Source of the DNA: a virus | Taxonomy: Duplodnaviria > Heunggongvirae > Uroviricota > Caudoviricetes | Reading direction: 5' to 3' (one strand) | IMG/VR virus record: IMGVR_UViG_3300010280_000022 | DNA: 27,380 nt | Shown: positions 1 to 27,380 of the stretch, piece by piece | Layout: each line of letters opens with the position of its first letter | Numbering within the stretch: position 1 is the stretch's first letter | Notes under the pieces: model-generated | What the model was told of the DNA's origin: nothing | Seen by the model: the letters and a program-made list of their open reading frames with translations, nothing else | Database searches by the model: none | Made by a program: the position numbers and the translations under genes

Positions 1-2420
1 CATATATTATTTGCCGACCTATGTACATACGTATTTACTATCGGCTTAGATGAAGATGAACCCTTAGCTCTCGAACCATCGATAAGACAGTCAGACACTG
101 ACATAAATCCTGAAACAAGGTTGTTACTCACATCCCAATCTATGGCCATTTTGTCAAAATAAACACTGCCAAGCATATATGTTTTTCCACCAGAATAGCC
201 TACAAACCTACGTAATACACCACCATAATGCTTGATGTAACTCCTAGTCATTCCTGATGTGATATTCATATATACAATATCCATATTGCACTCAATTCCG
301 TAAAGGCAAGATGCATATTCTGATATGTGTCCAACATAACATACAACTTTACATCCAGTTGATTCAGATGGAGTCAATTTAATTACAGGAATATCTCTTG
401 TAGATGCATCATGATATGAAATTGCCAACTCAAATCTTGCGTCTTTACCATTAAAAGTGCTACCAGTAAAATCTATCAACGACGGCATTTTAAAGTCACG
501 CAAAGGTGATGGCTGTGTTTTAAAGTTATTTTTAAATGATAAAATATTGAGTGTTACCTCAGAAGGCCAGTATATATTCGTCTGTACAATTATATTCTTC
601 GGAAGATGTAAAGTGCGCGGCTGGACAGGGTTCCCGGACGCGATAACATTGTCTGAACGACACAAAATCATATCCACCAAACCGGATGAACCCTCTGGAA
701 TACGAACGGATCCCCCACGGACTATGAAATCACCTTTATGTTCACCGTAATCCGTACGTACTCCAAACGGCCCTATGTGAGAATTGATGATCTGTGTTGC
801 CTCGTCGAACGCCCCAGTACCAACCAAGACGCCGCCAGGTATCCGACAATTATCAACAAGAATCTTTGAGCACCCATAGTGCATGTGAAAGCTATCAATA
901 TTACTGTCTCTCACAACTACATCCCTGCAATAGTTGCCGTCAATAGACCTCCACCCCTTACCCACTTCGCAGCCGATAAAAGTATGTTTAAGGGTGTACT
1001 CCATAGCTACGGTATAACGAGAATTATTATCCGTCTGCGTAATACCCGCACTCGTTAATCTCCAGTTAACTCCGTAGGTGGTAGAGCTACCAAAAATATT
1101 AGAATCTGTAGCTGTCATCCCCATGTCATTAAAGTAAACAACCTCAACATCAACTAAAGAACGTTGGATATCAAAAGCATAGCGTGAAAATTGACCAGTG
1201 AAACGCGGCAATACAATTTTATTACGCTTAGTTGGTAGCTTAAATAACGTACAAGTTACGGGGTCGTTGTAAGTATTTTTAAGACTGTAAGCCAATTCCC
1301 CTGGCTTAGTCATAAAGTTCACTTCACCTTTATATCTTGGGCTGAATACACCACCAATCAACCTATAGAGATCAACCTCTGTTGGACTTATTATTTTGAC
1401 GAGCGAATTACCCCACCCTGCTAAATCCTCAACACAAGAAAAAACTGAGGTTAACTCGTTCAATGGGTATGTTGATATATTAACTTCCTTTATATAATTA
1501 TCATCATCCCTTTCATCTTTATACACAACCTTTCCGTTTGTTAAGTGGAAAGTACAATTACTCAAATCAAAATCACCATATAGATATGTTTCTTTATCTA
1601 TGGTGAAAGTTAGTGGCGCGCTTGAGTATATTTTTATTGGTGTATTTTTATACTTATAAAATATAGCATTAAGCTGATCACTATTCCGCTCACCGTCTAG
1701 TGCGCTTATATCATATATATATAATCTGTTTTCTAATCCACCAATTAACTTATACCCATCAGGTTTAGCTAATTCAATTAGAACGTCTGAGGCAGATCCA
1801 GATGGTGGTAATACGACAAATGGATTACCATCATTATCAAAAGCAACCATCTTGTTTGCTCTTTCAATAGCATCAGGTAAGGAAGGTATTGATTCAGGAA
1901 CACGAAGAGTTTTGCTTAGATTGCTACCAGCAAGCGTATCCACGTAATTTTTTGTTGCCGCATCCTGCGGAAATCTGGGATCTCTCAGGTTACGAATATA
2001 ATTGTTCAAAGCATCATAATAATTAGCAATAAATGATGGTTTACGCAGAGCCAACCTGAACCAACTTCTAACCTGCTGTATCAGCATCGTCAGTTTATCG
2101 AATGCGTCTTCATGCACCTCAGCGAAGAACTTACCCTGGTTGCGCAGATCGGTATCCTGCGTAACCGGTAGCTCTCTTGATATAGAAATCTGATAACCGT
2201 TAACCAACGCCTTCGACAGAATTACATTGCCGCCGTTATACCCTCCCGCACCAGTGACTATGTAATCAGTATCAAGAATCAGCTCTGTGATGTTCTCGTT
2301 CAGGTCAACAACCTGCACTACTAAATCAGATTTCTGGAAAATCCTGAAGGTATAAGGGAATGTCGTTGTAACACCGTTACCGGTGTATTCGTTGTGGTCA
2401 ACTTCGGTTGAGACCGTCAT
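1..2420 (-). CDS. Tailspike / tail fibre protein, 3'-truncated by window edge (at least 806 aa); T7 gp17-like N-terminal anchor domain plus AT-rich divergent C-terminal region
   Basis: Minus frame open from ATG at 2420 (GGAG 8 nt upstream) to position 1; absent from ORF track because no stop lies in the window. N-terminus MTVSTEVDHNEYTGNGVTTTFPYTFRIF..LVVQVVDL..DTDYIV fits the conserved podovirus tail-fibre N-terminal pattern. Confidence 0.8.
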   Translation of the reverse strand, partial: MTVSTEVDHNEYTGNGVTTTFPYTFRIFQKSDLVVQVVDLNENITELILDTDYIVTGAGGYNGGNVILSKALVNGYQISISRELPVTQDTDLRNQGKFFAEVHEDAFDKLTMLIQQVRSWFRLALRKPSFIANYYDALNNYIRNLRDPRFPQDAATKNYVDTLAGSNLSKTLRVPESIPSLPDAIERANKMVAFDNDGNPFVVLPPSGSASDVLIELAKPDGYKLIGGLENRLYIYDISALDGERNSDQLNAIFYKYKNTPIKIYSSAPLTFTIDKETYLYGDFDLSNCTFHLTNGKVVYKDERDDDNYIKEVNISTYPLNELTSVFSCVEDLAGWGNSLVKIISPTEVDLYRLIGGVFSPRYKGEVNFMTKPGELAYSLKNTYNDPVTCTLFKLPTKRNKIVLPRFTGQFSRYAFDIQRSLVDVEVVYFNDMGMTATDSNIFGSSTTYGVNWRLTSAGITQTDNNSRYTVAMEYTLKHTFIGCEVGKGWRSIDGNYCRDVVVRDSNIDSFHMHYGCSKILVDNCRIPGGVLVGTGAFDEATQIINSHIGPFGVRTDYGEHKGDFIVRGGSVRIPEGSSGLVDMILCRSDNVIASGNPVQPRTLHLPKNIIVQTNIYWPSEVTLNILSFKNNFKTQPSPLRDFKMPSLIDFTGSTFNGKDARFELAISYHDASTRDIPVIKLTPSESTGCKVVCYVGHISEYASCLYGIECNMDIVYMNITSGMTRSYIKHYGGVLRRFVGYSGGKTYMLGSVYFDKMAIDWDVSNNLVSGFMSVSDCLIDGSRAKGSSSSKPIVNTYVHRSANNI

Positions 2421-2524
2421 GTTAAATCTCCAGATAGTCGCAGCACCCGTTGCGCCGCATATCCGGTTATTCTATTACCTGAAAAACCATATATGGATAG
2501 ACAACCCATAAATACGAACAGATA

Positions 2525-2539
2525 TTACCTTTCAGGTGA
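2525..2539 (+). promoter_or_regulatory. Dyad motif site A: TTACC-TTTCA-GGTGA
   Basis: One of five intergenic copies of ATTACC-N5-GGTRA; lies between tailspike start and the LexA-box gene. Confidence 0.45.
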
Positions 2540-2578
2540 TTCGCAAAACGTGCTGGATAGCAAATAAATTATTTGATA

Positions 2579-2594
2579 CTGTATATTTATACAG
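2579..2594 (+). promoter_or_regulatory. LexA (SOS) box CTGTATATTTATACAG
   Basis: Exact CTGT-N8-ACAG with AT-rich core, flanks taCTGT..ACAGtt; preceded by TTGATA (2573-2578); 22 nt upstream of ATG at 2616. Confidence 0.75.
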
Positions 2595-2615
2595 TTATTG
2601 CATGGAGAAGATAAG

Positions 2616-2873
2616 ATGCAGCAGTATCACTATCCACTGGAAGACGGATTTACCGAAAGGATTCACACGCCGGGAGGCGTCAGATCACTGGTGGAGGGAT
2701 CGCACTTGATGAAATTACTCCGGGATCTCGATAAGGATGGATTTAATGTCGATGGCCCACTTGCCGAACTGACTGCACTGATTAACTACGTCACCAGCTC
2801 ACAGATGTCTATGCGGGATCTGCAAACACATCTCGACTATTGTGCCGAACAATTACGAAAACAAACCAGATAA
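2616..2873 (+). CDS. Small protein (85 aa) paralogous to the C-terminal domain of the adjacent antirepressor; candidate SOS-inducible antirepressor or modulator
   Basis: ORF-track frame 2598..2873 begins at TTG; in-frame ATG at 2616 has GGAG 8 nt upstream. Motifs P.GV..L.E.S.LM.LL..L..DG..V.G..AELT and LRD.QTH..Y are shared with residues ~150-231 of the 3189..3884 protein. Confidence 0.7.
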   Translation: MQQYHYPLEDGFTERIHTPGGVRSLVEGSHLMKLLRDLDKDGFNVDGPLAELTALINYVTSSQMSMRDLQTHLDYCAEQLRKQTR

Positions 2874-2904
2874 GGTTTGCAATTACCAAGTGGAGTGCTT
2901 ATAT

Positions 2905-2919
2905 TTACCTTTGCGGTAA
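2905..2919 (+). promoter_or_regulatory. Dyad motif site E: TTACC-TTTGC-GGTAA, nested in a longer inverted repeat
   Basis: Perfect TTACC/GGTAA arms; flanked by AAGTGGAGTGCT (2888-2899) and AGCACTCCTCTT (2928-2939), inverted with one mismatch. Confidence 0.45.
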
Positions 2920-3010
2920 ATTTACATAGCACTCCTCTTGTGCCATAGTAATCGGGCACTGGCAAAATCCAGTGCCGGGATTGGCGTCCCGGATTACTAA
3001 AAGGCGCATT

Positions 3011-3031
3011 CACCGCGCAAGCGGTTTTTTT
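3011..3031 (+). terminator. Rho-independent terminator between the small LexA-controlled gene and the antirepressor gene
   Basis: Stem ACCGC/GCGGT with GCAA loop followed by six T. Confidence 0.6.
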
Positions 3032-3188
3032 ATGCGTATAGCACGGCCACATTCGTATTATGGTGGGCTGTGTGGGGGCACCGAAAGGTGCGCCGGGTCC
3101 TTTTAGCCGGTTACGCCAACCCTGCACAGTTCACCACCAACCGATTGGCGTCGGTAGTGGTGATTAACCAGACTAAAAGGTAACCACT

Positions 3189-3884
3189 ATGACAGCTACA
3201 AAAAGCACGTCCATTTTTTCTTTCGAATCCCAAGCCGATATACGGGTAATCGTCATTAATGGTGAGCCATGGTTTATCGCTTCAGATGTTTGTCGGGCTA
3301 TAGGCATAGCAAACCATCGAGATGCTGTTCGAAAACTTGATGATGATGAGAAGGGCGTCGCTTCAACCGACACCCCTGGCGGTGAGCAAGAATCGATCAT
3401 CATCTCCGAGTCAGGCCTCTACACACTGATCCTCCGCTGCCGCGATGCGGTGACACCAGGCACTATCCCATACCGCTTTCGTAAATGGGTTACAGGTGAG
3501 GTTCTTCCTCAGATCCGCCGCACCGGAAGTTACATTAAAAACTCGCTCACGCAGGAAGAACGCATAAAGATGGTTGCCGACCAGGTAGCCAACGCCACGG
3601 CGTCAGCAGTGATGCAGGCGATGAAGATAGAGAACAAAACCTACAGTGCCCCACTGAAGCCCGGCTACCGCAGCCTGATTCATTCGCCGTCTGGTGTTCT
3701 CGGCCTGACGGAGAACTCACTGCTGATGAATTTGCTGAACCAGTTACAGGAAGACGGGCACGATGTATCGGGCGCGGCGGCGGAACTGACCACCATGTTC
3801 TGCTACATCGTCGGTGTGAGCAAATGCCTGCGTGATATCCAGACTCACGCGGAGTACATCAACGACAAAGCAGGATTCTTCTGA
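3189..3884 (+). CDS. Bro-N family phage antirepressor (231 aa)
   Basis: N-terminal IRVIVINGEPWFIASDVCRAIGI...LDDDEKGV is the Bro-N/antirepressor signature; AAAAGG upstream of ATG; long structured leader. Confidence 0.8.
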   Translation: MTATKSTSIFSFESQADIRVIVINGEPWFIASDVCRAIGIANHRDAVRKLDDDEKGVASTDTPGGEQESIIISESGLYTLILRCRDAVTPGTIPYRFRKWVTGEVLPQIRRTGSYIKNSLTQEERIKMVADQVANATASAVMQAMKIENKTYSAPLKPGYRSLIHSPSGVLGLTENSLLMNLLNQLQEDGHDVSGAAAELTTMFCYIVGVSKCLRDIQTHAEYINDKAGFF

Positions 3885-3958
3885 CAGAACGGCGGCACAG
3901 GGATGTGCCTTTAAATAATTCTGTACAGATTGCAGACTGGGGGGTGAATAGAGTACTA

Positions 3959-3973
3959 TTACCTTACGGGTGA
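3959..3973 (+). promoter_or_regulatory. Dyad motif site C: TTACC-TTACG-GGTGA
   Basis: Same ATTACCTT left arm as other sites; sits ~40 nt upstream of the mini-ORF and terminator that precede the membrane-protein gene. Confidence 0.4.
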
Positions 3974-4063
3974 TCCATAGCGATTAGGCACCGATACAGG
4001 AGGAGCCCACATGAGAAAATTTGACGAGTACGAAGGCGTTTAACATTCGGATAGTTTAATGAC

Positions 4064-4084
4064 GGGGCCATTAGGCCCCGTTTT
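4064..4084 (+). terminator. Terminator/attenuator hairpin directly upstream of the membrane-protein gene
   Basis: GGGGCC-ATTA-GGCCCC then GTTTT; ends 18 nt before GTG at 4103. Confidence 0.5.
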
Positions 4085-4102
4085 CATGTCTGGAGACAGT
4101 TT

Positions 4103-4642
4103 GTGTTAAGTGAAGAAATGCAATTTGCCATGGCTGTGGCTCAAATCGTAAGTGCAGTCGCGGTTTCGCTTGGCTTGTTCATAGCTATCGCTACTATTAT
4201 TTATAATGTAAATACAGCGAGAAAAGTACACACTTCAGTATTCCTTGGTGAAAGCAGGTTTGATGTAGATTATAAGAAAGGCCTATCTACTATGCGCCGC
4301 ATTCACGAATCGAACAAATCATTCCGCTCTTATATGTATCCAAGCAATGGGCAGGCTGATCTTACGGATGAAGAAAAGATAGAGAAGAGAGAAATAATTT
4401 ACTGTCTAGGTTTCTACGAACGCATGGCTGTGAGCGTGAAGCGGAAAACTTATGATGAGACCATGATTAAGGAAGTATTTTACAGCTCCGTTGTAAATAA
4501 CTATCAGATTGCGCTACCTCTTATACAAGCTATTAGAGAAAAAGAAAACATAAACACATATTTTAAAGAATATGAATGGTTGGCCACACGATGGAAGGAT
4601 TGTCCATTGAAAGATAAATCCCCGTGGTACAAGTTTTGGTAA
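4103..4642 (+). CDS. AT-rich inner-membrane protein (179 aa; one N-terminal TM helix); candidate superinfection-exclusion/defence moron
   Basis: GTG start with GGAG 6 nt upstream (alternative ATG at 4118); hydrophobic segment FAMAVAQIVSAVAVSLGLFIAIATIIY; AT-rich codon usage unlike the flanking structural genes; strong terminator follows. Confidence 0.7.
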   Translation: MLSEEMQFAMAVAQIVSAVAVSLGLFIAIATIIYNVNTARKVHTSVFLGESRFDVDYKKGLSTMRRIHESNKSFRSYMYPSNGQADLTDEEKIEKREIIYCLGFYERMAVSVKRKTYDETMIKEVFYSSVVNNYQIALPLIQAIREKENINTYFKEYEWLATRWKDCPLKDKSPWYKFW

Positions 4643-4663
4643 GCCCGCGACGCGGGCTTTTTT
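4643..4663 (+). terminator. Rho-independent terminator after the membrane-protein gene
   Basis: GCCCGCG..CGCGGGC hairpin immediately after TAA, followed by six T. Confidence 0.7.
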
Positions 4664-4735
4664 GTGGACGAAACAAAAGTCAGTGCTACACTCATTGACG
4701 CCACATTGAGGTGGCTTATAGATGGAAATTTCACA

Positions 4736-4897
4736 ATGAAAAAAGCATTTGCTGCACTGTTCGTTTTGTTGTCTCTGGTAGCTTCAACTCAGGCCTTTGC
4801 CGGTCGTTGTCAGCACGACAGCGATACTGCCGCTGACGGCTCCCGCTGCGGTGGGCGTTCTGCGGATTCCCGCCCGGGCGGCGGTGGCATTCGTTAA
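4736..4897 (+). CDS. Small secreted peptide (53 aa; signal peptide plus ~31-aa Gly/Arg/Asp-rich mature part with 2 Cys)
   Basis: MKKAFAALFVLLSLVASTQAFA is a typical Sec signal with AXA site; upstream TTGACG (4695-4700), 16-bp spacer, TATAGA. ORF-track N-terminal extension from 4664 rejected. Confidence 0.5.
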   Translation: MKKAFAALFVLLSLVASTQAFAGRCQHDSDTAADGSRCGGRSADSRPGGGGIR

Positions 4898-4919
4898 AAA
4901 CAAGGCCGCGAAAGCGGCC
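4891..4919 (-). terminator. Terminator at the end of the minus-strand late operon
   Basis: Hairpin GGCCGC-GAAA-GCGGCC (4904-4919); on the minus strand it is followed by TTGTTTTTAACGA. Confidence 0.6.
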
Positions 4920-4933
4920 TGTGACATGTCACA

Positions 4934-5494
4934 CTACATTGATATATGATTCATAAAGTAGCTTAAAGATTTACTTCCCAGAAAAGAAATTTCTTTTCCT
5001 GGATATGTCGCAATAATTGAGCATGACTTATCCCCGTTAGAGGTAACAAATCCTGAATAACCTACTTGTTCTTTACCATTTTGTTGCTTGGCTAAAAAGT
5101 AGAGGTAGCTTATCTTTTTGCCCTCTGGGTAAAACTCTGCCAAACCAGTATCGGTGATTGAATATTTTATTCTCCCGCCTTGAGTAACGTTTTCCATCTC
5201 AAGTTTAGCTATGTCTTTTCTGTTGTATTCAGCATTGATTTTCCTTTCGAAATCAATGTTGTTTTCAAATGAGTAGGAAGCAACAGTCTGAATAGATGGG
5301 AACACGTTTATCTGGATGCCTCCACAGTCGGCACAGGTATAAAGGTATGAATCAGATGGAATCCCCATAAAAGAAAACTGAGTTACCTTAAATTTATCGC
5401 TATCTCCAAAGTATTGAAGTTCGCATTTAACATTTTGCCCTGCAAAAGAAAATGCAGACATCAATATTGAAACAAAAAATATAATTGCCTTCAT
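4934..5494 (-). CDS. AT-rich secreted/periplasmic protein (186 aa), last gene of the late operon; function unknown
   Basis: Signal peptide MKAIIFFVSILMSAFSFA; four Cys; ATG 3 nt after the stop of the upstream 850-aa gene; composition much more AT-rich than the core genes. Confidence 0.7.
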   Translation of the reverse strand: MKAIIFFVSILMSAFSFAGQNVKCELQYFGDSDKFKVTQFSFMGIPSDSYLYTCADCGGIQINVFPSIQTVASYSFENNIDFERKINAEYNRKDIAKLEMENVTQGGRIKYSITDTGLAEFYPEGKKISYLYFLAKQQNGKEQVGYSGFVTSNGDKSCSIIATYPGKEISFLGSKSLSYFMNHISM

Positions 5495-5496
5495 TA

Positions 5497-8049
5497 TTAT
5501 TTACCTAGCATGAACTGCGATGGTGGGATCAGAAAGCCGTTACCCTGCTCACGCTCAACACGGCGCTGATAACGCTCAAGAGAGCCTGGGTCAAGGGCAT
5601 CTTGTATCCGGTTCAATATTAAACCATTCATCGCCGTACGAAGCCAGAACACGTTGAGGAATGGCGTATTGTCAAGTGCCGTGCGATACCAGTCACCCAA
5701 ATCTGCATCCCCTCTCGTGGTCTGCTGGAGCAGCGTGATAATGCTGTCAGCGTTCGATGCTGCTGGCCCCATTAGCGACGTAACCGGCCCGGCCCCCATG
5801 CGGTTGACCTCGCCAAACATGAAGTCACCCAAGATGCCAAGACCGCCCCCCTGAGATGCGGCTGCGAGAAACGTCTTGGCATCTGCCGGGCGTGGTGTTT
5901 GCCCTTTCAGCATGAGTTTTGACTGCATGGAGATATAACCAAACATAGTCGCCCAGACAAAGAGGTTTGCAGCACCAAGGAAAGCCCCCTTCCCGTTACG
6001 TAGCAGCGCATTCGTCAGCGATCCGGTTTTCGACTCACCAAGCCCAGCAGGAATATAACCACGCCCGAATACTTCGCGTCCTAGTACGTTCTGCATGAAG
6101 CTTGCAGTGAACGATTTGTACTGACCAGCGAATCGTATTGCTTCCCCAGCCACCGTTCCTGGCACCGTGCCCATCTTCATAAACGCCTGCGTGCGATCGC
6201 CAGGCTCTGACATGGCGATATTCAGGCGGTCAAGGATGTAGCCGCGCAACTGCCCTTCCAATTGATCGCGTGCGTCAGCGATAGCGCGCTGCGTTGGTTT
6301 GATCCCCTTACTCTCTACATAACCGGCAATCACTTCGTCAGGCACGCCGCGGATGCCGCTGGTCGTCATGAACTTACGACCTTCGCTATCGGCCATGTCC
6401 ATGTTGCGAAAAATTTCCCACTCACGTTCGCCAATACCGTGCAGATCCAGCACGCGTCGCAGGTCTTCCGGTAGCCGCGCATGAGACTGGTCAGCATTCT
6501 TTGCAAGCCAGTTGGTTATCATCATGGCGTTGCTGTTGCGACCGCTCTCGGTCCAGAAGTTCATGAGGTTGTACTTAAAGAAAAGCTGCTGCGCGCGACC
6601 AAGCTTTCCATTCAGCGTGTCATCACCAGATATGCGCCGGATGATTTCCTGCGTCATGGAGTCGGAATAAACTCCGATAGAGGAAAGGATCTCTTTCTGC
6701 TCCGCGCTGTTGTAACGCGTGAAGCGGCCTCTCATAGCACCAAGCAACGCCTGCATAAAATTCTGCCCTTGGTAGCGCATCTCGGTAGCGGCGATAGGCA
6801 CGTCGTTAAACGATGAGATTACCGCGCCACCAAGTTGGCTCATACGCAACCAGCCGCGTACAGCCGCCGACGCATTGGCCCAGCCTACGCTGCCAGGAAT
6901 ATTTAGCGAGCCGTCAACCTGCGGCATTACGGTACGGTTAATGCGACGCACCTTCGTCATGTAGTCAGCCAACGCTGCCGGTCTTCCGGATTTGCTGATA
7001 TCTTCAGCAATGGCGTCCGTCAGGTACTTAAACATGTTCTGTGGGTTAGTGCCCAGTACGCGCATCATGCCCGTTGTGCGGGCAGCGCTGTTTAAGCCAC
7101 CAAACAGCGCTTCTCGCAGGCTGCCGGTGCCGAATTGCTGGTTGTACTCGTGCCAAGAGATACCATCTTTGAAGTGCAAAATTCGCTCTTGGCTGGCGCG
7201 TTTAGCTGCGTTCGCCGATCCCTTAAAGCCATTCATCCAATCGGGCTTTTCAGATGTAAGATGCACGCCGGAAGCCAGCCCGTTATAAATGTTACGCATG
7301 AACTGCTCGCGGTCAGCCACGCCGTCAAAAGTGCGCTCATCAAGGCGCGGGAGAATAGCATTTCGCCATGCATCATAACCTGCGGCGCGGATCTTCATGA
7401 TGTCGTGTGACTGGCGCACTATATAGCCCGGCTCTTTGCGTATCCATGCCCCGGCGCGGTTCTCATCAATGCGCGCAGTTTCCTGCCATTTCATGATGAT
7501 TTGTGCAGCGCTTACGGATTGCTTTGTCATACCGTCAGTTGACTGCCCGCGCCCTATGCGCCACATTGCATCGGCAATTTCCCGGTCATTGCTGCCGCTG
7601 GCGATGAATTGCACCAGCCCGGCACGGTCAAAATCGTAGTTGATACCGGAATGATACTTGCCGCGCAGTTGCGCCACCTCCGAAGATACCGACCGGCGGG
7701 CGCCGGTACGCGCATCGTTGCGGCCAACCAGCATTGCTTCAAGCCCGATATCCGGGCGGTCTTTCCAGATAGTACGAAGCTCTCTAAGTCGTTGTGCGGC
7801 AATACGGGCGTTGATTGCCTTATTGCGAGCCTCAATCTGTTTTGCCAGCATATCGGCATTGCTCAGTTCTTCCGCTGCGCGCATCGCGGCCTCTTCCAGA
7901 GACAGCGCCTCATTGGTCGCCAGAATTCGCCTAGTGGTGTCGTTCATGTCACGCACCAGCGACTCCATCTCATCGGAAGAAAGCTCGCGACCAGCGGCAG
8001 CATTTACACTGCGCTCGCACTGCGTCAAAAATTCGTTTGCTGCCATCAC
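5497..8049 (-). CDS. Internal virion/ejection protein (850 aa; T7 gp16-like position)
   Basis: Long ORF overlapping start/stop with neighbours, in the block between tail-tube genes and tailspike. Confidence 0.7.
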   Translation of the reverse strand: MMAANEFLTQCERSVNAAAGRELSSDEMESLVRDMNDTTRRILATNEALSLEEAAMRAAEELSNADMLAKQIEARNKAINARIAAQRLRELRTIWKDRPDIGLEAMLVGRNDARTGARRSVSSEVAQLRGKYHSGINYDFDRAGLVQFIASGSNDREIADAMWRIGRGQSTDGMTKQSVSAAQIIMKWQETARIDENRAGAWIRKEPGYIVRQSHDIMKIRAAGYDAWRNAILPRLDERTFDGVADREQFMRNIYNGLASGVHLTSEKPDWMNGFKGSANAAKRASQERILHFKDGISWHEYNQQFGTGSLREALFGGLNSAARTTGMMRVLGTNPQNMFKYLTDAIAEDISKSGRPAALADYMTKVRRINRTVMPQVDGSLNIPGSVGWANASAAVRGWLRMSQLGGAVISSFNDVPIAATEMRYQGQNFMQALLGAMRGRFTRYNSAEQKEILSSIGVYSDSMTQEIIRRISGDDTLNGKLGRAQQLFFKYNLMNFWTESGRNSNAMMITNWLAKNADQSHARLPEDLRRVLDLHGIGEREWEIFRNMDMADSEGRKFMTTSGIRGVPDEVIAGYVESKGIKPTQRAIADARDQLEGQLRGYILDRLNIAMSEPGDRTQAFMKMGTVPGTVAGEAIRFAGQYKSFTASFMQNVLGREVFGRGYIPAGLGESKTGSLTNALLRNGKGAFLGAANLFVWATMFGYISMQSKLMLKGQTPRPADAKTFLAAASQGGGLGILGDFMFGEVNRMGAGPVTSLMGPAASNADSIITLLQQTTRGDADLGDWYRTALDNTPFLNVFWLRTAMNGLILNRIQDALDPGSLERYQRRVEREQGNGFLIPPSQFMLGK

Positions 8050-9743
8050 ATCCCCCGGTTAATCATACAGGCGGCAAATGCCCGGAAAGCGTTGCTCATG
8101 CTATTGTCGCTGGCGTCGGTACGAATATCATTGAGTTTCTGGCGCAACGTGGTCGCAAGATCAGGGTTATCGACAGCGATATCGTCAAGCAGGGCGTTAC
8201 TCAGGTTGAGCTCGTTATCAAGGTCTGCAGCGGCAGCGGTAATTTCATGATCTGCCTTTTGCGTTTCTTGATAAACCCGATCGGCTGTTTCGCTTGCTGG
8301 GCGAGCCGTTTCATCAACCTGCCGTGCCGGGTTCTGTATGCGATGGATGGCGCGTTCACGCAGTGCCGGTTTGTGCAGTTCATAGAAGGGCTCAACATCT
8401 GGGCTACGTCCTTCCATCATGTGTGCCAGCGCAGCGCGATACGCCTGCTGGTTCACGTTCCAGTCAGCATCCCTGATGGCGCTTGCGGCAGTGCGAACTG
8501 CGCCAGCGACCGGCGACATCTGCATGCCGTCCAGGATCTGCTGCGCACGCTCGGAAATGGTGACTTTCAGGTCGTCGGGGATCTCGCCGCGGGAAATCTG
8601 AGACTGGCGCCAGCGCGCCTGCTCTGCTGTCGCGTGCTGCTCCAGCGATGTGTTGATCTCCTGATTGCGTGCAGCGATGGCGTCTTTCTCGGCCTGAATC
8701 TCTTTCAGTGCCCTAGAGCGCGCATCCTTAAACTTCATCCGCTGCCCCTGATACTTTTTGGTGCGCTGCTGCAGCGTCGCATCAAGCGAGTCAGCATGAC
8801 GTTGATTAGCCGCAAGCTCGGCACGCAGGTCGGCAACGTTACCGATCTGCCCGCTCTGTAACTCCTGCTGGCGCGCCATATAGTCAGGAACCACGTCGTC
8901 ATAAGCCCGGCTGTATGCGTAGCTCTCCGCTTCACTGGAAATGGCCGCCGCCAGATCTGCATTAGCGCCAACCTCAGGGATATTCACGCCCGCCGGAATG
9001 TTGTCAGGCGTTATCACCGGGGTTGGCTGCGCATCGCCAGAAAACGCCGGGGACTCTCCCGTTGCAGCATCGGGAACGCGACGCGGTCGCACGATATCGG
9101 CGATAAGGCCGCCGCCGGCATGCATTAGACCGCCAGCCATCGTGTTAAAGAAAGTACTTTCCAACGCGTTGCTATAGGTGAAGTCGTCACCTTCCGCCGC
9201 CGCTGCCAGCCCGGTAAGCGGCACGGTCACCACAGCCTGCGCTGCCCCCATGCGTGCACCAGCAACAAATCGCTCGCCAAATCGGCCAAGCACAGAAGCT
9301 GCCTTTGCTTCTCCAGCGAACGGAACCAGCGCCAGCGCCACGTTACCAGGATCTGCCATTGAACCAGCTAGGCTGGCTGCGAAATTAAGCGGCGTGGCTA
9401 CCCATCCGCTCGGTGCCGACATCGCGATCTGCTGGCGTGCCAGAGAATCTTTGCGTTCGGCAATAACATGATCGAGAAAAGCCTGCGTAACGCCAGAATC
9501 TGGCACGTTTATGCTCTTTACGCCGTACTGCTTCAGGAGCTCATCCGCTTCCTGCTTACTGATAACTGTAGAGTTTGGGTCATTCGCCAGCGAGTCGGCC
9601 TGCGCAAAGCGGTAGCCGGACATGACCGGCCCCTCTTCAAATCCCTGCTTAAGGGAAGAAAGCAGCGATTCGCCAAGCCCTGCTGGCGCGTTGCCAATTG
9701 GCTGGTTAATGCCCTGTCCCGGATCATCTGTGTAAATTGGCAT
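8046..9743 (-). CDS. Internal virion/ejection protein (565 aa)
   Basis: Long Ala-rich ORF, ATGA overlap with downstream gene, in the internal-core block. Confidence 0.65.
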   Translation of the reverse strand: MPIYTDDPGQGINQPIGNAPAGLGESLLSSLKQGFEEGPVMSGYRFAQADSLANDPNSTVISKQEADELLKQYGVKSINVPDSGVTQAFLDHVIAERKDSLARQQIAMSAPSGWVATPLNFAASLAGSMADPGNVALALVPFAGEAKAASVLGRFGERFVAGARMGAAQAVVTVPLTGLAAAAEGDDFTYSNALESTFFNTMAGGLMHAGGGLIADIVRPRRVPDAATGESPAFSGDAQPTPVITPDNIPAGVNIPEVGANADLAAAISSEAESYAYSRAYDDVVPDYMARQQELQSGQIGNVADLRAELAANQRHADSLDATLQQRTKKYQGQRMKFKDARSRALKEIQAEKDAIAARNQEINTSLEQHATAEQARWRQSQISRGEIPDDLKVTISERAQQILDGMQMSPVAGAVRTAASAIRDADWNVNQQAYRAALAHMMEGRSPDVEPFYELHKPALRERAIHRIQNPARQVDETARPASETADRVYQETQKADHEITAAAADLDNELNLSNALLDDIAVDNPDLATTLRQKLNDIRTDASDNSMSNAFRAFAACMINRGM

Positions 9744-9744
9744 G

Positions 9745-12366
9745 TTATCGTCCTGATTGCTGGCCGTTCTGGAAAATGTTAATCAGGTTGTCGCGCTGAC
9801 TTTCTGCGCTGTATTCCTTAGACTGTCCGGGAGTATATTTCACCGGCGTATCAATGAACTTGGTAATGCTGTTCCATACTGATCGGTTGGTTGCTCCCAG
9901 TTTCGCCAGATCGTTGAACGGCACCGTAATCGGGTTGCCGTCGGCACCGTTGACGATCAGCCCGTTGAGCATCAGGGTAAGTCCTGTTTCGTCGCTGTTG
10001 GTCACCCACTGCGCATTATCACGAATGCGGGAGATACTCTGCTCACGGTTGACCTCATCAGGTAGCCTTGGGTCACCAATAAGCGGCATAATCTGATCTG
10101 CTGACAGGTTTTTCAGATACGCATTGGCACCATCGTTAACGTCACGAATATCTATCCCTGCACGATTAGGTAGCCGCCAAGTGCCATTGGTCTGGTACTG
10201 CTCGCCGAGGATGTCCTGATACGCCTGTTTTGCTGCATCAGACGCCGACATTCCGCGCTGCATGTTGATGTAAGTAAGTCGTTTTCCCTGCTCGTTGAAG
10301 TTATTCCACACGGCAGTGCCACCAGGCTGAACAACCATCGTGCCAGCAAAATCTTTCGATTGGTCATTCCATGACGAGTCGGCGCTATCCGCGTCGGTTT
10401 TCTCAAGACTGCCGCGTAAGTCAGCAGTTTTAACGCTACGGTTTTGCCAGAGCGCATTTGCCGCGCGCGGGTTCTCGGTAGCCATGACAACCTGCAACGC
10501 AGGATAAGCGCTCTTCTGAACCTGCTGCATCACCTGATCCGAGTATTTGCCGAACGACTGCGCCACCGACTGAATGGCCTTAACGCTAGATTCCTGCGTG
10601 TTGTCAATACGCTGCAGTACATCATTGACCATGGACTCCGGTAAAACTTTTTTGCTCATTATCCCCAGGCGGTCTTTTTCAGACTGTATGCGGGAAACTA
10701 GGTATTCACCAGATGAAGGGTCATTCAGGTACTGCTGGAATGCAGCCTGCACAACCGGAGAGTTTTGTTGCAGCCATGCCCCCGGATCCGCTTCCCGCGC
10801 CTTCAGTACCTGCCCAAGCTTGACCTTTGCCGATGCATAAAGCTCTGCTTTGTATTTAAAGTCAGGGTCGTTTTCCTGCGGTGCCATTGCCTGCACGGCG
10901 GCGGTACCCTGCTGGACGTTGCCCTGCATAATGGTCTGATAAACAGGTTGTAGCGTCATTGCCTGCTGGTATTGCTGGAAGGTTTTTTCCATCTGCAGGC
11001 GCTCGGCAGGCGCTGCCTGAAGCGGCATAACGGCGGCCCATTCGTGCGCTGAAATAGGCGTCACCTGCTTACCGGCCTCAATTTTGGATAGGTCGTCCTG
11101 CATTCGACTCTGTAGCGCAACGCGACCGGCTGAAGCCTGCATGTCGTACATGCCAGCAACCTTGCTCATCATCTGCGACTTTTTGTCCGGACTCATGGCG
11201 TTCCAGAATGGCTGTGCGATGAGGTTTTCCATCGTCGCAGATCCAGGAATAGCTCCAGCACTGCCAGTTACTTTTGCCACATAATTGCGCGTCTCGTCGT
11301 ATGGGATAGCTGCGGCAAACTGGGCGTTACTGACTTCGCCTGTGCGCGGATCGCCAATCTGTTTAATCCAGCCGTCAACCTTTCCTGGGCCAGCGTTATA
11401 GGCAGCTACTGCCAGAACCGGGTTATTGTCGTATTTCTTCATCTGCGCGCCGAAATAAGCTTGCCCCAAGCGGGCATTATAGCGCGGGTCATTCAACCAT
11501 TTATCGCGGTCCCACGGCACGCCAGCAAGGCGGGCAGCTTCGGGGCCAGTATCTTCCGTCACCTGCGCTACGCCAACAGCGCCTTTTGGCGACACCAAAG
11601 GTGTTCCGTCCTTTCCGTACTGATTTCCGCCACTCTCCTGCCAGATTATTGCAGAGAATAACTGCGCCTCACTCGGTGTATCGGTTACCTCAATCTTGCC
11701 GTTCGGACCCATGATCTGTTGATACATCGGCACATACCACGCCTCCGCCGCACCGTTCGCGGCATTCTCGCGCCACGAAACCCAGTTCTGTTCTATCTCT
11801 TCCTGACTCTGGCCGTGGGCTTCGCCGTAAGCGATGATGCTATGATATGCCTTCAATCCTGCCTGGTTTGCCATTGTCGGGTTACGGAACTGCATCGATA
11901 GGTTTTTTAGTGTCGCATCCTGCATATCCGCCTCATACTGGCGAACCTGTCCTATTTCGTACCTCCCGGCCTGCGTAGTGAACTGAATGCGCTGCTGCTG
12001 CGCCTGCTGCATGAAAGCATTACGAGCCTGTTCATCCGGCAGCGACATAGCCAGTTGTTCGACCTGAGCATCAAACTGCTGCGTATACTCCTGACCTTTT
12101 CCAATAGCATTTTTCCCTTTCAGGTTAAGCAAACCTGTTTCAGGGTTATTCAGCAGATCGCTGCCTGTCTGACTGAGTTTAAGGGATGCCTCCTGAACCA
12201 AGGCAATATTGGTACGCTGTTTTGCCTGACCCAGAACATCAATTGCCTCTGTCCCTGCCCGAACAAAAGCATCACTAATACCTGGCTGAGAAAACGTCTG
12301 CAAGCCTGCTGACTGAACTCCACGACTCTCAACCTGACGTCCCGATGTTGTTGGTACAACTGGCAT
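9745..12366 (-). CDS. Internal virion protein with lytic transglycosylase (SLT) domain (873 aa)
   Basis: IIWQESGGNQYG..GAVGVAQV...AYNAGPG at residues ~235-335 is the SLT catalytic signature (nt ~11362-11664). Confidence 0.8.
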   Translation of the reverse strand: MPVVPTTSGRQVESRGVQSAGLQTFSQPGISDAFVRAGTEAIDVLGQAKQRTNIALVQEASLKLSQTGSDLLNNPETGLLNLKGKNAIGKGQEYTQQFDAQVEQLAMSLPDEQARNAFMQQAQQQRIQFTTQAGRYEIGQVRQYEADMQDATLKNLSMQFRNPTMANQAGLKAYHSIIAYGEAHGQSQEEIEQNWVSWRENAANGAAEAWYVPMYQQIMGPNGKIEVTDTPSEAQLFSAIIWQESGGNQYGKDGTPLVSPKGAVGVAQVTEDTGPEAARLAGVPWDRDKWLNDPRYNARLGQAYFGAQMKKYDNNPVLAVAAYNAGPGKVDGWIKQIGDPRTGEVSNAQFAAAIPYDETRNYVAKVTGSAGAIPGSATMENLIAQPFWNAMSPDKKSQMMSKVAGMYDMQASAGRVALQSRMQDDLSKIEAGKQVTPISAHEWAAVMPLQAAPAERLQMEKTFQQYQQAMTLQPVYQTIMQGNVQQGTAAVQAMAPQENDPDFKYKAELYASAKVKLGQVLKAREADPGAWLQQNSPVVQAAFQQYLNDPSSGEYLVSRIQSEKDRLGIMSKKVLPESMVNDVLQRIDNTQESSVKAIQSVAQSFGKYSDQVMQQVQKSAYPALQVVMATENPRAANALWQNRSVKTADLRGSLEKTDADSADSSWNDQSKDFAGTMVVQPGGTAVWNNFNEQGKRLTYINMQRGMSASDAAKQAYQDILGEQYQTNGTWRLPNRAGIDIRDVNDGANAYLKNLSADQIMPLIGDPRLPDEVNREQSISRIRDNAQWVTNSDETGLTLMLNGLIVNGADGNPITVPFNDLAKLGATNRSVWNSITKFIDTPVKYTPGQSKEYSAESQRDNLINIFQNGQQSGR

Positions 12367-12941
12367 CAGTAACCTCCTATTTTGAATCGGGAGTCAGAAT
12401 TCATAAAACCTGAGTTAGATAACATTGGCGTCCCACCACTAGATGTACTTCCTTTAGAGAACGGACTCCACGTCCCACCAAACATCTGGTACGCACCGTA
12501 TGCCTTCAGAGGCGCAGTGAGTAAAGTTGTTGCTGCTCCCACATTCCCCTGTTTACGGGCTGAACTGGCTTCTGCTTTATAGTTGGCAGCCTGAACCTGA
12601 TAACCGTAAGCCTCGCGTTGCGCGTTATTCACCGTCGTCAGAGAATCAAGAGCGCCAAACTGGGCAGTGTCGCCAAATATATCCAGCGCGTTACCTGTAG
12701 ATAAATCAGCGCCGGTAGCCCCCATTGTCGCCGCCTGTGTACCAAGCCGCTGTCGGGTCTCTCTGCGCCGTTGCTCAGCTTCAGCGTTACCTCTGTTTAT
12801 TGCATCATTTGCCTGAGCTGTGGCTATATCTGCGTTCGCTTCTGCAACCTTCGAGGCATACTTTCCCTGTTGGTACTGGGTGTATGCCTGAATGCCACTC
12901 ATGGCGAGCATTGCGCCACCAGCAATAACCGGATCGCACAT
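12366..12941 (-). CDS. Internal virion protein (191 aa; T7 gp14-like position)
   Basis: Size and position between tail-tube and core genes; Ala/Gln/Gly-rich. Confidence 0.55.
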   Translation of the reverse strand: MCDPVIAGGAMLAMSGIQAYTQYQQGKYASKVAEANADIATAQANDAINRGNAEAEQRRRETRQRLGTQAATMGATGADLSTGNALDIFGDTAQFGALDSLTTVNNAQREAYGYQVQAANYKAEASSARKQGNVGAATTLLTAPLKAYGAYQMFGGTWSPFSKGSTSSGGTPMLSNSGFMNSDSRFKIGGY

Positions 12942-13405
12942 TATTTTCTCTCCATGTGAAATCTGTGGAAATTAAGACCAAGAGCACCATAAGGCGCGGC
13001 TTCTTCAAGCCTGAATCCAAGCCAGTGCAGCCATGCTTTGGCAACATGGTTTCGCTCGTCGACATAGTTTTCCAGGCGCGGATAAACTGCCAGCATCTGC
13101 TGCAATACAGGGCGGCAGTGGCGAAGAAATGTCTTCTGATATTTTTCGATACGGCTGGTTCCTACCAGCCAGGGCGTACCATTGCCACCGATCATTGACG
13201 CCGGAGATACGCCAAACATGGTTACCAGTTCTCCGTTCGCAAATCCTGACCAGGCCATAGTCGCAGTACGCAGACCAACACGCAGCGCATCTTCGGTAGT
13301 CATCAGTGATACCGCATACAGTTCGTCAATATCAGCCTGACGAACATCCGGCAAAATCATCTGAAGATGCTCTTCGGTAGCGGGAACAATTCGAACATCG
13401 ATCAT
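12941..13405 (-). CDS. Hypothetical virion-assembly protein (154 aa; T7 gp13-like position)
   Basis: ORF with overlapping start/stop codons in the structural operon; function by position only. Confidence 0.5.
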   Translation of the reverse strand: MIDVRIVPATEEHLQMILPDVRQADIDELYAVSLMTTEDALRVGLRTATMAWSGFANGELVTMFGVSPASMIGGNGTPWLVGTSRIEKYQKTFLRHCRPVLQQMLAVYPRLENYVDERNHVAKAWLHWLGFRLEEAAPYGALGLNFHRFHMERK

Positions 13406-15876
13406 CAGAATCCCCCAACAGTAAGGCGAGGTATAACGGCAAGAACAGACAGCGGCAACGGGTCAAGCTGACGGATTCTTACACGTCCGTTTTTGCCCCA
13501 GTTACTGTCCAGTTTCACTTCTACTTTTCCGGTAGCGTCATCAACAGGATCATCGTAGAACTCGAATTCACGCTGTGGATATTCGTACCATTTACCGCCG
13601 GGCGTAGTCGCCCAGATGCCGCGACTGGCATTCACAACCAGAGTAACGGACGGGATCACCTGTTTTTTGTCCAGCAGCGTTTCCTGTCCGTTAATGTTGA
13701 TATCCAGTGTTTCGAATTCAGCAGTTATTGGCAGGCCGATGTGCACAACAGCCCCAGGTGATTCCAGCGTGACGGCACCTCCGGAAACCACTTTCTGTGG
13801 TTCCACGTTCGCATCAGAGAGAATGTTTACGGTCTGGCCTTCAAGATGAGACAGGCCTCCAAATGTCCGGCGCGCCATCTGCCAGTTCGTGGTAGCCACA
13901 TTCCTGAGGGATGGCGTGACGTTCCTGTTAGCACGAACCACTACAGCGGTATTGCTGGTTACAGAAATGATATCGCAACGTAATTCTTTTGACACTTCAT
14001 CGCCAGTATCAGGATCAGTTCCGGTATAAGGGAACTGTAGTTGAGCACCGACATCACTACTGGTGAAGTACGCACCACCAGAAACACTGATTGTATATTC
14101 CGCGCGGTAATCCCATTCGCCAGAACCACCAGTGATGATCATCGTTCTGTCAGACGTATTTCTTCCATCATAGCTAAGGCCAGAATCAACAAAGAAAGCA
14201 TCTTCATCGCTGGTAAATAAACGGCTGGACAGTCGCTCGATGTATCTCACTGTTTGCCCGTTAACGGTTCGGTTAACGACGAAATACACCGCATCTTCAT
14301 TGCCTTCGCTGATACTGCATGTGCTTTCATATTTTCCGGTACTGGATTGTGGTGCCCATGCAAAAACCTGCTGATCACGCAAATAGGTCATCACCAGTAA
14401 TTTACCGTCATCACGAATGCAGAAGGCGCTGGAGTAAGGGACAATCGAGAAGCACCAGTCAACAATGCTGTGCTTCTGAAAAAGATGATTGGCAAGGATA
14501 GTAAGGTCGTTCCCCTGATATCCGTCAACATCGAATGAGTAGGCCAGATCACGTACAACACTGCCTTTCTCCTGGACGAACAGAGCAATATTCGCCACGG
14601 CAATTGGTGGGACGTTGCTTGAGCCATTTGATCCCTGAGAGCTGAATGCAAATGATGATGGGGTTAACACTTTGTTCTGGTCGCCGGTGATGACGTACTC
14701 ACCTCCGGAAGTCAGCGCCACCAGCGAACCAACATCAATCAGGTGGCGGATCTCATTAACCTGACGCCCGGCATAGGTGTAGATAATTCTGTCGTCATCC
14801 TGCGTAGGATTGCTTTTGCCAAAATCTTTATAATCCCCGGTACGGCTGGCCCAGATAGTCTGAGGGAAAGCAGTCGATGCGGCGAAGTAAAGACGTTGTT
14901 GATAATAAACAACAGTGCCAGGATAACCATTAACACTGTTCCAGGCATATTTAGCCCATTTATAGCTGGCATTATCCTCACCAACGACCTGCGAAGGGAT
15001 ATAGGAAATCACCTCGGCAGTTGCAGTAGTGTCGTTTACAGCAGTGATACGGGCAATGCCAAACCCACTGTGCAGATACTCCCACTCAATGCCAGTATCA
15101 TCATCACCGGATCCGCCCCAGCCATCCCATGATGTGCCTTCTGTATGCGAAGGGCGCAAAGTGCCTGTTTTGCCTGCTGTAACGGCGCGATAGTAGTTAC
15201 TGTCTGCACGGCGAATATCGCCAATCGACGTACTCTTACTGGTTTCCCATACCGGCACAGAATCCACTGCAGGCTGTTCCAGATAGAACAATTTGCCTAC
15301 CTGCTCCGCGCCAAAAATAGAGGCGCTTGCCGTTAACGTAATTGTCCCGGTGCTGGCGCTGGCATAAACCGTCACTGACTCGTCAATATTGATATCTTCA
15401 AATGGCCCGTTCTTCGTTACCACATCAACCAGTTGCCAGTTGTCATGCGCATAGCGGCGCAACTCTTTCGGCGGGTATGCCGGATGAACCAGCGTAAGCA
15501 CGTCTGCGCTTTGCGTGAATTTAATTCGGAACAGATCGGCTTCAGTATATGGCGTGGCAATTTCATAAATAACATTGCTGCTGTTCAGCACCAACGCACC
15601 ATCTTTGATAACGCGCATGTACTGGTGTCCGAACTCCAGAGCATAAGTCTGAACCGTCGAGAACTGGAACGGGATCAGGCGGCATTTCCGATTTGGGTAT
15701 TTGGCGGCACCGACAAAACGCGTACCAGGTCGATTCTCAACGCCGCCATACTGCCGCACGATAAAGTTATCGCACTTGCGCAATGCCACCTGGTACTTCG
15801 CCATGTCGATACGTCCGTACAACGACGGTCCAATCTCACCACCGGCAAAGCTGGGCTGGATCCAACTGATAGCCAT
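13405..15876 (-). CDS. Tail tubular protein B-like (823 aa; T7 gp12-like)
   Basis: Size and position after the gp11-like gene; N-terminal P.SFAGGEIGPSLYGRID resembles the gp12 N-terminus. Confidence 0.65.
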   Translation of the reverse strand: MAISWIQPSFAGGEIGPSLYGRIDMAKYQVALRKCDNFIVRQYGGVENRPGTRFVGAAKYPNRKCRLIPFQFSTVQTYALEFGHQYMRVIKDGALVLNSSNVIYEIATPYTEADLFRIKFTQSADVLTLVHPAYPPKELRRYAHDNWQLVDVVTKNGPFEDINIDESVTVYASASTGTITLTASASIFGAEQVGKLFYLEQPAVDSVPVWETSKSTSIGDIRRADSNYYRAVTAGKTGTLRPSHTEGTSWDGWGGSGDDDTGIEWEYLHSGFGIARITAVNDTTATAEVISYIPSQVVGEDNASYKWAKYAWNSVNGYPGTVVYYQQRLYFAASTAFPQTIWASRTGDYKDFGKSNPTQDDDRIIYTYAGRQVNEIRHLIDVGSLVALTSGGEYVITGDQNKVLTPSSFAFSSQGSNGSSNVPPIAVANIALFVQEKGSVVRDLAYSFDVDGYQGNDLTILANHLFQKHSIVDWCFSIVPYSSAFCIRDDGKLLVMTYLRDQQVFAWAPQSSTGKYESTCSISEGNEDAVYFVVNRTVNGQTVRYIERLSSRLFTSDEDAFFVDSGLSYDGRNTSDRTMIITGGSGEWDYRAEYTISVSGGAYFTSSDVGAQLQFPYTGTDPDTGDEVSKELRCDIISVTSNTAVVVRANRNVTPSLRNVATTNWQMARRTFGGLSHLEGQTVNILSDANVEPQKVVSGGAVTLESPGAVVHIGLPITAEFETLDININGQETLLDKKQVIPSVTLVVNASRGIWATTPGGKWYEYPQREFEFYDDPVDDATGKVEVKLDSNWGKNGRVRIRQLDPLPLSVLAVIPRLTVGGF

Positions 15877-16484
15877 CAGGACAACCTCGCAATGGTAAAC
15901 TCATCAACCGGTGGCTGTGGTTCCTGTGATTCATTCTGGCTATGCGAGCCAGCACTAAGAATCACGCGATTGTACATATTGAGGGCAAACGTACCGAGGT
16001 CTGCATTCCCAGTCAGCGCCATGTTAATAGCTGCCGCAAGACGCCAGGCCAACGCCTCCATAAAAATGGCATCAAACATGTTCACATCTGAAACGCGAGA
16101 GACATACTTGAGCCATGCCTGCGGCTGGTCTGTGTAGATCAACTTTCCTGTTCCGTTGGTGTCTGCACCAACTTCGTACTGAACGCGCATTGCTGCTGTT
16201 GGATTGCGTACACCAGGAAGCATAATTTCAGTAATGCGCAGACAATCGGACGGGTACTGGTACGCATATTCCCAGTCAGGCGGTGGATTGCTCGTATCTG
16301 CAAGCGCCACGCGTTTGGTAGCAAAGTTCCAGTCAAAATCAGAAAGCACAGCATCACGGCAGGCCTCAAAATGCAGCGAACATTCCCCCGCTTCCTTGCT
16401 GGCTTCCGTCAGGCTGTTAATGCTGCGGCTGTTGCCAATATTGGACAGCGCACGATTACAGATCTCTACTACAGAGGCCATCAC
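15876..16484 (-). CDS. Tail tubular protein A-like (202 aa; T7 gp11-like)
   Basis: Size and position; N-terminal ICNRALSNIGNSRSINSLTE resembles the gp11 N-terminal pattern. Confidence 0.6.
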   Translation of the reverse strand: MMASVVEICNRALSNIGNSRSINSLTEASKEAGECSLHFEACRDAVLSDFDWNFATKRVALADTSNPPPDWEYAYQYPSDCLRITEIMLPGVRNPTAAMRVQYEVGADTNGTGKLIYTDQPQAWLKYVSRVSDVNMFDAIFMEALAWRLAAAINMALTGNADLGTFALNMYNRVILSAGSHSQNESQEPQPPVDEFTIARLS

Positions 16485-16804
16485 TCACCCCCGTTACCGT
16501 AGAGGGTTTCAGCCGCTGATTTTTCTACATCACCGGAAACAGGAGCGATTGCCATATCAGTGATCTGCAGATCGGCGCTGCGATTAACACCATCGTCAGT
16601 TTCTCTGGCAGACAGGCCTCGAATAACAGCCTTTGCAGTTATCATCACTTCTGTTCCGACGCCCTGAGGTTGCGCCTTCAGCTTATTCAATGTGTCGTTA
16701 TTCAGCGTGATGCACAGCCCCCACGGGTATTCATCGCGAGTTCTGGTTTCTCCGCTCTCATCCTGGTAGCTGTCAGTGCCGGTTTTGAGGTTTACGAGTT
16801 CCAT
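16481..16804 (-). CDS. Hypothetical virion protein (107 aa)
   Basis: ORF-track start at 16810 is GTG; ATG at 16804 has AGGAG 5 nt upstream. Confidence 0.55.
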   Translation of the reverse strand: MELVNLKTGTDSYQDESGETRTRDEYPWGLCITLNNDTLNKLKAQPQGVGTEVMITAKAVIRGLSARETDDGVNRSADLQITDMAIAPVSGDVEKSAAETLYGNGGE

Positions 16805-16814
16805 ATACACTCCT

Positions 16815-16836
16815 GCAATAAAGGGGCCGAAGCCCC
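16815..16836 (-). terminator. Intra-operon hairpin/partial terminator between the capsid and tail gene blocks
   Basis: Minus-strand GGGGC-UUCG-GCCCC followed by TTTATTG, between the 114-aa and 107-aa genes. Confidence 0.5.
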
Positions 16837-16854
16837 TTGTCTGATTCGCGAGGC

Positions 16855-17199
16855 TTACACGCCCAGTTCTTTACGCTTATCTGCGATCTTCTCGCGGAGC
16901 GTTTCTGCTTTGGCGTTATGGTGTGGCTTCTCGTTAAAGAGCAATTCGTACTCTTCACGGAGCTTATCCAGTTCACCATCATCTGACACATCGTTGATGA
17001 TTTTGGTGCTGGTTGCTGCCATTGACACCTTTCCTGCAACTTTTGCTTTTGCCTGTCTGGCTGCATCGTTAACAGGTTCCAGTGCGCTACCAGGCTCACC
17101 TTCGTATTCGATTTCTGCCCCCTCCGGCCACAGAGTGTTATGGATATGAGAGAGGCGCAGAACGCGGTATCTTGGTTTCTCACCTGACATCGATATCAC
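16855..17199 (-). CDS. Hypothetical virion protein (114 aa)
   Basis: ORF in the structural operon; charged, helical C-terminus. Confidence 0.55.
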   Translation of the reverse strand: MISMSGEKPRYRVLRLSHIHNTLWPEGAEIEYEGEPGSALEPVNDAARQAKAKVAGKVSMAATSTKIINDVSDDGELDKLREEYELLFNEKPHHNAKAETLREKIADKRKELGV

Positions 17200-17200
17200 C

Positions 17201-17638
17201 TTAACCAGTTACTTTTGAGCGGATCGGATACGGCGTATTGGCATCAACATCAAGACTGATACCCGCAGTGAATTCGCCAGCCGTTAGTGGGCCAGTTGCG
17301 ACGGAGTAGTTAACACGCAGATATCGCTGAACACCGGCAGGCACCTTTGCAGAAACAACTCGTTTACCTGCTGTCAGGGCGGTCTTTGCCAGTGCACCAC
17401 TATCATAAATAGTGGTCCATGAGCTGTTATCCTCACTCGTCTGCAACTGGATGTTTACAGTTGCATCACCGCTTGCTGCGGCGGCTGTGTTAACCAGCGC
17501 CCAAAACTCAAGCGGGTAACCCACGCCGATATCACGACGTTTTCCGTCAATTGGACCGAGATCGATTACGTCAGTAGAAGCCGCGGTATCAGTTACCGCC
17601 TGTGCTTCGGAGAACATCAACAGTTTGTCGGTGATCAT
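17201..17638 (-). CDS. Hypothetical structural protein (145 aa), possibly capsid-associated
   Basis: Immediately downstream of the major capsid gene; GGAG upstream of ATG. Confidence 0.55.
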   Translation of the reverse strand: MITDKLLMFSEAQAVTDTAASTDVIDLGPIDGKRRDIGVGYPLEFWALVNTAAAASGDATVNIQLQTSEDNSSWTTIYDSGALAKTALTAGKRVVSAKVPAGVQRYLRVNYSVATGPLTAGEFTAGISLDVDANTPYPIRSKVTG

Positions 17639-17689
17639 CTTCTTTCTCCATTAGTGGGTCTGTTACGACCCACAGGTTAATAACAGGCG

Positions 17690-18682
17690 TTACACCACGC
17701 GGGCTTCTGTTTCCAGAAGCGCATCAGTTTCACGGATTGGTACACCACGGAATGACGTCCACCACTCGCCTTCAGTCTCTTTTACGCTAATCGCCAGAGA
17801 TGTTTTCTCCAGAGACTGCAAATCAAGAGCCTGGCCTACAGTGCGGTTCATGTAGAACACCGGGCGACCCATGCCACGGTTTGGAATGCGATGCAGTGCT
17901 TTAACCATCAACTTCGCAATATTTGCGGCAGAGGAAGGTTCTGAAAGATTGCTGACATCGATGTTTGCAATGCGAACAACATAACGCCAGTCACGCAGAG
18001 CAAGTCCGTTATCCCATTTATAATGGGTGCGATAGCCTTCGTACTTGCCGCCATTAGCATCTTCCAGTGTCACCTGGCCTTTATCTTCCATCTGGATGCC
18101 AGCCTTCTGCCCTTTCGGGAAGATGCCATGCACGGTGTTTTCGCCCCACACCACTAACCAGATTGAGGTGTTATCTGTACCCGTGCCACCAGCATCAATG
18201 ATGTTCTGAGCATTACCCGCAGACAGGCTGGAATAGCGGGAGGACAGTCCCATAAACTGCTGAGGGTTAACGCTGGAATCACCATAAAACAGCGTCTGCG
18301 CCATCTGCTGATTCATCGCTTCAATAAATGCGCGGTCTTCAGACAGGCGGAATTCGGCGGTATTGCCGTTCAGATCAGCCAGTGACTTATCGACTTCAGC
18401 ATAGGTTTCCAGCATGCCAACGGAATCGGTGACCTGCACTGTGGTTGATTTGCTTGGCTGTACACCATAGTTCAGCAAACGCCAGGTAGCTGAAGGTAAA
18501 CCAGAACGAATGGTGGTTCGGTGTCCGGTAGGAAGGTTCCCTTCGACAAAAGGCATATCCTGAAGGATCGGGTTAGTTTGACCGAGAAGCTCGATAATCT
18601 TATCGACTTTCCCGTTTGGATCGACGCGCTTACCCCAGTCAGCCAGCGTTAGCGCAGTTAAGCCTTTAACAGCCATTGTCAT
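17690..18682 (-). CDS. Major capsid protein (330 aa)
   Basis: Position after the scaffold gene, size, strong RBS GAGAGGAA. Confidence 0.75.
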   Translation of the reverse strand: MTMAVKGLTALTLADWGKRVDPNGKVDKIIELLGQTNPILQDMPFVEGNLPTGHRTTIRSGLPSATWRLLNYGVQPSKSTTVQVTDSVGMLETYAEVDKSLADLNGNTAEFRLSEDRAFIEAMNQQMAQTLFYGDSSVNPQQFMGLSSRYSSLSAGNAQNIIDAGGTGTDNTSIWLVVWGENTVHGIFPKGQKAGIQMEDKGQVTLEDANGGKYEGYRTHYKWDNGLALRDWRYVVRIANIDVSNLSEPSSAANIAKLMVKALHRIPNRGMGRPVFYMNRTVGQALDLQSLEKTSLAISVKETEGEWWTSFRGVPIRETDALLETEARVV

Positions 18683-18690
18683 TTCCTCTC

Positions 18691-19392
18691 TTATTTGCCA
18701 TAGAGCACTTCGGCCGCACTACGCTGGCCTTCATTACCACCGGTGACCATGCCATCTTCAGACATCGCCTTTCCGATTTTCACGAACGTTTTGACCAGAT
18801 CAGGGTGATTACCCAGCCCGGTGGTGTTCAGATATTCTTTGAGTTCAGGTGTCCCGAACTGGTCAAGCGCACGCTGTGCGGCGCTGAGGTTAGAAATCAA
18901 CTTGTCGCCACCGATTTCTTTGTCAGCTTTTACATCCGCAGCCCACTGCTCGGTTGTTTTCTGCCAGGCTTCTGCCTGGCGCTGCTGAACACCTGCCAGA
19001 ATCTTCGGATAAGCATCAACCAGCTTTTGCGCTTGCTCGTTGGTCAGGTTAAGTTCTCGCGCCACCGGCTCGAATTCCTTCAACGCTTCTGTATCCAGCT
19101 CTACGCCTTCGGCAGCCTGAAACTCGTACTTCTCCGGCGCACCCTCCGGTTTATCGCCGTCATTTTTTTCACCCTGCTTATCGCTTTCAGGCTTTTTGTC
19201 ATCAGCAGGTTTATCGCCATCAGCAACAGGTTGTGGCTTATCACCTTCCTGTTGTGATGGATCACCAACTGGAGCAGGGTTATCACCTGTAGGCGCTGAC
19301 GGTTCTGACGCAGCCGGAGCTGCTCCACCATCGACTGGTTGCTCATTGCAAAGACGGCGATACAGCAAACGCTCAAATAAATTCATGATCAC
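18691..19392 (-). CDS. Scaffolding protein (233 aa)
   Basis: Acidic, Pro/Asp/Lys-rich low-complexity N-terminal half and helical C-terminal half, between portal and capsid genes. Confidence 0.65.
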   Translation of the reverse strand: MIMNLFERLLYRRLCNEQPVDGGAAPAASEPSAPTGDNPAPVGDPSQQEGDKPQPVADGDKPADDKKPESDKQGEKNDGDKPEGAPEKYEFQAAEGVELDTEALKEFEPVARELNLTNEQAQKLVDAYPKILAGVQQRQAEAWQKTTEQWAADVKADKEIGGDKLISNLSAAQRALDQFGTPELKEYLNTTGLGNHPDLVKTFVKIGKAMSEDGMVTGGNEGQRSAAEVLYGK

Positions 19393-19685
19393 TCCTGTTC
19401 ACTGGCCTCTTTGGCCATCTTCAAATACTGTTCAGGGCAATGCGCCATAACGCGCTGAAACAGTTCCAGCGCCAGATTGCGTTGCCCCTCATTAAATGCC
19501 ATTGCCATAGCGTCCATCGGTGAGATAGCGGAAAACACACGGCCTTTCTCCAGCACCGACCAGACAACGCGACGCCCCTGTTCACTGCTCATGACAAAGC
19601 GAATGTCATCAATTTCACGCTGCGCCATGTCACGTTGCTTACGGGCGTTTTCTTCTTTCAGTTGATCGTCTTCGTAATCTGTCAT
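19389..19685 (-). CDS. Hypothetical protein (98 aa) between portal and scaffold
   Basis: ATGA-type overlaps with both neighbours suggest translational coupling. Confidence 0.55.
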   Translation of the reverse strand: MTDYEDDQLKEENARKQRDMAQREIDDIRFVMSSEQGRRVVWSVLEKGRVFSAISPMDAMAMAFNEGQRNLALELFQRVMAHCPEQYLKMAKEASEQE

Positions 19686-21361
19686 TGTGATTGCCCACCC
19701 TGACCACTAACTGCATTCGCCATAGCTGACAAAACACTCGGATCCGAAGTTTTAGCTTCACTTAGCGTCTTGGCACCCTGTGCCGCCGCCATCCCCATCG
19801 CCATCATTTGTTGCTGCTGTTGTTGCTGTGCCCGTTGCTGGCGAGCCTGCTCAACCTGTTCCTGCGGAACAATGACGGTTGGAGACACTCCGGACATATC
19901 AGCGAATGCATCGATCGCCTGATCAACGTTGAGTTTGTCGAGAGCTTCTGGTTTCGCTTGCGCAAGTTGACCAATGAAGTTAACCGTGGACGCCAGACTG
20001 GACAGGCCGATAGACTTCTGCGCCTGAGCCATGACGGAAATGTATTCGACCTTCAGGGGCATGCCTTCCATCGCGTCAGGCGGTGGCGGCAGCATGTTTT
20101 TACGCACCATCATCGAGAAAGCGCGGTCAATGAGAGGATTAAGACATTCGTCGTTCAGACGCTCCAGAACCGGCCCCAACATCAGAAGTTTTTCTTCTTT
20201 CATTTCGATCACCGCTTCAACAGGCATCGAGCGGGTATTGATGTTCTGCAACATCATGAACAGATCGACAAAGTAGGCGCTGTTAATGATTTGACGAGTG
20301 TCCTGAATGTCTGCCACCAGATCTGCTGTACTGGGGTTAACCAGATAAGCAGGCCTGAAGCCATCCTGACCAGTAATCTGATCGATATACGTGATGTCGC
20401 CAGGAAGAAGGGAGGCGCGCTGATTCTTGAGGGAAGTCGGAGCAACCATCGGCGGATTGGTGGCTTTATCAATCAACTGCGACTTGCGCTTCTGGAGAAG
20501 CTGCAATGCCTTAACAGGTCCAAGCGCCAGCATACCCGGGCATGATGATCCATAAACATCTTCGCCGTTAACTTCCCAGCGCGGAGCCATAATTGGAAAC
20601 TCATCAAATCCGGACTCACGCAACAACTTGTCGTTATCGCCACCAACCTCGTAATAAACCGATTTGAATGGCTTGTTCTTGCTATCCAGCTTCGAAGTAT
20701 CGCGGTCAATGTTCGGGTAAACCGAATGCATCACTTCAATCCACTTCTCGTAGGTGCCGCTTTCCCACATGCTTTTTACGGATTCGCTGACGTTATTTAG
20801 CCCGAACTCCTGAACAAGCTGACGAACAGTCATAGAGAACTTGCGAAAACAGGTGTCCACACTGCCACGAGGTGAGTTAGCCAGGTAGTAACTGCCTATC
20901 GGGAATGGCATTGTGCGAATGATGTCCTCGTCATCCTCCAGCACTGCCATTGCACCAGTGCTGTATGTGCCGAGGCTTCCGTATAACTGCGGCAGCGACT
21001 GATAGAGATTCGACTTATTGAACATATCGTTCATGCGGTTCTGCACCGCCTCAAGCCACAACTTAACAGGGCCATAATCCATCATTTCAGGATCTGGCGT
21101 AGCCAGGCGAAACCACGGACGCGCGGGGCTTGTGATGCCTGACATCATGCCACTAGCGAGAGTGCGCGCCGCCATAGTCCCGGTCGAATCAATAATGCGT
21201 GTATTGCGTCGATCGTTACGGTTGACCTCAGAAGTCAGAAAGCGGGAACCACGCGGGTTGATGTAATCACTCAACTCGCGCCAGTGCGGCTCGAACGACT
21301 GACGCTCGCTTTCAAGTTGTGCGAACTGTTTGTTCAATCGCTCTTTAGTTGTTTCCGCCAT
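19682..21361 (-). CDS. Portal (head-to-tail connector) protein, T7 gp8-like (559 aa)
   Basis: Q-rich stretch followed by MMAMGMAAAQGA near the C-terminus and an ERL...P N-terminal pattern recall T7 gp8; GGAG 8 nt upstream. Confidence 0.8.
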   Translation of the reverse strand: MAETTKERLNKQFAQLESERQSFEPHWRELSDYINPRGSRFLTSEVNRNDRRNTRIIDSTGTMAARTLASGMMSGITSPARPWFRLATPDPEMMDYGPVKLWLEAVQNRMNDMFNKSNLYQSLPQLYGSLGTYSTGAMAVLEDDEDIIRTMPFPIGSYYLANSPRGSVDTCFRKFSMTVRQLVQEFGLNNVSESVKSMWESGTYEKWIEVMHSVYPNIDRDTSKLDSKNKPFKSVYYEVGGDNDKLLRESGFDEFPIMAPRWEVNGEDVYGSSCPGMLALGPVKALQLLQKRKSQLIDKATNPPMVAPTSLKNQRASLLPGDITYIDQITGQDGFRPAYLVNPSTADLVADIQDTRQIINSAYFVDLFMMLQNINTRSMPVEAVIEMKEEKLLMLGPVLERLNDECLNPLIDRAFSMMVRKNMLPPPPDAMEGMPLKVEYISVMAQAQKSIGLSSLASTVNFIGQLAQAKPEALDKLNVDQAIDAFADMSGVSPTVIVPQEQVEQARQQRAQQQQQQQMMAMGMAAAQGAKTLSEAKTSDPSVLSAMANAVSGQGGQSQ

Positions 21362-21375
21362 TTCAATGACTCCGG

Positions 21376-21582
21376 TTACTGACCAAGTAGCGTTTTACCG
21401 CTGGTATTAGCGGTTGATGTGTCGCCCTGAGAACCGGTAAGCAGCGTAGAACTACGACCAGCAGCAGCGCGACGGCGACGAGTTTCTTCGTCGCGGGCAT
21501 CAACAACGGCGGCATCCTGCTCCTGTGGTGCTGCCTGAACTTCTGGTGTTGCAGGCACTGATGGTGAGCTACCCATGCACAT
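21376..21582 (-). CDS. Small Ala/Gln/Arg-rich protein (68 aa) upstream of portal
   Basis: Same RBS context GGAGTCATTGA(T/A)ATG as portal; the overlapping 21363..21602 frame looks non-coding. Confidence 0.5.
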   Translation of the reverse strand: MCMGSSPSVPATPEVQAAPQEQDAAVVDARDEETRRRRAAAGRSSTLLTGSQGDTSTANTSGKTLLGQ

Positions 21583-21672
21583 ATCAATGACTCCGTACGC
21601 AATTAAATTATTACCAATTTAACCACATATGATTTATTTATCGTAGACAGTTGACATTTAACGCACGAATTA

Positions 21673-21687
21673 TTACCTTTCAGGTAA
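21673..21687 (+). promoter_or_regulatory. Dyad motif site B: TTACC-TTTCA-GGTAA (perfect inverted repeat)
   Basis: Perfect palindrome 17 bp downstream of a TTGACA hexamer (21651-21656); heads the tRNA/moron insertion. Confidence 0.5.
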
Positions 21688-22009
21688 CCAAAGAGTTCAT
21701 TCCGGTTACTAACCTGACTGGCTTGTCGTTAAATTGAACAGGTGGAGTGAGCTTTTATTTTGATCAGTACGGCGTATGGCACATGCGCCGATAGCGGTCT
21801 GGATACGTTTAAGGGGCACCCTCCCTTGCTCGGGCAAACGAACCAGGTAGCCGGAATGTGCAAGTCGAGCGGTTTTATTCCGCGCACGGGGATTCACCAT
21901 CCCGGCGATTCGGTGTGACGCCTCGGAAGAGACGAGGGTACAACGATGAGAGCATTTATGGAGCCGCGACAAAGTGTGGTGCCTTAACAGGCTAAGTGCT
22001 CTCAGCGTT

Positions 22010-22086
22010 GTGGCATTAGCTCAGTCGGACAGAGCAACCGCCTTCTAAGCGGTTGGTCGCAGGTTCGAATCCTGCATGCCACGCCA
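22010..22086 (+). tRNA. tRNA-Arg (anticodon UCU, reads AGA), phage-type
   Basis: Acceptor stem GTGGCAT/ATGCCAC, D-arm AGCTCAGTCGGACAGAGC, anticodon loop CTTCTAA, T-arm GCAGGTTCGAATCCTGC, discriminator G plus CCA. Confidence 0.85.
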
Positions 22087-22249
22087 GAATCACGCCTAAG
22101 GACCGTGATGCCAGAAGTTCCAGGTGCTTGGCGGTGATGGTTTCCCTTGAAGAACTATCACCGCCCTTTTTACAGCAGGACGCCATTGCGATGACTTCAT
22201 GCTGTAAACCAGTACAGCCACGGAAGGCATAACTCATTGCTTCCAGTTC

Positions 22250-22273
22250 GCCCGGTTCGCCGGGCATTTTTTT
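22250..22273 (+). terminator. Rho-independent terminator downstream of the tRNA
   Basis: GCCCGG-TTCG-CCGGGC followed by ATTTTTTTG. Confidence 0.7.
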
Positions 22274-22289
22274 GCTTGATGACCGCAAA

Positions 22290-22304
22290 TTACCTTAAAG
22301 GTAT
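22290..22304 (+). promoter_or_regulatory. Dyad motif site D: TTACC-TTAAA-GGTAT, abutting TATAAT and the moron ATG
   Basis: ATTACCTTAAAGGTATAATcATG; right arm overlaps an AAGG Shine-Dalgarno-like element 7 nt from ATG at 22309. Confidence 0.45.
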
Positions 22305-22308
22305 AATC

Positions 22309-23127
22309 ATGAAAAACTTCAAGGTAATTAGCATGTTTGAATCGTTTAAAGAGCTGTTTTTATCTACTGCCAATACTGCCGTGAATAGAGCCAAAAACCC
22401 TGTGCTTGGTGCTTTTGTTATGTCCTGGTGCGCCTTCAACTGGAAATCAATTCTTTATCTATTTTTTAGCAAATCAAACATAATAGATAAAATTTCATAT
22501 ATCTCAGATAACAGCACATGGAAAACTGTTATGTTTTATCCATGCTTATCTGTAATTGCTATCTGCTGCCTATTACCATGGGTAAACAATATCATTAACG
22601 TATGGCAAGCAAAGCCTCTTGATAATAATGACTCAATCGAAAATCACCTGAAGGCAAGAAAAATCCAGCGTGAAACAAGACTGCAGAGGTTATTGGCTAA
22701 AAAAGATGTTACATACGACAAAGTTAAGACTGGCGCGGAAAAAGACATCCAAGAGATGAAAGAAGAGATTATTCGATCAAAGAATAGTATGGGGGAATTG
22801 ACTGCCGAGTTGAAAGCTAAAGATGACGAATTGAGATCCGCCAGTGCTCAGTTAGCAGCTCTAAATCATTCATTAAAAGAGATATCGGAAACTCTTGGAA
22901 GAATGAATGAGGCATATAAGACCCTCCAAAATGATTTCGACGAATACAAACTCAAATACCCTGAAAAATCTCAAATAAAAAGCCTTGCACTTGGCAACGG
23001 CCAAACAATTAGCAACTTTTTGGAGCAACACAACTTATCCGGATTAAAATCTGGTAAGCCAAACGTTTTTAATAACTTTGGTGTTCTATCTGGATTATCA
23101 GGTTTCGAGGATAAAAATAAAGACTAA
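22309..23127 (+). CDS. AT-rich moron: membrane-anchored protein with C-terminal coiled coil (272 aa); candidate abortive-infection/superinfection-exclusion factor
   Basis: Two hydrophobic segments (PVLGAFVMSWCAFNW..., VMFYPCLSVIAICCLLPWV) then a long charged heptad-like region; opposite strand and markedly more AT-rich than the flanking terL and portal genes. Confidence 0.7.
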   Translation: MKNFKVISMFESFKELFLSTANTAVNRAKNPVLGAFVMSWCAFNWKSILYLFFSKSNIIDKISYISDNSTWKTVMFYPCLSVIAICCLLPWVNNIINVWQAKPLDNNDSIENHLKARKIQRETRLQRLLAKKDVTYDKVKTGAEKDIQEMKEEIIRSKNSMGELTAELKAKDDELRSASAQLAALNHSLKEISETLGRMNEAYKTLQNDFDEYKLKYPEKSQIKSLALGNGQTISNFLEQHNLSGLKSGKPNVFNNFGVLSGLSGFEDKNKD

Positions 23128-24599
23128 GCATATGGATCGTACTCGGTAAGCGCCTTGCCTTGCTGGTTCTGCTGCCCGGGAAGTCGCAGGCGCTTTGACA
23201 CCGGGAAAGCAAACGTCAGCAGTAGCGCATCGCCTTTACCAGGCGAACGCCCAAGCCGCTCCTTGATATCTTCCTTCGGTTCGATAACGATTTTACCGTC
23301 CACTCGAACTTTGTACTCTGCCGCCGACAGATCGTCCGCTGTTTCCTGGTCATCCAGCATCCCGCCCAGCCTCAGCCATGTCTTGCATGAGTTGAACATC
23401 TCCCCACGCTTGTTGAGCATCTGCGGGTCAGTAGACGCGCCACCGAACGGAACAAGTTGCCATGTGCGCCCCCAACCGTCACCGATTGACTTCAGACCGG
23501 TACCGTAACCAAAGTCGATGAACACTGCGTCAGCCTGATACAGGTCTTCAAAGTCAGCGATACGCTTCGCCATAATCAGATCGTCGGTAGTCTTGTTGCC
23601 AGTCCACAGCACCTTACTGTGTAGCCCCTGCCGCAGGTATATCACCGCGTCATCAACGCCTGAATATGCCGGGTCAACACCGATTATCACCGGAGCATGC
23701 GCCACCTGCGCAGCGGTTACCACCCGTTTCATTGCCTCATCAGTAAGACCGGTAGGGATAAACTGCAATTCAGATGCATCAGGGAATATGCCGCGCACAC
23801 GGATTTTAACGAAGTCGCTGTCTTCCCCGTAGTCATCAACCCATTTCTGCAACTGCTGTTTGTTAGTGCCTTCCACCGTCCGGCTGTCAATCTGCGCAGT
23901 TTTCCAGCGGTGTTTATATTTGCGGAAACATTCGCGGAAACGCCCGGTGTTACGTGTAGGGTTTCCGAACGCCACCCAGATAATCTCAGTGTCTTCGTCC
24001 GTAAGCGCACCCTCAGCAACTTCCCACACCAGATCCGCAATGTTCGACGCTTCATCGAATACCACGATGATGCGTTTGCGCTCGTTGTGTAGTCCGGCGA
24101 ATGCCTCAGTGTTGTGCTCAGACCAGGGGATTGCGTCAGCTCGCCACCGCTTGTCGTGCCCAGGATCATTGCTGTACATCGCGGTAGCGGTACAGGTAAA
24201 CCAGTCTTTCGTGATAGCAAGGTTCGACCACTTGATAATTTCCGGCCAGGTCTTCGTTCGTAGCTGGTTGTCGGTGTTGGCAGTCACCACGACCTTACAA
24301 TCCTCGCAAGTGGACATGCCCCAGTTGATCAGCATTGAGATGAATGCTGATTTACCAATACCGTGACCCGAAGCGCGTGCCAGCATAAGCGGCTGATAGC
24401 GCGTCTCTGGATTCTGCAGGTGATCACGTATCTCTCGGAACGCATCGGCCTGCCACTGACGTGGGCCGGTAGCATGTGCCAGTTCAGTCCCCTCTTCCCC
24501 CCACGGGAACGCATAGAGGGCATAGCCAAGCGGATCGTGAGTGAACCCTGCAATATCCTCGATCAACTGCTCTTCAGGAGATAACGCTGTATCTGTCAC
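23124..24599 (-). CDS. terL: Terminase large subunit (491 aa)
   Basis: Walker A-like ASGHGIGKS, Walker B-like IIVVFDEAS, C-terminal nuclease-type acidic motifs; GTG start overlapping the terS stop. Confidence 0.85.
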   Translation of the reverse strand: MTDTALSPEEQLIEDIAGFTHDPLGYALYAFPWGEEGTELAHATGPRQWQADAFREIRDHLQNPETRYQPLMLARASGHGIGKSAFISMLINWGMSTCEDCKVVVTANTDNQLRTKTWPEIIKWSNLAITKDWFTCTATAMYSNDPGHDKRWRADAIPWSEHNTEAFAGLHNERKRIIVVFDEASNIADLVWEVAEGALTDEDTEIIWVAFGNPTRNTGRFRECFRKYKHRWKTAQIDSRTVEGTNKQQLQKWVDDYGEDSDFVKIRVRGIFPDASELQFIPTGLTDEAMKRVVTAAQVAHAPVIIGVDPAYSGVDDAVIYLRQGLHSKVLWTGNKTTDDLIMAKRIADFEDLYQADAVFIDFGYGTGLKSIGDGWGRTWQLVPFGGASTDPQMLNKRGEMFNSCKTWLRLGGMLDDQETADDLSAAEYKVRVDGKIVIEPKEDIKERLGRSPGKGDALLLTFAFPVSKRLRLPGQQNQQGKALTEYDPYA

Positions 24600-25192
24600 T
24601 GATTACCATCCTGACGTTCTTTGAGTCGCTTCCTGGCTGCTGCTATGCGATCAGCAATTGTCACATTCACATTAACATCCAGACGTTCTTTGAACGCGTT
24701 GACATCAACATGCTTACCAATCAGCTCAAGGTTCTTCACCTTGTCAGGCCATTTAATTTTTTTGAGGATTGTCTCTATCGAATCCTCGTTCATGTTCATG
24801 ATGGTCGATGACAGATCAAAGCCACTAAGCGTAGTGCGCCAGATTTTCGGCCACTCACGGATTGGTTTAAGGCTCCCATCGTCGTTGAGGATGTCGATCA
24901 CGTCCATCTGGTCGATCTCCACCAGGCGCATGAGAACGTAATCAGCACTGACGCGCATTCGTTTGTTGCGCTCCTCCATCAACTCGGCAATCCGTTTTTG
25001 AATGCGTTCATCGCGCATCATGACACTGGCTTTAACTGCCGCTGTATTTGGGGAGAATCCTGCGTTAATCGCTGCCTGAGTCTGGTTTTCAGGCGTTTTG
25101 ATGTATGACTGGCAATAAGCCTCCTGCATTGCTGTGAGCGGCTTAAATTGCGTTGATTTGCGTTTATAGGTTTTAGGTTCAGCAGGCATCAT
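24596..25192 (-). CDS. terS: Terminase small subunit (198 aa)
   Basis: ...LELIGKHVDVNAFKE... is a terminase small-subunit type signature; start moved to ATG at 25192 because the first 26 residues of the ORF-track call are a Thr/Ile-rich read-through. Confidence 0.65.
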   Translation of the reverse strand: MMPAEPKTYKRKSTQFKPLTAMQEAYCQSYIKTPENQTQAAINAGFSPNTAAVKASVMMRDERIQKRIAELMEERNKRMRVSADYVLMRLVEIDQMDVIDILNDDGSLKPIREWPKIWRTTLSGFDLSSTIMNMNEDSIETILKKIKWPDKVKNLELIGKHVDVNAFKERLDVNVNVTIADRIAAARKRLKERQDGNQ

Positions 25193-25201
25193 AACCACCG
25201 T

Positions 25202-25231
25202 GGTAATAGTTACCGTTGTGGTAATAGTACC
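25202..25231 (-). repeat. Tandem palindromic repeats GGTAATAGT(T)ACC x2 in the terS leader
   Basis: Copies at 25202-25214 and 25220-25231, 10-40 nt upstream of the terS start. Confidence 0.5.
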
Positions 25232-25232
25232 A

Positions 25233-25261
25233 TGCAAAATAAAGCCGCCATAGTTGGCGGC
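25233..25261 (-). terminator. Rho-independent terminator between the nin-like genes and terS
   Basis: Minus-strand GCCGCCA-ACTA-TGGCGGC followed by TTTATTTTG. Confidence 0.6.
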
Positions 25262-25266
25262 AGTAT

Positions 25267-25500
25267 TCAAAGTCCATCAAATCCATCGTAAAAACTCTCG
25301 TCAAGATACCCTTCCCATTTACCGCGAATGAAAATTACATCCTCGCCGCAAGGGTGCTGACTGTCGATAACTATATCCCTCCTGGCGCAACCATACTTAT
25401 GCATGAGAAATTTAACCTCTTTCGGAAAATTTGCTGAGTTATCTCTCATATCTTCAAGGTCGTAGCGTATTTTTGGCATAACACCTTCGTGACATGTCAC
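25267..25500 (-). CDS. Hypothetical protein (77 aa)
   Basis: ORF in a compact minus-strand array with overlapping stop/start codons. Confidence 0.5.
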   Translation of the reverse strand: MTCHEGVMPKIRYDLEDMRDNSANFPKEVKFLMHKYGCARRDIVIDSQHPCGEDVIFIRGKWEGYLDESFYDGFDGL

Positions 25501-25838
25501 ACTATTAATTTCGTTTCATGCCAGCCTTTGGTCACCCAGCATTGCGAGTCACCATTACACGGGCATGAATTCACAGGAACTCTCTCGCCGCACTTACCGC
25601 AACGTTTTCTGCTGATCGATTTTATACGCCCGTGCACGCGAGCATCATCCTGGCGGATAAGTAACGCAATATACTCACCAAATTCGTAAGGCACACGCCC
25701 GGGGCGACGCGTGGCACAGTTACGCTCCAGCATTTCAATTTCCTGAGCATCAAGCACAATCTCCAGCTTACGTACACCGGATGCAGCTTGTCTGGCTCTC
25801 TGAGCGGCTTTGCGCTCTGCTGCTGATTTAGCCATCAA
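25497..25838 (-). CDS. Hypothetical basic protein with C-terminal Cys cluster (113 aa)
   Basis: CGKCGERVPVNSCPCNGDSQC suggests a zinc-binding motif; N-terminus Lys/Arg/Ala-rich. Confidence 0.5.
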   Translation of the reverse strand: MMAKSAAERKAAQRARQAASGVRKLEIVLDAQEIEMLERNCATRRPGRVPYEFGEYIALLIRQDDARVHGRIKSISRKRCGKCGERVPVNSCPCNGDSQCWVTKGWHETKLIV

Positions 25839-26109
25839 TATTTACCTTTATAGCGAACACCTTTACCGGTTTATCGCCGAAGTGCGGATGTGTGATTGTT
25901 TTTATTTCATATCCGTTATACGGGACGTCAATTCTGCGACTGAAGTCTTCGCGCTTCGGATATCCCTTTGTGATAATCAGGCGGTCATACTCGCGGAACA
26001 TAATTCGCTTATTCCAGTAGTCATTACACAGGCGATACTCTTCCGTTTTCTCCCCGCGAATCATGGCATCGAAGTATTCACCTTTGACGGCAAGTTGCAG
26101 GTTAGCCAC
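25828..26109 (-). CDS. ASCH/PUA-like (DUF3850-like) protein (93 aa)
   Basis: LAVKGEYFDAMIRGEKTEEYRLND matches the ASCH/DUF3850 N-terminal pattern; start reassigned to GTG at 26109 with GGAGG 6 nt upstream. Confidence 0.5.
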   Translation of the reverse strand: MANLQLAVKGEYFDAMIRGEKTEEYRLCNDYWNKRIMFREYDRLIITKGYPKREDFSRRIDVPYNGYEIKTITHPHFGDKPVKVFAIKVNIDG

Positions 26110-26704
26110 GGTTAACCTCCTGCGGCGGTTTTGCTGCAAAATGCGCAATACCTTTATCCCAGATGGATTTTATGGTCGTCCACGTGACTGGTACTTTAAT
26201 TTCAATTCGTCCGCTCCCGTCACAGGTATCGCAATCATCATCGCTAAAGCATTCCGGGCAGCTTATAAACGTAGTTTCTGAAAATTCACCGGATAGCACA
26301 CCCTTAGCGCCGTTCTCAGCGGTTAGTTTCTTCGGCACTATAACCCAACCATCCGGAGTTGCCGGATAGTTGCCATTCACAAGGTCAGCTCGAACATATA
26401 GCGTGTCATCATGGTGTTGATTGTGGCTGCACCACGTTAATTCGCTTAACTCACCATCTTCTGGCCATACTCCAGCTGTTTGCAGCCAGATATGGGCTGG
26501 CGCATCTTGGCAAGGTGTATTAACTGGCAACTTGTAAGTTTGGCTTACAGGTTCTGCACTATCAGCTTCGCGCCGCTTCTGTAGCTCTGCTGCTATCGCT
26601 CTCACGACTTCAACTGGTGCCCTTGCAGCAAACTCTATGTTGGTGATCAGCTCATTAAGATATTGCTCGCTGGGATACTGTTTCTTATTGGTAATAGTGG
26701 TCAT
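26102..26704 (-). CDS. Hypothetical protein (200 aa), possibly DUF551-like C-terminal region
   Basis: W...WPEDG pattern and Cys-rich CPECFSDDDCDTCDGSG segment; ATGA overlap with the upstream gene. Confidence 0.5.
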   Translation of the reverse strand: MTTITNKKQYPSEQYLNELITNIEFAARAPVEVVRAIAAELQKRREADSAEPVSQTYKLPVNTPCQDAPAHIWLQTAGVWPEDGELSELTWCSHNQHHDDTLYVRADLVNGNYPATPDGWVIVPKKLTAENGAKGVLSGEFSETTFISCPECFSDDDCDTCDGSGRIEIKVPVTWTTIKSIWDKGIAHFAAKPPQEVNRG

Positions 26705-26910
26705 TTGTTAACCCTCAAAACTTTATGCCCGGGCGCAAAAGCACGCGTTTTGTCTTTGCTTATTCGCCAGCCATCCTTGCGCGCCTCTTTTGCACAGCCA
26801 GCCCATGACGTACCTATATACTCACCGAAGTCTGGCGACTTATATTTGCCATCTGTACACTGGAGGCAGTCACAATAGAGATGCATGGTGTAACTTGCGG
26901 CAATAGCCAT
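26701..26910 (-). CDS. Small Cys-rich protein (69 aa)
   Basis: ATG at 26910 with AAGGAG 7 nt upstream; CDCLQC...C motif. The 26701..27072 ORF-track call overlaps the next gene in another frame and is trimmed. Confidence 0.55.
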   Translation of the reverse strand: MAIAASYTMHLYCDCLQCTDGKYKSPDFGEYIGTSWAGCAKEARKDGWRISKDKTRAFAPGHKVLRVNK

Positions 26911-26911
26911 A

Positions 26912-27313
26912 TCACTCTCCTTTGATGCGAATGCCTGCGGCGCGCTCGGCTTCACTTTGTTCCCAAAACCACTTGTGAAGCTCCATGAGATTTTCGTCAA
27001 TCGGTGCATATTTGCGATTAAAGTAGGCCTGAGCATCTTTCTCAGATTCGTCCGGCAATTCGCCTGGACCAAACAGTGTGTTATAAATCCATGCCAGTCC
27101 GCTTTTAGCGTCGCCAGTCGATCGCCATTCGATAATGGCAGCCTGCATGACCAGAATGTTTTTCCCGATTAATAGGTCCAGTTCTTTGAACCGGTTACGG
27201 ATGTATGCATTCTCGCTTTGTAATTTTGCGTTGCGCTTCTCTGCGGCTTCCAGCGCTGCAACCAATTCGTCTACAGTTCCGGCAGCTTGCAGTGCGTAAT
27301 CGGTAATAGCCAT
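26912..27313 (-). CDS. Hypothetical protein (133 aa in window); frame stays open to the window edge, so the true start may lie beyond 27380
   Basis: No in-frame stop between 27313 and 27380; Trp-rich helical protein. Confidence 0.5.
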   Translation of the reverse strand: MAITDYALQAAGTVDELVAALEAAEKRNAKLQSENAYIRNRFKELDLLIGKNILVMQAAIIEWRSTGDAKSGLAWIYNTLFGPGELPDESEKDAQAYFNRKYAPIDENLMELHKWFWEQSEAERAAGIRIKGE

Positions 27314-27380
27314 CTCATGATCAATTTCAGTACCGTTCTCATTCGTTGAGGTGATAGCAAAATAATCAGAGTCGATTTCG

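Follow-up and report, generated by a model that had tools for sequence, protein, structure and literature searches.

Positions 21603-22009 of the window (the whole 27,380-nucleotide stretch of phage DNA that we analysed, IMG/VR record IMGVR_UViG_3300010280_000022) carry, as judged from comparative sequence analysis, a member of a widespread and undescribed family of pseudoknotted phage RNAs, which is of greater interest than a local tRNA leader. The region has two parts, a promoter with its operator and, behind it, a structured plus-strand RNA some 320 nt long. The RNA is contiguous with tRNA-Arg(UCU), and the unit closes at an intrinsic terminator (22130-22171). We interpret this unit as a discrete, repressor-controlled RNA gene of approximately 400–500 nt, the selected product of which would be RNA, neither protein nor DNA. 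It probably forms a repressor-controlled ‘RNA operon’ that yields an immediate-early structured RNA, which would be released by RNase P and bind a conserved component of the host.

An initial annotation, made from the letters of the sequence, had offered three alternatives for the region: a leader processed with the tRNA, an unannotated small RNA or the regulatory hub of the insertion. This interpretation was essentially right, and two of the three alternatives fit together. A promoter and an operator lie at the 5′ end of the RNA, as expected of a hub, and the RNA is unannotated and encoded on the tRNA strand but, at about 320 nt, is not small. As a leader it is contiguous with the tRNA and on the same strand, but to call it a passive leader restricted to this insertion would be wrong.

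Position in the prophage

The window is a prophage of the phiV10/epsilon15 type (Uetakevirus). Positions 21363-22273 have 98.8% identity to phiV10, and the 245 nt at 21765-22009, used as a query, have a match of 100% identity in E. coli ML35. The region 21603-22009 is flanked by minus-strand head genes and by tRNA-Arg(UCU) on the plus strand (22010-22086), which was identified by ARAGORN, has an encoded CCA and scores 73.3 bits with the Rfam tRNA model. On the head-gene side are the portal gene (19682-21361, minus strand, PF12236) and an ORF of 68 amino acids (21376-21582, minus strand). An AT-rich accessory gene (22309-23127) lies beyond the tRNA and two plus-strand terminators, and beyond it are the minus-strand terminase genes, which are convergent with it. 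These neighbours and coordinates agree with the earlier description of a non-coding stretch between the portal operon and the tRNA. The description of the stretch as GC-rich applies to 21750-22009 only, and there moderately (53–59%); positions 21600-21700, which make up the promoter and operator part, are AT-rich (29–41%).

A covarying RNA core

We aligned 27 diverse cores (alignment A2) and built a covariance model, R1, from them. The conserved core of the window (21767-21943, plus strand, 177 nt) scores 148.7 bits with this model, the window copy being part of the seed. Among the loci examined, R1 finds 153 copies at 118–164 bits; it has no match in four chance 18-mer loci, nor in the put/immunity region of HK022 (HK022 24000-31000).

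In the model, the core comprises five helices and at least one pseudoknot. Pair statistics were obtained for a hand-built structure (P1, P2, P4, P5 and the pseudoknot) on 81 distinct homologues. In these sequences 97.1% of 2166 cells pair, compared with 26–51% when the partners are slid by 1–3 columns; the percentage paired is inflated because the model structure guided the alignment of the sequences, and the double-change counts and slid controls are less affected. Double (compensatory) changes occur in 12 of the 27 pairs (222 cells), and the covariation score is equalled by none of 500 shuffles, a statistic that overstates significance because the sequences are related by descent. G-U accounts for about 12% of the paired cells, and on the opposite strand each of these would read A-C. 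Such pairs fit only the plus strand.

Helix P1 (21770-21790, plus strand) pairs CGGCGUAUG with CAUGCGCCG around a GCA loop, and its covariation is seen, for example, at pair 8-20 (GC in 50 sequences, AU in 29) and at pair 6-22 (GU, GC, CG or AU). An RNAalifold consensus that paired the P1 loop with AUGUGC broke this hairpin and was set aside; we used the hand-built structure because the local P1 hairpin holds the covariation. The closing pairs of helix P2 (21798-21801 with 21844-21847, plus strand; pair 34-83 is CG in 41 sequences and UA in 38) enclose a branched insert that varies and carries the loop motif CCUUG; the inner helices of this insert vary in length and sequence by lineage while keeping their complementarity. 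Helix P4 (21889-21903, plus strand) pairs GGGAU with AUCCC around the loop UCACC and has double changes in three of its five pairs, and helix P5 (21921-21937, plus strand) pairs CCUCG with CGAGG around the conserved loop GAAGAGA and has double changes in four of five.

The predicted pseudoknot joins CACC of the P4 loop (21895-21898) to GGUG (21912-21915) on the plus strand, and is supported by covariation: one of its pairs is CG in 58 sequences, AU in 19 and broken in none. Two kinds of near-identical Kosakonia copies (L019 compared with L023 and L029) differ at precisely those two pseudoknot positions. The stable hairpin CGGGGATTCACCATCCCG (21887-21904), singled out in the initial annotation, proves to be helix P4 of the family, with a stem that covaries and a loop that takes part in the pseudoknot. 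The 10-mer GGGGATTCAC, which we take to be common to the ERIC repeat, is this same covarying P4 hairpin, and an ERIC repeat was rejected, no other ERIC sequence being present. A pairing of 21698-21709 with the invariant block 21847-21858, proposed by the minimum-free-energy fold, is not kept in relatives with other 5′ modules and was also rejected.

Set in this covarying scaffold are sequence blocks that hardly change. Pairwise identity between cores goes down to 48% (median 62%), and across this range UGGCACAUG, AGCGGUC, GGUAGCCGGAAUGUGCAAG and GGCGAU.CGGUGUGAC show little or no variation. The block GGUAGCCGGAAUGUGCAAG (21846-21864, plus strand) is unpaired in the hand-built model. It is 90–100% conserved also in 53 distinct viral sequences picked by another pattern, and invariance in two sets with different anchor patterns is thus not a selection artefact. 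Complementarity of AUGUGC with GCACAU of the P1 loop, and of CAAG with CUUG of the P2 loop, suggests possible further tertiary pairs, the partners of which are invariant.

Folding statistics point to the same strand. The hairpin density noted at the outset corresponds to a plus-strand fold with z = -4.2, which none of 100 dinucleotide shuffles equals, and the entire predicted transcript gives z = -5.1; the minus-strand fold has z = -2.1, and 3 of 100 shuffles do as well.

The region is non-coding. ORFs of 24–87 amino acids can be drawn in it, including the 87-amino-acid TTG ORF on the minus strand (21709-21972) that the initial annotation had found unconvincing and that has no Pfam match. Among 80 distinct homologues, even the best-kept frame of either strand is open in at most 35%. 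The cores measure 151 to 183 nt, and their lengths differ by amounts that are not multiples of three. With no conserved frame and indels of any size, the coding alternative fails. A conserved coding frame, named at the outset as the result that would speak against an RNA, was thus sought across the homologues and not found, and compensatory base-pair changes are abundant. Compensatory pairs that fit one strand and the lack of a conserved frame mark the core as a structured RNA. Several database records draw hypothetical coding sequences over the element (mEp460_037, Tyrion gp54 and mEp390_036), and one (phiV10p04) is drawn over the adjacent tRNA; all of these are almost certainly spurious.

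Promoter, operator and 5′ module

The TTGACA that the initial annotation had noticed lies at 21651-21656 on the plus strand, where it can be read directly as a -35 hexamer. It is followed, after a 17-nt spacer, by a putative -10 hexamer, TACCTT (21674-21679, plus strand), which suits a sigma-70 promoter and would place the transcription start near 21686-21688. TACCTT is a weak hexamer, and a promoter scan did not call this pair, favouring instead an overlapping TAGACA-18-AATTAT; spacing and sequence of TACCTT are kept in the window, SPN1S, L022, L027, L034 and L037.

Overlapping the -10 hexamer is the operator dyad TTACCTTTCAGGTAA (21673-21687, strandless), the ‘dyad site B’ of the initial annotation. 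Dyads of this type occur eight times in the window, compared with 0.43 expected, and further copies lie at the promoter of the isrK–C4–antirepressor unit (2905), at that of the moron or accessory gene (22290) and upstream of the terminase genes (25192 and 25210). The homologous site of epsilon15 carries the annotation ‘repressor, lysogeny’. In about 30 distinct upstream regions of the Uetakevirus type, the gap between TTGACA (or the one-base variant TTGACC) and the dyad TTACC-N5-GGTAA is always exactly 16 nt; the sequence of this spacer differs between regions, and the distance from dyad to core ranges from 5 to 138 nt.

Other phages place their own operators in the same position. In the Stx2c and mEp390 immunity types, the core is preceded at a few tens of nucleotides by a TTGACA promoter, over which each type has operator dyads of its own. 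In mEp460, operator-like TTGC-N7-GCAA dyads precede the element just after cI and the cI terminator, accompanied by a promoter-like TTGCAT-17-TATCTT with a weaker -35, which we read by eye and on which the promoter scan made no call.

Between promoter and core lies a 5′ hairpin module (arms 21690-21703 and 21744-21756, plus strand), the interior of which holds GUCGUUAAAU. Its arms are complementary, G-U pairs included, and Tyrion, Kp ST512phi13.3 and L028 keep the helix with a different sequence, which gives moderate support to a conserved helix. A module of the same type is found after the core in BUCT709, L017 and L023.

Linkage to tRNAs and tRNA-like domains

Downstream of the core, a long helix B (arms 21942-21957 and 21994-22009, plus strand; inverted repeat I1) has a variable interior and ends at the nucleotide that adjoins the tRNA. 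Its arms covary, with at least five sequence versions, and its interior is swapped for unrelated inserts in Stx2a_1447 and SPN1S.

In most relatives the slot occupied here by the tRNA holds a tRNA-like domain, GUGGUGA...CACCAC (junction GUUGUGG...). Its acceptor-like stem pairs GUGGUGA with UCACCAC, and D-like and T-like hairpins have mutually complementary loops (GCUGAU/AUCAGC). In some copies (L017 and L026) the domain has a canonical T-arm, GGUUCGAnUCC. In most of 141 distinct contexts the core has a tRNA or a tRNA-like domain next to it: about 80 show the tRNA-like GUUGUGGUGA junction, tRNA-Arg follows 67–130 nt downstream of the core in about 27, and in about 15, the P1-type copies, tRNA-Ile(CAU) ends 12 nt upstream of it. 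Copies of the BUCT709 type carry a 3′ RprA-like module that scores 50 bits, under the gathering score of 70.

A trailer hairpin (AUCACG/CGUGAU, 22089-22109, plus strand) is conserved behind the tRNA or tRNA-like domain, and is kept in SPN1S, Kp ST512phi13.3, L022 and L027. The intrinsic terminator at 22130-22171 (plus strand), a 14-bp stem followed by CUUUUU, is homologous to the terminator of the lambdoid version. A terminator follows the core in 101 of 119 family contexts, at a median of 234 nt, compared with 35 of 141 in the control.

The features of a tRNA leader that are seen in the window, a shared strand and contiguity with the tRNA, do not extend to every copy. The P1 core is downstream of its tRNA, so ‘leader’ cannot be the defining role. 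In epsilon15 the core is reduced to its first ~47 nt and fused to the terminator, apparently by a deletion between two copies of UUCCCUUGAUGCU. As epsilon15 is viable without most of the core, the RNA is accessory and dispensable, at least in the laboratory.

Distribution in phages, prophages and plasmids

The conservation analysis that the initial annotation had called for shows the core to be a mobile module common to unrelated phages (P1, lambdoid and Stx phages). In BLAST searches, positions 21603-21768 are common only to Uetakeviruses. Positions 21769-22009 recur at about 83% identity in mEp460, cdtI, 2H10, Ayreon and Stx2c and Stx2a phages, where the DNA is unannotated, and at about 80% in P1, P7, D6 and SJ46; identity is 98–100% in phiV10-type phages and around 70% in phages of Klebsiella, Salmonella and Enterobacter. 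The element sits just downstream of cI, on the cI strand, in lambdoid phages and behind the lysis genes in Klebsiella phage SopranoGao. In P1 (71023-71191) it belongs to the C1-controlled ban operon, where it takes up the space from tRNA-Ile(CAU) to ban, and the core there has neither helix B nor a payload; the P7 copy is likewise in the ban operon. Each phage has one copy, and there is no second, putR-like one.

Complete E. coli genomes are positive in 1840 of 5426 cases, with 554 of the places on plasmids, and 591 PLSDB plasmid records, mostly P1-like, are positive as well. The exact conserved 18-mer occurs in about 12 enteric genera, including Kosakonia, Citrobacter, Klebsiella, Kluyvera, Phytobacter, Buttiauxella, Pseudescherichia, Enterobacter and Erwinia.

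None of the database records inspected annotates the element as an RNA. The covariance-model scan suggested in the initial annotation gave no Rfam 15 family on the core: none of the 4227 models matches the plus strand over 21603-22009, either at the gathering score or at E values up to 10, and a search of nine relatives with an E limit of 1 hit neither the core nor the tRNA-like domain. Elsewhere in the window and its relatives, Rfam recognizes tRNA, isrK, C4, int-alpA and the sub-threshold RprA-like module. The core family is thus absent from Rfam 15, and it is not a member of any described family. A tmRNA or Y RNA was rejected on the negative results of ARAGORN and Rfam, and the anti-sRNAs AgvB and AsxR, considered on account of a CACAACA-like junction, are Rfam families without a match here. 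We found no description of the RNA in the literature searched, including a search for the literal conserved 18-mer, and an earlier description is possible.

Proposed role and alternatives

We hypothesize that the unit is switched on when the repressor dissociates from the dyad over the -10 hexamer, which would allow host RNA polymerase with sigma-70 to transcribe it. The primary transcript would be about 485 nt long (roughly 21687-22171) and would consist, in order, of the 5′ hairpin, the 177-nt core, the long helix, tRNA-Arg(UCU), the trailer hairpin and the intrinsic terminator. RNase P matures the 5′ end of every tRNA. Because the RNA is contiguous with the tRNA and on the same strand, RNase P would separate the two at 22009/22010, and position 22009 would become the 3′ end of a freed structured RNA some 320 nt long. 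At least three unrelated phage groups have the element immediately after an early promoter under repressor control, which suggests a role in the first minutes after derepression or infection. Invariant unpaired blocks held on a covarying scaffold would allow the recognition of one conserved host macromolecule or ligand. Given these invariant single strands, the probable early production and the fact that no phage protein is common to the contexts, the partner of the RNA may well be a conserved host component.

The main alternative, and the most concrete proposal for a function, is that the nascent core acts in cis as a processive antiterminator, binding its own RNA polymerase and so causing read-through of the terminators that follow; this would switch on the early-left operon in lambdoid phages that lack N, ban in P1 and, in phages of the phiV10 type, the accessory gene. 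The location fits such a role. The element takes the nutL/putL position, a few tens of nucleotides after early promoters of at least four immunity types, and in most contexts a strong terminator separates it from co-oriented downstream genes. In mEp460 no N homologue is annotated downstream, and the first downstream protein, which was considered as an N-like candidate and rejected, is acidic. Contact with a host enzyme that itself does not vary would be in keeping with the invariant unpaired blocks, and put RNA is a precedent for antitermination by RNA alone (PMC9378689). However, R1 has no match in the put region of HK022, and the 70 nt and two stem-loops of put are far from a core of 151–183 nt with a pseudoknot, present once per phage without a putR-like second copy. 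Read-through in the window would run antisense into the terminase genes, a dead end, and the accessory gene has its own promoter; moreover, RNase P cleavage would detach the RNA, and epsilon15 survives without most of the core. We therefore regard antitermination as possible but doubtful, and are equally hesitant to see in the core a new, large class of RNA-only antiterminator or an RNA that reprograms RNA polymerase. If this were the case, the first ~200 nt of the early transcript would let N-less phages pass the ever-following terminator, and lambdoid and Stx, P1 and phiV10-type phages would have recruited the module to time their early genes, including tRNAs and anti-defence genes. Even more speculative is an RNA decoy or sponge directed against host defence, at which a Tad2-like gene in the same slot of a Klebsiella relative hints.

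It is unlikely that the core is a passive carrier, that is, a leader or scaffold that serves to express, fold, process or stabilize a payload such as tRNA-Arg, the tRNA-like domain or the RprA-like sRNA. The nearly universal fusion to a tRNA or tRNA-like domain would be explained in this way, as would the exchange of payloads behind a retained core, the RprA-like 3′ end of BUCT709-type copies (50 bits, below the gathering score of 70) and a helix B that ends exactly at tRNA position -1. A leader, however, has no need of 19 invariant unpaired nucleotides and a pseudoknot across cores with as little as 48% identity, bacterial tRNAs usually mature from leaders that are short and unconserved, and the P1 core follows its tRNA with neither helix B nor payload. 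The location of the region between minus-strand terminase and head genes also allows for an element of late-gene expression, either as the minus strand of a late mRNA that is processed by RNase III or as a plus-strand RNA that pairs with it, and the epsilon15 record has ‘RNaseIII, mRNA processing’ and IHF sites in the homologous gap on the late-gene strand. We consider this very unlikely, as the many G-U pairs fit the plus strand only, the minus-strand fold is matched by 3 of 100 shuffles and the core is also found in lambdoid phages and P1, where there is no convergent late transcript; the plus-strand terminators at 22130 and 22250, in addition, face weakly in the minus-strand direction. Least credible, to the point of being almost negligible, is a protein-coding gene (the 87-amino-acid TTG ORF or a small plus-strand ORF) or a DNA element such as a recombination or packaging site. 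ORFs of 24–87 amino acids and the hypothetical coding sequences of database records could be cited for the former and the coincidence of module boundaries with mosaic junctions for the latter, but there is no conserved frame, the indels are not multiples of three, Pfam has no match, and neither codons nor DNA sites explain compensatory helix substitutions and the G-U strand asymmetry.

P1, Stx and lambdoid phages are much studied, yet they carry an RNA of 150–500 nt with riboswitch-grade conservation that goes unnamed in Rfam 15, in the records inspected and in the literature searched. It stands where a temperate phage is most heavily regulated and is present in about one-third of complete E. 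coli genomes, including Shiga-toxin prophages. Its partner could reveal a new control of early transcription, a means of host takeover or the meaning of the association of phage RNAs with tRNAs, GOLLD and ROOL included. The covariance model could be used to annotate thousands of copies, and P1 offers an immediate genetic test bed.

Comparison with known RNAs

The nearest kind of RNA appears to be the tRNA-associated structured RNAs GOLLD and ROOL of phages, a likeness seen in sequence context and predicted fold. GOLLD and ROOL are ornate RNAs of phages and prophages that are tRNA-adjacent and sometimes covalently linked to tRNAs and have no known protein partner or function, and GOLLD rises in lytic growth (PMC12286853). 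Like them, the RNA described here is encoded by phages, prophages and phage-plasmids, is adjacent or fused to a tRNA and is predicted to have several helices and a pseudoknot. Unlike them, it matches neither Rfam model, has a core of 151–183 nt in a unit of ~400–500 nt (compared with 580–800+ nt), and occurs only in phages of enteric bacteria, directly behind repressor-controlled early promoters. Homo-oligomeric, RNA-only assembly into nanocages is a further trait of the GOLLD and ROOL kind.

The put sites of HK022 (putL and putR) are a further point of comparison. They are about 70 nt long, with two stem-loops each, are present in two copies and act without a phage protein (PMC9378689). As with put, the present RNA comes just downstream of a repressor-controlled early promoter, with terminators after it and, in its lambdoid carriers, no N-like gene there. 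In contrast to put, it has a core of 151–183 nt with five predicted helices and a pseudoknot and has no sequence match to it, and any antitermination by it is hypothetical.

The tRNA cluster of phage T4 includes two stable RNAs, species 1 and 2 (rnaC and rnaD), that are co-transcribed with the tRNAs and cut from the same precursors by host tRNA-processing enzymes. To our knowledge their function is still unknown, and we know of no evidence that they are modular or tied to repressor-controlled promoters. They belong to a different phage group, and a phage database search gave no sequence relation between them and the present RNA.

RNAs with tRNA-like handles are known from other systems, in the formation of the MALAT1–mascRNA 3′ end, in plant viruses that combine a pseudoknot domain with a tRNA-like structure, and in tmRNA. 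As in these cases, a pseudoknotted RNA carries a tRNA-shaped domain open to recognition by host tRNA enzymes, and by analogy an RNase P cut would set the 3′ end of the upstream RNA. The handles come from other kingdoms and have other sequences; in the present family, unlike in these cases, a true decoding tRNA can fill the slot.

A predicted repressor regulon and its cargo

The dyad TTACC-N5-GGTAA occurs eight times in the window with at most one mismatch (0.43 copies expected), at 2525, 2905, 3959, 5118, 21673, 22290, 25192 and 25210. Together they mark a predicted repressor regulon, which includes the operon of the antirepressor, the accessory gene, the promoter region of the terminase genes and the structured RNA.

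The antirepressor module (2905–3884) resembles the immI module of P1. It begins with an operator dyad (2905–2919) at a TTGCAA-17-TATATT promoter, followed by isrK (2956–3031; 77.9 bits), the C4 antisense RNA (3056–3141; 77.7 bits) and, after both, a Bro-N antirepressor gene (3189–3884). The C4/isrK pair adjoins the antirepressor in mEp460 and Stx2a_1447 as well.

The accessory gene (22309–23127), which encodes a 272-amino-acid protein of phrog_4780 (unknown function), is AT-rich (24–42% GC across 22279–23127) and has its own promoter, ATGACC-17-TATAAT, overlapped by a dyad. In phiV10 its place is taken by a 124-amino-acid gene (p03). Because Klebsiella phage ST512-KPC3phi13.3 carries a Tad2-like gene (Thoeris anti-defence, PF11195) in this slot, the slot appears to be a hotspot at which defence or counter-defence cargo is exchanged.

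Modularity of the structured RNA

The modules of the RNA unit are evidently open to concatenation, because tandem arrangements occur in some genomes. In locus L020 (~4360–4400, minus-strand orientation), the 3′ end of a tRNA-like domain, the tRNA-shaped element that replaces tRNA-Arg in most relatives, lies directly upstream of the conserved core, and locus L059 has two cores (3994–4155 and 4801–4960) that are ~650 nt apart.

In epsilon15-type phages, no more of the core survives than its first ~47 nt, which are fused to the terminator's 3′ half (epsilon15 locus, 4026–4130; locus L163, 6960–7064); in epsilon15, an annotated ‘RNaseIII site’ stretch overlaps this remnant. As SPN1S has TTCCCTTGATGCT twice, in the loop of the core helix P2 and in the terminator loop, we suggest that the rest of the core was lost in epsilon15-type phages by deletion through recombination between these repeats.

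In the window, 12 nt of the 5′ hairpin module (at 21698–21709) are complementary to 12 nt of the invariant block of the core (at 21847–21858; CAUUCCGGUUAC / GUAGCCGGAAUG), and the minimum free energy fold adopts this pairing. It is not kept in relatives with other 5′ modules, and could be a lineage-specific alternative pairing.

The tRNA is followed, within 22087–22171, by a conserved trailer hairpin (AUCACG/CGUGAU, loop CCUAAGGAC) and, 3′ of it, by the terminator, the loop of which holds UUCCCUUGA, a motif also present in the loop of P2. If set free, the ~85-nt trailer would resemble an sRNA that ends in a terminator. In phage BUCT709, the RNA unit ends in a stretch (1631–1750 of locus L014) that resembles the host sRNA RprA, with a match of 50.2 bits (E = 0.0012) that is below the gathering score of 70; the likeness takes in UUGCUGUGUGUAGUCUU and the terminator. 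This end may be a phage-borne RprA mimic joined to the same core.

In mEp460, a further long inverted repeat (AAAACAGAGAAGAGC ... GTTCTTCTCTGTTTT; L004, 2930–3050) lies between the RNA terminator and the first early-left gene, and the 3′ side of that terminator, CGCTCTTTTTACAA, is boxA-like by sequence.

Four hypothetical coding sequences annotated in relatives are probably spurious: phiV10p04 (3654–3905 of the phiV10 locus) is antisense to the tRNA, and mEp460_037 (L004, 2443–2811), Tyrion gp54 (L012, 1601–1762) and mEp390_036 (L015, 1511–1753) lie over the tRNA or structured RNA.

Follow-up and report, generated by a model that had tools for sequence, protein, structure and literature searches.

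Two short dyads in this prophage, here called site B and site D, are probably operators of the phage master repressor (Rep), each of them overlapping a predicted sigma-70 promoter of the plus strand. The 27.4-kb window, i.e. the whole stretch of DNA that was analysed, is an epsilon15/phiV10-type prophage (genus Uetakevirus), its orientation being reversed with respect to the reference records. Judged by its sequence, the dyad family is the predicted operator of the prophage master repressor, distributed phage-wide. This operator family, including the copy before gp3, is already known, since it is annotated in the public record. The new detail is a modest one: a single accessory gene family has a conserved promoter and putative operator, in both accessory islands of these phages and beyond.

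The genes of the minus strand follow the order terS, terL, gp3, portal gene, head genes, internal virion proteins and tail-fibre gene. The last of these starts at 2420 and is truncated by the left end of the window. Genes of the plus strand are found in two small islands (Table 1). The region of the tRNA island shows 97-98% identity to phiV10, to the O157 typing phages 9 and 10, to phiv142-3 and to ZX5, and about 79% identity to the Salmonella phages SPN1S, SPC32H and epsilon15. A LexA box precedes ant in island 1, and a box at this place has reportedly been described for SPC32H too. The possibility that the dyads themselves are LexA boxes was rejected; the real one is the element listed in the table.

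Table 1. Genes, RNAs and sequence elements of the window in the order of their positions
Feature	Position	Strand	Remarks
Island 1	about 2420-4930	+	ant, isrK and C4 RNAs, Bro-N antirepressor, DUF4760 gene
Putative operator, 1 mismatch	2525-2539		between tail-fibre start (2420) and ant; homologue of the annotated epsilon15 site 19895-19911
LexA box, CTGTATATTTATACAG	2579-2594		upstream of ant
ant, small antirepressor gene	2616-2873		in island 1
Putative operator, perfect	2905-2919		directly 5' of the isrK/C4 RNA and Bro-N antirepressor module
Operator-like site, 1 mismatch	3959-3973		between Bro-N antirepressor gene and DUF4760 gene
Portal gene	19682-21361	-
gp3 homologue	21376-21582	-	first gene of the head-morphogenesis block
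Island 2	about 21590-23127	+	leader, tRNA-Arg(UCU), one cargo gene
TTACC half-site	21611-21615		exactly 62 bp from site B, in the near-invariant 60 nt beside gp3
Promoter candidate 2	TAGACA 21644-21649, 18 nt, AATTAT 21668-21673	+	promoter-scan match; ends on the first base of the operator
Promoter candidate 1	TTGACA 21651-21656, 17 nt, TACCTT 21674-21679	+	conserved TTGAC; -10 is the left half of the operator
Site B, TTACCTTTCAGGTAA	21673-21687		TTACC-TTTCA-GGTAA, perfect 5+5 dyad
Leader, 320-nt	21688-22009	+	GC-rich, structured; fold z-score -2.6
tRNA-Arg (anticodon UCU)	22010-22086	+
Intrinsic-terminator-like hairpin with T-run	22130-22165	+
Intrinsic-terminator-like hairpin with T-run	22250-22265	+
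Predicted sigma-70 promoter of the cargo gene	22279-22307	+	ATGACC, 17-nt spacer, TATAAT; 10/12 consensus matches
Site D, TTACCTTAAAGGTAT	22290-22304		TTACC-TTAAA-GGTAT, 1 mismatch in the last base
Cargo gene	22333-23127	+	264-aa product, membrane N-terminus and coiled coil, phrog_4780 (function unknown)
terL	23124-24599	-
terS	24596-about 25192	-
Tandem pair of putative operators	25192-25206 (1 mismatch) and 25210-25224 (perfect)		flanked by a terminator and by the start codon of terS

Both dyads were recognised in the first-pass annotation, at 21673-21687 and 22290-22304, and both were confirmed, the former as a perfect dyad and the latter with one mismatch. The members of the motif family that it listed at 2525, 2905 and 3959 are likewise all present, the copy at 2905 being perfect and the other two having one mismatch each; an identical copy of the 2905 operator is found in phiV10 at 20497. 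A tandem pair before terS (25192/25210), the homologue of the epsilon15 site 12-27, had been missed. The enrichment is conspicuous: the pattern TTACCN5GGTAW has 7 strand-matches (4 sites) in the window where 0.06 are expected, and if up to one mismatch is allowed, 8 dyad sites are found against an expectation of 0.43. Non-coding DNA makes up 6.6% of the window and holds 7 of the 8 dyad sites (binomial P ~4e-8). The eighth, at 5118 (TTGCC...GGTAA), lies inside a gene and was treated as probably due to chance. The dyads were also considered as intrinsic terminators or RNA hairpins and rejected as such, their stems being 5 bp long, A/T-rich and without a T-run. Neither site B nor site D was among the terminators found by a scan of the window, and an Rfam search returned no family over site B, site D or the leader.

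The dyads are assigned to the master repressor, as its putative operators, because the motif matches the annotation of epsilon15, clusters around rep, and a relative of the window, L004, encodes a Rep homologue. The epsilon15 record (AY150271.2) contains seven features labelled 'protein_bind: repressor (lysogeny)', all of which have the form ATTACC-N5-GGTAAT. Site B agrees with this pattern in 15/15 core bases and in 16/17 if the flanks are included (ATTACCTTTCAGGTAAC); the corresponding values for site D are 14/15 and 15/17 (ATTACCTTAAAGGTATA). In complete relatives, copies of the motif cluster to either side of rep (PL, PR/PRM), and the motif is also seen after the replication genes and before terS, ant/tail fibre, the lysis genes and int. 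Moreover, operator pairs that are exactly 62 bp apart recur in epsilon15, phiV10, SPC32H and L004. The rep gene is located outside the window. L004, a prophage at guaA of E. coli O22:H8, has an island 2 identical to that of the window, and its rep gene (29400-29984) is flanked by motif pairs. The L004 repressor is 42% identical to SPC32H Rep over the full length and matches PDB 5D50 at E = 4e-42. When complete E. coli genomes were sought for the cognate rep, the best one covered 93% of the query at 98.5% identity.

As for earlier work, Kropinski et al. reportedly proposed these epsilon15 operators and their consensus in 2007, and full-text literature searches returned nothing specific on the operator consensus or on 'SPC32H operator'. 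Kim et al. (2013/2016) are said to have found that Rep is a tetramer inactivated by Ant, and Kim and Ryu are said to have reported in 2013 that Rep is removed by Ant and not cleaved with the help of RecA. According to secondary sources, Rep is a tetramer that binds palindromic sites, and the antirepressor Ant disassembles it (PMC9638917; PMC9986798).

The distribution of the motif bears on a proposal of the first-pass annotation, namely that a shared cis-element co-regulates the cargo of the plus strand. It holds in so far as there is one real family on both islands, lying over candidate promoters, which fits control by one protein. The element is not, however, specific to plus-strand cargo: it also stands before terS on the minus strand and, in relatives, at rep and at the replication and int genes mentioned above.

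Site B is homologous in position to the 'protein_bind repressor' feature 2931-2947 of epsilon15. It is situated 90 bp upstream of the gp3 start codon, and the offset is equal in epsilon15, SPC32H, phiV10 and L004 as well as in Tyrion (Enterobacter), a Klebsiella phage, PAT1 and three further prophages. Within the viral-contig collection site B is kept in 80/80 close relatives, whatever the cargo. As the 90-bp offset is fixed in every relative checked, regardless of the cargo, sequence comparison identifies site B as part of the phage backbone and not of the cargo. In epsilon15 site B is present and the tRNA is absent. The idea that sites B and D bracket the tRNA/moron insertion can be retained for the tRNA segment, which is indeed bracketed, but the cargo gene lies outside, site D being found between the tRNA and the cargo gene.

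The surroundings of site B were aligned for seven phages with Escherichia, Salmonella, Enterobacter and Klebsiella hosts. About 60 nearly invariant bases adjoin the gp3 start codon. There is also an invariant CGTAG and an invariant TTGAC(A), both read on the plus strand of the window, and after the latter a 16-nt stretch that is fixed in length and variable in sequence, and then the operator. Two promoter candidates can be drawn in this region (21644-21679, Table 1), candidate 2 being the one that the scan detects in the E. coli phages. Both of them aim at the leader and the tRNA-Arg, i.e. away from gp3, and apart from these the promoter scan revealed nothing promoter-like on the plus strand from site B to the tRNA. 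A -10 hexamer that ends at the first T of TTACC is an arrangement that recurs at the PL-like promoter of L004 and at site 2905 of the window. From these positions we infer that Rep at site B would shut off a candidate promoter for the leader and tRNA unit. Auxiliary half-sites were sought 48, 62 and 76 bp from every dyad, and only site B has one, at -62. This half-site (21611) may serve as an auxiliary site for a tetrameric repressor.

With regard to the hexamers as such, TACCTT, the candidate -10 of site B, is a weak one, and the Salmonella phages do not share TAGACA, the alternative -35.

Part of the leader downstream of site B (21769-22013) is conserved in unrelated prophages and in P1-like plasmids. 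The tRNA itself belongs to an indel that, in comparison with epsilon15, spans about 21805-22135. On the tRNA side, phiV10, SPC32H and epsilon15 are homologous to the window as far as 22273, which is the last T of the second terminator. In these three phages and in most of the 80 relatives the cargo starts right after the T-run, with a conserved ribosome-binding site (GGGCATTTTTTT|AAGGTGAGATTATG). This junction is common to at least 8 different cargo genes, none of which has a promoter or dyad of its own; in the window the sequence after the T-run is GCTTGATGACCGCAAATTACCTTAAAGGTATAAT. The edges of the cassette are at 22273/22274 (terminator T-run, conserved Shine-Dalgarno) and at about 23127 (terL stop codon), and copies of the cassette are present in both Uetakevirus islands as well as in prophages of other types.

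The cargo gene probably starts at the ATG at 22333, since the alignment with phrog_4780 sets in at residue 9 and diverged homologues have MFE or MLE as their first residues; AAGG precedes this ATG. The ATG that adjoins site D is at 22309, not 22310, and lies 1 nt past the -10 hexamer. At the other end the stop codon overlaps the convergent terL stop codon (23124-23127), and a scan 3' of the cargo gene found no plus-strand terminator-like site. AGA accounts for 5 of the 8 arginine codons of the cargo gene, as against 3.9 AGA per 1000 codons when all genes of the window are counted. The tRNA-Arg(UCU) reads AGA, and this usage fits, as weak support, a co-expression of tRNA and cargo. A role of the cargo protein in defence was rejected, PADLOC giving only weak coiled-coil matches. 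A scan of genome contigs for the cargo family produced no match; the homologues came from the protein database and from contig look-ups.

As two terminators lie just upstream, the cargo gene needs its own promoter, and a predicted sigma-70 promoter is found directly before it. Site D fills the spacer of this promoter and extends into the beginning of the -10 hexamer. Epsilon15, SPC32H and phiV10 have no counterpart of site D, i.e. there is no annotated homologue. A second dyad in the island occurs in 17/80 relatives, and in all 17/17 it precedes a gene of the phrog_4780-like family; the other 63/80 carry different cargo in the slot and have no site D. The first-pass annotation had named relatives with the same genes but no motif as evidence against its reading, and such relatives were not found: the motif stands before every such gene in 29 viral contigs, in one of them with an extra mismatch.

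The conservation of site D was compared in 8 diverged lineages of the cargo gene family in Uetakevirus contexts. These include E. coli alleles that are 71%, 57% and 37% identical at the amino-acid level, all of which are preceded by the motif, one more distant member, and representatives from Salmonella, from Enterobacter and from a K. michiganensis prophage at guaA, where the cassette is in the other island. The T-run, xTGACy, TTACC, TT, GGTA and nAT are invariant throughout. The sequence varies in the 5' UTR over its full length, in the middle of the dyad and in the 5 bases that separate the dyad from the -35. In other words, the geometry of promoter and dyad (xTGACy, 5 nt, dyad, nAT) is unchanged in the 8 lineages. 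Such a pattern is the one expected of a protein-binding dyad inside a promoter. The last base of site D takes all four values among the homologues, and part of the conservation of the site is explained by the promoter, since its TA doubles as the start of the -10 hexamer.

The dyad has decayed in 2 of the 3 contexts without Rep-type operators: in a lambdoid K. variicola prophage the right half-site was lost by a 1-nt deletion, and the Cronobacter copy has a dyad with two mismatches. The third context is a K. pneumoniae prophage whose immunity is of the P22-Cro/CI type, with different operators; its dyad is retained with one mismatch. In this small sample the decay is compatible with relaxed selection where Rep is absent. 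Site B qualifies as a putative operator by its sequence and position, and site D by its sequence and promoter context only.

Other explanations of the two sites have to be weighed against this. Site B might control the head operon of the minus strand (gp3, portal and onward) and not the tRNA unit of the plus strand, an option that deserves real consideration even though we would not give it an even chance. Rep at site B, perhaps bridged to the half-site 62 bp nearer gp3, would then block or loop out a late promoter, and the proximity of the tRNA would be incidental. This is suggested by the epsilon15 record, which lists the homologue of site B with features on the gp3 side, and by the offset to the gp3 start codon, which stays the same in all relatives. 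The 21611 half-site, moreover, is at the spacing of the operator pairs and overlaps TGGTAATAAT, which on the gp3 strand looks like an extended -10, and the operators before terS mean that late genes do carry them. On the other hand, site B itself overlaps no convincing conserved -35/-10 pair of the minus strand, as judged by inspection, and it is on the plus strand that the invariant TTGACA reads; the half-site has a length of just 5 bp, and its match was spotted after the fact. A minus-strand promoter with site B at its -35 was considered separately and rejected, the candidate -10 hexamers not being conserved (by inspection). We note that roles of site B towards gp3 and towards the plus strand are not mutually exclusive. 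As regards site D, it could be a promoter sequence that was inherited together with the mobile cassette and that resembles an operator by descent or by chance, or it could be the site of another protein, so that the gene would be on in lysogens; classical morons are expressed from the prophage. The complete unit of hairpin, promoter, dyad and gene in the K. pneumoniae prophage speaks for this, as do the last base of the dyad, which overlaps the -10 and is free to vary, and the fact that most cargo genes in the slot are without a dyad. Against it, TTACC lies in a promoter spacer that is normally unconstrained and yet is invariant in 8 lineages diverged to 37% protein identity, the 5 bases in the middle of the dyad vary in the manner of genuine operators, and the lambdoid and Cronobacter copies have a degraded dyad. 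In addition, the chance of a 1-mismatch site within the ~50-bp cargo promoter is only about 0.001, as calculated from the window-wide expectation. We regard such a reading of site D as rather improbable.

The first-pass annotation had also raised the possibility that the dyads were used when the cargo was acquired, i.e. that they are recombination or insertion signals for the tRNA and the cargo. At first glance the homologies are suggestive: on the gp3 side, the homology to SPC32H and epsilon15 spans 21582-21687 and stops exactly at the outer edge of site B, and the variable cassette begins 16 bp to the left of site D. Weaker homology resumes past site B, however (21722-21804 and 21767-21956), the tRNA indel has its ends elsewhere, and the edges of the cassette are the terminator T-run and the terL stop codon, not the dyads. 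The cargo was swapped without site D in 63/80 relatives, the backbone site B is present in the tRNA-less epsilon15, the dyads are not direct repeats of each other, and the motif is concentrated around rep. A use as repeats of site-specific recombination was rejected as well, no junctions being found inside the dyads at the ends of inserted segments, in the window or in relatives. The attP core of the phage is a different sequence, attgagtgggaatgatt (PMC9782041). A part of the dyads in cargo acquisition is accordingly very hard to credit.

We return to the reading of sites B and D as operators of the master repressor. The repressor would belong to the Rep/gp38 family, that is, it would be tetrameric, with an XRE-type helix-turn-helix, and would be inactivated by the small antirepressor Ant and not by cleavage. 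Site B would lie over the -10 and the start region of a promoter directed away from gp3, towards the leader and tRNA-Arg(UCU), and in relatives read-through from this promoter would extend to cargo genes that lack one. In the lysogen, Rep on sites B and D would block RNA polymerase, and the tRNA as well as the cargo gene would be silent. Once Ant has removed Rep, both promoters would fire together with the early and late operons that bear the same operator.

A wider picture can be drawn, which we offer tentatively and as less than probable in its entirety. The phrog_4780-like family would carry a portable module of hairpin, promoter and Rep operator, so that cargo and tRNA-Arg(UCU) would be wired to the master repressor and switched on only at induction, as a kind of 'lytic-phase moron'. 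A single repressor would directly gate nearly every unit of the phage, possibly via operator pairs looped at the 62-bp spacing. It is a matter of observation that the module of hairpin, promoter and dyad of the phrog_4780-like genes is found in both Uetakevirus islands and occasionally in unrelated prophages. The paired sites and the higher-order oligomer together suggest cooperative binding or looping.

Among known systems, the operators of epsilon15 gp38 and SPC32H Rep (PDB 5D50/5D4Z) come closest; they have the same dyad ATTACC-N5-GGTAAT. The sites before gp3, terS and ant/tailspike correspond, and a homologous repressor is encoded in relatives with the same island. The differences are that the cargo family with the site D promoter is absent from the slot of epsilon15, SPC32H and phiV10, and that the E. 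coli repressor, represented by L004, is only 42% identical to SPC32H Rep although the half-sites are unchanged.

There is also a likeness to C1 of phage P1, where one repressor has operators scattered over many units, including an antirepressor module with a C4-type RNA. The C1 Op sites of P1 are dispersed, with Op51 at the immI c4-icd-ant operon and Op72 at ban. Its counterpart in the window is the perfect dyad at 2905, directly after which come the isrK and C4 RNAs and the Bro-N antirepressor gene. P1 operators are asymmetric 17-mers bound by a monomer; the element described here is, in contrast, a symmetric dyad for a putative tetramer of the XRE family, and there is no sequence relationship between the two proteins.

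As at OR and OL of lambda CI, the dyad operators overlap -35/-10 elements and there are paired sites, here 62 bp apart. The operators of lambda are confined to the immunity region and its late genes are governed via Q antitermination, whereas in the present phages operators also stand before the packaging, head, tail-fibre, tRNA and cargo units. A further difference from lambda is that Rep is reportedly removed by Ant and not by RecA-assisted cleavage.

Finally, the cargo gene resembles a moron in the sense of Hendrix: it is a variable accessory gene between conserved late genes, on the opposite strand, with a predicted promoter of its own, and it is exchanged among phages. Unlike a typical moron, it has a promoter that carries the putative operator of the resident repressor, which predicts silence in the lysogen, and its terminator is upstream of the gene with none downstream. 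Most of the sister cargo genes in the slot, furthermore, lack a promoter and begin right after the T-run.

These findings leave current concepts of phage regulation unchanged. What the map of operators provides is a list of units that are probably silent in the lysogen, i.e. packaging, head, tail-fibre/antirepressor, tRNA and one cargo gene. This is of practical interest, as phages of the phiV10 type serve as reporter and typing phages for E. coli O157. The morons in this slot, moreover, would not be uniformly expressed in the lysogen: most of them are without a promoter, and those of one family are probably blocked by the repressor.

Operator pairs are repeatedly found exactly 62 bp apart, start-to-start, in four genomes (see the table), and spacings of 17-18, 30, 48 and 76 bp also recur. 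At site B (21673), the operator dyad upstream of gp3, only a TTACC half-site is present at 62 bp (21611), within a near-invariant 60-nt block before gp3. The repeated pairs and this half-site suggest that two operator sites are bridged by the tetrameric repressor. The long terS reading frame from the TTG would cross both operators of the tandem pair at 25192/25210 as well as a terminator hairpin. An ATG just past the second operator (~25192), like that of epsilon15, is the more likely start.

Coordinates of the features in the window and in related loci
Feature	Sequence	Position	Remark
Consensus LexA box CTGTATATTTATACAG	window	2579-2594	just 5' of ant
ant, small antirepressor gene	window	2616-2873	85 aa, phrog_450
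Perfect operator	window	2905-2919	heads immI-like module
Predicted isrK promoter, TTTACA-17-CATAGT	window	2921-2949	-35 adjoins operator 2905-2919
isrK RNA	window	2956-3031	77.9 bits
C4 antisense RNA	window	3056-3141	77.7 bits
Bro-N antirepressor gene	window	3189-3884	last in immI-like module
GC-rich leader stretch	window	21769-22013 (+)	~245 nt
Leader copy	L132	2501-2748	E. coli chromosome
Leader copy	L133	2501-2669	P1-like plasmid context
Long terS reading frame	window	24596-25270	TTG start at 25270, following phiV10 annotation
Copy of ATTACCTTAAAGGTATA	L005	26869-26885
Copy of ATTACCTTAAAGGTATA	L006	26959-26975
Copy of ATTACCTTAAAGGTATA	L004	35185-35201	minus strand
62-bp operator pairs	L003	32555/32617, 35907/35969
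62-bp operator pairs	L004	26961/27023, 30042/30104
62-bp operator pairs	L005	31953/32015, 35070/35132
62-bp operator pairs	L006	33604/33666, 35972/36034

The 17-mer ATTACCTTAAAGGTATA of site D (window 22289-22305), the operator-like dyad in the cargo-gene promoter, is identical to a site that precedes the integrase gene by ~40-55 bp in phiV10, SPC32H and the E. coli O22:H8 prophage L004, in all of which it is enclosed by a larger inverted repeat, GACGGTAT...ATACCGTC. The pre-integrase site of epsilon15 differs by one base.

The terminator/cargo junction (window 22266-22273) was compared with its equivalents in the relatives L002, L003 and L006 and the close relatives L039-L118. The cargo gene of most relatives begins straight after a strong-looking terminator (GCCCGGTTCGCCGGGC followed by T7); its ribosome-binding site, AAGGTGA, is conserved, and it has no promoter. 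This junction is common to at least eight unrelated cargo genes. Read-through and antitermination are candidate routes for their expression. Five of the eight arginine codons in the window cargo gene (22333-23127) are AGA; this codon is absent from several of the major structural genes (capsid, portal, terminase). The cargo gene shares its strand with the tRNA-Arg(UCU) gene, located 250 bp further upstream. A Uetakevirus-like prophage of K. michiganensis (L134 1-20612) adjoins guaA-guaB-xseA, the attachment locus of phiV10, and has the cargo cassette with its dyad in the tail-fibre/antirepressor island, not in the terL/gp3 slot.

Many E. coli chromosomes contain copies, at ~84% identity, of the GC-rich leader stretch between site B and the tRNA; one such copy, unannotated, lies directly 3' of the ymfK LexA-family repressor gene and upstream of yfdP. 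In P1-like plasmids the interval from tRNA-Ile to dnaB/ban contains the first ~165 nt of the stretch. It matched no Rfam family, and it folds better than shuffled sequence on the plus strand (z = -2.6), less so on the minus strand (z = -1.5). A possible identity is a structured RNA, as yet undescribed, or tRNA leader that unrelated phages have in common.

A module similar to phage P1 immI is present within this Uetakevirus (2905-3884), in the order operator, isrK RNA, C4 RNA, Bro-N antirepressor gene. The operator is centred near -44 relative to the likely isrK start, a position at which Rep, the master repressor of epsilon15-like phages, could activate isrK instead of repressing it. The LexA box before ant agrees with SPC32H, whose Ant switch is reportedly under LexA control. 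With this unit beside the Bro-N module, the phage has two adjacent antirepressor modules.

Follow-up and report, generated by a model that had tools for sequence, protein, structure and literature searches.

A predicted inner-membrane protein family with exchangeable C-terminal modules is carried as accessory cargo by Uetakevirus prophages

The gene described here lies in a 27,380-nucleotide stretch of Caudoviricetes DNA (IMG/VR record IMGVR_UViG_3300010280_000022; hereafter the window), and comparison with related genomes gives good support for regarding it as an autonomous accessory cassette in a variable slot of a Uetakevirus prophage. Such a cassette of a temperate phage is a moron in the sense of Hendrix and colleagues. 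Its product is a predicted 264-aa inner-membrane protein, which belongs to a family with a strongly conserved N-terminal membrane module and a C-terminal part that appears to be exchanged between alleles. We tentatively propose that the protein acts for its resident element in inter-phage conflict, through abortive infection or exclusion of other phages, a role that we would call plausible rather than probable.

Sequence identity places the window within an epsilon15/phiV10-like (Uetakevirus) prophage. Positions 21583..22273 are 98.7% identical to phage phiV10, and a locus 99.6% identical to that of the window is found in E. coli O22:H8 strain 154, where the prophage adjoins guaA; the locus itself is present in 37 of 5,426 complete E. 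coli genomes. The backbone genes around the cassette are encoded on the minus strand and comprise terS (24596..25270) and the portal gene (19682..21361), both taken from the ORF list and assigned by profile, terL for the terminase large subunit (23124..24599; PHROG 2, E=1e-52), and a gene for a 68-aa protein from the ORF list (21376..21582). As stated in a preliminary description of this DNA, the cargo gene runs on the strand opposite to its neighbors; this applies to terL, the 68-aa gene and portal. It is convergent with terL, and the two stop codons overlap (terL TAG at 23124-23126 on the minus strand, cargo gene TAA at 23125-23127 on the plus strand). Since the two genes share this overlap, there is no terminator 3' of the cargo gene, and the promoter/terminator scan detected none there.

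The same description placed the gene between terL and portal, which is accurate on the terL side; on the other side portal is not the immediate neighbor, as a conserved non-coding element and a tRNA-Arg with anticodon UCU (22010..22086, plus strand; ARAGORN, Rfam tRNA 73 bits) intervene between the cargo gene and the portal block. The tRNA lies 223 nt upstream of the ATG at 22309. Within the stretch that is 98.7% identical to phiV10, the terminator scan further located two intrinsic-terminator-like hairpins on the plus strand (22130-22165 and 22250-22265), which putatively terminate the RNA-gene unit that lies upstream and delimit the slot toward the backbone. Arginine is encoded by AGA or AGG at six of the eight arginine codons of the cargo gene, and AGA is used 0 times in terL and portal. 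A dedicated role of the tRNA-Arg(UCU) in serving the AGA-rich cargo gene was nevertheless discarded, because the tRNA is part of the backbone and AGA also occurs in several backbone genes.

The open reading frame spans 22237..23127 on the plus strand. Translation from the ATG at 22309 yields the 272-aa product of the preliminary description (22309-23127), to which the RefSeq entry WP_000787773.1, annotated as 'hypothetical protein', is identical. The frame is thus confirmed, but the start is probably another. The residue equivalent to M9 of the 272-aa form is the first residue in all 21 aligned homologues, and the alignment to the PHROG 4780 profile likewise begins at residue 9. Comparison of 14 close alleles revealed that the upstream ATG is private to the allele of the window (tcATGaaaaac vs tcAGAaaaaac in most others), and the end of the predicted -10 box is only 2 nt 5' of it. 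Because the homologues all start at M9, the upstream ATG is allele-specific and the -10 box lies so close to it, the true start is probably the ATG at 22333, with a likely coding sequence of 264 aa plus TAA (22333..23127, plus strand). The ATG at 22309, located at or before the predicted transcription start, is probably an annotation artefact.

This frame did not arise by chance. With a GC content of 36.5%, stop codons should occur about once in 15 codons, and the chance of 264 open codons is near 1e-8 by simple arithmetic; given this probability, 177 homologues and dN/dS values of 0.04-0.48 (see below), the ORF is a selected protein-coding gene. Its composition is also far more AT-rich than that of its neighbors, as had been claimed: GC is 0.365 in the gene and 0.364 in the cassette, with 0.497 for the window, and it stays at 0.36-0.39 along the gene vs 0.50-0.55 in terL and portal. 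Third codon positions follow the same pattern, with a GC3 of 0.37 in the gene vs 0.53-0.61 in the terminase subunit and portal genes.

Homology to phiV10 stops at 22273. The cassette (22274..23127, plus strand), comprising promoter, 5' UTR and coding sequence, replaces other cargo of sister prophages; phiV10 lacks 22274..23123 and carries PhiV10p03 there instead. We surveyed 80 IMG/VR contigs with a terL at least 98% identical to that of the window, and extracted the interval from the terL stop to the backbone in 78 of them. Its length ranges from 129 to 1290 nt and its content is of at least six kinds. A 118-aa PF13876 protein is the most common (34/78 contigs), followed by an unknown 103-aa protein (21/78) and members of the PHROG 4780 family (12/78), to which the gene of the window belongs. 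Two other small unknown ORFs occur in four and two contigs, respectively, and the slot is empty (129 nt) in the remaining five. The cargo is always in one and the same orientation. The slot gene of phiV10 also encodes a PF13876 protein, and that of Klebsiella phage ST512-KPC3phi13.3 encodes a PF11195 (Tad2-like) protein. PF13876 corresponds to the Acb4 anti-CBASS sponge family (bioRxiv 10.1101/2024.12.30.630793) and PF11195 to Tad2 (bioRxiv 10.1101/2025.07.12.664507). These comparisons indicate that the slot is a genuine cargo hotspot whose identifiable occupants are counter-defence genes. The earlier designation of the gene as a moron is well founded in that phiV10 is without the cassette, the slot has at least six states behind a terL of at least 98% identity, the GC content is foreign, and the cassette has its own conserved promoter-like element.

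This sigma-70-type element (22279..22307, plus strand) consists of a -35 box ATGACC (22279-22284), a 17-nt spacer and a -10 box TATAAT (22302-22307), and represents the best sigma-70-type match that the promoter scan found within 21500..23400 (10 of 12 positions). The (A/G)TGACN-17-TAnnAT arrangement is kept in 14/14 close alleles, which come from Uetakevirus, lambdoid and other podovirus contexts. The distance from the end of the -10 box to the conserved ATG is 25-27 nt in these alleles, with 29 nt in EC.W1-9, and their 5' leader is rich in A. Promoter and leader thus appear to travel with the gene as part of the cassette. A short palindrome, TACC-N5-GGTA (22291..22303, without strand), extends from the spacer into the beginning of the -10 box; its arms are perfect in 12 of the 14 close alleles and its 5-nt spacer varies, and it is a possible candidate operator. 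The gene is probably transcribed from this predicted promoter of its own, in antisense to the late operon and without depending on it.

The protein comprises two parts. The conserved N-terminal module (aa 1-165; 22333..22827, plus strand) contains short helices at residues 2-19, 23-35, 37-45 and 50-60, and includes a hydrophobic segment H1 (aa 23-45; 22399-22467) and the segment TM2 (aa 65-92; 22525-22608). The two N-terminal hydrophobic segments noted in the preliminary description are recovered in hydropathy profiles, where 19-residue Kyte-Doolittle maxima reach a marginal 1.2 at about residues 31-54 and a strong 2.15 at about residues 74-92 of the 272-aa numbering. A basic juxtamembrane helix in the same module carries the motif RLQRLxAKxDVTYDKVKTGAEKDIQ. 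The variable C-terminal module (aa 166-264; 22828..23124, plus strand) contains the end of a long helix, to about residue 208, and a low-confidence tail ending in KNKD.

An AlphaFold model built from a shallow alignment was poor (pLDDT 65), and a BFVD structure search with it returned no match. With 73 diverse relatives aligned, the model reached a pLDDT of 84 and features one uninterrupted helix spanning residues 63-208 (264-aa numbering), which starts with the second hydrophobic segment; the N-terminal module has pLDDT values of 76-98 in this model, and values fall below 55 after residue 210. In agreement, the long coiled-coil-like region that had been described before also shows up as coiled-coil matches, all sub-threshold, in Pfam and PADLOC scans. 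Fold matches of the predicted model are restricted to unspecific long-helix proteins, a sequence-profile search of the PDB gave coiled-coil noise only, and no solved or predicted structural relative emerged. According to the model, TM2 continues as a stalk of about 115 residues that would probably form a coiled coil on oligomerisation.

Charge distribution suggests how the protein is oriented. Averaged over the 73 relatives, the N-terminus carries a charge of +1.1 and the inter-helix loop -0.7, and past the second hydrophobic helix the mean charge is +1.3 in the first 15 residues and +2.7 in the first 33. By the positive-inside rule, the most likely topology is therefore a two-helix hairpin with both termini in the cytoplasm and a periplasmic loop of 19 residues. 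The most conserved residues are for the greater part located in or beside the hydrophobic helices. Among the 73 members, whose identity goes down to about 20%, W32 and N36 never vary, and R19, F28, W37, P70, P82 and A122 are nearly invariant.

Conservation differs sharply between the two parts. Among 78 members of the close family, pairwise identity over residues 1-160 has a median of 77.5% and a minimum of 59%, vs a median of 13.5% over the remainder of the protein. BLAST gathers the N-terminal parts into one group but leaves the C-terminal parts in at least seven unconnected ones. For alleles with the C-terminal type of the window, dN/dS is 0.04-0.11 in the N-terminal part vs 0.13-0.48 in the C-terminal part, which indicates that both modules are under purifying selection. 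Thus, the C-terminal diversity is best read, from these substitution patterns, as module replacement and not as decay.

The preliminary description assigned the protein to no family. This holds for curated functional libraries, but the protein belongs, over its full length, to PHROG 4780 (E=3.2e-137; residues 9-272 of the 272-aa form aligned to profile positions 1-267 of 275), whose annotation reads function unknown. A word-indexed search retrieved 177 relatives, all from Enterobacteriaceae and labeled 'hypothetical' or at most with a generic coiled-coil/DUF3450 name. An exhaustive profile search of 1.84 billion representatives returned 295 clusters at 50% identity (E<=1e-10), and named members sampled from these results come from Klebsiella, Cronobacter, Pantoea, Proteus, Providencia, Serratia and other Enterobacterales. 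Weak tblastn matches to the family were also seen in Vibrio inoviruses and a Vibrio replicon.

Scans of the protein against Pfam, NCBIfam and PADLOC gave sub-threshold coiled-coil matches only, those in PADLOC-DB v2.0.0 being to the coiled-coil arms of DndD, LmuB, JetC and PbeC at no more than 22 bits. Pfam and PADLOC scans of the 73 relatives likewise produced coiled-coil noise and left the N-terminal module unmatched; membership in a PADLOC-catalogued defence family was accordingly rejected, there being no match over the non-coiled-coil part, the N-terminal module of the 73 members included. No recognisable additional domain was found in the longer family members (369-514 aa). Homology to a virion or lysis protein, which the preliminary description had named as evidence that would count against its reading, was looked for, and Pfam, PHROG, PDB-profile and structure searches detected no similarity to virion or lysis families. 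No paper emerged from literature searches for WP_000787773 and phrog_4780, and the available parts of the DefensePredictor supplements, whose validated proteins include transmembrane/coiled-coil labels, contain neither the family motifs nor the accession. The neaT 'moron' paper, in which phiV10 is mentioned, deals with an acyltransferase that is unrelated and resides in a P2-like prophage.

The family resides in mobile elements of several kinds. All copies examined are in a temperate phage, phage-plasmid or plasmid, except for one in a small Providencia chromosomal islet. Queried by tblastn with five sequences from across the superfamily, 50,697 deposited phage genomes yielded only four to seven records, exclusively from temperate phages and inoviruses; no copy in a virulent phage was found by tblastn in these genomes, a search that very divergent copies may escape. 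Most of the 70 IMG/VR loci with close family members are in the terL-tRNA-Arg slot, with portals 59-100% identical to that of the window, and even a member of about 25% identity (P0165) occupies this slot. A second slot, between the replication genes and ninB of lambdoid phages, holds lone, opposite-strand copies in KO-TP1, ST11-VIM1phi8.2 and a K. pneumoniae prophage. Seven lambdoid loci retain, behind the gene, 26-150 codons from the 3' end of a terL of Uetakevirus type, with the native convergent orientation preserved. Since these terL fragments lie behind the gene, they are direct sequence evidence that the lambdoid copies concerned were exported from the Uetakevirus slot.

Further members are found in podovirus contig L085, flanked by same-strand scaffold-like and capsid genes; in a phage-plasmid of about 112 kb, next to parA; and, as one distant member, in the GpA-GpQ interval of a Proteus P2-like prophage. 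Klebsiella IncF plasmids carry copies beside a DUF1778/GNAT toxin-antitoxin pair, often truncated by IS1. PADLOC identified no known defence partner among the neighbors in the Proteus, Providencia and lambdoid loci, bar a weak mad8 match on a STAND-like NTPase; a STAND-type NTPase about 3 kb from the family member in one locus is also the sole exception among the members examined, none of which has a recognised defence gene beside it. The loci examined reveal no metabolic or envelope gene with a consistent link to the family.

We favor, with reserve, a function in defence or exclusion, because family members turned up only in temperate elements and on plasmids, its expression is predicted to be autonomous and antisense, one member sits in the GpA-GpQ interval, and the layout resembles that of an effector joined to a sensor. 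The GpA-GpQ hotspot is the main site of P2 defence systems, and anti-defence genes are rare there (PMC13586616). In the proposed mechanism, the conserved membrane module with the invariant W32 and N36 and the near-invariant W37, P70 and P82 would be the effector, the interchangeable cytoplasmic C-terminal module would set the recognition target, and the resident-prophage protein would abort infection by other phages or exclude them. The mechanism of defence, the topology, the timing of expression and the oligomerisation are what we infer here. The scans with PADLOC, Pfam and NCBIfam and the hhalign comparisons with P22 SieB and SieA yielded no known defence or exclusion homologue. A finding that speaks against defence is that the commonest identified occupants of the slot are the counter-defence families Acb4 (PF13876) and Tad2-like (PF11195).

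By analogy, the closest known protein is SieB of P22 and lambda. SieB is a lysogen-expressed protein that aborts other phages. Like the cargo gene product, it is a small prophage protein with an N-terminal membrane anchor, encoded by a lone gene on the strand opposite to its neighbors. The sieB gene has a promoter of its own, as is predicted for the cargo gene, and the logic proposed here, abortion of other phages by a protein expressed in the lysogen, matches as well. However, SieB has 192 aa and is without the long coiled-coil stalk, and it has an in-frame Esc product that starts 24 codons downstream, whereas the in-frame ATGs of the cargo gene are 8 codons apart. Membership in the SieB family (PF14163) was rejected, with an hhalign probability of 0.4% and no PF14163 match in the protein or in the 73 relatives.

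Inner-membrane blockers of DNA injection offer a second comparison, made by sequence for P22 SieA and by description for T4 Imm and HK97 gp15. All three are small membrane proteins encoded by phage accessory genes; HK97 gp15 is a described moron, and sieA of P22, like the cargo gene, lies among virion genes but on the other strand, and has a promoter of its own, as is predicted for the cargo gene. Homology to SieA was rejected, as the hhalign probability of 8% over 27 columns is not significant. Injection blockers are moreover expected to face the periplasm, whereas the charge pattern of the family puts its large domain in the cytoplasm.

The occupants of the slot suggest a different function, in which the protein is expressed early after infection or induction from its own promoter and neutralises a host immune system at the membrane, for instance a membrane-bound effector or sensor, the gene being interchangeable with the Acb4- and Tad2-type sponges. 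Such counter-defence strikes us as rather unlikely, if the most serious competitor. A PF13876 gene fills the slot in 34 of the 78 near-identical prophages and in phiV10, a Tad2-like gene does so in ST512-KPC3phi13.3, and the identical slot and orientation in sister Uetakevirus genomes suggest a common timing of expression. The sponge genes take part in the same turnover of accessory genes. The sponges are unrelated in sequence and architecture, and no sequence or fold similarity to them was found; Acb4 and Tad2 are soluble proteins of 118-173 aa, and the small soluble occupants of the slot measure 100-170 aa, vs a 264-aa membrane protein with a long stalk. Acb4 homologues also occur in virulent phages, with Acb4-type sponges reported from diverse phages, the virulent SPO1 among them (bioRxiv 10.1101/2024.12.30.630793), whereas the tblastn search of 50,697 genomes placed the PHROG 4780 family in no virulent phage. 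Finally, the GpA-GpQ member is found where anti-defence genes are rare. Were counter-defence nevertheless the function, the protein would represent a novel type of inhibitor.

Defence also competes with a role in the physiology of the host or the element, which we consider unlikely: the protein would be an inner-membrane scaffold that serves lysogenic conversion or maintenance, altering envelope, division or stress functions or aiding the persistence of the mobile element. The variety of carriers fits this, from IncF plasmids with the copy by a toxin-antitoxin pair to the phage-plasmid with the copy by parA and the Providencia islet, and so does an architecture like that of generic membrane-anchored coiled-coil scaffolds, with fold matches to unspecific long-helix proteins only. 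Against it, the swapping of C-terminal parts on a conserved N-terminus and the rapid turnover of the hotspot are typical of conflict genes, and the loci examined hold no consistently linked metabolic or envelope gene.

A bolder form of the counter-defence idea takes the slot to be a dedicated immune-evasion locus and the family to be the first membrane-anchored counter-defence protein, which we hold to be distinctly unlikely. Its two-helix module would dock on a membrane-embedded immune effector or sensor and its swappable modules would track host systems, by analogy with Acb4 and Tad2 alleles that track different signals. As a variant of this membrane-anchored idea, the proteins could form a single-gene abortive-infection family in which a minimal membrane pore of two helices is gated by a modular coiled-coil sensor in the cytoplasm.

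A membrane anchor followed by a coiled coil recalls i-spanins and phi29 p16.7, and it is conceivable, though highly improbable, that the protein assists the lytic cycle by anchoring replication or packaging at the membrane, by timing lysis or as a spanin- or holin-like protein. The gene is inside the morphogenesis region, and the L085 member lies between scaffold-like and capsid genes on their strand; yet it is dispensable, since most near-identical prophages are without it and five slots are empty, it is antisense to the late operon in the window, and it is without similarity to lysis or virion families. Rz-type i-spanins are indeed phage-encoded proteins with an N-terminal membrane anchor and a long helical coiled coil, but they have one hydrophobic segment, whereas the cargo protein has two and a stalk predicted to be cytoplasmic. 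The cargo gene is outside the lysis cassette, with no overlapping plus-strand ORF of at least 40 aa that could be an embedded o-spanin and no adjacent o-spanin ORF or annotated lysis gene. Spanin or holin membership was rejected on these neighbors, terL and the tRNA/portal block, and on the lack of a lysis-family match.

Small membrane proteins are well-known products of prophage morons, and the gene as such will not surprise specialists. The family is nonetheless widespread in mobile elements of Enterobacterales and yet absent from Pfam, NCBIfam and PADLOC. The slot itself is a handy place to find further phage-conflict genes, with four other cargo types that are also uncharacterised. Its one membrane module, combined with at least seven C-terminal modules, offers a ready design for probing specificity by module swap. 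If the reading as a defence protein is true, the family would represent a compact membrane system that one gene encodes and that has its modular sensor built in.

The interval between the 3' end of terL and the tRNA-Arg block is a hotspot for cargo: in prophages with terL genes that are ≥98% identical it occurs in at least six states, as established by comparing 22274..23123 of the window with the equivalent interval in loci L095-L174. The interval may carry the PHROG 4780 family gene, as in the window, a gene of the Acb4 family (PF13876) of anti-CBASS sponges, one of four kinds of small ORF, or nothing but an empty site of 129 nt. The small ORFs (103, 110 and 115 aa, together with the 168-aa SPN9TCW_003 of Salmonella) have no Pfam match, and each could be another counter-defence or defence gene. 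Elsewhere in the prophage, the AT-rich genes for a DUF4760 protein (4118..4642, plus strand; GC 0.39) and for a 186-aa protein without a match in Pfam or PADLOC (4934..5494, minus strand; GC 0.35), as well as a Bro-N domain gene (3189..3884), probably represent additional accessory cargo.

The family gene also occurs in lambdoid phages, where it is directly followed, on the opposite strand, by 3'-terminal fragments of a Uetakevirus-type terL, 26-150 codons long (loci L004, L039, L051, L052, L053, L054, L060 and L090). These relics show that lambdoid genomes received the cassette from the Uetakevirus slot. On one of these lambdoid contigs, L039, a 465-aa STAND-type NTPase (AAA_16/nSTAND1; 550..1947, minus strand) with a weak match to PADLOC mad8 is encoded about 3 kb away from the family gene, and may serve in defence as part of the same accessory region. 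Distant family members are found on Klebsiella IncF plasmids, directly 3' of a DUF1778 antitoxin/GNAT toxin pair. The member on pkle02 is intact (L179, 5998..6861; 287 aa); that on the K. pneumoniae IncFIB plasmid NZ_CP031790.1 (L178, 5998..6306) is cut to 102 aa and adjoins IS1, and most other plasmid matches likewise comprise the first 99 residues only.

Upstream of the cargo gene, a palindrome, TACC-N5-GGTA (22291..22303), overlaps the spacer and the -10 box of the predicted promoter. Its arms are kept in 12 of the 14 alleles compared, and the 5-nt centre is variable; this pattern of conserved arms around a varying spacer suggests an operator for some regulator. The cargo gene itself (22333..23127) uses AGA or AGG for six of its eight arginine codons, and a tRNA-Arg(UCU), which reads AGA, is encoded on the same strand at 22010..22086, 223 nt 5' of the annotated ATG at 22309. 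AGA is absent from terL, portal and terS; however, it is also present in several backbone genes, and a specific link between the tRNA and the cargo gene is therefore not established.

Shortly 5' of this tRNA gene lies a non-coding core, conserved over about 190 nt (21769..21960, plus strand), with the motifs CGGCGTATGGCACATGCGCCG, GGTAGCCGGAATGTGCAAG and CACCATCGTGGCGATACGGTGTGACACCTCGGAAGAGACGAGG. The core is found in every Uetakevirus-like prophage examined, whether or not the tRNA is present. The lambdoid phages mEp460, cdtI and 2H10 have it too, with 83-84% identity; the mEp460 copy is located directly 3' of the cI-like repressor on the same strand. An RNAalifold consensus of 15 sequences predicts 39 base pairs, of which 11 show compensatory changes; it includes many G-U pairs, which work on the plus strand only. 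The core has no Rfam family at E≤1, and its minimum free energy has a z-score of -3.6. The core is thus a candidate for a novel structured RNA of phages.

Follow-up and report, generated by a model that had tools for sequence, protein, structure and literature searches.

Directly upstream of terS, the gene for the small terminase subunit, of an E. coli prophage we found two adjacent dyads that are probably operators of the prophage repressor: a homologue of the SPC32H repressor Rep would occlude an extended -10 promoter here and so control the terS-terL packaging unit. Rep as the binding protein is something we infer from sequence comparison. The DNA analyzed is a single stretch of 27,380 nt, called the window below. 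According to the mechanism that we propose, transcription of the early-right operon would end at a rho-independent terminator, directly past which a weak extended -10 promoter for sigma-70 (TGgTACTAT, without a -35 element) would be located. In the lysogen a tetramer-acting HTH repressor, the SPC32H Rep homologue, would bind both dyads and either exclude RNA polymerase from this promoter or stop read-through, so that the packaging genes would be silent. Removal of Rep by the LexA-controlled Ant would then free the terS promoter.

Architecture of the terS leader

Every phage gene in this part of the stretch is encoded on the minus strand, and along that strand the leader reads as a TGA stop, a hairpin, its T-tract, GCA-TGgTACTAT, site A, a single T, site B and G-ATG (Table 1). 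Each operator is a 17-bp dyad of two 6-bp half-sites and a 5-bp spacer; site B overlaps the Shine-Dalgarno sequence and reaches up to the first ATG of terS. On the plus strand GGTAATAGTTACC occupies positions 25202-25214 and GGTAATAGTACC positions 25220-25231. The repeat pattern GGTAATAGTTACC/GGTAATAGTACC had 3 matches across the window compared to 0.09 expected from shuffles, and a repeat search found GTGGTAATAGT as an exact direct repeat of 11 nt, with its two copies (25200-25210, 25218-25228) 18 nt apart. By searching for ATTACC-N5-GGTRA we recovered site A at 25225-25210 without mismatch, site B at 25207-25192 with 1 mismatch, and five other loci in the window (2524, 2904, 3958, 21672 and 22289). 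For the whole window this search resulted in 13 strand-matches, while 0.64 were expected and none of 100 shuffles reached 13. A chance origin of the motif copies is excluded.

The earlier note had placed the repeats about 10-40 nt upstream of the terS start and just past a terminator hairpin, and both the coordinates and our scan agree with this. It had further described them as everted palindromes composed of the same pentamers as ATTACC-N5-GGTRA. The pentamers are shared because the stretch holds two true copies of that motif; the everted palindromes, however, did not hold up as units and are merely junctions between elements. GGTAC-T-ATTACC joins the -10-like element to the left half of site A, and GGTAAC-T-ATTACC joins the right half of site A to the left half of site B. 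An Rfam search of the whole window at gathering thresholds gave no match at the terS leader and elsewhere only isrK, C4 and tRNA.

Table 1. Features of the terS leader and further dyads in the window (positions of the 27,380-nt stretch)
Feature	Position	Strand	Remarks
Dyad in divergent region between tail genes and small antirepressor gene	2524..2540	.	Syntenic with epsilon15 19895-19911
Dyad TTTACC-TTTGC-GGTAAA	2904..2920	.	Closely upstream of isrK/C4-like RNAs and Bro-N antirepressor gene
Dyad ATTACC-TTACG-GGTGAT	3958..3974	.	TACTAT before it, in the same register
Dyad in portal/head operon leader	21672..21688	.	Syntenic with epsilon15 2931-2947 'repressor'
Variant dyad ATTACC-TTAAA-GGTATA(AT)	22289..22305	.	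Overlaps TATAAT before the plus-strand ORF adjoining tRNA-Arg
terS, small terminase subunit, 197 aa	24596..25189	-	Terminase_2, Pfam PF03592 E = 1e-29; PHROG 51
terS start codon (second ATG)	25187..25189	-	Aligns with the sole ATG of epsilon15-type leaders
Operator site B	25191..25207	-	ATTACC-ACGGT-GGTTAT, 11/12; centre 18 bp from site A
Likely Shine-Dalgarno sequence GGTGG	25195..25199	-	Within site B; GG.GG core conserved in alignment
Operator site A	25209..25225	-	ATTACC-ACAAC-GGTAAC, 11/12 compared to the dyad ATTACC-N5-GGTAAT; orthologue of epsilon15 12..27
Candidate extended -10 element TGgTACTAT	25224..25232	-	Putative; TG 25232-25231, TACTAT 25229-25224
Terminator T-tract	25236..25243	-	TTTATTTT
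Rho-independent terminator hairpin	25244..25261	-	GCCGCCA-ACTA-TGGCGGC; terminator scan, RNA fold

The hairpin of the predicted terminator has a stem of 7 bp, 6 of them GC pairs, and a 4-nt loop followed by the T-tract; its tail is reported by the terminator scan as TTTATTTTG. It begins 5 nt past the TGA (25269-25267) of a co-directional 77-aa ORF. The orthologous hairpin carries a terminator annotation in the epsilon15 and phiV10 records, and the hairpin was found in most of the terS leader variants that we compared (see below).

For terS itself two ATG codons are available, at 25192 and 25189, and leader variant L132 lacks the first of them. PGAP annotations (e.g. NZ_CP025840) and the phiV10 record instead start terS at a TTG at 25270, giving a protein of 224 aa, and this start would enclose the terminator and both operators in the coding sequence. 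We rejected the N-terminally extended TerS because 7 of the 26 variants carry frameshifts or stops in the extension. Judged from the alignment, the conserved start of terS is the ATG at 25189 (197 aa), which matches the epsilon15 annotation, and a recurrent annotation error in PGAP and phiV10 is thus corrected.

Sequence identity of the region is 96-99% with phiV10, TL-2011b, ZX5 and many E. coli prophages, and about 80% with epsilon15, SPN1S and SPC32H; these values identify the window as an epsilon15/phiV10-like prophage of E. coli, of the Uetakevirus type. The leaders of the window and of epsilon15 align base for base, and the operators hold the orthologous position. In the epsilon15 record (GenBank AY150271.2) the sequence ATTACCAAAACGGTAA(T) at 12..27 is a protein_bind feature labelled 'repressor; lysogeny', located between a 'rho-independent terminator' (39646..39672) and terS (47..643), and six more repressor sites are annotated; these features are possibly computational predictions. 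Both phages thus have the same dyad, ATTACC-N5-GGTAAT, at the same place between the early-operon terminator and terS, and other epsilon15 dyads (in the portal leader, in the tailspike/ant region and flanking rep) are syntenic with those of the window type. Differences concern details: the spacer of site A is ACAAC in the E. coli window and AAAAC in epsilon15, the left half of site B is better in the window (ATTACC compared to ATTACT) while its right half is worse (GGTTAT compared to GGTAAC), and the 77-aa ORF ahead of the terminator is extra in the window. The epsilon15 record marks site A alone at the terS leader. By this alignment the element is the already annotated repressor operator of the epsilon15 type, here as a tandem pair, and is largely known; what we add is the second site, the register shared by the -10 element and the operator, and the corrected terS start. 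Full-text literature searches for the motif or for descriptions of the operators returned nothing relevant.

Conservation of the leader and a candidate promoter

From terS loci in GTDB genomes and IMG/VR we obtained 26 distinct leader variants, representing at least eight genera, and aligned them. The invariant columns of this alignment are TG, TA, ATTACC, GTAA, TTAC, GGT and ATG. In contrast to these half-sites, the spacer of site A varies (ACAAC, ATAAC, AAAAC, ACGAC, AAAAT, TGCAT, TTCAT and others), all four bases are seen at position 2 of the site B spacer, and the base between TG and TA is G, T or A. The distance between sites A and B is 18, 19 or 20 bp. Invariant half-sites with free spacers are the signature of a site for a dimeric DNA-binding protein and not of an RNA helix, and the sequence pattern therefore points to the former. 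The earlier note was right to suggest a protein-binding type of control region for the packaging operon, and this region is conserved. The comparison with related terS leaders that it had proposed did not refute it, as the repeats are conserved. The second pair of its first palindrome is broken in 14 of 26 variants by the changing base between TG and TA.

Site B matches at 10 or more of 12 positions in the E. coli, Salmonella, Enterobacter, Citrobacter and Erwinia lineages. Klebsiella phage ST512-KPC3phi13.3 has kept site A and TGtTACTAT unchanged, but its site B is down to 7/12. Because of this degenerate relative and of the A-B spacing of 18-20 bp, site B may be dispensable, or it may be kept mainly as a ribosome-binding site. 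In the same Klebsiella phage (L172, 16150-16190) the ATG at 16187 aligns with the conserved start, and the annotated terS start at 16237 is probably too far downstream.

A umuD-like gene, with the N-terminal motif GFPSPAxDY, replaces the 77-aa ORF and the terminator in Pseudocitrobacter, Erwinia and Enterobacter relatives (L007, 2583-2942; L009, 2615-2944; L170, phage BUCT554, about 7860-8189; also L165 and L166). These lineages keep TGnTAGTAT and both dyads, with an A-B spacing of 20 bp. A divergent gene upstream of terS had been considered as proof of a promoter and was rejected, as the ORF listing shows the co-directional umuD-like gene.

TGgTACTAT fits the pattern of an extended -10 element, in which TGn directly precedes a TAnnnT hexamer, and the last two bases of TACTAT are the first two of site A. 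The TG, the TA and the final AT of this element are invariant or nearly so in the 26 variants, and the TG and TA are kept even in lineages with an unrelated upstream sequence, in which the co-directional umuD-like gene stands in place of the terminator. The bases flanking the other dyads are not conserved, and the -10-like conservation is therefore specific to the terS locus. A comparable arrangement was found at the PL-type promoter of 7 genomes: in every genome examined the middle OL dyad is part of a promoter whose -35 is perfect or nearly so (TTGACA or TTGACT) and is separated by 17 bp from a -10 element (G/A)AT(T/C)AT. This PL-type -10 element ends in the 'AT' of ATTACC, and TGnTA(C/G)TAT of the terS leader has the same register in all genomes checked. 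TACTAT agrees with the -10 consensus at 4 of 6 positions and the terS leader has no -35 element; as a scan of the leader for -35/-10 consensus promoters found none, the proposal of an extended -10 element draws on conservation and register only. On these grounds we lean towards TGnTAsTAT being a working promoter with a predicted transcription start near 25217. Counted from such a start, site A would span about -8 to +9 and site B about +11 to +27, which is the position of a repressor and not that of an activator.

Repressor, antirepressors and dispersed dyads

The window excludes the repressor gene rep. The E. coli 214-4 prophage (99% identical) has a repressor that is a full-length homologue of SPC32H Rep (PDB 5D50; 42% identity, E = 2e-53), and the dyads cluster at the rep homologue in this prophage and in six phage genomes. 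Homologues of the Rep DNA-binding domain are, within the phage collection, essentially confined to motif-carrying phages. In a search for a relative with a different operator, the half-sites proved common to all Uetakeviruses examined, although the repressors of E. coli and Salmonella have only 53% identity in their DNA-binding domains. SPC32H, for which a lysis/lysogeny switch of Rep and Ant is described (PDB 5D50/5D4Z), has the identical site ATTACCAAAACGGTAAT at 11-27 before terS. Rep of SPC32H is described in secondary literature (PMC9638917) as a tetramer with two pairs of DNA-binding domains, which recognises palindromic sites and which Ant disassembles; such a protein would suit two adjacent dyads. 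In the close relative ZX5, overexpression of the repressor reduced the holin and endolysin (late-gene) transcripts by more than 99.9% (PMC9782041), a result that is indirect and compatible with the repressor model. A Cro-like protein could use the same dyads.

The Ant protein of the window is 87% identical to that of SPC32H; its gene (2616-2873, plus strand) is preceded by a LexA box, TACTGTATATTTATACAGTT, at 2577-2596. Between 2577 and 3884 on the plus strand two antirepressor modules lie in tandem, the second of them consisting of isrK (2956-3031), a C4 antisense RNA (3056-3141; both by Rfam) and a Bro-N antirepressor gene (3189-3884), similar to immI of P1/P7. This additional P1-like module distinguishes the window from SPC32H. 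The dyad at 2904-2920 is embedded in a promoter-like context, TTGCAA-17-TATATT.

Scans of complete genomes gave a syntenic set of dyads in epsilon15, SPC32H, PAT1, BUCT554, Tyrion, Klebsiella ST512-KPC3phi13.3 and the E. coli 214-4 prophage. The set comprises 2-3 sites on each side of the repressor gene in an arrangement like OL/OR, two before the ruvC/DUF1064 gene, 1-2 before terS, one before the portal operon, 1-3 in the tailspike/ant region, one before the lysis cassette and one before int. The flanks of rep carry 3 + 3 sites in epsilon15, SPC32H and PAT1 and 2 + 1 in E. coli 214-4. Each Uetakevirus genome has 9-12 dyads with at most one mismatch, compared to 0.04-0.09 expected. Dyads that abut each other (17 bp from centre to centre) were also seen in epsilon15 (L005, 33340-33373) and in L168 (34389-34422), in the OR-like stretch that separates rep from the cro-like gene. 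Tandem pairs are therefore recurrent and could fit a tetrameric repressor. In the variant dyad ATTACC-N5-GGTATA(AT) the right half makes a perfect TATAAT, and the operator occupies the spacer of the promoter; the same variant is located in the int leader of epsilon15 (L005, 26881-26897). The tRNA-Arg gene close to the copy in the window (anticodon TCT; 22010-22086, plus strand) separates terL from the portal operon, in antisense orientation to the late genes, and is kept in SPC32H, ST512-KPC3phi13.3 and E. coli 214-4.

Upstream of the terS module the window encodes a gp49-like protein (25497-25838, minus strand) assigned to PHROG 536, 'transcriptional regulator'. The N-terminus of this protein is basic and its C-terminus carries a Cys-rich, zinc-ribbon-like motif; no Pfam or NCBIfam match was found for it. 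In Uetakeviruses its gene is the last conserved one ahead of the terS module; in ZF40 and Chlobot it is located elsewhere. The latter two phages, which have the gp49-like gene and their own Q-type regulators and lack Rep, contain zero motif sites, compared to 9-12 in the genomes that encode Rep.

Alternative readings and relation to known systems

The main alternative to a repressor-occluded promoter is that the sites act as a roadblock only: the leader would lack a promoter, the terS transcript would be supplied by read-through out of the early-right operon, and Rep at A and B would block elongation in the manner of the L5 stoperators and back the terminator. The missing -35 element and the scan without a consensus promoter would fit this reading, as would the location of both sites downstream of any plausible -10 element; moreover, where the umuD-like gene replaces the terminator, the operators would be the sole barrier between the upstream genes and terS. 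We nevertheless consider it unlikely, since the extended -10 TG and the TA are invariant in the 26 variants despite a changing middle base and a changing upstream context, the register is identical to that of the bona fide-looking PL promoter, and the strong conserved terminator would make read-through inefficient without an antiterminator, of which none was identified. The earlier note had proposed a site for a late activator or antiterminator; on this reading a late regulator, for example the gp49-like protein, would switch on the packaging operon or enable read-through of the terminator. The gene immediately upstream, where late regulators often sit, is indeed of the PHROG 536 class, and several late units have a copy of the motif ahead of them. 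The immunity-region promoters flanking rep, however, carry the motif just as well, and phages with a gp49-like gene and without Rep (ZF40, Chlobot) have no motif and do not carry this gene beside terS. The sites are located at or after the -10 element rather than at -40 to -60, and a terminator upstream of the sites is the reverse of the order of qut followed by terminator. Since the motif is found at the rep flanks and the orthologous epsilon15 site is annotated 'repressor; lysogeny', the sequence argues for a repressor operator, and a late-activator or antiterminator site is highly improbable.

Control at the RNA level, by a hairpin that hides the Shine-Dalgarno sequence and AUG of terS or by a protein-bound translational operator (the other proposal of the earlier note), might be suspected from the 106-nt leader, whose predicted fold has -36.9 kcal/mol (z = -6.2) and pairs ACCAC with the GGUGG of the ribosome-binding site. 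The strong fold arises because the terminator and the adjacent dyads lie in the leader and because the outer half-sites, left in A and right in B, are complementary. Pair counting among the variants gave 0-1 compensatory double changes, which is no better than in shuffles, indels of 1-2 nt between A and B displace the putative helices, and a transcription start near 25217 would leave the 5' arm outside the mRNA. We rejected the RNA-structure reading as there is no covariation, and regard a translational operator for terS as scarcely credible. Even less weight is given to a pac site, with the repeats as TerS-binding boxes at the 5' end of terS like pacL of SPP1/SF6. SPP1-type pac sites are located around the start of the terS gene, TerS of the window belongs to the Terminase_2 family, the epsilon15 annotation cites an HHpred match to the SF6 small terminase, and several deposited genomes are linearised exactly at this point. 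A pac site is expected to be unique, yet the motif occurs 9-12 times per genome, also around rep, and the starts of the records are copied conventions and not mapped ends. The activator/antiterminator, RNA-operator and pac readings each fail a defining test.

The preferred reading, repressor operators over a packaging promoter, resembles the cI/OL/OR system of lambda in having an HTH repressor, dyads over the promoter core and triple clusters flanking the repressor gene. Late genes of lambda are controlled indirectly, via Q antitermination, whereas here operators stand directly before the packaging, head, tail, lysis and integrase units. P1 C1 and gp71 of mycobacteriophage L5, which acts at 'stoperators', are cases in which one repressor uses a dozen or so dispersed sites, some of them in or before late operons, and dispersed sites located past a promoter can act as a block to elongation. 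Sites in P1 and L5 are asymmetric and the proteins unrelated, while the dyads described here are symmetric and mostly overlap promoter-like elements. As a bolder extension, which we put forward tentatively and hold to be doubtful, Uetakeviruses may have no dedicated late activator, and one tetrameric repressor acting on about a dozen dyads may gate every unit; at terS one tetramer would span A and B, occlude the promoter, cover the DNA of the ribosome-binding site and act as a stoperator-like roadblock. If this is true, the roadblock would stand in for the terminator in lineages that have lost it, and a principle of 'one repressor, all promoters' would apply, in which PL, the middle promoter and the packaging promoter share one -10/operator register. 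Control of every unit by Rep only would, however, leave the timing of early and late expression unexplained.

The importance of the finding is modest and a new kind of element is not revealed. A map of the promoter and operators is nevertheless useful to builders of reporter phages of the phiV10 or SPN1S type. Prophages similar to phiV10/epsilon15 are present in about a quarter of the complete E. coli genomes (1302 of 5426), and their packaging operon is most likely under the direct control of the immunity repressor.
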